Source of the DNA: a virus
Taxonomy: Duplodnaviria > Caudoviricetes
Reading direction: 5' to 3' (one strand)
Length of the DNA stretch: 46,444 nucleotides
Virus record (IMG/VR): IMGVR_UViG_3300027732_000038
Span: 1-46,444 of that record
Below, piece by piece: positions 1 to 46,444 of this stretch (position 1 is the stretch's first letter; every line of letters starts with the position of its first letter). The position numbers and the translations under genes are program-made. The notes beneath the pieces are model-generated. The model was given only the letters and a program-made list of their open reading frames with translations. It ran no database searches and was not told the DNA's origin.

Positions 1-1
1 C

Positions 2-1150
2 TTTGGTGATGGAGTTCTTGGTACTGCTGTAAGTGCTGGTAATGTAGTCACAATCGATTATTTTGTTTCTAGTTTAGATGCTCCAAATTCAGCGAATACA
101 TTTACATATAATGGAACATCAGTTTTAGGTAGTAATCTGTCAGTTGTTACTACAACTGCAGCAACAAATGGCGCAGCATCAGAAGATATTACTTCTATTA
201 AATTTAATGCACCAAGATTATTTGCAGCACAAAATCGTGCTGTTACTCCAGACGATTATAAAGCATTAATTTACAGTAAATTTCCTGATGCACAAACAGT
301 ATCAGTTTGGGGTGGTGAAGATAATGAGCCACCAATATATGGTAAAACATTTATTTGTATTAAACCAAAAGAAGCATCAAAGTTAACTCAGCAGCAAAAG
401 GAAATTATTTCAAATGAAATTCTTATACCAAGAAGTGTTGTTTCTATTACTCCTGAACTTGTCGATCCAGAATTTTTTAATATTAAGGTAACATCATTTG
501 TTTACTATAATCCTAAAGAAACAACTAAAACTCCACTGCAGATTGAAACTATTGTAAAAAATGCAATTTTAGATTATGATGAAAACGAACTTCAAAAATT
601 TGATGGTATTCTTCGTTATACAAAACTTACAGGTATCATTGATCAATCAGATGCATCAATTGTAAATAATACAACTCGTTTAATGGTTCGTCATCCTATT
701 TCACCACAGTACGGTACAAATGCTCAATATAAATTAAATTTAATTAACCCTATTTCTCAAGATGGTGGTGGACAAGGTGAAGTTTTTGCATCAACTGGAT
801 TCTTTATTGACACAAGTACTCAAGTACATTTTCTTGATGATGACGCTGAAGGTAATATTCGTTTATACTATCTTAATTCAAACCAAGATAAAGTGTTTGT
901 GAATAGAACACAAGGAACTATTAATTATGGGCTAGGATTAGTTCAAATTAATGGTTTAAACATATCTACTTTAGATGGACCCTTTTTTGAAATACAAGTT
1001 AAACCAGAATCATATGATATCGTTTCTGCTTTGAATCAAATTGTTCAGATTGACCCAACACTATTAAGGGTAACTGCCATTGCTGATAATACTGCAAATG
1101 GAGATACTGGTGCTGGATTCAACTACAAGTTCAACTCTATTAGATCATAA
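2..1150 (+). CDS. gp6: Baseplate wedge subunit gp6-like, 5'-truncated by the window edge
   Basis: The frame is open from base 2 (FGDGVLG...). It contains SIKFNAPRLFAAQNRAVTPDDY and VSVWGGEDNEPPIYGKTFICIKP, typical of T4-like gp6. The ORF-track start at 683 is only an internal Met. Confidence 0.93.
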   Translation, partial: FGDGVLGTAVSAGNVVTIDYFVSSLDAPNSANTFTYNGTSVLGSNLSVVTTTAATNGAASEDITSIKFNAPRLFAAQNRAVTPDDYKALIYSKFPDAQTVSVWGGEDNEPPIYGKTFICIKPKEASKLTQQQKEIISNEILIPRSVVSITPELVDPEFFNIKVTSFVYYNPKETTKTPLQIETIVKNAILDYDENELQKFDGILRYTKLTGIIDQSDASIVNNTTRLMVRHPISPQYGTNAQYKLNLINPISQDGGGQGEVFASTGFFIDTSTQVHFLDDDAEGNIRLYYLNSNQDKVFVNRTQGTINYGLGLVQINGLNISTLDGPFFEIQVKPESYDIVSALNQIVQIDPTLLRVTAIADNTANGDTGAGFNYKFNSIRS

Positions 1151-2982
1151 TGTCAAGAACTCAATTATCATCTGTTGTATCTAGACAGATCCCTGAATTT
1201 ATCAGGGAAGACTATCCAACATTTGTTGCTTTCGTAGAAGCATACTACGAGTTTTTACAAGCACAAGGAGTAGATCTTTCTTCCGTTAAAGATTTAGATA
1301 AAACTCTTGATTCTTTTATAGATCAATTTAAAAAAGAATTAGCACATAATTTTCCAAATATTGTTAGTGATGAAAGATTTCTGCTTGCCCATATTAAAGA
1401 TCAGTATCTTGCAAAAGGATCTGAGTCTTCTTACAAACTTTTGTTTAGACTATTATTTGGTAAAAAAGTAGAACTGTCATATCCAGGAACTCAGATGCTT
1501 CGTGCATCTGATGGAAGATGGAATCAAGAGATATCAGTGTTTGCTCATGTAGATTTTGGAGATCCACTTGAAATTGTTGGTAAGCTAGTTGATATTCAAA
1601 CTGAAACTAGATTGATTAGAGTTCTTGTTGACAGAAAAGAAGATCTTGTTGGTGAGATTGATCGTATAGTTGCACTTGGTGGAGATATCTACGAATTCTT
1701 TTTAGATAAAAGATTTTTTGGTGTATTAGAAGCAGGTGACAGAATTAAATTTAAAGACACTTTCCAAGCTACTATTCTTCCAGCTACACAAACTCCAAGA
1801 ATCACTCAGCCTGGAAAAAACTTTCGAGTTGGCCAAGTTTTTGAAGTTATATCTGGAAGCGGAACTGGTGCTTTATTAAAAGTTACTGCCGTTGATGATA
1901 ATAATGGTATTAAATACGCAGAGTTTATTAAATTTGGTTTAGGATATACTTCTTCTTTTGCAGTTTCTCTTTTAGCAACAAATACTGTTAATGCAGCCGT
2001 TTTAGTTTCTACCACAGCATCTACTGGTAGATCTGGTTCACCACTAGCTGAAGGTGGAACAGGATCTATTGTTCAAACAATTGGAGACAGAACTGCAGGA
2101 TTTGAAGAACAAGGTTTTATTAACTCTGTAGATTATGTTGTTGTTGACTTTGTTAATGGTACATATGCAGGTTCTGTGATTCGTGAGTTTTCACAAAAAT
2201 CTGCCAATGCTGCTACTAACTTTGATGACCCAGCGATTGTTGAAGTTAATCTTGGTGCTCTTGTAAGATATCCAGGATACTACACATCAAATGCTGGTTT
2301 TTTAGATGATTCTATTTTTATTCAAGATAGTAAATATTATCAAGCATTTTCCTATGTTATAAGACTTGACGAAAGACTTTCGACATATAAGTCTGCAGTT
2401 AAAACTATGCTACATCCAGCTGGTTTAGCATTATTTGCTGAATTTAATATTACAAATAATATAGATTTAAGTATTGAACTAGAATCACTTGTTAAGTCTC
2501 TTGGTGTTGGTCTTGAAGATGACTTTACGATATTTGATAGTGCTGTAACTTTATCTTCAATAAAAGTTGTATCAGATTCTATTAGTACACCAAACGATAG
2601 TAATATTATAATAGTTACTGGTAAAGTACTGGATGACTCAATAGATACACCAACAGATAGTTTTGTACAGTTATTTGGTAAAGCACTGAGTACCACATAT
2701 AGTGGAATGACCGACAGTACTGCTACACTCTCTATTGGTAAAGCGTTAGCTGATACCAGTGTAGGAACATGGTCTGATTCTATTACTAGCAAAGATACTA
2801 CTAAAGTGTTGGCAGATACACCAGTTATTTCAGAATCTTTGACAAACACCACGACTAAATATGTAGAAGATACGAGTATCGGCACTTTCACCGAAGCAGG
2901 AAAGGTTTGGATGAATTCATACCAAGCCCAAGATTATTATTCAGAAGAGTACAGCGTTGGTTTAGAAGAAACCTTCACTTAA
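1150..2982 (+). CDS. gp7: Baseplate wedge subunit gp7-like with a repetitive C-terminal extension
   Basis: N-terminal QIPEFIREDYPTFVAFVEAYYEFL, YLAKGSESSYKLLFRLLFG and IQDSKYYQAFSYVI...LHPAG match gp7-like proteins of cyanophage-type T4 relatives. It lies between gp6 and gp8 with a TAATG coupling to gp6. Confidence 0.8.
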   Translation: MSRTQLSSVVSRQIPEFIREDYPTFVAFVEAYYEFLQAQGVDLSSVKDLDKTLDSFIDQFKKELAHNFPNIVSDERFLLAHIKDQYLAKGSESSYKLLFRLLFGKKVELSYPGTQMLRASDGRWNQEISVFAHVDFGDPLEIVGKLVDIQTETRLIRVLVDRKEDLVGEIDRIVALGGDIYEFFLDKRFFGVLEAGDRIKFKDTFQATILPATQTPRITQPGKNFRVGQVFEVISGSGTGALLKVTAVDDNNGIKYAEFIKFGLGYTSSFAVSLLATNTVNAAVLVSTTASTGRSGSPLAEGGTGSIVQTIGDRTAGFEEQGFINSVDYVVVDFVNGTYAGSVIREFSQKSANAATNFDDPAIVEVNLGALVRYPGYYTSNAGFLDDSIFIQDSKYYQAFSYVIRLDERLSTYKSAVKTMLHPAGLALFAEFNITNNIDLSIELESLVKSLGVGLEDDFTIFDSAVTLSSIKVVSDSISTPNDSNIIIVTGKVLDDSIDTPTDSFVQLFGKALSTTYSGMTDSTATLSIGKALADTSVGTWSDSITSKDTTKVLADTPVISESLTNTTTKYVEDTSIGTFTEAGKVWMNSYQAQDYYSEEYSVGLEETFT

Positions 2983-3000
2983 TTTAAACAGGAGATCCCT

Positions 3001-3456
3001 ATGATTCAACAAAATGAAAACCTAAAAGCGACAGGTAAAGTTCGCATCGTTAAAACTAATGCACAAGGTGTTACAGTACAAGACTTTGAAGTGCCTAATC
3101 TAGTTGTTACAACTGGTAAAAACTTCATTGCATCTTCAATGATTAAAACTACAACTAATAGCCCAGCAGCAATGACTCACATGGGTATTGGAACTGGTTC
3201 TACATCTCCAGGTGCTGGTGATTCTGCTCTTGGAACTCAAACTGGTCGTGTTTCACTATCAGGTAATACAGTTTCTACAAACACAATTACATATACTGCT
3301 TCATTCCCAGCTGGTACTGGTGATGGTGCTATTACTGAGGCAGGTATTTTTAATGCATCTTCAGGTGGTACTATGCTTTGTCGTACTACATTCCCAGTTG
3401 TTAATAAAGCAGCTGGTGATACTATTGCTGTAACATGGGTTGTGACAGTAAGTTAA
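3001..3456 (+). CDS. Small virion structural protein, tail collar/fibre-attachment-like
   Basis: RBS AGGAGA upstream. The pattern NLVVTTG...HMGIGTG...ITEAGIFNASSGGTMLCRTTF resembles phage tail-collar/fibre N-terminal domains. Confidence 0.6.
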   Translation: MIQQNENLKATGKVRIVKTNAQGVTVQDFEVPNLVVTTGKNFIASSMIKTTTNSPAAMTHMGIGTGSTSPGAGDSALGTQTGRVSLSGNTVSTNTITYTASFPAGTGDGAITEAGIFNASSGGTMLCRTTFPVVNKAAGDTIAVTWVVTVS

Positions 3457-3478
3457 TTTAAGTTTAAGGTTCTGCTAA

Positions 3479-6466
3479 ATGCCAACTACTTCATCTCTAA
3501 TTAAAACTATTCTGCATAAAACTCTTGCAGAAGGTGTTTTCAAGGATGTAACTCAAAGAAGTTCTAACTATTACTATTTTCTTGGTAAAACACTTGAGTG
3601 GAGCGATGACACTGCACCACCATATCCTGTGGATAGTTATGCTTATGAACGAGCAGTTCGTAGTGACATTATAACAATGAAAGCAATTACACCTGCTGAT
3701 GTATCGTTTGTTATCTCTCGTGTAAATTGGACTACTGGTACAATTTACGATATGTATGATGACGAATACTCAACTGAGATTATTGGTTTAAATATTGTAA
3801 ATGGTGGAACAGGTTATACTACACTACCAACTATTACTATTACAGGTGGTGGTGGAACTGGTGCTAAATTTTATCCTATTGTTTATGATGGTTCTATTAT
3901 TGATATAGAAGTTGTAGGTATCTCTGATACATCAAAAGGTTCTGGATATACATCAACACCAACAGTAACTGTCACAGGTGGTGGTGGTTCTGGAGCTATT
4001 TTGCAAGCAATCTTAAACATTGCTCCTTCTGGAGAACAAAAACTAGAAGACTCTAATTTTTATGTTCTCACAGAAGATTTTAATGTGTATAAATGCCTTG
4101 ATAATAATAACAATGCTATTTCTACATCAAAACCACTAGGAACATCTACTACTCCAATCACAACTGCAGATGGTTATGTGTGGAAGTTTATGTATAATGT
4201 TCCAATTAATTTAAGAAGTAAATTTTTGTCAGATGATCAGATGCCAGTTGTTTCTGCTCTTACTAATCAGTTTTATTCTAATGGTGCCATGGACAGCATT
4301 ATTATTAATAACAAAGGAACTGGTTATACAACTGCAACACTAACAGTGCAAGGAGATGGATTTAGAGAAGAAGATCCAATATTTTTAAATAGTGTTTCAG
4401 CTTCTACAGGTGGTAATGGTTATGCAAGTCCAACTGTTACTTTTGGAGATCCAACTACAAGTGCTAATAATTTTGTTTCTGGTGCTGGTGTTTCTTTAGG
4501 AACTAAAGTTGTCAATAGTGTTTTTGATTTTTACGAAGTTGTAACTCCAGGAACCATGTCTTCTTCTGAACCTACTCATAGAAGAGGAACTGTTCAAAAT
4601 GGTACGGCAGCATTAAAGTACCTTGGCACTAGAGTTAAAGGAACTGTAGACACAACTGATACAACTGTTGCTGCTGGTTCATTTACTACTGGAGTGAGAC
4701 ACACAGTTGTTTCTATTGGAACTACTAATTTTGTCACTATCGGTGCTACTGCTGCAGCAGTTGTGACAGGATCTATTTCTGGAACTACATTAACAGTCTC
4801 TGCAGTGACTTCTGGAACACTTGCAGTTGGTGCTGTTATTAGTGGAACTGGTGTCACAGCTGGCACTTCTATCACTGTTCTTGGAAGTGGAACTGGCGGA
4901 GTTGGAACTTATACAGTTAGCGCATCACAAACTGTTTCATCAACCACAATTACTAGACAACCAGCAGTTGGCGCAACATTTACAACTACTGGTGCAGGTT
5001 CTGGATCAGGCACAGCATCTGTAAAAAGTATTTCTGGTATCACACTGCTTGGTGGAGTTAGAGAAATTAACATTACCAATGCAGGTTCTGGATATATTTC
5101 TGCGCCTGCAGTAACATTTTCTGGTGGTGGCGGATCAGGTGCTGTTGCAACTTCTAAATTAGTTGGCAGTTCAGTAGTATTTTGTATTGTTTCTAATTCT
5201 GGTGATAATTATACCAGTGACCCAACGGTAACATTCGGAACTGCATGGACATCAAGCACTGCGGTTTTAGTTAATGATCAAGTTTTTGTTTCAGGTAGAT
5301 TATACACTGTTACTGCTGCTGGTACAACTCATGCCAGTACTGCGCCAACACATACTTCTGGCTCAGCTAGTAATGGTTCTGCCACTCTAACTTATGCTGG
5401 TGTACCAGCAGCAGGAACTGTTACTCGCAGATTTGGTACTGGATACTCTGCAGTACCAACCATTACTATTACAGATGCAAGCAGAGTAGGAACTACCGAA
5501 GCAGTGTTATCTTTTTCCTCAACAAAATCAAACGCAAAACTTCTTCCAGTTCTTGATAGTGGACAAATTGTTGGTGTTATTGTTGAGATTCCTGGAATTG
5601 GATATTCTAATTCAACAATTACAGTTACAGGTGATGGTACTAATGCAGCATTAGTAGCAGATCATAATATCGGAACTATTCAATCTCTTCAAGCAAACAA
5701 TGAAATTTTAACTACACCTGGAACTATTAATGCTATTAAAATTATTTCTGCTGGTTATAGTTACGGTGTAGCAAATATTGAAATTCAAGGAGATGGCACT
5801 GGCGCAACTGCTGATGCTGTTTTAGATTCATCTACTGGTAAAATAACAAAAATTACTATTACAAATCCAGGACAAAATTATACATTTGCCAATGTCGTTG
5901 TAACAGGTAATGGGCAAGGTGCTCGTTTAAGAGCGATTATGCCACCATTTGGTGGTCATGGTAAAAATGCTCCAAACGAATTATTTGCTAGAACACTAGT
6001 GTTTTATAGCAATGTATCCACCGATTTAAATCAAGGTGTAACTGTTGATAATGATTATCGTCAATTGGGTATTATTAAAAACCCAAACCAATTTAATTCG
6101 GATCAAAGATTTCAAGGAGCAATTGGTTCTGGATGTTTTATTGTTCAAGCAACGATAAATACTACTGAGTTTCCAAGAGATACCGATGTTACTATAACAA
6201 GAACTATTGCTGGAGATAATTTTGAAAGAAGATATCGTGTAGTAGCTTCTTCTGCAACTAGTGCATTATTACAATCACTGGACAATGATATACCAGCAGT
6301 TAATGATGTTTTTTCAAACGATAGTAATGTTACTTTTACTGCTCTTTCCGTGGGTGTACCAACTATAGATAAATATTCTGGTCAGTTAATGTTTATTGAC
6401 AACAAAGCTGGGTTTACACCTTCAGACGATGAAACAGTTACCCTAAGAACAGTTATTAGATTCTAA
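3479..6466 (+). CDS. gp8: Baseplate wedge subunit gp8-like, enlarged by beta-rich insertions
   Basis: gp8-type motifs [54 protein letters not shown] and [11 protein letters not shown]. Multiple GxGYTxxPTVT repeats are inserted. Confidence 0.85.
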
Positions 6467-6474
6467 CATAAATA
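6467..6474 (+). promoter_or_regulatory. Putative T4-type late promoter (CATAAATA)
   Basis: One mismatch to TATAAATA, in the short intergenic gap before the 2110-aa gene. Confidence 0.6.
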
Positions 6475-6504
6475 GATTAGAAACAACTAAAGAGAAAATT
6501 ACGA

Positions 6505-9500
6505 ATGGCACTCGACTTTAACACCGAACCGTACTACGACGACTTCAACGAATCAAAAAGATTCTTGAGAATTCTTTATCGCCCAGGATTTGCTGTCCAA
6601 GCACGAGAACTCACTCAGATGCAGACTATTCTGCAAAATCAAATTTCTCGTTTTGGTAATCATATATTCAAAGAAGGTACTATGGTTATTCCAGGTGCCA
6701 TCGGTATTGATAATAAAGTTAAATATGTTAAGTTAGAACCATCATATGCTGGAGTTTTATCAGATACTGTTATTGAAGAATTTAATGGCTTAATTATTGA
6801 AAACACAGCTGGTGTTAAAGCACAAGTTATTTACTATGTCACATCTTCTGGTGCTGATGCAGGAGCATTATATATTCGTTATATAAATTCTGGTGATGAT
6901 TCGGTAACAAAAACATTTTCTGATTCAGATACTTTAACAAATCTTGCAGGAACAAATCTTGCAGGAGATACTATTGCTGCAGGTACATACACAGTTCAAA
7001 CTGCAACATCTTCTTCTACTGGAACTGGATCTCTTTCAACTATTCAGCAAGGTGTTTACTATATTAAAGGACACTTTGTTCTTGTTCCAGAACAAACAAT
7101 TATTCTAGACAAATTTACAAATGAACCTTCTTATCGTATTGGTTTAGTCACAACTGAAGAAATTGTTACTTCTGAGGACGACGGAACACTTTATGATAAT
7201 GCACAAAATTCATTTAACTATGCTGCTCCAGGCGCACATCGTTATTACATTGATGCAGTATTAACCAAACTTGCACTAGACAGTACAGCAGATACAGATT
7301 TTATTGAGTTAATTCGAGTTGGTGAAGGCAAGACTCAAAAGTTAGTCAACAAAACAGAATACTCTGTTATTGAAAAAGAATTTGCTTCTAGAACATATGA
7401 TGAGTCTGGTGATTACACAGTTAAGAATTTTGAAATCGATGTTCGTGAATACAGAAATAACGATCGTGGTGCTTGGACTTCAGGTAGAGTTTTTCTAATT
7501 GGTGATGTTGTAACAAATAGTAGCAAAACATATGTAGCAAGAAATAGTGGAACTGCTTCAAGCAGCACCCCACCAACTCATACTGCTGGACTTGTTTTTG
7601 ATGGTTCTGTTAGTGGTGTTGGTACATCAGGTGTTCAGTGGGAATATAATGAAACACCATACTACAATCGTGGTGTTTATACTCCAGGAACTACAGAAAA
7701 TCTTGCCACACAACAAATCAATGAAGCACAACTAGCTATCGGACTAGAGCCAGGAAAGGCATATGTTCAAGGTTATGAGATTGAAAAACCATCTACTGAA
7801 TTTGTAACAATACAAAAAGCAAGAGACTTTGTTGCTGTTGAAAACGCAGTTATTCCAGCAACAGTTGGAAACTTTATTTTAGTAACTAATATAAATGGTG
7901 CTCCAGGAATTAGCACTATGACACAAGTTAGTCTTTATGACAGAGTTACATCATCAGTTGGAACGATTCCTTCTGGTGGAACTGTAGTTGGTACTGCTCG
8001 TGTTCGCCTTATGGAATATCATAATGGAACGATTGGTGCACAAACTGCAATTTATAAATTAGGTTTGTTTGCTGTTACTATGAACACTGGATATGACTTT
8101 AACAGAGATGTTAAATCTGTTTTTCATGTTGGATCTAGTAATGATGCTAATTTAAACTTTAGCGCAGATGTTGAATCTACTACTGCAGTTGGATCTGGGG
8201 TATTGGTTCGTTTAATTGGTTCTGCAACTGCAGCAACTTCAACTACTGTTACTGGTACTGGTACTTCTTTCCAAACTGATCTTAAAGTAGGCGATTATAT
8301 TTTCTTGGGTACTGCCCTACGAAGAGTTACTGCTATTGCTTCCCAAATCTCTTTGACTATCGATTCTAGCGCAACTGTTACTGGTGTTACGATTGACAGA
8401 GTTGAAACCGAATTAAAAGAACCAGAGAATACTGCTTTAATATTTCCATTCCCTTATTTTGCAATTAAAGATGTAAGTGATACAGTTTATACTGTTTATG
8501 AAACATTTACCAGCAGTGTATCTGCTGGTTCAATTTCTATTTCTACATCCTCTGGATCTTTTGCGTCAGCTGCAGAAACTGATAACTATACAGTTATTGA
8601 TGCTGATGCCACATCAGGTGGTGCAATTGTAGCTGCAACTGCTGTACCTTCTGGATCTAATGCAACTCTTACTGTTAGTACTGGATTAAATGGAAGAAAT
8701 GTTTTTGTTATCGCAGCTGTTAATAAAAGCGGTGCTTCACTAACTGAAAAAACAAAAACACTAGTTTCAGCTGATACTGTATCATTTACCACACAAGCCA
8801 CTGCTCAAGTTACTGAGTTGTTGCTTGGACATGCAGACGGATATCGTTTAGTTTCAGTAAAAATGAAATCTGGAACATTTGCATCTCCAGGTGCTACATT
8901 TGATATTGATATTTCAGATCGTTTTATTTGGGATAGTGGACAAAGATCTACTCATTATGACCAAGCAAGATTAATACTTAAAAATTCTTATGCTCCACCA
9001 GAAGCACCAATTCAAGTAACATACGATTACTTTACTCATGGCACTGGTGATTACTTTACTAAAGATTCTTATCCTGCAACTATTCAATATGGAGCAATTC
9101 CTAATTTTCAAGGTATTTCTTTAAGAGATGTTATTGATTTTAGACCAAGAATTAATGATGCGGGCACAGGATTTACTAGCACTGGATCTTCTGTAACATT
9201 ACTACCAAAGCGTGGCATCGATGTTACAACTGATTTTGAATATTATCTAGCAAGAAAAACTAAAATTGCAATAGATTTTGGTGGAAAATTCTTTGCTATT
9301 GATGGTGTGTCATCATTAAATCCAGGTGAACCTCTTGATCCTGCTCTTGGATTAGTTCTTTATAATTTAACATTAGAACCATACACATTTGCTACAACAA
9401 ATACCAATGTACAAATAAATCGAATGGATAATAAACGATACACTATGCGTGATATCGGCAAGTTGGAAAAACGAATTGATAACTTAGAATTTTATACATC

Positions 9501-12500
9501 GTTATCATTGCTTGAGCAACAAACTGAATCTTTAGATATTATCGATGCAGATGGTTTGAATAGATTTAAAAATGGATTTATTGTAGACAATTTTTCAGGA
9601 CATAATACTGGAGATACTACATCTCCAGACTATTTAAATTCTATTGACATGGAAAAGGCAGAACTTCGTCCGTTCTGCGTAACACAAAATATAAATTTAA
9701 TTGAATCTGTTTCTTCTGATAATGATCGTGCTTCAGCAAATTACAAACTATACGGTGATGTTATTACATTACCAGTTGTTGCTGATCTTCCTCTTATTAC
9801 CCAAGCGTATGCTTCTCGTTTAGAAAATATTAATCCGTTTGCAGTATTTACATTCCTTGGTGATGTAAGAATTAATCCTTCTTCAGATGATTGGTTTGAA
9901 ACAGATCGTCGCCCAGATTTAGTTATTGATATTGAAGGTAATTTCAATACAATTAAAAATTTAGCTGAAAAGGCAGGTGTCCTTGGCACTGTTTGGAATG
10001 CATGGCAAACTCAGTGGACTGGTGCACCAATTAGCACTGGTCGTGTAGTATATACAGCAGGTACTAATTGGGCATCTGGTCAAGGTCAAGTTCGTATTTC
10101 TGTTGCCGAAATGAATGCTCGTTTTGGTGGTGCAGCAAATCACGACAATGCTCGTCAAGTTACTGTAGAACAAACTGCCACTCAAGTTGGTCAAAACAGA
10201 ACAGGTATCAAAACTACTCTTGTTGAAAAAATTGATAGACAAGTAGTTGGAGATCGTGTTCTATCAACTGCAGCTATTCCTTATATTCGTTCAAGAAATA
10301 TTCTTGTTCAAATACAAAAAGTAAAACCAAATACTAGATTCTATCCATTCTTTGATGGTATAGATATTTCTGCGCATGTAACCCCAGCATCTAAAATAAT
10401 ATACACTCCAACTGGTGCAAATATCGCAGCAAAACTAGTAACACATAACAAATTTGATACAGAAACAAATGTTGGATCTAATGCCACTGCCACCGCCAGA
10501 AGAATTGGCGGTGATTCTCAAGTATGTTTAAATCGTGGTGATATTATTACTGGAGGAACATCTGCTGCTACTGCAGTTGTTGTTGGAAAAGACTATAACA
10601 TTGACGAAGGAACATTTGCATTATATGTGGTAAATATTCAAGGAACATTTTCTACCAGTGAAACAATTACTGCATCAAATCCTCTAGGTTATGCTGTAGC
10701 TGCTACTGGGACTGTTGGAGCAATTACCACTAAAGCACTTGGTGGAACTTTAATTTCAAACTTTAATGGTGATGTTCAATTATTGTTTAATATCCCAAAC
10801 ACAGAATCATTAAGATTCCGTTGTGGTAGTCGTGAACTTAAATTGGTTGATGTCACTACTGCAAATGGTGCATTTACTTCTCGTGCCAGAGCAAATTATC
10901 ACGCAGAAGGTATTCTTGAAACTAAGCAAAGAACAGTTCATGCCGTTCGTAATGCAGAGTTAGCAACTGAACCACTTGAAGATAACCAAGTTATCACTCA
11001 AACTTCTGACCGAGTTGTTGCTGATACTGGTTGGTGGGATCCTCTTGCTCAAACATTCTTGATTGAACAAAAGGGTGGATGTTTCTTATCTAAAGTTGAT
11101 ATTTTCTTTGCCACTAAAGATACAGCGATTCCAGTTACACTAGAAATTCGTGAAGTAGTTAATGGATATCCTGGAAAAAGAGTTCTTGCGTTTTCTCGTG
11201 TAACTTTAAAACCAGAACAAGTAAACATTTCTGCAAATACTGTACTGTTAGATGATGTGAATGTTAATTCTTATGATACTCCAACTACATTTACATTCCC
11301 AAGTCCAGTGTATGTTCAAGAGAATGCTGAATACGCTATTGTTTTGGGATCAGATTCAAATAATTATAAAGTTTGGATTTCTCAAGTTGGTGATTTAATG
11401 CCAGGAACTGCTCGTACTATTTCTGAGCAACCATATCTTGGTTCATTATTTAAATCACAAAATGCTTCTACTTGGTCTGCAGATCAAACTCAAGATTTAA
11501 AGTTTACAATCTATCGTTGCCAGTTTGAAACTGGTGTTAATTCTAATGTTGAATTTGATAACGATGCTCTTACCACAGTTAGATTAGAACCAGCACCATT
11601 TGAAACTAGAGCAGGTGTTGCAAAAGTTCGTGTATATCATACAAATCACGGAATTCCATCTGGATCTTTTGTTACTATTAGTGGTGTTTCTGCCAATGTT
11701 AACGGTATTGCTTTTGCAGGATTTAATACTACACATACGATTAGTGATGTTGATTTAGATAGTTATTGTATTACTCTTGGTTCAAATGCAACTTCAACTG
11801 GATACAGTGGTGGTTCTCTTGTAAAAGCAACTAGACATATTCAGTTTGATGCTATTCAACCAATGATTCAGCTACAGTCATTCTCTGATACTCCAGTTAG
11901 ATTTGGATTCAAAGGAACAAGTGGAAAATCTGTTGATTCTACCACACAATCTGCTTATGTACAAGATGCTAATTATATTGGTGTATTGGCAAACGAAACT
12001 AATTATTTTGAATCTCCAAAGATGATTGCTTCTGAATTAAATGAAGCGGATTCTAGCTTTGGATTAAGTGGTGACAAATCCGCTAAGTTGAATATTGTTA
12101 TGAGTACTACAAATGATGCAGTTTCTCCTATCATAGACACACATAGACTAAGTTTAATTGCTATTGGGAATAAAGTTAATAATCCATCAGAGACCAACTT
12201 GAATGTGGCTTCTTTAGATTATAATGTATTATTAAGTAACGCCACTGGTGTAACTATTTCTGGTAGCACTATTACCACTGCAACACAACAAGCTGCATTT
12301 AAGACAGCAACTGTTGGTAAGTTTTTAACTATTGCTGGTGCTAGTTCTGGAACCAGCACTAAACTAATAACTGCAGTTGCTACAGATGGAACTTCTATTA
12401 CATTCGACTCTGCTCCAACAGCGATTACTGGTAATGCAACACTGACTCAAAGAGAAAAATTTGTTTCTGAACTTGCTCCATCAGAAAGTTCTACATATAG

Positions 12501-12837
12501 CAAATATGTCACTAAGAAAGTTAATCTTGCAAATCCATCTAATTTCTTAAGAATTAACTTTGCTGCTAATCTTCCTGCCGAAGCAACAATTGAAATTTGG
12601 TATAAAACTAATGAAGTTGGTTCTACTACACCTTTTGATAATAAATCTTATAACCAAGCAACAATAACATCTGCTATTCCAACTTCTTCGAACGAAACAG
12701 AAGAATTTTATGATGCTTCTTACTCTTTAGATAATTTAACTGCTTTTGATGCTGTTCAAATTAAAATTGTTATGAAATCATCTAATAGTTCTCAAGTGCC
12801 TAGAATTAAAGATCTTCGTGTGATTGCATGCGTATAA
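6505..12837 (+). CDS. Large virion structural protein, VrlC/DUF4815-like
   Basis: N-terminal PYYDDFNESKRFLRILYRPGFAVQARELTQMQTILQNQI, plus APGAHR, RTYDESGDY, RYTMRDIGKLEKRI, DPLAQTF, GSLFKSQN and C-terminal PRIKDLRVIA, all hallmarks of this family in aquatic T4-like phages. Confidence 0.85.
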   Translation: MALDFNTEPYYDDFNESKRFLRILYRPGFAVQARELTQMQTILQNQISRFGNHIFKEGTMVIPGAIGIDNKVKYVKLEPSYAGVLSDTVIEEFNGLIIENTAGVKAQVIYYVTSSGADAGALYIRYINSGDDSVTKTFSDSDTLTNLAGTNLAGDTIAAGTYTVQTATSSSTGTGSLSTIQQGVYYIKGHFVLVPEQTIILDKFTNEPSYRIGLVTTEEIVTSEDDGTLYDNAQNSFNYAAPGAHRYYIDAVLTKLALDSTADTDFIELIRVGEGKTQKLVNKTEYSVIEKEFASRTYDESGDYTVKNFEIDVREYRNNDRGAWTSGRVFLIGDVVTNSSKTYVARNSGTASSSTPPTHTAGLVFDGSVSGVGTSGVQWEYNETPYYNRGVYTPGTTENLATQQINEAQLAIGLEPGKAYVQGYEIEKPSTEFVTIQKARDFVAVENAVIPATVGNFILVTNINGAPGISTMTQVSLYDRVTSSVGTIPSGGTVVGTARVRLMEYHNGTIGAQTAIYKLGLFAVTMNTGYDFNRDVKSVFHVGSSNDANLNFSADVESTTAVGSGVLVRLIGSATAATSTTVTGTGTSFQTDLKVGDYIFLGTALRRVTAIASQISLTIDSSATVTGVTIDRVETELKEPENTALIFPFPYFAIKDVSDTVYTVYETFTSSVSAGSISISTSSGSFASAAETDNYTVIDADATSGGAIVAATAVPSGSNATLTVSTGLNGRNVFVIAAVNKSGASLTEKTKTLVSADTVSFTTQATAQVTELLLGHADGYRLVSVKMKSGTFASPGATFDIDISDRFIWDSGQRSTHYDQARLILKNSYAPPEAPIQVTYDYFTHGTGDYFTKDSYPATIQYGAIPNFQGISLRDVIDFRPRINDAGTGFTSTGSSVTLLPKRGIDVTTDFEYYLARKTKIAIDFGGKFFAIDGVSSLNPGEPLDPALGLVLYNLTLEPYTFATTNTNVQINRMDNKRYTMRDIGKLEKRIDNLEFYTSLSLLEQQTESLDIIDADGLNRFKNGFIVDNFSGHNTGDTTSPDYLNSIDMEKAELRPFCVTQNINLIESVSSDNDRASANYKLYGDVITLPVVADLPLITQAYASRLENINPFAVFTFLGDVRINPSSDDWFETDRRPDLVIDIEGNFNTIKNLAEKAGVLGTVWNAWQTQWTGAPISTGRVVYTAGTNWASGQGQVRISVAEMNARFGGAANHDNARQVTVEQTATQVGQNRTGIKTTLVEKIDRQVVGDRVLSTAAIPYIRSRNILVQIQKVKPNTRFYPFFDGIDISAHVTPASKIIYTPTGANIAAKLVTHNKFDTETNVGSNATATARRIGGDSQVCLNRGDIITGGTSAATAVVVGKDYNIDEGTFALYVVNIQGTFSTSETITASNPLGYAVAATGTVGAITTKALGGTLISNFNGDVQLLFNIPNTESLRFRCGSRELKLVDVTTANGAFTSRARANYHAEGILETKQRTVHAVRNAELATEPLEDNQVITQTSDRVVADTGWWDPLAQTFLIEQKGGCFLSKVDIFFATKDTAIPVTLEIREVVNGYPGKRVLAFSRVTLKPEQVNISANTVLLDDVNVNSYDTPTTFTFPSPVYVQENAEYAIVLGSDSNNYKVWISQVGDLMPGTARTISEQPYLGSLFKSQNASTWSADQTQDLKFTIYRCQFETGVNSNVEFDNDALTTVRLEPAPFETRAGVAKVRVYHTNHGIPSGSFVTISGVSANVNGIAFAGFNTTHTISDVDLDSYCITLGSNATSTGYSGGSLVKATRHIQFDAIQPMIQLQSFSDTPVRFGFKGTSGKSVDSTTQSAYVQDANYIGVLANETNYFESPKMIASELNEADSSFGLSGDKSAKLNIVMSTTNDAVSPIIDTHRLSLIAIGNKVNNPSETNLNVASLDYNVLLSNATGVTISGSTITTATQQAAFKTATVGKFLTIAGASSGTSTKLITAVATDGTSITFDSAPTAITGNATLTQREKFVSELAPSESSTYSKYVTKKVNLANPSNFLRINFAANLPAEATIEIWYKTNEVGSTTPFDNKSYNQATITSAIPTSSNETEEFYDASYSLDNLTAFDAVQIKIVMKSSNSSQVPRIKDLRVIACV

Positions 12838-13067
12838 TGTCAGGTTTTGTTAAAATACAAAACAAGGATGGTCTTTTAAGAGATATGTCCAGTGGTGCAG
12901 TAATAAATACAAATAGAACTGATTATGAAAATTACTTACAAAGAAAAAACGCTAGTAAAGAATTACATCAACAAATTAAACAAAACTCTGATAAAATAGA
13001 AAAAATAGAATCAGATTTAGATGAGATAAAACATATGCTCACCATGCTTATTAAGGATAAACAATAA
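12837..13067 (+). CDS. Small conserved hypothetical protein with C-terminal coiled coil
   Basis: The start at 12837 is preferred because of TAATG coupling. LLRDMSSGAVINTN followed by a heptad-like C-terminus is typical of the small gene following VrlC-like genes. Confidence 0.7.
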   Translation: MSGFVKIQNKDGLLRDMSSGAVINTNRTDYENYLQRKNASKELHQQIKQNSDKIEKIESDLDEIKHMLTMLIKDKQ

Positions 13068-14281
13068 TGGCTGTAATCGTACTCCGCAGTGTTAAGGGTA
13101 GTCCGCTTTCGATTGCAGAAGCAGACGCTAACTTTAACAATTTAAATACTGAAGTTGGAACCAAACTAACAGCCACAGACTACACGGCAGGTGATGTTTT
13201 AACTAAAATTAAAACAGTTGATGGTGTTGGTTCTGGTTTAGACGCTGATTTACTAGATGGTTTAAATACCAGCAGTTCTGACACTTCAGGTAATACTGTT
13301 GTTATAAGAAATAGTGGTAATTTTTCCGCAAATACTATTACTGCTAATTTAGTTGGCAATATTACTGGTAATGTCACAGGTAACTTAACTGGATCTGTGA
13401 CTGGTAATGCAACCAATGTTAGTGGTGTTATTGCAATTAACAATGGTGGTACTGGTGCCACAACTGATACTGCAGCTAGAACTGCACTCGGTTTAGGAAC
13501 TATGGCAACGCAAGCTGCAAATAATGTTACTATTACTGGTGGATCAGTAACTCTAACTAGTGCCTTGGCTATCGCTTCTGGTGGTACTGCAGCTACATCT
13601 GTAAACCAAGCAAGAACTAACTTAGGTTTAGTTATTGGTTCTGATATTCAACCATTCTCTAATAACTTAACAGCAATTGCTGCTGTGACAACGCACGGGT
13701 TTTTTGTTAAGAACACTGCAGGAACTGCTCTAACAAGAAGCATTACAGCTGGAACTAATATTTCTATCACTGATGGTGATGGTGTTGCTGGTAATCCAAC
13801 AATTACTGGTTCTTCAAGTCCATCTGTAGATTATATTGTTAAGACTGGAACTAATGGTTCTGGTGATATTGGACAATCTGCAAACAGATTTGCTGTAATT
13901 TATGGTACTAGCACTTCTGCTCGATACGCTGACTTGGCAGAAAAATATACAACTGATCAAGAATACGATCCAGGAACAGTTATTGTGGTGGCATCTGCAG
14001 GTGATGCTGAGGGCACTGCTTCTTATACTACTGGTCAAAGAGTGCTTGGTGTTATTTCTACAAATCCAGCATTTATCATGAACGATGAATTAGATGGACA
14101 AGCAATTGCACTTCGTGGTCGTGTTCCAGTTAAAGTTGTTGGACCAATCCGTAAAGGACAAGCACTAATTTGCAATCAAGATGGCAAAGGTGTCCATGGT
14201 GATACCATTAATAGTTTTGCTATCTCTTTAGAGACAAATGAAGAATACTCTGTTAAACTTGTTGAATGTGTGATTTTATAA
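13067..14281 (+). CDS. Tail fibre protein with C-terminal intramolecular-chaperone-like domain
   Basis: N-terminal KGSPLSIAEADANFNNLN, GSGLDADLLDG and GGTGAT...ARTALGL fibre repeats. C-terminal ARYADLAEKY...GVISTNPAFIMN...ALRGRVPVKV resembles Peptidase_G2-like chaperone domains. Confidence 0.75.
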   Translation: MAVIVLRSVKGSPLSIAEADANFNNLNTEVGTKLTATDYTAGDVLTKIKTVDGVGSGLDADLLDGLNTSSSDTSGNTVVIRNSGNFSANTITANLVGNITGNVTGNLTGSVTGNATNVSGVIAINNGGTGATTDTAARTALGLGTMATQAANNVTITGGSVTLTSALAIASGGTAATSVNQARTNLGLVIGSDIQPFSNNLTAIAAVTTHGFFVKNTAGTALTRSITAGTNISITDGDGVAGNPTITGSSSPSVDYIVKTGTNGSGDIGQSANRFAVIYGTSTSARYADLAEKYTTDQEYDPGTVIVVASAGDAEGTASYTTGQRVLGVISTNPAFIMNDELDGQAIALRGRVPVKVVGPIRKGQALICNQDGKGVHGDTINSFAISLETNEEYSVKLVECVIL

Positions 14282-14287
14282 TGCTTT

Positions 14288-15367
14288 ATGACAACTCAAC
14301 CAATTGTCTTTCATAAGACAAATGTATCTCTTTCAGATATACTAATCCCAAAAGACTTAGTGGTCTATCTCAAGACCACTGAGACTTGCCAATTAAATTG
14401 CCAACACTGTTTTACAAATGGTACCAACGGCAAGAAGATATACTTTAATCCCCAGAATACAGTAGAGTGGTTTGAACGACTCCACGAAGAATGTCCATCT
14501 TTCAATGGTGGGAATATTACATTCCATGGAGGAGAACCATTCCTTGCTCCGCTAGACGACATGTACTATGTATGGGATAAGGTATCTAAACTATTCCCCA
14601 ATCTTAACTGGTCTTGTTCTACAAATCTTTGTTTCAATTTAACAGAAGATCATATGCAATTTTTCAGAACTGTTCTAAAGAATGGATTCTGCACTTCTTG
14701 GGATAAAGGTATTCGATTTGAAAATGATAAGCAAGAAAAACTCTGGCGAAAGAATCTGCAAACTGTAGTAGATGCTGGACATAATATCACTCTAAATATT
14801 AGTCTTAATAAACAACTAATGGAGATGAATACTACTGAGTTAGTTCTATGGCTCAATACTCTAGGTGTTAATTGGGTGCAGTTTGAACGATTAACTCACG
14901 ATGGTTCAGCTTTGGTAAATACTCATATATTTCCTGCAAATAAGGATCAAGACGACTGGTTTGTTAGAATGCATGAAACCTATCAGACAATAAAACCTAA
15001 ATATAAAGATGTCCTACTAGAAGGTGTGTATTCTTCTATAACTAAGGGAATACATGGTGGAGTTAGATGCAGAGATTGTGAACAGAAAATCTTTACAATC
15101 AATGCCGATGGAACTGTGGCTGGATGTCCAAATGCTGCAGTTGGTAATGGGTTTGGAGATATATCTCAGCCCATTAGAACTCTACTCTCCGCCAGAGGAA
15201 GAATAAATAACATTACATGCGAGGTAGAAAGAGATCCTCGTTGCTATACCTGTGATGTATTTGATATCTGTAATAGTGACTGCCATCAGTTAAGGTGGCA
15301 AGAAGATATCTGTGCAGCACCAAAAACACTAATGCAAAGGTTAAAGAATGACAACAGCTGGCGATAG
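14288..15367 (+). CDS. Radical SAM enzyme with SPASM domain (rSAM-1)
   Basis: CxxxCxxC (CQLNCQHC), FHGGEP, and C-terminal CRDC...INADGTVAGCP plus Cx2Cx5Cx3C (CYTCDVFDICNSDC)...C. Confidence 0.93.
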   Translation: MTTQPIVFHKTNVSLSDILIPKDLVVYLKTTETCQLNCQHCFTNGTNGKKIYFNPQNTVEWFERLHEECPSFNGGNITFHGGEPFLAPLDDMYYVWDKVSKLFPNLNWSCSTNLCFNLTEDHMQFFRTVLKNGFCTSWDKGIRFENDKQEKLWRKNLQTVVDAGHNITLNISLNKQLMEMNTTELVLWLNTLGVNWVQFERLTHDGSALVNTHIFPANKDQDDWFVRMHETYQTIKPKYKDVLLEGVYSSITKGIHGGVRCRDCEQKIFTINADGTVAGCPNAAVGNGFGDISQPIRTLLSARGRINNITCEVERDPRCYTCDVFDICNSDCHQLRWQEDICAAPKTLMQRLKNDNSWR

Positions 15368-15863
15368 TATAACAAAAGCAAATATTACTGCTTCTATGGA
15401 AGCACTCAAATCCTATAATAATAGTATTGTTTGGCACAGCGGTAATCAACCTTTTCAAACAAATATTACTGGTGGTGATGCTACTGGTTATGCAACTCAA
15501 AATTATGCGAGTGAAATCTCAGATACTACTATAACTGCTTCTACTATTACAACAAACTTTAGAGCATATGCTGTATTATTATCTAGAATTAGAAGCGTTC
15601 GTTTAAAAAAATGGTATCAAAATCAAGGTGATGTTAGATCTTCACTTCAGTCTGATGAAACGAATATTACTAATTTACAAGATAGTTATAAAGTAGATAT
15701 GACTGGTGGTCCAGCTTCTGATAATATTATTGATGCTTCTGATTTAGATGATTTTGTTAGTGCATTATCAACTGCAATTAATACTAATAGAACAAATACT
15801 GTTCTTATTGAAGAATTTTACTGCCACAGTAATTGTCATGGGTCTTGCCACGGAAGCATTTAA
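15348..15863 (+). CDS. Putative substrate/precursor protein with C-terminal Cys-His repeat (CHSN-CHGS-CHGS)
   Basis: 171 aa with a T/S/N/A/I-rich, Cys-free body. All three Cys lie in the last 13 residues. It overlaps rSAM-1 by 20 bp. The substrate role is inferred. Confidence 0.7.
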   Translation: MTTAGDSITKANITASMEALKSYNNSIVWHSGNQPFQTNITGGDATGYATQNYASEISDTTITASTITTNFRAYAVLLSRIRSVRLKKWYQNQGDVRSSLQSDETNITNLQDSYKVDMTGGPASDNIIDASDLDDFVSALSTAINTNRTNTVLIEEFYCHSNCHGSCHGSI

Positions 15864-16624
15864 TGTACACTATACCATTTGATTCTGAAACTTTAAGAAG
15901 TATTATAACAGGAGATATTAAATCACCTGAGATTGACTATACTAATTCAAAAATTAAAGGTAAAAACTTTATAACATATTTGAGTAATCTAAAATATGAA
16001 AACCTTAATATTGATTTCTCCAGCGTTTCTATCGAAGAGCGATATGAATTAGTTTGTGAATTTATTAAACACAATTCAACTTGTCATATTGAGCAGTTAG
16101 AAGCAACAATGGTTAAATGTTTGTTTCACTTTAAAGGATATAATTTATCTTTAGTCGATAAATCTGAAGATGATAAATCATTTTTAGGAAAATGTATTCT
16201 TTCAAATGAAGAAATAGAACACTTTGTAAAAACCAATAGTGATTTAATTAAACAGTTATGTGAATTGTTAGATGGTGTGTTACTATATGCAATTAAAAAT
16301 TTAACTGCATACAAAGAATCTGCTGGTGATTCTGTGACAAATAATACTATTATTGAAAAACAAGATATCGGTAAAACTTTTGTTAATCTATTCGATAATC
16401 CTACATTTAACTTTCACTATTACGGAACTCTGATAATTTTTGATAATATGAAATACTTTGATTACTATTTTGATAGACCAATTTATTCGGGTAAAACACT
16501 AATCAATTTTATATCATCACCAAATTGTTTTATATTTCCACTGTTAAAAATGATTTTAGATAAACAATTTACTCCAGAACAATTAAACTCAATAAGCAAA
16601 GAACTCGATGCTACACTTATTTAA
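15863..16624 (+). CDS. Hypothetical protein (cassette orphan A)
   Basis: Long ORF. The start at 15863 (MYTIPF) is preferred over 15833 because of the TAATG overlap with the previous stop. No recognisable motif. Confidence 0.75.
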   Translation: MYTIPFDSETLRSIITGDIKSPEIDYTNSKIKGKNFITYLSNLKYENLNIDFSSVSIEERYELVCEFIKHNSTCHIEQLEATMVKCLFHFKGYNLSLVDKSEDDKSFLGKCILSNEEIEHFVKTNSDLIKQLCELLDGVLLYAIKNLTAYKESAGDSVTNNTIIEKQDIGKTFVNLFDNPTFNFHYYGTLIIFDNMKYFDYYFDRPIYSGKTLINFISSPNCFIFPLLKMILDKQFTPEQLNSISKELDATLI

Positions 16625-17489
16625 TTCCTGTTATGTATATCCTATGGATCTATTTGATCCAACAAAAAATCATGTGGTGGTTGGAGCAGAGCATTTAAAT
16701 AAACCAACTATAACAAATAGTTTTTATTATACTAACTCAGTACCAAAAGATGCATTAGAACGATTCGATTCTTTCGAGTCTTTTGCAGCTAGCAATTTAT
16801 TAGAACCAGCGTTAAACAATAAAGACTTGTTTGTAATATATGCAGATAATGAAAATTTTATTAAGTTCTTTACAGCAAAATTAAAAACTCAAGTTGAATA
16901 TTTAACTAAAGAATTTTTCTTGGATGCTGCAAAATTGTTTGCAGTTCGTTTAAACACAAGAGCAAAATTAATACAATCCGAATCGATTAAAGTAAATATA
17001 AAAGTTTTAGCAGATATATTCATGGCATTAGAAGATATCCCTAATATTAATAAATTTAATGTATCACCAAATTGGGTTAGATATAATGCTGGTATTGAAT
17101 GGAAACTTGCAGCAGAAGATTATAGCACTATTGATAATGTTGTTAATCATTATGTGTATTCATTCTTTGAAGAAGCAAGAGCCAAATATCTTTCAAGAAA
17201 ATATCATGTAAATTCATGGGCAGTCGATCCAAACAATAAACAATTTGGAACAGTTTTTTCGATAAAACATTTATACATGGAAATGAGAAAGGAATTTAAT
17301 ACCTTTACAGATCCTACCATTTTAAAGTATTATGAATTAAACAATATTAGAGAAATGGTGAAAGATCCATTATTTTTATTGTTATTATCAGCTAATAAAA
17401 ATATGGGAGATAAAATTGATATTTGGTTGTTAAGATGGTTGTTGAAAATGCCAAAACAACAAATTCTCCAGATGGGTCTACTAACATGA
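16608..17489 (+). CDS. Hypothetical protein (cassette orphan B)
   Basis: 293-aa ORF overlapping both neighbours. Its N-terminus MLHLFNSCY resembles that of the next gene. Confidence 0.75.
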   Translation: MLHLFNSCYVYPMDLFDPTKNHVVVGAEHLNKPTITNSFYYTNSVPKDALERFDSFESFAASNLLEPALNNKDLFVIYADNENFIKFFTAKLKTQVEYLTKEFFLDAAKLFAVRLNTRAKLIQSESIKVNIKVLADIFMALEDIPNINKFNVSPNWVRYNAGIEWKLAAEDYSTIDNVVNHYVYSFFEEARAKYLSRKYHVNSWAVDPNNKQFGTVFSIKHLYMEMRKEFNTFTDPTILKYYELNNIREMVKDPLFLLLLSANKNMGDKIDIWLLRWLLKMPKQQILQMGLLT

Positions 17490-18472
17490 TTTTTTTATTC
17501 GACAACTGCTATCTCTCAACTACAAATCATATTGTAGAAAATTCTAAACAAATATGGATCGGCAATCATCCGAATCTCGACAAACTTGCATTTGATATTT
17601 ACAAATCCTATACTGATATTACACCAGCCAAATTAAATGAATTATTTGTAGATATTCATGAAAATCTCTCTACTGTAAAAACTATAATTTACTGCGATAT
17701 TGAATTTTTTCAATATGTATATTCAATTTTCTTTAATGGTATATTGAGTAAAGCTGGTGTTCTTGAAATGTATTCTTATGATAGATTAAAAGAGAACTTT
17801 GGTTTAGGCACGCATAATTATGGACTGCAAGTTACTGGCTTGCGAGAAATTAATATTGTTGAATTACCAGAAGAATTAGAGTGGACAAGATCAAGTTCAG
17901 AGTTTTCTGCTTCTTTACAGTATACAAGAGTTGAATTAGAATACGCTTCTGCTCTACAGGGAGATGCAGATTCTATGGCTTTTTGTATAGATCGTGTTAA
18001 TACAATGTATGATGGCTCACCTGGATTTTGGTTAAAATTTGCTGAACAAACTCTTCCAGCCATTATGACTGATGATCAGTATACAATTGAAAATTTAACT
18101 AATCCAGAATTTATTCAATCTTATCTAACTAAATTTGATATCAATGAACTGATGCCAGTCGATGACATTCATGATACAATCAAACAAATTTACGGATATG
18201 ACTATGGTAAACATTTCTTTACAGTAGTCAACAATACACCAGAATATGATGACATCGTTAATTCTATTAAAGGATTAACAAAAACACAGTTAGTTGAAGA
18301 TTACATACTCGATCCAGTTTTTGCATCTCAACATCAATTAGTATTCCCAAATCTTTCCAACTTTGATTCTGTTAATCCAATTTTTTGGAATGCTATTTTA
18401 CAGAACAAAGACAATACAGCATGGCTTATAAAGTATAAAGTGACACATGGAACTGATAATCAAACCAACTGA
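17486..18472 (+). CDS. Hypothetical protein (cassette orphan C), probable distant paralog of orphan B
   Basis: The start at 17486 (MIFLFDNCY) is supported by an ATGA overlap and by similarity to the orphan B N-terminus. Confidence 0.75.
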   Translation: MIFLFDNCYLSTTNHIVENSKQIWIGNHPNLDKLAFDIYKSYTDITPAKLNELFVDIHENLSTVKTIIYCDIEFFQYVYSIFFNGILSKAGVLEMYSYDRLKENFGLGTHNYGLQVTGLREINIVELPEELEWTRSSSEFSASLQYTRVELEYASALQGDADSMAFCIDRVNTMYDGSPGFWLKFAEQTLPAIMTDDQYTIENLTNPEFIQSYLTKFDINELMPVDDIHDTIKQIYGYDYGKHFFTVVNNTPEYDDIVNSIKGLTKTQLVEDYILDPVFASQHQLVFPNLSNFDSVNPIFWNAILQNKDNTAWLIKYKVTHGTDNQTN

Positions 18473-19499
18473 GTTATGTAATTTTAAGTGTTCATTTTGC
18501 TCCTCAACCAAATTAGTCGAAGACAAAGCAAGCACTCTTGACCTACAACATGTTTTTGACTTTCTAAAAAGATTCCCAAATACAAACACAATTATTGTCA
18601 ATGGTGGAGATCCATTGATGGTAAAACCAGAATACTATTTTGCAATTCTGGAGTATATTGAGGAACACAATCTCATAACAACAATAGGGTTAACGACTAA
18701 TCTTTGGGCATTCTATAAGAAACCAGAGATGTGGACACCTTTGTTTAAACATCCAAGAGTAGGAGTTACAACAAGTTTTCAATATGGATTTGGTCGTAAG
18801 ATTAACGATAACCGAGTATATACTGAAAAAGACTTTTGGAATGTTAGTGATTTATTTTTAAAAGAAATTGGTTATCGTCCAGGTTTTATTGCAGTTATCT
18901 CTGAAGAAAATGAAAAGCATGCAATTAAACATGTAGAGTTAGCCAAGAAGATGGATGTTCAATGTAAATTGAATTATGCTATGGCTTCTGGTGAACAGGA
19001 TAAACCATATCGCCTAAGTAAGATATATGAAGCATACATAGAAGTGTATGAGAAAGATCTTTGGCACTGGGAATTTAATACTAAACAGATGATGACTCGT
19101 CTGAATAATATTGCCAATGTATGTCCTCAAGCAAGAAATTGCGATGATCATATAAGAGCATTAAATCCAGAAGGTGATTATTATTCTTGTGGAGCCATGG
19201 GTGATGATAAAGAATATCCAATTAACTTTGTAAAGGAAGTTAAAGAAGGTGGGTTTATTACACCACTACAAAATGCTCCAGAGTTATATTCGCTAAAGGA
19301 TGAGTGTATCGGTTGTCCAATGTTTGCAATTTGTAATGGGTGTAAGAAAACAATTAAAGATTTAAAACACCATAATATGGTTGAAGAGCACTGTGTTCAT
19401 ATGAAACAGTTGGCTCCAAGAATTATTAAGATAAACAGTGAAACAGATTATGTTGAAGCCAGTCAAAAAATCCATAAAAATATCTTACTTAACAATTGA
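18447..19499 (+). CDS. Radical SAM enzyme with SPASM-like domain (rSAM-2)
   Basis: IKPTELCNFKCSFC (CxxxCxxC), NGGDPL, and C-terminal CPQARNC...NPEGDYYSCG plus CIGCPMFAICNGC...HC. Confidence 0.93.
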   Translation: MELIIKPTELCNFKCSFCSSTKLVEDKASTLDLQHVFDFLKRFPNTNTIIVNGGDPLMVKPEYYFAILEYIEEHNLITTIGLTTNLWAFYKKPEMWTPLFKHPRVGVTTSFQYGFGRKINDNRVYTEKDFWNVSDLFLKEIGYRPGFIAVISEENEKHAIKHVELAKKMDVQCKLNYAMASGEQDKPYRLSKIYEAYIEVYEKDLWHWEFNTKQMMTRLNNIANVCPQARNCDDHIRALNPEGDYYSCGAMGDDKEYPINFVKEVKEGGFITPLQNAPELYSLKDECIGCPMFAICNGCKKTIKDLKHHNMVEEHCVHMKQLAPRIIKINSETDYVEASQKIHKNILLNN

Positions 19500-21342
19500 G
19501 TTAAGGTCACCTGTTATTAGGTTACCAATTCACTGGTTAAACTTCAAGAACTATTATACTAAAAATGGTAGGTATCCGTCAAACATAAATTGGCAAGAAC
19601 CAGTACTAGATGTTGAGGGTATGAGTTTTGATGATATTGTAAATTATTACGATAAGCAAGATTCAGAAATATATTTGTTCTCCAGCTATGTTTGGAGCCA
19701 TATGGCAATTATGGCTATTGCAAAAGAAATCAAAGCCAGAAACCCAAAACGAATTATTGTAGTTGGTGGACCACACTTAGGTATAACACACAATAAATTA
19801 GACTGGTTCTTTAGTCATAAATTTGTCGATGCTATCTGTGAACCAACCAGTTATGGCGAGTGGTTTATTGAAGATATGCTTAATCAATATGTCGAAGGCG
19901 ATATTGATTGGAAGCAAGTAAGTTTCTCAATATTCCGAACTGGTCGTGGACCAACTCCAAGTAAAATTACATTTGAATTTCCTCAGGCATTAATTCCAGG
20001 AAATGAAGACATTGTTTACAAATGTAAAGATATTGCAATGGAAGCCAATGTACCTTTAGTTTTACCAATGGAATTGTCTCGTGGATGTCCTTATGCGTGC
20101 GTGTTCTGTGAATGGGGTGGTGGAATCGGTGGTAAGGTTATTCGTAAATCATTGGATATGATCAAACAAGATTTAGATTATATTCCTCAGTTTGGTATTG
20201 AGGGTGTTCAAATTGTAGATGCAAATTATGGAATCTTCAAAGAAGATGTTGATGTTTCTGAATACATTGAGCAGTCTAAAAATCTTTATGGATTACCAAG
20301 CAAAGTAGAATTGTTTGGTATAACTAAATCTAAACAAGAAGCCAGATGGGCAGTTATTGAGCCACTGGCTAGATGTGGTGCAGTAGATCGATATAAAATT
20401 AGTTTGCAATCAATAAGTCAAGAAGTTTTAAGAAACATAAAACGAACTGATATTCCAAGAGAACAAGATTTTCAGTTTGCAAGATATCTTGAAAATACTT
20501 ATGGTGTTCGTTCTGACATTGAGTTTATACTTGGACTTCCAGGTTATACCAAAGATGATTTTTATGATGAGATTGACCTTCAATATGAACATGGATATCA
20601 GTTAGAGCGATATATCTGGTTATTATTACCAGACTCTCCAGCCTTTGACCCAGAGTATAAAAAACAACATGGTATTAAAACTGCAAGAGTTTGTGTTGGT
20701 AAGTCTAGATTGAATAGCTACGAGTTTAATGATATTGATGAGTTCTCTAAATACCATATATCTGATGATCCTGTTTATATCTCAGATGTGGAGTTTGTCA
20801 CTAAAGCCAATGGATACACAGAAGAAGAATACACTGAATTTTTCTTTGTTAATTATTGGATAGTTTATAATAGACCTCTTTTTGACTTTACTAAAATAGT
20901 TATAGATGCAAATATCGTATCTGGTAAAATTAGCAGACCATCTATCTTGTTTAGACATTTATACGAAAAGGTTATGTCTAGCACTGACAATAAATACTTA
21001 TTGGCTATGAGGAATCTTAGTGATCAGATGCAAGAATTAGTCTCTGGTAATAGAAAAGAGATTGTAGATTTTAGAGAATATAATTTACCACATACAAATG
21101 TGTCTGCAAATTTAAGTTATATTTTTCAATCTTGTGCTGTAGTTTTTCAGGAAGACTATTTAAAATTCTTAGTAGAGTTGGCAGAACAATTAAATTTAGA
21201 TATTCCAGATTCGATATATGAAAATTGGACAGAACGAGTGGCTTCTTTAAAATTCTCGACTGCTCCAAAGTATGATAAATTCTATCAAATAAGAACTTTC
21301 TACGAAAACTTTATTAATGAGAAATATAGCACAGCTAGTTGA
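19450..21342 (+). CDS. Cobalamin (B12)-binding radical SAM enzyme, class B methyltransferase-like
   Basis: N-terminal B12-binding-type segment FSSYVWS...AKEIKARNP..IIVVGGPH, then ELSRGCPYACVFCEWGG, VDANYG, SLQS and FILGLPG. The start is ATG 19450 or GTG 19438. Confidence 0.88.
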   Translation: MLKPVKKSIKISYLTIELRSPVIRLPIHWLNFKNYYTKNGRYPSNINWQEPVLDVEGMSFDDIVNYYDKQDSEIYLFSSYVWSHMAIMAIAKEIKARNPKRIIVVGGPHLGITHNKLDWFFSHKFVDAICEPTSYGEWFIEDMLNQYVEGDIDWKQVSFSIFRTGRGPTPSKITFEFPQALIPGNEDIVYKCKDIAMEANVPLVLPMELSRGCPYACVFCEWGGGIGGKVIRKSLDMIKQDLDYIPQFGIEGVQIVDANYGIFKEDVDVSEYIEQSKNLYGLPSKVELFGITKSKQEARWAVIEPLARCGAVDRYKISLQSISQEVLRNIKRTDIPREQDFQFARYLENTYGVRSDIEFILGLPGYTKDDFYDEIDLQYEHGYQLERYIWLLLPDSPAFDPEYKKQHGIKTARVCVGKSRLNSYEFNDIDEFSKYHISDDPVYISDVEFVTKANGYTEEEYTEFFFVNYWIVYNRPLFDFTKIVIDANIVSGKISRPSILFRHLYEKVMSSTDNKYLLAMRNLSDQMQELVSGNRKEIVDFREYNLPHTNVSANLSYIFQSCAVVFQEDYLKFLVELAEQLNLDIPDSIYENWTERVASLKFSTAPKYDKFYQIRTFYENFINEKYSTAS

Positions 21343-22030
21343 ACAAGTAAATAAAATTCCTCATCTACCGTTGAATTTTAAATACGATGCTACAAGAATC
21401 GAACAAGAGATTCGTGAGTGCCCATTTCCATTAATGCCATATGCTGCAACAATGCAAGAGAACCATGGACATAGTAAAAGCAAATGGAATAATCTATCTT
21501 TGTTTAGTCACAATGGTGAGATTTTTTGTGATAGATTAGAAGGTGCTGGTGAAGGAGAGTTGGAAAGAATTTGGGGGCATTTCCATAAAACTGGTTTGTC
21601 TGAATATCTTTCCTACACATACGAAATAGTTGAACAATTAGGTGGCGGTAAGGCATTAGCTCGAATTGAAGAGATACATCCAGGAACTGTAATGGGCTGG
21701 CACAATCATGCCTTTGAATTGTATCACCCAGAAACTATGATGATTATCCAATTACCCATTACAGTACCAGATAAATTTAAGTATTCTGTAATAGGAAATA
21801 AAGAATATAGATTAACAGACTTTGGTAAACAAGTACCAAAGGTATATGAGGCAACTTATATTCCAGGAACTCCTGTAATCTTTAATGCTTTTCATTACCA
21901 TAATGTATTTAATTTTGATGAAGAAGGTGTTCGTCTAACTATTCGTTTCTTTGCAGATCTTAGAGACGACTCTGTTTATGACTTAGTTGCAGATGCAGTG
22001 AACTCTTATAATGGAGAGTACATTGAATAA
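21317..22030 (+). CDS. Cupin-fold / aspartyl-asparaginyl beta-hydroxylase-like oxygenase 1
   Basis: WNNLSLF, ARIEEIHPGTVMGWHNH, IQLPI and FNAFHYHNVFN...R match the layout of AspH-like double-stranded beta-helix proteins. Confidence 0.7.
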   Translation: MRNIAQLVEQVNKIPHLPLNFKYDATRIEQEIRECPFPLMPYAATMQENHGHSKSKWNNLSLFSHNGEIFCDRLEGAGEGELERIWGHFHKTGLSEYLSYTYEIVEQLGGGKALARIEEIHPGTVMGWHNHAFELYHPETMMIIQLPITVPDKFKYSVIGNKEYRLTDFGKQVPKVYEATYIPGTPVIFNAFHYHNVFNFDEEGVRLTIRFFADLRDDSVYDLVADAVNSYNGEYIE

Positions 22031-22712
22031 ATTAACTGAAATTGCTCACCTACCTCTACATATTGATTTTGATGCATCTTGTATTTTATCAGAAATTAAA
22101 AGTTTAGAACTAACCCCATACAATAGCTGGGAAGATATTAAATCTGATGCTGATATAGAGGAATCTTGGGATTCTATTGCTTTGTTTAGTATCAGCGGTA
22201 ATATCAATTCTGATGCAAAAGAACCATGGACAGGCGACTTTAAGGAAACTGATGCAATAAACAAGTGTCCTTATTTAAAGGAAGTTTTACTATCTTTGGG
22301 TGGCGGAGATTTATTGGCTAGGATTGAACGAATAAAACCCAATGGTTCTGCTGGATGGCATAGTCATGTATTAGAATCTAAACAACCAGAATGGATCTCA
22401 GTCTGGCAGTTACCCATCCAGATACCTAAAGAGTCTAAATTTAGTGTTATAAATTATATGGATTACAGGTGTTCTGATTTTAATAAACCAATACCAGTTT
22501 ATGAGGGAACTTATAAAGAAGGACAGGTTTATTGTTTTAATAGCCATCACTATCATAATGCTTTTAATTATAGCAATGAACCTATGATTATGGTTCGTTT
22601 TTATGTAGATTCTAGGAAACCTCAAACTAAGGATATTTTAGAGGCATCTATAAATAAGTATAGCGGAGACTATATGCAAACTTACGAACAGTATTGTAAT
22701 ACTCCTAAATAA
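22011..22712 (+). CDS. Cupin-fold / AspH-like oxygenase 2, paralog of the preceding gene
   Basis: WDSIALF, LGGGDLLARIERIKPNGSAGWHSH, QLPI, KFSVI..DYR..DF.K..P.VYE and FNSHHYHNAFN align end to end with 21317-22030. Confidence 0.7.
   Translation: MESTLNKLTEIAHLPLHIDFDASCILSEIKSLELTPYNSWEDIKSDADIEESWDSIALFSISGNINSDAKEPWTGDFKETDAINKCPYLKEVLLSLGGGDLLARIERIKPNGSAGWHSHVLESKQPEWISVWQLPIQIPKESKFSVINYMDYRCSDFNKPIPVYEGTYKEGQVYCFNSHHYHNAFNYSNEPMIMVRFYVDSRKPQTKDILEASINKYSGDYMQTYEQYCNTPK
22649..22656 (+). promoter_or_regulatory. Putative T4-type late promoter (TATAAATA)
   Basis: Exact consensus about 90 bp upstream of the fibre gene at 22747. Variants CTAAATA and AATAAATA also occur at 22705-22718. Confidence 0.55.
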
Positions 22713-22746
22713 TAAATAAATTGTAAAACCACAGGAATAACCATAA

Positions 22747-23652
22747 ATGGCTTCAATTACAACTAGAGAGACTGGCACGACTGGCACAGGTGGTGTTACT
22801 AGGAAAAATTCCCCTCTAACAAATGCCGAAATTGATACTAACTTTATCAATTTAAACACTGATAAGTTAGAAGCATCATATACAGGTAATACTAATCTTG
22901 TCACTCTAGGTACAGTCACGACTGGTACTTGGAGTGCCACGACTATTGCTACTCTATATGGTGGAACTGGGTTAACCAGCTTTACTAATGGTGGAGCGGT
23001 TTACGCTACTAGCACTTCTGCTTTAACTACTGGAACTCTACCAGTCGCTTCTGGTGGCACTGGCATCTTCAACGGTATTAGTTCTGGTACACTTTTAATT
23101 GGTAATAGCAGTAATACATTTACTGCTGCAACTCTAACTGGCACTGCAAATAGAATCACGGTAACCAATGGTTCTGGTTCTATTACAATTTCTGCTCCAC
23201 AGGACATCGCAACGGGATCAAACCCACAGTTTGGTTCTTTGGGTATTGGTACTGCGTCATCGGGTACTGCTGGAGAAATTCGTGCAACAAATCAAATTAC
23301 TGCATATTACTCAGATGAACGATTAAAAGAAAATATAGAGACCATCACAAATGCCCTAGATAAAGTCGTTTCTCTTCGTGGTGTTACATACAATGCAAAT
23401 CAATTAGCAGAATCATTTGGATATACAAATAAAGAAAAACAAGTTGGTGTTCTTGCTGGAGATGTTCAAAGAGTTTTACCTGAAGCTGTAAAACCTGCAC
23501 CATTCGATTTAATTAGAATTGATGAGAACACAGAAATTTCTAGTTCAGGTGAAAACTATTTAACAGTGCAATATGAAAAATTAGTGCCACTGTTAATCGA
23601 AGCAATTAAAGAACTTAAAGCTGAAGTTGATGAACTTCGTGGGAGTAAATAA
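22747..23652 (+). CDS. Tail fibre protein with C-terminal Peptidase_S74-type intramolecular chaperone
   Basis: N-terminal RKNSPLTNAEIDTNFINLN, GGTG fibre repeats, cleavage-type motif YSDERLKENI and C-terminal YEKLVPLLIEAIKEL. Confidence 0.85.
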   Translation: MASITTRETGTTGTGGVTRKNSPLTNAEIDTNFINLNTDKLEASYTGNTNLVTLGTVTTGTWSATTIATLYGGTGLTSFTNGGAVYATSTSALTTGTLPVASGGTGIFNGISSGTLLIGNSSNTFTAATLTGTANRITVTNGSGSITISAPQDIATGSNPQFGSLGIGTASSGTAGEIRATNQITAYYSDERLKENIETITNALDKVVSLRGVTYNANQLAESFGYTNKEKQVGVLAGDVQRVLPEAVKPAPFDLIRIDENTEISSSGENYLTVQYEKLVPLLIEAIKELKAEVDELRGSK

Positions 23653-24839
23653 TGGCAGCTGGTATCGGAACAATTACGAGTGTAACTAATAGCACAACAG
23701 TAACTGGAAGCAGCACTTCCTTTACTTTATACCAAAGAGTTAATGGAACTTTATATAACTCAGGTGGAACAGTTATTGGTATTATCGCTTCTATTGCAAG
23801 CGACACATCATTAACTTTAACTGCAAATGCTGCAGTAGCTGTTACTGCAGCGTCTTACATTTACACTTCTCCTATTATTTTGGAAAGCGGTGCTTTATCT
23901 TTACCATTGGGTAATACTGACAATAGAGTTTCTGCTCTTGCTGGTGCGATAAGATATAATTCTCAGCGAGGTGGTTGGGAATATTCTGATGGAACTGACT
24001 GGCTTCTTCCAGGACAATTAGTTGCAACTGGTGGAACATTTAGTACTGCTGGTGGTTTTAACTACCATTTGTTTACGAGTTCTGGTACTTTGACAGTGTC
24101 TGCTGGAACAAAATCTGCTGAATTGCTTTTAGTTGCTGGTGGTGGTGGTGGAGGAACACAAGTTGGTGGTGGAGGTGGAGCAGGTGGATTGGTTTATAAT
24201 AGTGCATTTAGTCTTTCACCAGGAACTTATACCATAAATATTGGCGGTGCTGGTGCAGCGTCAACTAGTTCTAGTTCTTCTGGTGGATCTGGTGGTAATT
24301 CCACATGTACTAATGCGACCACAGCTATCGGTGGTGGTGGTGGTGGTAGTCATTCTAACAATGGTGTTTCCACTAGTGGTGGATCTGGTGGTGGTGGTGG
24401 TGGTGGAGTTAGTGGTGGTACAGGTGGTTCTGCTGGAACTGCTGGACAAGGTAATCCAGGTGGTGTTGGAGTTACTGGTAATTGGTCTGGTGGCGGTGGT
24501 GGCGGTGCTGGTGGCTCAGGGCAAAATGCTGGAACTGCTGGTGCAAATATTGGCGGAAATGGCGGTGTTGGATTACAATATACCCAATTTGCAGTAGCTG
24601 GTTCTCCAGCAGGATGGTATGCAGGTGGTGGTGGTGGATGTAGTAATGGTTCTACAGTCCCAGTAGGTGCTGGTGGAACAGGTGGCGGTGGTTCTGGTCA
24701 TAGTGATGTAACAACCGCACCAAATAAAAATGGTATTGTCAATACTGGTGGTGGGGGTGGTGGAATTCGAGATACTCCAAATCCTTACCTTGCTGGTGCT
24801 GGTGCTTCGGGAATCTGTATTATTAGATACGCACAATAA
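23652..24839 (+). CDS. Glycine-rich adhesin-like virion protein 1
   Basis: YHLFTSSG, LLVAGGGGGG, GGGGAGG, YAGGGGG, NTGGGGGG and C-terminal GASGICIIRY define a polyglycine-rich domain common in phage receptor-binding proteins. Confidence 0.75.
   Translation: MAAGIGTITSVTNSTTVTGSSTSFTLYQRVNGTLYNSGGTVIGIIASIASDTSLTLTANAAVAVTAASYIYTSPIILESGALSLPLGNTDNRVSALAGAIRYNSQRGGWEYSDGTDWLLPGQLVATGGTFSTAGGFNYHLFTSSGTLTVSAGTKSAELLLVAGGGGGGTQVGGGGGAGGLVYNSAFSLSPGTYTINIGGAGAASTSSSSSGGSGGNSTCTNATTAIGGGGGGSHSNNGVSTSGGSGGGGGGGVSGGTGGSAGTAGQGNPGGVGVTGNWSGGGGGGAGGSGQNAGTAGANIGGNGGVGLQYTQFAVAGSPAGWYAGGGGGCSNGSTVPVGAGGTGGGGSGHSDVTTAPNKNGIVNTGGGGGGIRDTPNPYLAGAGASGICIIRYAQ
24021..24086 (+). repeat. 66-bp direct repeat, copy 1 (other copies 26066-26131 and partial 25021-25058)
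   Basis: gttgcaactggtggaacatttagtactgctggtggttttaactaccatttgtttacgagttctggt recurs at 26066-26131 with one mismatch. A 38-bp internal part recurs exactly at 25021-25058. Confidence 0.9.
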
Positions 24840-24858
24840 GTATAATTAGGATAAAAAA

Positions 24859-25893
24859 ATGGCAACAACTGTATTAAGAGACACTGCTATTACTTTACCT
24901 GTTGGTACGAGTAGTGACAGACCAACAGGAACGATTGGCTTGTTCAGATATAATACTGATCGTCAATCGGTTGAAGTTTTCGATGGTAGTGCTTGGGTTG
25001 TACCAAATCAAGTAATTGCTACTGGTGGAACATTTAGTACTGCTGGTGGTTTTAACTATCATGTGTTTACATCATCTGGTAGTTTTGTTGTTACTTCTGG
25101 TTCAAAATCTGGTGAAGCACTGGTAGTCGCTGGCGGTGGTGGTGGTGGATTTCAAGTTGGTGGTGGAGGTGGCGCAGGTGGACTAGTATATGCATCATCG
25201 TTCAATATTATTCCAGGAACCTATACAGTTACTATTGGTGGTGCTGGAGCAGGTTCTCCACCTGGTTCTGGTGGTGGTTCTAATGGTGTCAATACTTCTT
25301 TAACAAATGTAACTACTGCCGTTGGTGGTGGTAGAGGTGGCAGTCATAGTGGTGGAACTACCACTAGTATACACACTAGTGGTGGATCTGGTGGTGGCGG
25401 AGCAGGTACAGATGCTAGCACCACACCTCCAGGTGGTGCAGGAACTCCAGGACAAGGAAATCCAGGTGGAATTGGTCGTGCAGGTGGTAGCAGTTGGGCA
25501 GGTGGCGGTGGCGGTGGTGCTGGTGGTGCTGGAGGAAATTCTCTTTCTGTTCAAGTTGGTGGTGCTGCAGGAGTTGGTTTGTTATACTCACAATTCTCAA
25601 CATGGGGAACTAGTAATCCAAACTCGTATACAACTGGTGGTGCTGTTCAAAATGGTGGTGGATATTTTGCTGGTGGTGGTGGCGGTGGTTGTTCTGCTTC
25701 TAATCAAGTAGATGGTGGTGCTGGTGGCGGTGGTCGTGGTTTTGGTGATCAATCTTTTAATAGTACCAATCATGGTGACGATGGTGCACCAAATACTGGC
25801 GGTGGTGGCGGTGGTGTTCGAGATGGTTCTCCTTCATACACTCGATCAGGCAATGGCGGATCTGGTATTGTAATTATTAGATATGCAAACTAA
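24859..25893 (+). CDS. Glycine-rich adhesin-like virion protein 2
   Basis: Paralog of its neighbours: LPVGTSSDRP..GLFRYNTD N-terminal module, Gly-rich domain and GGSGIVIIRY end. Confidence 0.75.
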   Translation: MATTVLRDTAITLPVGTSSDRPTGTIGLFRYNTDRQSVEVFDGSAWVVPNQVIATGGTFSTAGGFNYHVFTSSGSFVVTSGSKSGEALVVAGGGGGGFQVGGGGGAGGLVYASSFNIIPGTYTVTIGGAGAGSPPGSGGGSNGVNTSLTNVTTAVGGGRGGSHSGGTTTSIHTSGGSGGGGAGTDASTTPPGGAGTPGQGNPGGIGRAGGSSWAGGGGGGAGGAGGNSLSVQVGGAAGVGLLYSQFSTWGTSNPNSYTTGGAVQNGGGYFAGGGGGGCSASNQVDGGAGGGGRGFGDQSFNSTNHGDDGAPNTGGGGGGVRDGSPSYTRSGNGGSGIVIIRYAN

Positions 25894-25906
25894 GGAATAA
25901 GATAAT

Positions 25907-26962
25907 ATGTCAGCAAACTCTATATTAGCCGATGGCTATATTAAAATTCCTGTTGGAACTACTGCAGAAAGACCAACAGGGGTTACTGGTATGTTTAGAT
26001 ATAATAGTTCTCGTGGAGCAGTAGAGTGGTACACTGGAAATGAATGGATTATACCGAATCAACTTGTTGCAACTGGTGGAACACTTAGTACTGCTGGTGG
26101 TTTTAACTACCATTTGTTTACGAGTTCTGGTTCTTTTGTAGTAACAGCAGGAACAAAATCTGCTGAAGTGCTAATGGTTGCTGGCGGTGGTGGTGGTGGA
26201 TATCAAGTTGGCGGTGGTGGTGGCGCAGGTGGACTAGTATATGCATCAGCATTTAGTGCAGCACCAGGAACTTACACCATAAATATTGGCGGTGGTGGTA
26301 ATGGTGCTGCTGGCAGCGGACCAATTGGATCTAATGGTAGCAATTCTTCAATGACAAATATGACTACTGCTGTTGGTGGTGGTTGGGGTAATAACCATTC
26401 AGGAACAGGAAGTCCAACAACTGGAAATCCAGGTGGATCTGGTGGTGGTGGTGGCGGTAGAGATAACGGAAATAATAGTGGTGGATCAGGAACTGCTGGT
26501 CAAGGAAATCCAGGTGGAACTGGTGTAACAAGCAATTGGGCAGGTGGTGGTGGTGGCGGTGCAGGTGCTGCTGGATCTAATGGATCGCCAAATGCTGGTG
26601 GTCCAGGTGGTGTAGGATTATACTACTCAGGTTTTACTAACTTTGGAACTAGCAGTCCAAACTCATATTCTGCATCAGCAGGAACTGCCCTACAAAATGG
26701 TGGTGGTTACTTTGCTGGTGGTGGTGGTGGATCTCCAAATAGTCAAACCGATGCAGGTTCATTTTCAAATGGTGGTGCTGGTGGCGGTGGTCGTGGTTAT
26801 GCTAATAATGGGTTATTAATTGGTGGTTCTACTCACGGAGAAGATGGCGCACCAAATACTGGTGGTGGTGGTGGTGGAACACGAGATGTTTACGGTGGTA
26901 GTCCATACACAAGAGCAGGTAATGGTGGTTCAGGTGTTGTAATTATTAGATACACAAATTAA
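25907..26962 (+). CDS. Glycine-rich adhesin-like virion protein 3
   Basis: Third paralog: IPVGTTAERP..GMFRYNS module, Gly-rich domain and GGSGVVIIRY end. Confidence 0.75.
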   Translation: MSANSILADGYIKIPVGTTAERPTGVTGMFRYNSSRGAVEWYTGNEWIIPNQLVATGGTLSTAGGFNYHLFTSSGSFVVTAGTKSAEVLMVAGGGGGGYQVGGGGGAGGLVYASAFSAAPGTYTINIGGGGNGAAGSGPIGSNGSNSSMTNMTTAVGGGWGNNHSGTGSPTTGNPGGSGGGGGGRDNGNNSGGSGTAGQGNPGGTGVTSNWAGGGGGGAGAAGSNGSPNAGGPGGVGLYYSGFTNFGTSSPNSYSASAGTALQNGGGYFAGGGGGSPNSQTDAGSFSNGGAGGGGRGYANNGLLIGGSTHGEDGAPNTGGGGGGTRDVYGGSPYTRAGNGGSGVVIIRYTN

Positions 26963-26974
26963 GGAATAGAAAAC

Positions 26975-27298
26975 ATGGCACATTTTGCTAAAATAAATAA
27001 ACAAACAAAAGTTGTAGAAACAGTTATTGTGGCTACTCCTTTGTATATCATGGGTTTGGACGATGCAGAAGACTGGGTTCAAACTTCATATAATGGTAAT
27101 ATTCGCAAGAATTATGCAGGTATCGGTTACACATACGATTCTCAAAGAGATGCGTTTATTCCTCAAAAACCTTTCGCAAGTTGGACATTGGATGAGGGTA
27201 CATGCAATTGGTTACCACCAACACCAAGACCAACAGATGGTGGAATGTATAGTTGGAATGAAGAAACCACTAGCTGGGATGCAATTGTAACTGAATAA
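26975..27298 (+). CDS. Conserved hypothetical phage protein accompanying Gly-rich fibre genes
   Basis: MAHFAKI...WVQTSYNGNIRKNYAGIGYTYD..RDAFIP.KPF.SW.L is a family I recognise as commonly adjacent to Gly-rich virion genes in aquatic phages. RBS AAGGA. Confidence 0.75.
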   Translation: MAHFAKINKQTKVVETVIVATPLYIMGLDDAEDWVQTSYNGNIRKNYAGIGYTYDSQRDAFIPQKPFASWTLDEGTCNWLPPTPRPTDGGMYSWNEETTSWDAIVTE

Positions 27299-27318
27299 TA
27301 TTTTTATTGGAGAAAGTA

Positions 27319-27654
27319 ATGATTATTAATGAAACATTAATGTATGGTATTTCTGATGCTATCAAGCAACTAAGACCAAATGCCATATTCGAATTGACGA
27401 ATACAAAATTCACTCAATGGTTTGATAAAACTGGATTACAACCACCATCATGGGATGAGGTTATGGAACAGTTTGAAAACAACAGAATTAAGTTTGAAAG
27501 TCAAAAATATGCTCGAGATCGAGCCGAAGAATATGCTCCTGTTGGGGAACAGCTAGACCAACTCTGGCATGCCATCAATTCTGGGATTGATATTAAAGAA
27601 TCAGAATGGTTCACAAATATACAAGCCATCAAAGAAAAGCACCCAAAACCATAA
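27319..27654 (+). CDS. Putative tail fibre assembly/chaperone-like small protein
   Basis: ATG at 27319 after a GGAG RBS. AIKQLRPNA and YARDRAEEY..VGEQLDQLWH...IKEKHPKP resemble small fibre-associated phage proteins. Confidence 0.6.
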   Translation: MIINETLMYGISDAIKQLRPNAIFELTNTKFTQWFDKTGLQPPSWDEVMEQFENNRIKFESQKYARDRAEEYAPVGEQLDQLWHAINSGIDIKESEWFTNIQAIKEKHPKP

Positions 27655-27658
27655 TAAT

Positions 27659-27680
27659 AACCACCTTCGGGTGGTTTTTT
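27659..27680 (+). terminator. Rho-independent terminator with C(UUCG)G tetraloop
   Basis: AACCACC-TTCG-GGTGGTT followed by a T-tract, just after the stop at 27654. The UUCG loop is typical of T4-like terminators. Confidence 0.92.
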
Positions 27681-27697
27681 GTTGCAGTCTCTGGTAT

Positions 27698-27705
27698 TAT
27701 AAATA
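27698..27705 (+). promoter_or_regulatory. T4-type late promoter TATAAATA
   Basis: Exact consensus directly after the terminator and 28 bp before the ATG at 27734. Confidence 0.85.
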
Positions 27706-27733
27706 AGAAGTATACAATTAATCGGATTCCAGA

Positions 27734-28069
27734 ATGGCAACTATTAGCAATCTTTATGTGGACGCTGGAGCGACATACAGTAATATCATCACTGTAACTG
27801 CTTCTAATGGTCAGGCTCTTTCTTTGACCAGCTACACTGTGGCTTCCCAAATGAGGAAGTCTTATTCGTCCAGTACAGTATATGCATTCACAGCTAGTAT
27901 TTACGACGCTGCAACTGGAAAAATCCGATTACAATTAACAAGTGGTCAATCCGAAGCCATTCCCGCTGGAAGATGGTTGTACGATGTGGAGATTACTTCT
28001 CCTTCTGGTACAAAAACCAGAGTGGTAGAAGGGATCGTAACAGTAAACGCACAAATTACTCAAATATAA
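27734..28069 (+). CDS. Conserved small virion-associated protein (beta-sandwich type)
   Basis: NLYVDAGATY...SQMRKSYSSS...GRWLYDVEI...TRVVEGIVTV is a family widespread in cyanophage-type T4-like tail regions. Confidence 0.75.
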   Translation: MATISNLYVDAGATYSNIITVTASNGQALSLTSYTVASQMRKSYSSSTVYAFTASIYDAATGKIRLQLTSGQSEAIPAGRWLYDVEITSPSGTKTRVVEGIVTVNAQITQI

Positions 28070-28071
28070 TT

Positions 28072-28326
28072 ATGGCAGAAATCACAGCAGTCGTAACACC
28101 TGATGAAGCATTAACAGTTGCGGTGTCGGAGGGTACATATGTGCTCAACACTTCAACCAATTTGGCTAATCCAGCCGTAGTAGAATCTATGGGTTCAATC
28201 GCAAATGTCGATGTCACTACAAATGGCCAGATAAATGGCTCGGTATTGGTCTATAAAACAACAACAAACAAATGGACTTCCACTACAATTCTTGATGGAC
28301 AAGATGTAACTGGTGGACAATATTAA
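28072..28326 (+). CDS. Small fibre-associated hypothetical protein (84 aa)
   Basis: ATG at 28072 lies just after the previous stop. It has NGSVLVYKTTTNKW and a C-terminal GGQY similar to the DGGTY ending of the next gene. Confidence 0.65.
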   Translation: MAEITAVVTPDEALTVAVSEGTYVLNTSTNLANPAVVESMGSIANVDVTTNGQINGSVLVYKTTTNKWTSTTILDGQDVTGGQY

Positions 28327-28339
28327 CGGAGAATAAAAG

Positions 28340-31087
28340 ATGGCATCAATAATTAGAATAAAAAGATCATCGACAGCGGGGAATCCAACAACACTTGGTG
28401 CTGGTGAGTTAGCGTACTCAGCACTTGGTAATAACGACTCTAATGGCGGTGATCGTTTATACATTGGTATCGGTGTAGAAACTGCTGGAGATGCAGCAAA
28501 CCATCTAGTTATTGGTGGTAAATACTTTACTGATTTACTGGATCATACTCGTGGTACTCTAACTGCGTCGTCTGCACTAATCACCGACGCAAGTAGCAAG
28601 TTAGATAATCTTAAAGTTGATAACCTCGACTTAAATGGTAACACAATTTCTTCTACTGATACTAATGGTGATATTACTCTTACACCAAATGGTACTGGTA
28701 AATTAGTTCTTAACAATCCATACATTAATGGTACAACAGATACTCTTGCTGAGTTCATCTACGATACAGTTGGTGGTGCAGTTACTGGTACTGCTAGCCA
28801 AATTCTTGTTACCAACAATGATGGTGGTAACACTTCTACTATTTCTTTAATTAACACTGCAGTTACTGCAGGTAGTTACGGATCTGCCACTGCGATCCCA
28901 GTATTTACTGTTGATGCGCAAGGTCGTTTGACTGCAGCTTCTACTGCTTCAATTACCACTACTCTTGGTATTGCTGGTGATACTGGTACTGACTCTGTTG
29001 CTCTTGCAACAGATACTATCACCTTCGTTGGTGGTACTGGTATTACTTCTGCAGTTGCTGCAGTTGGTACAGCAACTAGCGTTACATTCGATATCGATAA
29101 TACTGTAACCACAAACACTGGTACTCAGACTCTTACTAATAAGACTTTAACTAGCCCAACAATCAATGGCGCAACTATTGGCGCAACAGGTGCTACATTT
29201 AATGGATCTACTTCAGGTACCATCACTGTACTTGCTTCTGCTGTTGCTGGGTCAAACTCTTTAACTCTACCTGCAGCAACAGATACTTTAGTCGGTAAAG
29301 CTACTACTGATACACTTACTAATAAGTCTATCAACTTAGCAAACAATACACTAACTACTACTTCTGCTCAGTTAGCTACTGCCATTTCCGATGAAACTGG
29401 TTCTGGTGTTGTAGTATTTAATAATAGTCCTACTTTAATTACACCAACTCTTGGTGCAGCAACTGCCACAAGCATTAATGGCTTAACAATTAGTTCAAGC
29501 ACTGGCACTCTAACAATTGCCAATGGTAAAACCCTTACTGCAAGCAATACACTAACATTCACTGGTACAGATACTTCTTCTGTGGCATTCGGTGCAGGTG
29601 GTACTGTTGCTTATGTAGCAGATAAACTAAGCGTATTTGCTGCAACCACTTCTGCTGAACTTGCTGGTGTTATCTCTGATGAGACTGGTTCTGGTGCTTT
29701 AGTATTTGCTAGTAGCCCGACTCTGGTAACTCCAACTCTTGGTGCTGCTTTAGCAACTAGCGTTACTGCCACTTCTGGCAATATGACTGTTGGTGCTGCA
29801 TCTGGTAACAACAGTGTTAATTTAGTTCCAACTGGTACTGGTTCTGTTGATGTTGCCAACAAGCGTATCACTTCTGTTGCTGAGCCTACTCAGTCAAGCG
29901 ATGCAGCTACTAAGAACTATGTTGATGCTGTTAAAACTGGTCTTGATGTTAAAGATTCAGTTATCGTTACTACAACTGGTAATCTAACTGCCACATATTC
30001 CAACGGAACTTCTGGTGTTGGCGCAACTCTTACTAACTCTGGCACTCAAGCTGCAATCACTATTGATAGTAGAGTTTTAGTTGTTGGCGAGCGTGTTCTT
30101 GTTAAAGATCAAACAACTGCCCTGCAAAATGGTTTCTATAAAGTTACCACTGTTGGTACTGCTTCTGTAAATTGGGTGTTGACTCGTACAGTTGACGCTG
30201 ATGAAGACAGCGAAATTACTCCAGGTGCATTTACTTTCGTTGAAGAAGGTACTGTTGGTGCAAACAATGGTTATGTATGTACCAATGTTGGTGCTATTAC
30301 TGTCGGTACTACTGCAATTACCTTTGTTCAGTTCTCTGGTGCTGGTTCTGTTATTGCTGGTGATGGTTTAACAAAGACTGGTAATACTTTAAATGCAGTT
30401 GGTACTAACAACCGTATCTCTATCTCTGCAGATGCGATTGATATCTCTTCAAGTTATGTTGGTCAAGCAACTATTACAACTCTTGGTACTATCACAACTG
30501 GTACTTGGACTGGTTCTGTAATTGATGGTCAGTATGGTGGAACTGGTGTTGCTAATACTGGTAAGACTATTACTATCGGTGGTAACTTTAGCACAATCGG
30601 TGCACATACTACTGCACTAACTACAACTGCCAATACAACATTAACACTACCTGTTACTGGCACTCTTGCTACACTAGCTGGTACTGAAACATTTACTAAC
30701 AAGACTTTAACTGCTCCAGTTATCGCCACTATTGTTAACAGTGGTACATTAACACTACCAACTTCAACTGATACTTTAGTTGGTCGTGCCACTACAGATA
30801 CACTAACTAATAAAACAATCACTGGTGCAGTGATTACTACTGGTAGTATTAACAATACTCCAATCGGTGCTTCTACTGCAAATACTGGTGCGTTTACAAC
30901 TCTTGCAGCTTCTGGCGCAGTAACCTTTACTGCTACTACTGATGCTTCTGCTCTTGGTACTGCTGCGACTGTATTGTCTGGTGGTCTATCAGTTGCTAAG
31001 TCAATGTTTGTTGGTATTAATATTACTGGTGCTGGTGCAGGAACATCTACTCTCGATGGCTTTAATATCGATGGTGGCACTTATTAA
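28340..31087 (+). CDS. Long tail fibre protein (915 aa)
   Basis: N-terminal IRIKRSS...LGAGELAY, repeats TDTLVGKATTDTLTNK and ISDETGSG.LVF..SPTL.TPTLG, DAATKNYVD, RVLVKDQT..QNGFY, ending DGGTY. Confidence 0.8.
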   Translation: MASIIRIKRSSTAGNPTTLGAGELAYSALGNNDSNGGDRLYIGIGVETAGDAANHLVIGGKYFTDLLDHTRGTLTASSALITDASSKLDNLKVDNLDLNGNTISSTDTNGDITLTPNGTGKLVLNNPYINGTTDTLAEFIYDTVGGAVTGTASQILVTNNDGGNTSTISLINTAVTAGSYGSATAIPVFTVDAQGRLTAASTASITTTLGIAGDTGTDSVALATDTITFVGGTGITSAVAAVGTATSVTFDIDNTVTTNTGTQTLTNKTLTSPTINGATIGATGATFNGSTSGTITVLASAVAGSNSLTLPAATDTLVGKATTDTLTNKSINLANNTLTTTSAQLATAISDETGSGVVVFNNSPTLITPTLGAATATSINGLTISSSTGTLTIANGKTLTASNTLTFTGTDTSSVAFGAGGTVAYVADKLSVFAATTSAELAGVISDETGSGALVFASSPTLVTPTLGAALATSVTATSGNMTVGAASGNNSVNLVPTGTGSVDVANKRITSVAEPTQSSDAATKNYVDAVKTGLDVKDSVIVTTTGNLTATYSNGTSGVGATLTNSGTQAAITIDSRVLVVGERVLVKDQTTALQNGFYKVTTVGTASVNWVLTRTVDADEDSEITPGAFTFVEEGTVGANNGYVCTNVGAITVGTTAITFVQFSGAGSVIAGDGLTKTGNTLNAVGTNNRISISADAIDISSSYVGQATITTLGTITTGTWTGSVIDGQYGGTGVANTGKTITIGGNFSTIGAHTTALTTTANTTLTLPVTGTLATLAGTETFTNKTLTAPVIATIVNSGTLTLPTSTDTLVGRATTDTLTNKTITGAVITTGSINNTPIGASTANTGAFTTLAASGAVTFTATTDASALGTAATVLSGGLSVAKSMFVGINITGAGAGTSTLDGFNIDGGTY

Positions 31088-31092
31088 AGTGA

Positions 31093-31144
31093 ACTAAATA
31101 CTTGGTGGGTGAAATTCCCACCCCAGTATATACTGGTTGTTTTA
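31093..31144 (+). promoter_or_regulatory. Late-promoter-like ACTAAATA followed by two adjacent inverted repeats and a T-rich run
   Basis: ACTAAATA at 31093-31100, GGTGGG-TGAAATT-CCCACC at 31104-31122, perfect palindrome CCAGTATATACTGG at 31123-31136, then a T-rich run. Confidence 0.55.
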
Positions 31145-31173
31145 AATTCTACATAGAATAGGTTATAGTTATA

Positions 31174-31800
31174 ATGTCTAACACAGTCGTTCTTAAACGA
31201 AGTGCCGTTCAAGGCAAAACTCCAGTTGTAGGAGATCTTGCACTTGGAGAGTTAGCACTCAACACATACGATGGTAATCTATTCTTCAAAAAAGACAGTG
31301 GAACGGCTTCCATTGTATCAGTCGCCACATTAACTGGCACACAAACCCTCTCAAATAAAACTCTTTCGTCTGCTGTTCTTACTGGCACTTTAACTGCAGG
31401 TGGCGGTGCTGGTACAAATGGTCAAGTGCTTGTTTCTACTGGAACTGGAGTTCAATGGTCAACCCAAAGTGTTTCAACATTAGACAGCTTGTCAGATGTT
31501 GTAATCAGTTCTCCAGCATCAGATCAAGTTCTTAAGTACAACGGATCTATTTGGATTAACGCTGAATCAGATCAAGCAGTTGCTTCAGCAGTTTTTGCAG
31601 CTAACGCTGAATCCGATTTAGGATTAGTGACTGATCTTATTATAACAATAACAGAAGATCTTGGTTTAGTAACTAGTGTACCAGCTGAGTATATTTACAA
31701 TATGGGTTCTCTAGTTGTAGATGGTATCGTATCGTTGAGTAACTTAGATCAATCTGTTAAAGCAGATTATATTTCTTATGCAATTATTTTTGGATTCTAA
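31174..31800 (+). CDS. Short fibre-like virion protein
   Basis: N-terminal LKRSAVQGKTP...LALGELALNTYDG is the same module type as the 915-aa fibre. Also GTQTLSNKTL, GTNGQVLVSTGTGVQW and LSDVVISSP..QVLKYNG. Confidence 0.7.
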   Translation: MSNTVVLKRSAVQGKTPVVGDLALGELALNTYDGNLFFKKDSGTASIVSVATLTGTQTLSNKTLSSAVLTGTLTAGGGAGTNGQVLVSTGTGVQWSTQSVSTLDSLSDVVISSPASDQVLKYNGSIWINAESDQAVASAVFAANAESDLGLVTDLIITITEDLGLVTSVPAEYIYNMGSLVVDGIVSLSNLDQSVKADYISYAIIFGF

Positions 31801-31810
31801 AGGATCATAA

Positions 31811-34672
31811 ATGGCTCGTCAGCTTATTGAAAAATACATTTTTACACCTGGAGCAGCAAACGCTGGCACAGTAAAATTTCCAGGTAAAGTTGATGAAACT
31901 CAACTATTAATTATTACAAACAAAACTACTCAAGAGAATATTTACGCTCTTGGTGATCCAACTCGTTCTGGATCTTTGGTATATGATTCTTTAGACAGTA
32001 CGACTTTCTTTTCAGAACAAGATGGTGTTACAACAGTAACATTAGCAAAAGATACATCTTCGATGCTATCTACGCACAAGATAGCAGTTTATACAGACGC
32101 ACCAAAAACTCAAGGTAATATTATTCGTCCGTATGCTTTTGGTGTAGATGCTATTGAACGAATTCGTATTTCAAATCCACAATCACTAATTGATGCTGAC
32201 TTTGAATATGGTTTGCAAACCACAAAGTGGCAGAACTATGCAGAGATTCGTGGTGTTCCTGGAATTTATGAAAAACCTGGACTTGATATTTTCTTGTCTG
32301 GAGTTACAACCAATGGTGCTTCACCATCAACAATCACCGTAACAACCTCTGTTGCGCATGGACTATCGGTAAATGATGCAGTCATTATTTACGGTCTTGG
32401 TAATACCAGCACATCTGGTCGTGCCGAAGGTGCTTTTGTTATCGCCAGTGTTCCAACATCAACTACTTTTACATACTTTGCCAAAGGTATCGTTGGTACA
32501 AATGCTTTGTCTTTATTTACTGGCATTACCTATGCTCGTCGTGGTGGATTTTATACTGGTTCTTCACTGCCAATTTCTTCAGTGGCATCTAATGAAGCAA
32601 ATCCATCTGTTATAACAGTAACTTGTTCTGCCAATCATGGTCTGGTTCCAGGTGCTCCGCTAGTTGGTATTGTATCTTCTGCTGGAACAAATCACGGATT
32701 ATTAACTGGTAACTTTCTTGCGGAAACAGTTCCAACTGCCACTACATTTACATTTACTGCTCGTGTTGGTGGTGCAGTCGCTTCTGCTGGTATTACTATG
32801 ACAATGTTTACTCGTTCCGACGCTTATGTATTGCATCGCCCATTTGATGGTGGTGTAACATTATCAAACTTTGTACCTTCTCATGGTGCTTCTGTTTCTA
32901 GACAAACTAAAAAGTACATGCGTTATCAATCAGGTAAAGGTGTCTTGTGGTCTTCAGGTGTCTCACTAAACCCTGTTATTAACCTTGATCAAATTTCTGC
33001 TTCTGGAACTACTCCAGGTTCTTTAATTACTGTGACTACAGAATTAGACCATTCAATACAAGTTGGCGCAACTGTGCTTATTTCAGGTGTTGTTACATCA
33101 GGATATAATGGCACATATGGTGTCAATACTATTACTGGAGAAAATACTTTTACTGTTATTGCATCTGGAACACTAGGTTCTGCCAGTGCAGTTATTACAA
33201 ACATTCCTCGTGTAACAGTTAAAAATTGGCATGGAGCATGTGTTCGTGTTGGTCCATTTGATGATCAAAACGGATTGTTCTGGGAGTATGATGGACAACA
33301 ATTAGCAGTTGTTAAACGATCTGGTACATTCCAGTTGTCTGGTTTTATTGCAGTAACTGCAGCTTCTCAAACAGTTACTGGAACCAGCACTCGTTTCACA
33401 CAACAATTAAAAGTTGGTGATAATATTATTATTCGTGGTATGACTTATAAAGTTGGTAGTGTTGCCAGTGATACTTCACTAACTATTAATCCAGAATATC
33501 GTGGTGTCAATAATTCATCTGGTATTAAGATGGCAGCTGTTATTGATACTCGTGTACCACAATCAGAATTTAATATAGACAAAGTAGATGGTACTGGTAT
33601 TTCAGGTTATAATATGAATCTTAACAAGATGCAAATGTTGGGTATTTCATTCTCATGGTATGGTGCTGGTTTCGTTGACTTTATGTGTCGTGGTCCAGAT
33701 GGAAACATGATGCTTGTTCATCGTATGAAACAAAACAACATTAATGATGAAGCGTATATGCGTACTGGTAATACGGCAGTTCGTTATCAAACAATTAATG
33801 AATCTGTTATTGGTCGTTTAGATGAAGATTTAGATAATAGCGAAACAAGTATTGATGTACTCGATGCTTCTAGATTTCCAGCTGCAGGTGGTACAGTATT
33901 GATCGGTAATGAAGTTATTCCTTATACTGGTAAAACTAGTAATACACTAACTGGATGCACCCGTGGCGGTAGTTTTACAATGTTTATTGGTGGTGCCAAT
34001 AGAACATTTACTGGTGGTGCTGCAGCATCACATAGTAAAAACAATGGGTTTACTTCTGTAACTTTAATTAGTTGTACTGCAGCACCACAGTTAAATCACT
34101 GGGGATCTTCATACATCTTAGATGGTGGATTTGATACAGATCGTGGTTACTACTTTAACTACGCAGAATTAAAAGTTGCTGTTAGTGGTGATGCTTCAAA
34201 AACTGCATTCTTTATTCGACTGGCACCATCAGTATCAAACTCAATTGCAGGTAACTTTGGTGATAGAGATCTTATTAATCGTTCACAGTTGTTGCTACAA
34301 AAACTACAACTACAATCAGATAAGTCGGTGCAAGTTTATGGTATTTTAAATCCAGGAAATATTGACGCATCAAGTCTAACATGGACATCAGTTAATACTA
34401 CTGCATTAGGTTCACAACCTTCTTTTGCTCAGATTTCTACAAGTAATACTACAACCGCAACTCCTGGAGAACAGATTTTCTCCACACTTGGACCACCAGC
34501 TGGTTTTGCTGAGATTGACTTATCAACTCTTAAAGAATTATCTAACTCTGCCATTGGTGGTTTTAGTAACTTCCCAGATGGTCCCGATGTCTTGGCAGTT
34601 GTTATTAACAATCTTTCTTCAACATCAGCTAGTGTTAACTTAAACTTATTCTGGTCTGAAGCACAAGCATAA
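31811..34672 (+). CDS. Large virion structural protein (953 aa)
   Basis: RISNPQSLIDADFEYGLQTTKW, RQTKKYMRYQSGKG, FSWYGAG, HWGSSYILDG and repeated TVTT..HGL modules, a family found in cyanophage-type tail regions. Confidence 0.72.
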   Translation: MARQLIEKYIFTPGAANAGTVKFPGKVDETQLLIITNKTTQENIYALGDPTRSGSLVYDSLDSTTFFSEQDGVTTVTLAKDTSSMLSTHKIAVYTDAPKTQGNIIRPYAFGVDAIERIRISNPQSLIDADFEYGLQTTKWQNYAEIRGVPGIYEKPGLDIFLSGVTTNGASPSTITVTTSVAHGLSVNDAVIIYGLGNTSTSGRAEGAFVIASVPTSTTFTYFAKGIVGTNALSLFTGITYARRGGFYTGSSLPISSVASNEANPSVITVTCSANHGLVPGAPLVGIVSSAGTNHGLLTGNFLAETVPTATTFTFTARVGGAVASAGITMTMFTRSDAYVLHRPFDGGVTLSNFVPSHGASVSRQTKKYMRYQSGKGVLWSSGVSLNPVINLDQISASGTTPGSLITVTTELDHSIQVGATVLISGVVTSGYNGTYGVNTITGENTFTVIASGTLGSASAVITNIPRVTVKNWHGACVRVGPFDDQNGLFWEYDGQQLAVVKRSGTFQLSGFIAVTAASQTVTGTSTRFTQQLKVGDNIIIRGMTYKVGSVASDTSLTINPEYRGVNNSSGIKMAAVIDTRVPQSEFNIDKVDGTGISGYNMNLNKMQMLGISFSWYGAGFVDFMCRGPDGNMMLVHRMKQNNINDEAYMRTGNTAVRYQTINESVIGRLDEDLDNSETSIDVLDASRFPAAGGTVLIGNEVIPYTGKTSNTLTGCTRGGSFTMFIGGANRTFTGGAAASHSKNNGFTSVTLISCTAAPQLNHWGSSYILDGGFDTDRGYYFNYAELKVAVSGDASKTAFFIRLAPSVSNSIAGNFGDRDLINRSQLLLQKLQLQSDKSVQVYGILNPGNIDASSLTWTSVNTTALGSQPSFAQISTSNTTTATPGEQIFSTLGPPAGFAEIDLSTLKELSNSAIGGFSNFPDGPDVLAVVINNLSSTSASVNLNLFWSEAQA

Positions 34673-34675
34673 ATA
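34668..34675 (+). promoter_or_regulatory. Putative late promoter (CATAAATA)
   Basis: Overlaps the stop of the 953-aa gene, 22 bp before the ATG at 34698 (RBS GAGGA). Confidence 0.55.
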
Positions 34676-34697
34676 TACAAAATAGAGGAATTTTTAA

Positions 34698-36974
34698 ATG
34701 GCAACCCAAGTACAGTTTAGACGAGGAACAACTACCCAAAATAATGCGTTCACTGGCGCAATTGCTGAACTCACTGTAGATACCGAAGCAAAAACACTAA
34801 GGCTACATGATGGTTCTACTGCTGGCGGTGGTTCAGTTATTGCGACTCTTGCAGGCACGCAAACATTCACAAACAAAACGCATTCAAGCAATTCTGTTTG
34901 GCAAGGCACTCCTATTGGATTAGTATACGGTGGTACTAATGCTAATATTACTGCTGCAGCTGGTGCTGTTGTTTACTCTACTTCTTCTGCTCTTGGTGTT
35001 ACTGCAGCTGGAACTTCTGGTCAAGTATTAACTTCTGCTGGAGCATCTTCACCAACTTGGACTGCTCAATCTTCACTGGTTGTTGGTACTGCCACTGTTG
35101 CCACAACAGCAACTAATATTGCTGGTGGTTCTGCTGGTAATCTTATTATTCAATTAGATACAAATCAAACCACTTTCGTTGCAGCTGGTGCTGCTGGCAC
35201 ATTCTTAAAATCAACTGGTGCTTCTACTGCACCTGAGTTTGCTGCAGGTCAAATTACAATTGGTTCTACTGCAGTACCATTCGGTGATACTAGTAACGCT
35301 CTTACTGGAGTAGTTTCTATAACTATGGGTAACGGCAGTTATGGCAATGCATCTGTTGCTTCCGTATCTGGTGCTGGTCCATTTACAGCAACAATTACTG
35401 GTATATCATCAACTGCTGGTATTTTAGTTGGTCAAAATATTACCGCAACTGCTGGCACTGGTTCTTTGTTTGGTGGTTCTCCTACTAGTGTATTAGTCGC
35501 AAGCATTGTTTCTGGAACTAGCATTACCGTAACAGTTACTGGTGGAACTACACCAACTGTTGGTACTATTACTGCTATTACTATTCTTGGATTCTTACAA
35601 GTTCCAACTGGAACTACTGCTCAACGACCATATGTACCAGCAAATGGTATGATTCGCTACAATACTACTCAATCTACATTTGAGGGCTATTCTTCTGCTG
35701 CTTGGTCATCTCTTGGTGGTGTTAAATCCGTTGATGGGTTTACTTTTATTCAAGCAGAAACATCTGCTGGTAACTCAAATGGTGACTTAGATTTCTACGC
35801 TGAGGATGGTGCAGGAACTGCAGCTACTCAAGTTGGTCAGTGGAACAGAACTAATCTTAAAGATTATACTGGTACGCTAGTTGGAACACAAACAACACAG
35901 AATGTGTTTAACACTACAGCAACAACTGTTAATGCTTTCGGTGCAGCAACTACTATTTCTATCGGTGCTGCAACTGGCACGCTAACAATCAATAATGCAA
36001 ATACAGTTATTACTGGTAACTTAACTGTAAACGGCACAACTACTACTGTAAATTCAACCACTGTTGAAATTCAAAATGCCTTTGTGTTCGAAGGTGCTAC
36101 TGCTGATGGCTTCGAAACAACATTATCTACAGTAGATCCTACTGCAGACAGATCAATACTTTTACCAAATGCCAGCGATACTTTGGTTGGTAAAGCAACG
36201 ACTGATACGCTAACAAACAAATCTATTAGTTTAACAAACAATACAGTTACATTTACTTCATTAGAATTAAAGACTGGTTGCTCCGATGAAACTGGTTCTG
36301 GTGCTTTAGTATTTGCTACTAGCCCAACACTAACAACTCCAGTTCTTGGAACTCCATCTTCTGGAACATTAACAAGTTGTACTGGTCTACCAGTATCGAC
36401 TGGTATCTCTGGATTAGGCACTGGTGTTGCCACTTTCTTAGCTACACCTTCTTCCGCCAATTTAATCTCTGCCATTACAGACGAGACTGGTACTGGCGCA
36501 TTAGTATTTGCCAGTACACCCACCTTAGTGACTCCAGTTCTTGGTGCTGCAACAGGAACTTCTATAGTTCTTAGTGCTGGTGCACAAAGTTCATCACTAG
36601 GTGTTGGAACTGCTGCATCTGGTACTGCTGGAGAAATTCGTGCAACAAACGCAATTACTTCTTTCTACTCTGATGATCGTCTAAAAACTAAAACTGGTAA
36701 TATTCAGAATGCTCTTGAGAAAGTTCTTTCTCTTGATGGCTTTCATTACCATGCAAACGAAACTGCAGTAGCATTGGGTTATGATGCATCTGAACAACAT
36801 GTCGGTTTATCTGCTCAGCAAGTTCAAGCAGTTCTACCAGAAGTTGTTGTACCTGCTCCAATCGATCCGCAGTATATGACTCTACACTACGAGCGAATTG
36901 TTCCATTATTAGTTGAAGCGATTAAAGAGCAACAAAAACAAATTGAAGAACTTAAAGCAAAGTTAGGTAACTAA
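34698..36974 (+). CDS. Tail fibre protein with Mtd-N-like N-terminus and Peptidase_S74 chaperone
   Basis: MATQVQFRRGTT...ELTVDT...LHDGSTAGG N-terminus, SDETGSGALVFA repeats, YSDDRLK and YERIVPLLVEAIKE. Confidence 0.83.
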   Translation: MATQVQFRRGTTTQNNAFTGAIAELTVDTEAKTLRLHDGSTAGGGSVIATLAGTQTFTNKTHSSNSVWQGTPIGLVYGGTNANITAAAGAVVYSTSSALGVTAAGTSGQVLTSAGASSPTWTAQSSLVVGTATVATTATNIAGGSAGNLIIQLDTNQTTFVAAGAAGTFLKSTGASTAPEFAAGQITIGSTAVPFGDTSNALTGVVSITMGNGSYGNASVASVSGAGPFTATITGISSTAGILVGQNITATAGTGSLFGGSPTSVLVASIVSGTSITVTVTGGTTPTVGTITAITILGFLQVPTGTTAQRPYVPANGMIRYNTTQSTFEGYSSAAWSSLGGVKSVDGFTFIQAETSAGNSNGDLDFYAEDGAGTAATQVGQWNRTNLKDYTGTLVGTQTTQNVFNTTATTVNAFGAATTISIGAATGTLTINNANTVITGNLTVNGTTTTVNSTTVEIQNAFVFEGATADGFETTLSTVDPTADRSILLPNASDTLVGKATTDTLTNKSISLTNNTVTFTSLELKTGCSDETGSGALVFATSPTLTTPVLGTPSSGTLTSCTGLPVSTGISGLGTGVATFLATPSSANLISAITDETGTGALVFASTPTLVTPVLGAATGTSIVLSAGAQSSSLGVGTAASGTAGEIRATNAITSFYSDDRLKTKTGNIQNALEKVLSLDGFHYHANETAVALGYDASEQHVGLSAQQVQAVLPEVVVPAPIDPQYMTLHYERIVPLLVEAIKEQQKQIEELKAKLGN

Positions 36975-36975
36975 A

Positions 36976-37935
36976 ATGGCTGCTGTCTCTACCAGAACTG
37001 GATTAAAAGAATATGCATTAAGAGCATTGGGTGCACCAGTGCTTGAGATTAATGTGGACGATGATCAAATCGAAGACCGCATTGATGAAGCATTAGACTA
37101 CTGGAAACTATATCACTATGAAGGTGTGGAGCAAATCTATCTTAAACAATTGATTCGTGCTTCTGAGATAACTCTTTCTGCTTCTGTGGCAACTACCTTT
37201 GCTATTGCTGAAGTTATTACTGGAGCAACGAGTGGTGCAACTGCTGAAGTTTGCCGAGAATCTCAAAGATCTTCTTCAGGTACTTTATTGTTAGTTAGAA
37301 ATGTTGTTGGTACATTTACTGCAGGTGAGGCTATTACTGGTTCAGCAGGACATAATGCAACGCTGTCTTCTATCACACTCCGTGAATACGATAATCGTTA
37401 TGTTGAAATTCCAGACTATGTTTGGGGTGTTACTCAAATTATATCTGCAGGACAAGCATCTTCTTCAAAGAACATCTTCGACTTGCAATACCAATTAAGA
37501 TTAAATGACTTGTATGATTTAACATCTACTTCATTAATCTATTACAAAACAGTGATGTCGCATTTGGCATTGCTAGACTTTGAATTAAATGGACATCAAA
37601 GATTTAGATTTAATCGTTTGAATGGTCGTTTATACCTAGATGCAAACTGGGCAACAGACTTTATTCTTGGCGATTATATTATCGTTCAAGCGTATCGTGC
37701 GATGGATCCAACAACATGGTCTAAGATTTATAACGAGCCATGGTTAAAACATTATACCACAGCATTGTTTAAGAAACAATGGGCGACTAACATTAAGAAA
37801 TTCTCTGGTATTCAACTTCCAGGTGGTGTAACTTTGGATGGTGATAAACTTTACGATGAAGCTACTACAGAAATTAAAGAACTGGAAGACGAACTACAGA
37901 ATAAGTCAGCACCCCTAGATTTCTTCATGGGATAA
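36976..37935 (+). CDS. gp13: Neck protein gp13
   Basis: LKEYALRALGAPVLEINVDDDQIEDRIDEA, QYQLRLND, WLKHYTTALFKKQW..N..KF.GIQLPGGVTLDG, plus position before gp14. Confidence 0.92.
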   Translation: MAAVSTRTGLKEYALRALGAPVLEINVDDDQIEDRIDEALDYWKLYHYEGVEQIYLKQLIRASEITLSASVATTFAIAEVITGATSGATAEVCRESQRSSSGTLLLVRNVVGTFTAGEAITGSAGHNATLSSITLREYDNRYVEIPDYVWGVTQIISAGQASSSKNIFDLQYQLRLNDLYDLTSTSLIYYKTVMSHLALLDFELNGHQRFRFNRLNGRLYLDANWATDFILGDYIIVQAYRAMDPTTWSKIYNEPWLKHYTTALFKKQWATNIKKFSGIQLPGGVTLDGDKLYDEATTEIKELEDELQNKSAPLDFFMG

Positions 37936-37938
37936 TAG

Positions 37939-38865
37939 ATGCCTACTAATGTTTATTTTACTCATGGTACAAAGAATGAGCAGTACCTAATTGAGGATCT
38001 TATTATCGAATCTCTTAAGATTTACGGTAATGAGTTTATGTACATCCCAAGAACATTAGTTTCTAAAGATGAGATTCTTGGTGAGGATCGTTTAAGTAAA
38101 TTTACATCTTCGTTTCCAATTGAGATGTACTTTGAGAATGTAGACTCACTTGATGGACAAGGTGCATTTATTCAAAAGTTTGGTCTGATGATGGAACAAT
38201 CAGCTACATTGGTAGTTGCTCGTCGTAGATGGGATCAGTTGGTTGGTCGTTATGGACAAACAATTATTCCTACTCGTCCATGCGAAGGTGATTTAATTTA
38301 CTTTCCATTGACTAAGGGTTTGTTTGAAATTAAGTTTGTAAAACATCAAGATCCATTTTATCAGCTTGGTAAACTATATGTGTTTAAGTTACAAGTTGAA
38401 CTGTTCCAGTATGCTTCTGAGAAGATCGATACTGGCATCTCAGAGATTGATGCGTTTGAAACTCTCAAAACATTCACTACAAATACCACAAGATCTCCAA
38501 ATGGAGAAGTCACTTCTATTACAGTAACTGCTGCTGGTTCTGGATATACATCTGTGCCAACAGTGGTAATTACAAGTTCAACTGGATATGGTGCGACAGC
38601 AACAGCTGTTCGTGGTACTGGTGCTAATGCTAATAAAATTATTCGTGTGGATATAACTAATTCTGGACAACAGTATCAAACTGCTCCAGTTATATCATTT
38701 ACTGGTGGTGCTGGTGCTGGTGCTACAGCCACTTCTTCTATTGATATCAATATTGACTCGCCAAACTCGTTTGGTGATAATAATAAATTTAAAACAGAAG
38801 CACAGGATGTATTGTTTAGCGTAACAAACCCATTCGGCGAAATTGACACAGAGAATAACCCATAA
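37939..38865 (+). CDS. gp14: Neck protein gp14
   Basis: EQYLIEDLIIESLKIYG..YIPR, LGEDRLSKF, RPCEGDLIYFP, FEIKFV...PFYQLGK and C-terminal NPFGE. Confidence 0.92.
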   Translation: MPTNVYFTHGTKNEQYLIEDLIIESLKIYGNEFMYIPRTLVSKDEILGEDRLSKFTSSFPIEMYFENVDSLDGQGAFIQKFGLMMEQSATLVVARRRWDQLVGRYGQTIIPTRPCEGDLIYFPLTKGLFEIKFVKHQDPFYQLGKLYVFKLQVELFQYASEKIDTGISEIDAFETLKTFTTNTTRSPNGEVTSITVTAAGSGYTSVPTVVITSSTGYGATATAVRGTGANANKIIRVDITNSGQQYQTAPVISFTGGAGAGATATSSIDINIDSPNSFGDNNKFKTEAQDVLFSVTNPFGEIDTENNP

Positions 38866-39611
38866 TGTTAAACAGTAATGTATACTACCACGGAATCATT
38901 CGCAAGTGCATCGTAGGATTCGGTTCACTATTCAGTGACATCTATATCGATCGTCGTGAGGGTGATTCTGTAACTGGTACTGTTATCCAAAGATTACAAG
39001 TGCCTCTTGCTTACGCTCCAAAAGAAAAATGGATTGTTCGTTTAGAACAAGATCCAACTTTAGAAAATAATGTTTACACAACTCTTCCAAGAATGTCATT
39101 TGAGATTATTGGATACAACTACGATCCTCAAAGAAAAGTAAATCGTATGCAACAGTTGAAGTGTGGAGATGGTACTGGTGCAGTATCAACCATGTATACT
39201 CCTGTTCCATACAACTTAGATCTTTCTTTATACATCCTCACAAAAACTCAAGAAGATGGTCTTCAAATTATCGAACAAATCCTTCCTACATTTACACCTG
39301 AGTATACATTATCAATTAATGTAGTTCCAGACATGAGTGTTAAAATTGATGTGCCTATTATTTTAAATAGCGTATCAGTTCAAGACGACTATGATGGCGA
39401 TTTCCAAATGCGAAGATTTGTGACACATAGTCTTAACTTCCAAATGAAGATGAATCTGTTTGGACCAATCTCTGGTAGAAATGTTATTGATACTGTCTAT
39501 GCTAATATTGGTGAGAACGAAGACTTTACTAATGCAAACAGAATTTATACTGCAGAAGGTGATGTTACTACTGCAACTGTTGATACGGAGAGTTGGTTGG
39601 ACGGATTTTAA
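38865..39611 (+). CDS. gp15: Tail sheath stabiliser/terminator gp15
   Basis: IRKCIVGFGSLF, VPLAYAPKEK, LPRMSFE, PVPYNL and QIIEQILPTF.P. Confidence 0.93.
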   Translation: MLNSNVYYHGIIRKCIVGFGSLFSDIYIDRREGDSVTGTVIQRLQVPLAYAPKEKWIVRLEQDPTLENNVYTTLPRMSFEIIGYNYDPQRKVNRMQQLKCGDGTGAVSTMYTPVPYNLDLSLYILTKTQEDGLQIIEQILPTFTPEYTLSINVVPDMSVKIDVPIILNSVSVQDDYDGDFQMRRFVTHSLNFQMKMNLFGPISGRNVIDTVYANIGENEDFTNANRIYTAEGDVTTATVDTESWLDGF

Positions 39612-39613
39612 TT

Positions 39614-41191
39614 ATGGCTCAAGTATATAATTCGAATTCGAACTTAAAAGCTGCTGGTGTTACTGTTGACTTTACACCTGATGATGTAAAAGAGTACATG
39701 AAGTGTGCTGCAGATCCGATATACTTTATCGAGACCTACTGCTACATTGTTACGCTGGATCATGGTTTACAATTGTTTAAATTATATGATTGCCAAAAGA
39801 ACAAATTAAATGTAATCCATAATAATCGTCGTGTGATTCTTATGGAAGGTCGTCAGCAAGGTAAGACAACTACCTCTGCAGCTTACATTCTTTGGTACAC
39901 GATTTTCCAAGCCAACAAAACTGTGGCTATCCTTGCGAACAAAGCAACTGCTGCAAGAGAAGTTTTAGATCGTTATCAAACAATGTATGAGTTGCTACCA
40001 AAGTGGATGCAACAAGGTGTCACTACTTGGAACAAAGGTGACATTGAACTAGAGAATGGTTCAAAGGTATTCACTGCTGCAACAGGTAAGTCTGGTATTC
40101 GTGGTAAATCTGTAAACATGTTGTATGTTGACGAAGCAGCGATTATTCCAAACAATGTGGCAGAAGAATTCTTTACTTCAGTTTACCCTACGATTTCCGC
40201 TGGTCAGACTACTAAGATTCTACTGTCATCAACTCCACTAGGTTACAATCACTTCTGGAAGTTTTGGACAGATGCTGAAAAAGGTAGAAATGGATTTGTT
40301 AATCTATTCATTCCTTACTGGGAAATTCCAGGTCGTGACGAAGTATGGGCTGCAGAACAAAAAGCGCAGCTGGGGGAACTTAAATTTACTCAAGAGGTTC
40401 TTTGTAACTTCTTAGGTTCTTCTCTCACTCTAGTTAGAGCAGATGCTATTTCTAGAATGAGTCCTGATGTTATCGTCTATCAGAAAGATGGGTTAGATGT
40501 GTATGTAAACCCACAAGCTGGTCATAGTTATTGTATGGTCTGTGATGTGGCAAAAGGTGTTGGTGGGGATTATTCAGCATTCCAAGTTATTGATATTACA
40601 GAGGTTCCATATAGAATCGTTGCAAAGTATCGTAATAATGAAATCAGTCCGTTGTTGTATCCAAATGTGATTTATAAAGTTGGAACAGACTACAACCAAG
40701 CATGGGTATTATTGGAAATTAACATCTCAGAACAGGTTGCTCACATCCTATACTCTGAGATGGAATACGAAAATATATTGATGGTTACAAGACACGCTTT
40801 GGGACAAACTGTCTCAGGTGGTTTTGGTGGAGGTAAAACACAGTTAGGTGTCAATACCGATAAAAAGATTAAACGAATTGGGTGTCATAATTTTAAAGCA
40901 CTCGTTGAGGAAAACAAACTTATTATAAATGATGCTGATACGATCTCTGAAATCTCGACTTTTATTGAGAAGAAGGGTTCATATGAGGCTGATGAAGGTT
41001 ATCATGATGACTTGGTAATGCCTCTGGTACTGTTCGGATGGCTTACAACTAACAGTTATTTCAAAGACCTAAATAATGTTAATCTACGAAACATAATGTA
41101 CGCTAAGCAAATGCTGGCGATCGAAGAAGAATTAACACCATTCGGATTCTATGAAGATGGGAAACCTGAAAAGGCTCCATTAAACTTCTAG
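39614..41191 (+). CDS. gp17: Terminase large subunit gp17
   Basis: ATG at 39614. It has LYDCQ (Q motif), Walker A GRQQGKTT, Walker B LYVDEAA, SSTPLG, and nuclease motifs DVAKGVGGDYS and HDDLVM. Confidence 0.96.
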   Translation: MAQVYNSNSNLKAAGVTVDFTPDDVKEYMKCAADPIYFIETYCYIVTLDHGLQLFKLYDCQKNKLNVIHNNRRVILMEGRQQGKTTTSAAYILWYTIFQANKTVAILANKATAAREVLDRYQTMYELLPKWMQQGVTTWNKGDIELENGSKVFTAATGKSGIRGKSVNMLYVDEAAIIPNNVAEEFFTSVYPTISAGQTTKILLSSTPLGYNHFWKFWTDAEKGRNGFVNLFIPYWEIPGRDEVWAAEQKAQLGELKFTQEVLCNFLGSSLTLVRADAISRMSPDVIVYQKDGLDVYVNPQAGHSYCMVCDVAKGVGGDYSAFQVIDITEVPYRIVAKYRNNEISPLLYPNVIYKVGTDYNQAWVLLEINISEQVAHILYSEMEYENILMVTRHALGQTVSGGFGGGKTQLGVNTDKKIKRIGCHNFKALVEENKLIINDADTISEISTFIEKKGSYEADEGYHDDLVMPLVLFGWLTTNSYFKDLNNVNLRNIMYAKQMLAIEEELTPFGFYEDGKPEKAPLNF

Positions 41192-41204
41192 AAATCGTGT
41201 AAAA

Positions 41205-41235
41205 ACTAAATAAAATGTAGACATGAAATTGTCTA
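41205..41235 (+). promoter_or_regulatory. Late-promoter-like ACTAAATA followed by a hairpin upstream of gp18
   Basis: ACTAAATA at 41205-41212, TAGACA-TGAAAT-TGTCTA at 41218-41235, and RBS AAGGAG before ATG 41264. Confidence 0.6.
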
Positions 41236-41263
41236 GGTAAACTTATTAACAAGGAGAAACACA

Positions 41264-43717
41264 ATGCCGTTCCAATTATCTCCAGGCGTTGCAGTCGTAG
41301 AAAAAGATTTCACTTCTATCGTTCCAGCAGTATCATCATCTATTGGTGCTTTTGCTGGAGTATTTCCATGGGGTCCAGTACTGGAACCTGTGACAATTAG
41401 CTCGGAGAACGATTTAGTTCGTCGCTTCGGTAAGCCAAACGATAGCAATTTCCAAACCTTTTTTACAGCTGCGAACTTCCTATCTTATACAAATAATCTA
41501 TTACTAGTTCGTGCAGACGCTGGATCTTTGAATGCGGTTGCAACTACAACTGGCGGTCTTGGTACTGTCGCTGTAGCTACTGGCGGTGCTGGTTCTGGTT
41601 ATTCTTCTACTGCAGCTGCACCTGCTGTCACAGTTGGTGCTCCTGATATTGCTGGTGGCACCCAAGCTGCTGTTACAGTAACTCTTTCTGGTGGTGCCAT
41701 TACTGCTATTGCGGTTTCTTCTGGTGGTTCTGGTTATGCTACTGCTCCGTCAGTAACTCTTTCTGCTCCATCTGGTGGTTCTGGTGCAACATTTACTGCA
41801 GTATTGTCAGCACCAACTCTTGCTGGTGTCGCCATTTCTGGAACTGGTGGTCAATTTACTTGTACTGCAGCTACTTTGGTAGTTGGTAGCACAATTAATA
41901 TTACTGGTACTCTTGGTGGTACTGGTACTATCACTAGTTATGCAACTGGTACTACATACAAAGTTTCTGCCATTACTGGTTCTGGTTCTTCTGTAACAGG
42001 ATTTACTTTAACTACTACTGCTGATGTTGCGATTGTTACTACTGCAGGCACTCCAACTGGCTTAACATACTCAGTAACATCAAATCAATCAGTTGCTTCT
42101 GTAACAGTTGATACTGGTGGTACAGGATTCAAAGGTACTGTTACTGCTTCTTTCTCAGCTGGTAATGCTACTGCTGGTTCAGTTACTGTGGCTTCATCAA
42201 GTATCACTGCTGCAACAATTACTACTCCAGGTTCTGGATATTCTACTGCGCCAACTATAACTGTTGCTGCTCCTCCATCTGGAACTACTGCTACATTAAC
42301 TAATACCATTTCAGTTGCTGGTTTAAAAATTATCAATGGTGAAACATACAATACCACTTATGTAAATGGTGCTGGTATTGTTGGATCTTTTGCTGCAAAA
42401 TATCCAGGAACACTTGGTAACTCTTTAAAAGTTGCTGTATGTGACTCTGCTGGATTTAGTGCTTGGACATACAAAGATGAATTTGATGCTGCTCCAGCAA
42501 CTTCTACATACGCTACTAGCGTTGGTGGTACTCAAGACGAAATGCACATTGTCGTTGTTGATGAAGATGGCGCATGGTCTGGCACGCAAGGTACTATCTT
42601 AGAAAAATTTGCTTTTGTTTCTAAAGCATCCGATGCTAAGAAATCTGATGGTACTAATAACTACTATAAAAGCGTATTAAATTCTCGTTCAGAGTACATC
42701 TACTGGATGGATCATCCTACTGGTGTTACTGGTACTACTGCTTGGGGTTCTGCTGCAGCTGGCGCAACATTTAAAACACTAACTGCTGTTCTGTCAATTT
42801 CTCTAGATGGTGGTACTGATGATTTTGTAGCAACTGATGGTGAACTACAATCTGCATATGCATTGTTTGCTAATGCTGAACAGTTTGATATTAGTCTAAT
42901 TATGGCTGGTAAAGCAACTGCTGCAACAGCAACATACATTATCAATAACATCTGCGAAACTCGTTTAGATTGCGTAGCGTTTGTATCTCCACAGAGCACT
43001 TCTACTGCCGAACCAATCATTGGTTCTACTTCTACTGAACAAAATGCAATAATTGCATACCGTGGTGCATTGCCATCTACTTCTTATGCGGTTCTTGATT
43101 CTGGTTACAAGTATCAATATGATCGTTACAATGACCAATACCGTTATGTACCATTGAATGGTGACATTGCTGGTCTATGTGCTCGTACTGACTACACTAA
43201 CGATCCTTGGTTCTCTCCAGGTGGTCTAAATCGTGGTCAAATTAAGAATGTTGTTAAGTTGGCATTCAATCCAAGCAAAACACAAAGAGATATGCTTTAC
43301 AAGTCTGGTATTAATCCTGTGGTTACATTCCCAGGAGAAGGTACTGTCATGTTTGGTGATAAGACTCTCTTGGCTAAACCAAGTGCGTTTGATCGTATTA
43401 ATGTTCGTCGCCTATTCATTGTTATGGAAAAAGCGATTGCCACTGCTGCAAAATTCCAGTTGTTTGAATTCAACGATGGATTTACTCGTGCACAGTTTAA
43501 GAACTTAGTCGAGCCATTCCTCCGTGATGTCCAAGGTCGTCGTGGTATTACTGATTTCGTTGTTAAGTGCGATGAATCTAACAACACAGGTGAAGTTATC
43601 GATCGTAACGAATTCGTTGCTGATATCTTCGTTAAGCCAAATCGTTCTATCAACTTTATCACTCTCAATTTCGTTGCTGCTCGTTCTGCGATTAACTTCT
43701 CAGAAATCGGTGCGTAA
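41264..43717 (+). CDS. gp18: Contractile tail sheath gp18 with a large Ser/Thr/Gly-rich insertion
   Basis: LSPGVAVVEKD, FPWGP, KYPGTLGN, YKYQYDRYND..RYVPLNGD, PWFSPGG.NRG, FDRINVRRLF and FEFND.FTR. Confidence 0.96.
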   Translation: MPFQLSPGVAVVEKDFTSIVPAVSSSIGAFAGVFPWGPVLEPVTISSENDLVRRFGKPNDSNFQTFFTAANFLSYTNNLLLVRADAGSLNAVATTTGGLGTVAVATGGAGSGYSSTAAAPAVTVGAPDIAGGTQAAVTVTLSGGAITAIAVSSGGSGYATAPSVTLSAPSGGSGATFTAVLSAPTLAGVAISGTGGQFTCTAATLVVGSTINITGTLGGTGTITSYATGTTYKVSAITGSGSSVTGFTLTTTADVAIVTTAGTPTGLTYSVTSNQSVASVTVDTGGTGFKGTVTASFSAGNATAGSVTVASSSITAATITTPGSGYSTAPTITVAAPPSGTTATLTNTISVAGLKIINGETYNTTYVNGAGIVGSFAAKYPGTLGNSLKVAVCDSAGFSAWTYKDEFDAAPATSTYATSVGGTQDEMHIVVVDEDGAWSGTQGTILEKFAFVSKASDAKKSDGTNNYYKSVLNSRSEYIYWMDHPTGVTGTTAWGSAAAGATFKTLTAVLSISLDGGTDDFVATDGELQSAYALFANAEQFDISLIMAGKATAATATYIINNICETRLDCVAFVSPQSTSTAEPIIGSTSTEQNAIIAYRGALPSTSYAVLDSGYKYQYDRYNDQYRYVPLNGDIAGLCARTDYTNDPWFSPGGLNRGQIKNVVKLAFNPSKTQRDMLYKSGINPVVTFPGEGTVMFGDKTLLAKPSAFDRINVRRLFIVMEKAIATAAKFQLFEFNDGFTRAQFKNLVEPFLRDVQGRRGITDFVVKCDESNNTGEVIDRNEFVADIFVKPNRSINFITLNFVAARSAINFSEIGA

Positions 43718-43722
43718 TTCAA

Positions 43723-43730
43723 GATAAATA
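43723..43730 (+). promoter_or_regulatory. Putative late promoter (GATAAATA) for gp19
   Basis: Intergenic, one mismatch to TATAAATA, followed by RBS TAAGGAG. Confidence 0.6.
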
Positions 43731-43753
43731 GATAAGAACATAAGGAGAATTAA

Positions 43754-44341
43754 ATGGCAAATATTGCTGATTTCAAAGCGCAGATGATCGGTGGCGGTGC
43801 TCGCCCAAATCAATTCCGTGTTGAATTAACATTCCCGTCATATGTTACATTGGGTGTAGTTGCAGGACAAAGAGCGCAGTTTTTATGTAAAGCTGCTCAA
43901 TTACCTGCATCCACTATCGAGACTCTACCAGTCTTGTATCGTGGTCGCCCAGTTAACTTTGCTGGTGAAAGAACATTCCAACCATGGACTGTAACAATTT
44001 ACAACGATACTACTTTTGGTATTCGTAATGCACTAGAGCAATGGCAATCTGGTATCCAGAATTACAATACAACTAATGGTCGTACTAATCCTACTGACTA
44101 CCAAGTTGACTTGAATGTTCACCAGTTAGACCGCAATGGTGCAATTATCAAGAGTTATAAATTTGTTGATGCATTCCCAACAACAATTTCCGCAATCGGT
44201 TTAGATTACGAGCAACAAAATGCAATTGAACAGTTTGATGTAGAGTTCCAATACAACTTCTTTACATCAGCTACTGGTGCAGCTGCTGGCTTTGGTGTCA
44301 ATGTTTCTGTTGATACTCCAGTTGGTAGTTTCCCACTTTAA
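43754..44341 (+). CDS. gp19: Tail tube protein gp19
   Basis: GGARPNQFRV, CKAAQLPAS, YRGR...AGERTF.PWTVTIYND and QLDRNG. Confidence 0.95.
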   Translation: MANIADFKAQMIGGGARPNQFRVELTFPSYVTLGVVAGQRAQFLCKAAQLPASTIETLPVLYRGRPVNFAGERTFQPWTVTIYNDTTFGIRNALEQWQSGIQNYNTTNGRTNPTDYQVDLNVHQLDRNGAIIKSYKFVDAFPTTISAIGLDYEQQNAIEQFDVEFQYNFFTSATGAAAGFGVNVSVDTPVGSFPL

Positions 44342-44365
44342 TAATTAACTGAAGGTTATTACATA

Positions 44366-46045
44366 ATGCAGATTTTTGGATTTGAGATAAAGCGTAAGGA
44401 TGGAGAGCAATTACCGAGTGTAGTTCCTCCAAGTCCAAATGATTCAGGAGCAACCGTAGTAAACACTGGTGTAAATGCTGGTGGATACTACGGTATGGTC
44501 ATGGATCTTGAGGGTGTTATCAAGAACGAAAATGATTTGATCCGTCGCTACCGTGAGGTGGCACAGTATAGTGATTGTGATGGAGCGATCGAAGACATTG
44601 TTAACGAAGCGATTGTAGCTGATGAAAGCCACAAATCTGTTGAGATTGTTCTTGATGAAGTTAAAGTTTCAGAAAATATTAAAACTAAAATTCGTGAAGA
44701 ATTTTATAATGTACTCCGCATATTAAAGTTTGATGAAAGAGCACATGAAACATTTCGTGCTTGGTATATTGACGGAAGATTATATTATCAAATTCTTATC
44801 GATGAAACAAGAGTTAAAGACGGTATTCAAGAATTAAGATACATCGATCCTCGTAAGATTCGTCGTATTAAGAATATCAAAAAAGAAAGAACACCACAAG
44901 GTGTTGAAGTTGTAAAAGAAGTAGAAGAATATTATCTTTACAATGATAAAGGAATTACAGAGCAAACAACACATGGTGTTAAACTGGCTCTTGATTCAGT
45001 GGTTTATGTACCATCAGGATATGTAGATCCAAATACTGGTATGGCAATGTCTTATCTTCATAAGGCAATTAAACCAGTGAATCAATTAAAGATGATCGAG
45101 GACTCCCTTGTCATCTATCGTATCAGCCGTGCGCCTGAACGAAGAATTTTTTATGTTGATGTAGGTAATTTACCTAAGTTGAAAGCAGAGCAGTATGTAA
45201 CGGACATTATGAATAAGTTCCGTAACAAAATTGTTTATGATGCAACAACTGGCGAAACTCGTGACGATCGTAAACATCTTTCTATGATGGAAGATTTTTG
45301 GATGCCTCGTCGTGAAGGTGGTAAAGGCACTGAGATTACTACACTTCCAGGTGGACAAAACTTAGGTGAGATTCAAGACATTGAATACTTCCAAGGTAAA
45401 TTATTTCATGCGTTAAATGTTCCAGCTAGCCGACTACAACAGTCTTCAGGTTTTAGTATTGGTCGTGCTCAAGAAATTACTCGTGATGAAGTTAAGTTTA
45501 ATAAATTTATTATTAGACTTCGTAAGAAATTTAATGCATTATTTAACCAAGCACTTCGTGTTCAGTTAATATGCAAAGGTATTATCCGTCCAGATGAATG
45601 GGATGATCTTCGTGTTAATATTAAATACGATTACATCGAAGATAATAACTACGCTGAACTGCGTGACAGTGAAATTATGCAAGCCAGAATGGGCTTACTA
45701 CAAATTGTAGACCCATTTGTTGGTAAGTATTATTCACAAGACTGGGTTAAGAAAAACATTCTTCGTTTGGATGATAAAGAAATTAAAGACATCCAGAAAG
45801 AAATGAATAAAGAACAAGATATTATGATTCAGCAAGCAACTGTTCAAGGAGAACTTCAACAGGCAATGCAACAACCAGCGATGGATGCACAGGCTGAACA
45901 ACAGCAACAAGCTGCACAAGCGCAACAGCCTCAGCAAGATCAAGGTGCTCAAGATCAAGAAGCTGCTGCTGAAGCAGAACAAGAAGATACACAACAGAGC
46001 AAAGGTAAAGTTACCAATCTAAAAACTGGTACTTGGCCAAATTAA
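44366..46045 (+). CDS. gp20: Portal vertex protein gp20
   Basis: LIRRYRE, WYIDGR, YIDPRKI, SYLHKAIK, YRISRAPERRIFYVDVGNLPK.KAEQY and EDFWMPRREGGKGTEITTLPGG. Confidence 0.97.
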   Translation: MQIFGFEIKRKDGEQLPSVVPPSPNDSGATVVNTGVNAGGYYGMVMDLEGVIKNENDLIRRYREVAQYSDCDGAIEDIVNEAIVADESHKSVEIVLDEVKVSENIKTKIREEFYNVLRILKFDERAHETFRAWYIDGRLYYQILIDETRVKDGIQELRYIDPRKIRRIKNIKKERTPQGVEVVKEVEEYYLYNDKGITEQTTHGVKLALDSVVYVPSGYVDPNTGMAMSYLHKAIKPVNQLKMIEDSLVIYRISRAPERRIFYVDVGNLPKLKAEQYVTDIMNKFRNKIVYDATTGETRDDRKHLSMMEDFWMPRREGGKGTEITTLPGGQNLGEIQDIEYFQGKLFHALNVPASRLQQSSGFSIGRAQEITRDEVKFNKFIIRLRKKFNALFNQALRVQLICKGIIRPDEWDDLRVNIKYDYIEDNNYAELRDSEIMQARMGLLQIVDPFVGKYYSQDWVKKNILRLDDKEIKDIQKEMNKEQDIMIQQATVQGELQQAMQQPAMDAQAEQQQQAAQAQQPQQDQGAQDQEAAAEAEQEDTQQSKGKVTNLKTGTWPN

Positions 46046-46057
46046 CAGGAGAATATT

Positions 46058-46240
46058 ATGAGTGAAACAGTACAAAATTTAGTCCAAGCAATTCAAGCTG
46101 GCGATGCCCTTGAAACAGAAAATGCTTTTGCAGATGCAATGGCAGAAAAGTTATCTGTTCGTTTAGATGGCATGCGCCAAGATGTTGCACAAAGTATGTT
46201 TGCGCAAGCAGCAGAACAAGAAACTGCTACAGAAGAATAA
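46058..46240 (+). CDS. Small acidic prohead core protein, gp67-like by position
   Basis: RBS AGGAGA. A 60-aa acidic helical protein directly after the portal gene, where T4-like phages have gp67. Confidence 0.6.
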   Translation: MSETVQNLVQAIQAGDALETENAFADAMAEKLSVRLDGMRQDVAQSMFAQAAEQETATEE

Positions 46241-46444
46241 TGCGTTACCACGAGTTTACAAAATCTCTAAACCGATCTGATGTTGTTGAAAGCATTAGGT
46301 CTTATCTTCAGTTAATCGAAAGAACTGAAGAAGGAAAGGTTTTGATAAATGGTATTGAAACAGAATTTACAAGTTTAGAAGAAGCAAGACAATACATTAA
46401 ACAAGACTACATTTCGCAACAATTAGAAGAACAAGTATCAAAAG
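46240..46444 (+). CDS. Hypothetical protein in the prohead core region, 3'-truncated
   Basis: TAATG coupling. The frame MRYHEFTKSLNRSDVVESIRSYLQLIERTEEGK... stays open to the window end. Confidence 0.6.
   Translation, partial: MRYHEFTKSLNRSDVVESIRSYLQLIERTEEGKVLINGIETEFTSLEEARQYIKQDYISQQLEEQVSK

Follow-up and report, generated by a model that had tools for sequence, protein, structure and literature searches.

A Cys-His-tailed protein encoded among phage fibre genes is a candidate substrate of neighbouring radical SAM/SPASM enzymes

Why would a phage encode, among the genes for its particle, a small protein ending in three Cys-His units and set within a row of radical SAM genes? The locus lies in a 46,444-nt stretch of viral DNA (IMG/VR record IMGVR_UViG_3300027732_000038), all of which was analysed and is called the window here. 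PHROG annotation assigns genes in the window to baseplate wedges, fibres, neck, terminase, sheath, tube and portal, the structural set of a T4-like phage, and the portal is about 54% identical to the portals of Pelagibacter phage Mosig and Methylophilales phage Melnitz. Nine genes on the + strand, successive ones overlapping, lie between a 404-aa fibre gene (13067-14281, +) and an S74-chaperone fibre gene (22747-23652). In order, they encode a radical SAM/SPASM enzyme (rSAM-1; 14288-15367), the CHxx-tailed protein (15348-15863), orphan A (phrog_20767; 253 aa from an ATG overlapping the preceding stop; 15863-16624), orphan B (293 aa; 16608-17489), orphan C (328 aa from an ATG at 17486; 17486-18472), a second radical SAM/SPASM enzyme (rSAM-2; 18447-19499), a B12-binding, methyltransferase-like radical SAM protein (19438-21342) and two related oxygenase-like proteins (21317-22712), the second with a weak Asp/Asn beta-hydroxylase/cupin match. 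The oxygenase-like and B12-type genes are accessory, the latter being present in 7/7 loci of the window's clade and 38/114 others.

Beyond the cassette, the S74-chaperone fibre is followed by three glycine-rich (PF21722) paralogues (22747-26962 in all), with a T4 late-promoter motif ahead at 22649, an arrangement resembling a fibre and adhesin set. The late promoter TATAAATA occurs twice in the window (22649 and 27698), fewer times than expected by chance, and no copy stands ahead of the cassette. Short contigs matching the cassette were found in four lake or freshwater metatranscriptomes, one of them with a 151-nt exact piece inside the gene for the tailed protein; these are contigs only and not proof of transcription.

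The tail proved to be as originally described. The 171-aa ORF (15348-15863, +) ends in CHxx units of period 4, its body is free of Cys, and its only three Cys (residues 159, 163 and 167) all lie in the tail. Bases 15822-15857 (+) encode CHSNCHGSCHGS, read as CHSN-CHGS-CHGS, with the same varied codons as noted earlier; Ile and a stop overlapping the next ATG follow, without the R-x-R-R end of most relatives. The unmodified C-terminal GluC peptide, FYCHSNCHGSCHGSI, has a calculated monoisotopic mass of 1650.61. A search returned 277 homologues, and in all 120 of those listed there are three Cys, all in the tail. The end CHxxCHxxCHxS[IL] is kept in 146 of 147 proteins examined; the sole exception stops after CHSN, on a 731-bp contig. 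That the repeat is conserved at the protein level was borne out by 38 distinct genes, in which pN/pS was 0.03 for the tail (pS 0.75, pN 0.022) and 0.46 for the body (pS 0.50, pN 0.23). Besides the final Ser, Cys and His are the only invariant tail residues. The tail is thus a real, strongly selected feature of a widespread cassette. Atypical CX3CH haem attachment is another reading that we take to be conceivable; no signal peptide is evident.

The body had been described as fibre-like, which holds for composition only. The fraction of Thr, Ser, Asn, Ala and Ile is 0.50, like that of four neighbouring virion proteins (0.42-0.49); it is 0.29-0.35 in the two SPASM enzymes, orphan A and the terminase. 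When triples of 18-mers were scored, the proposed weak internal repeat came out on top, although 8 of 40 shuffled versions did as well; each copy stands ahead of a predicted helix, so the copies look like helix-cap motifs. The AlphaFold2 model (mean pLDDT 71), made as a monomer, is compact, with three main helices, a long beta-hairpin and a poorly defined tail, so that a folded domain is predicted where a leader or fibre had been proposed. Its best Z against 48,161 solved chains was 3.5 (VIA); the chain concerned, Milano baseplate 8fqc, was rejected as tied with unrelated rows. No solved relative was returned by a PDB sequence search or by Foldseek against the PDB at E 0.001. Pfam and NCBIfam were likewise blank for the protein (NCBIfam at E 0.01, as also for orphans A-C), and one unnamed PHROG (35144) matches its C-terminus. 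Thirteen longer relatives (379-609 aa) all end in CHxx units and carry inserts, with glycine-rich matches in five and weak PA14 matches in two; one of the thirteen has just two units and the terminus RGRWW. Across most of the window's clade rSAM-1 is 94-97% identical, and the tailed protein about 63-80% identical in the same loci. The suggestion that the tail is a receptor-recognition element did not stand up well: the tail is near-constant between phages that infect Ralstonia, Pseudomonas, Agrobacterium or Sinorhizobium, whereas the body differs, so a part for the tail in setting receptor specificity is unlikely.

Searched by tblastn, rSAM-2 and orphan A each matched the same 15 cultured-phage records, comprising Ralstonia and Burkholderia Chiangmaivirus-type phages, Pseudomonas DT01, Agrobacterium Atu_ph07 and Sinorhizobium Phosso. 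In each of five regions inspected, a protein ending (CHxx)3-S/A-R-x-R-R comes immediately after rSAM-1. A degenerate pattern for that end located at least 121 viral loci and 29 genome loci; seven of the latter were discarded as having no real tail, and 15 of the 22 with true terminal tails carry Bdellovibrionota-type titles. A profile grown from the window's clade with the tail removed reached 94 of 132 full-length proteins, including gp170 of Atu_ph07, and none of the shuffled controls. A separate tail-less profile search returned mostly the close clade, and the tail-less body alignment held no conserved stretch usable as a scan query.

Loci were also retrieved with the enzymes alone, which avoids the circularity of searching by tail pattern; 80 of 370 and 80 of 396 were retained. 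Among those with enough flank, the strict tail was present in 45/51 and 44/46 and variant tails in 4 and 2 more (not dereplicated), the tailed protein being absent from the fetched stretch in two of the 51. Orphan A occurred in all 84 loci with 3 kb on either side. In 76 of these a same-strand radical SAM gene was identified by profile, and in the other eight divergent CX3CX2C ORFs sit beside the substrate gene; wherever the flank suffices, homologues always have radical SAM neighbours, in keeping with the original prediction. Orphan A, the most constant partner, has a confident, mostly helical model (pLDDT 90) for which Foldseek gave no PDB match and a best Atlas score of 0.85, to an unnamed entry; it is likely a scaffold or chaperone. 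Orphans B and C are distant paralogues of one family, present in 97/121 loci, and rSAM-2 is 49-59% identical to its jumbo-phage orthologues.

Several loci depart from the common plan. Larger cassettes (L245:13154-14506; L044:1774-3312) extend the tailoring chemistry with a tryptophan-halogenase-family gene, a JmjC/cupin gene, a weak glycosyltransferase-8 match and several 2OG-Fe(II) oxygenases. In a subfamily of seven loci, two tandem 124-140 aa CHxx proteins follow a G2-ended fibre beside several divergent radical SAM-like genes, with collagen repeats in one locus (L136). One 151-kb contig holds two separate cassettes (L098, L107), and deep-branching versions of rSAM-2 occur in L124 and in L069, where a 434-aa ORF has four CHxx units.

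No description of the cassette or its maturation step was found in the literature searched, most subscription journals being outside its coverage. In the searchable text of Iyer et al. 2021 (PMC7824862) the term "radical" occurs 0 times, and the accessible parts of three genome papers merely list the enzymes (PMC11898562, PMC8066314, PMC5468394). The radical SAM cluster of RP12/RP31, as given in the available part of PMC5468394, was set aside; it was not among the rSAM-2 and orphan A tblastn matches and is annotated differently.

The window's clade forms one group with support 100/100 in an rSAM-2 tree (42 rows thinned from 117). Its tails end S-[IL]-stop, and the stop overlaps the start of orphan A in 38/38 genes. 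All seven distinct members with enough flank have only radical SAM families 0, 1 and B12, whereas at least one of three further families occurs in 113/114 R-x-R-R loci; five partial clade records (22-41% complete) have exactly three radical SAM genes each. On sequence evidence this is a derived, minimal version in which the R-x-R-R end appears to have been lost together with the three extra families. The co-loss, a single event in one clade and in partial genomes, suggests a division of labour, and the missing families would plausibly act on the R-x-R-R end. That end is unlikely to be a mere by-product of a ribosome-binding site, since it is still there in relatives whose next gene begins 9-12 bases downstream. 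The clade, which includes contigs of 160-192 kb, offers the smallest gene set for reconstitution.

Both SPASM enzymes retain CX3CX2C and the auxiliary-cluster Cys, in 32 (rSAM-1) and 25 (rSAM-2) aligned sequences; each has eight auxiliary Cys that align with anSME, invariant in rSAM-2. Their TIGR04085 scores (24.8 and 25.3 bits) lie slightly below the cut-off of 27. An N-terminal RRE would not fit in either, the core beginning at residue 25 (rSAM-1) or 2 (rSAM-2). The best family matches, though weak, were to DarE (33 bits)/DarW and DynA (53 bits), and ChlB was the best PDB match of the rSAM-1 profile. These 33-53 bits stand against curated cut-offs of 450-650, so the chemistry cannot be read from family membership.

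In 251 tail units from enzyme-anchored loci the fourth position is Ser in 203, Asn in 39, Ala in 6, Gln in 2, Lys in 1 and never Gly, Thr or Val, the filter used for the count also fixing the last Ser of S[IL]-type tails. The third position includes Gly (49), Thr (9) and Val (2). A Fisher p of 1e-7 overstates the case because the units are related by descent. With no Gly or beta-branched residue at the fourth position, abstraction of a C-beta hydrogen there is suggested. Two natural variants are also instructive: in one protein His is replaced by Phe (CHYSCFTSSCHFSRGRR), and in two distinct proteins the third Cys is lost and His-Ser-Ser retained (CHxxCHSSHSSRNRR). These events are few, and they favour aromatic-X-Ser as the working unit. 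Triceptides, in the accessible text of PMC11499958, carry a link from an aromatic ring, His included, to C-beta within aromatic-X-X, and HtkB accepts a His-to-Phe change. The original idea that H-x-S/N is joined by a triceptide-type cross-link thus gains indirect support from the permitted residues and the two variants, but every maturase match falls below its cut-off.

The same residues bear on a thioether, also raised originally from the CxxxC spacing, in which each Cys sulphur would be linked to C-beta of the Ser or Asn three residues on, as in ranthipeptides, leaving His as a metal ligand. The period of 4 is real, Cys varies no more than His does, and the C-beta rule would suit a thioether just as well; among annotated ESM Atlas clusters, the one nearest to the substrate is a Cxxx-repeat target (score 0.81), taken only as a lead. 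CteB, however, as listed in the available part of PMC10288494, has a His363-Gln364 pair, which is missing here (C280-P-N in rSAM-1, C248-G-A in rSAM-2). With that pair lacking and eight auxiliary Cys in both enzymes, aligned to anSME, CteB-type chemistry is less supported. Further, 81% of acceptor positions are Ser, and the third Cys is dispensed with in the two proteins noted above. At Ser, an S-C-beta(OH) linkage would be a labile hemithioacetal. We regard the thioether as unlikely.

Equally improbable is that the protein is a virion component with an unmodified tail that binds metal (Zn, Fe, Cu or an Fe-S cluster), the enzymes acting on some other substrate such as the upstream fibre. The invariance of Cys, His and the last Ser alone would suit such a site, and a fibre gene adjoins most cassettes; yet it accounts neither for the lack of Gly and Thr at the fourth position nor for the His-to-Phe variant, and the class of the upstream gene differs between phage groups while tail and enzymes remain together.

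The upstream gene itself was surveyed. Leaving cassette genes aside, the first gene upstream encodes a fibre of the 404-aa class in 97 of 140 distinct viral loci and something else in the other 43. Four members of the class show a Peptidase_G2 likeness at the fibre end, below cut-off (E 2e-5 to 3e-3). In the window's copy, a candidate docking partner for the tailed protein, the C-terminus (13850-14281; ADLAE ... GRVPV) matches Peptidase_G2 and the phi29 pre-neck appendage weakly. From their sequences, these fibre ends probably represent a family of self-cleaving chaperones lacking a proper model and common upstream of the cassette. An S74 fibre gene sits next to the cassette in five of 12 bacterial loci mapped, and in one of the five it has a Pfam pilin methylation motif. 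In five Bdellovibrionota loci (L033, L037, L038, L044, L050) a gene beside the cassette encodes a protein of 345-413 aa that starts like a pilin and finishes with an S74 chaperone; in four of them it is accompanied by a second protein, of 184-209 aa and ending GRHWVxVK, and the pair may form a pilus-anchored fibre.

Is the tailed protein part of the particle? For the window's own phage there is sequence alone, and the evidence comes from a distant homologue in a cultured phage. In the accessible part of the Atu_ph07 virion proteome (Attai et al. 2018, PMC6102473), gp170 is covered to 35% by 8 peptides; it appears in bands 1-9 and peaks in band 1, the top of the gel. The products gp165-169, 171 and 172, the enzymes among them, are absent from the proteome table available there, and that table is silent on whether tail peptides of gp170 were detected. 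The preparation was PEG-purified and also lists a RecA-like protein and ribonucleotide reductase. Among viral models, a Foldseek search with the 171-aa protein also matched a protein of 296 aa from Atu_ph07 (probability 0.87, E 0.013), taken to be gp170 by its length. With a distant relative in the particles of a cultured phage, the 171-aa protein is likely a virion component, as had been supposed.

The gel also bears on whether tails are cross-linked between chains, into a covalent oligomer or to another virion protein. Among the 41 proteins of 25-45 kDa with at least 3 peptides in the part of the table available, gp170 (31.9 kDa) is alone in peaking in bands 1-3; two other proteins, with 1-2 peptides each, also peak in band 1. 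The listed loading buffer contained no reductant, so disulphides or aggregation could account for its high position. For gp176, the upstream fibre, the peak lies in band 4 rather than band 1, so it is not mostly tied to gp170. Cross-linking between chains seems a slightly poorer prospect than the thioether or the bare metal site.

Least probable of all, in our estimate, is that the body is a true leader or carrier from which the modified tail is cut as a small RiPP directed at the host or competing phages. The tail is core-like, C-terminal and modelled with low confidence, relatives carry a battery of tailoring enzymes, and the cassette occurs in bacterial genomes. Against this, no protease or transporter is annotated in the window's cassette, a homologue is found in virions, and the long relatives have adhesin-type inserts.

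The favoured reading is of a tail matured on a particle protein. That it is enzymatically modified there is quite probable. The fuller reading has a probability of about one half: the protein would be a small virion component associated with the fibre, and the two radical SAM/SPASM enzymes would cross-link its tail into three-residue rings joining the His ring to C-beta of Ser or Asn. In this scheme, orphans A, B and C would present the folded body to the RRE-less enzymes, each enzyme would abstract the C-beta hydrogen at the fourth residue of a unit, and the rings would form before assembly. The stiffened tail would leave three Cys free for metal or disulphides and, through them, the protein may be locked onto the fibre or into oligomers. 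The tail would then be the constant anchor and the variable body the part displayed.

More tentatively still, unrelated lineages of large phages and predatory bacteria may share a portable kit for introducing RiPP-type cross-links into a folded surface protein; the product would be a Cys-His anchor, rigid and possibly loaded with metal, capping attachment fibres that a chaperone has processed. The pilin-like S74 fibre genes of some Bdellovibrionota suggest a shared device for attacking Gram-negative cells. If so, post-translational radical chemistry would be a step in the assembly of virions and predator fibres, the window's clade would define the minimal kit for (CHxx)3 (two SPASM enzymes and the orphans), and the three missing radical SAM families would be assigned to the R-x-R-R end. 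So far, radical SAM peptide maturases are known for making bacterial natural products and, in one recent case, a defence effector; for such chemistry, maturation of a particle protein by phage-encoded enzymes would be a new role. It would also explain the function-less radical SAM clusters listed in the available text of jumbo-phage genome papers (PMC8066314, PMC11898562). The cultured phages Atu_ph07 and Phosso carry the cassette.

Compared with known systems, the cassette works like a RiPP maturation system, yet reaches no named family's cut-off. T-even phages have gp37/gp38-type fibre-tip pairs, in which a small protein is encoded behind a fibre with a chaperone-like end. The small gene here likewise stands behind a chaperone-ended fibre, and some relatives have glycine-rich domains; no sequence or fold match to a solved adhesin was found, however (PDB, Foldseek, VIA), and we know of no gp38 that requires radical SAM enzymes. 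With anSME, which acts on a protein and not a peptide, the enzymes share the radical SAM/SPASM class and eight aligned auxiliary Cys, but TIGR03942 scored 19 bits against 349 and the cassette has no sulfatase. The anSME target motif, (C/S)xPxR, is missing from the CHxx tail. The CXXX-repeat peptide system (TIGR04115, PF27846) and the ranthipeptides (CteB, PapB) likewise place a Cys at every fourth residue beside a radical SAM/SPASM gene. Here, in contrast, there are three units only, with His invariant, and the enzymes have eight auxiliary Cys without His-Gln; scores stayed below the cut-offs (TIGR04115 16.5/350 bits, PapB 20.2/340 bits).

The triceptides and His cyclophanes (HtkB, HaaB, YhhB, ChlB; accessible text of PMC11499958) share SPASM enzymes and an aromatic-X-X motif with a C-beta at the third residue. 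The tail conforms, having a C-beta hydrogen at X3 throughout (Gly 0/251), and the darobactin and dynobactin maturases DarE, DarW and DynA are, with ChlB, the best weak matches. Named 3-CyFE maturase models all scored below cut-off (YhhB 22.8/445, FxsB 17.2/370, AmcB 22.4/425 bits). The substrate here, unlike theirs, is a folded protein of 124-609 aa and not a short precursor, a Cys precedes each motif, two or more enzymes act with orphan partners, and the cross-link is only predicted. The HXS antiphage system, in the accessible part of PMC13128918, is also alike in gene content, with a His-Xaa-Ser repeat protein (HxsA), two radical SAM enzymes (HxsB, HxsC) and an accessory protein (HxsD). The best HxsC match scored 30.7 bits against a cut-off of 267.9, HxsB was outside the best 25 rows, and no protein of the HxsA or HxsD families was found among the substrate and orphans A-C (NCBIfam at E 0.01; Pfam). 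H-G-S nevertheless occurs twice in the window's tail, and His-x-Ser accounts for 203 of 251 units, albeit with Cys as a spacer. In contrast to HXS, the units described here carry Cys, sit at the C-terminus and belong to a protein of the phage itself.
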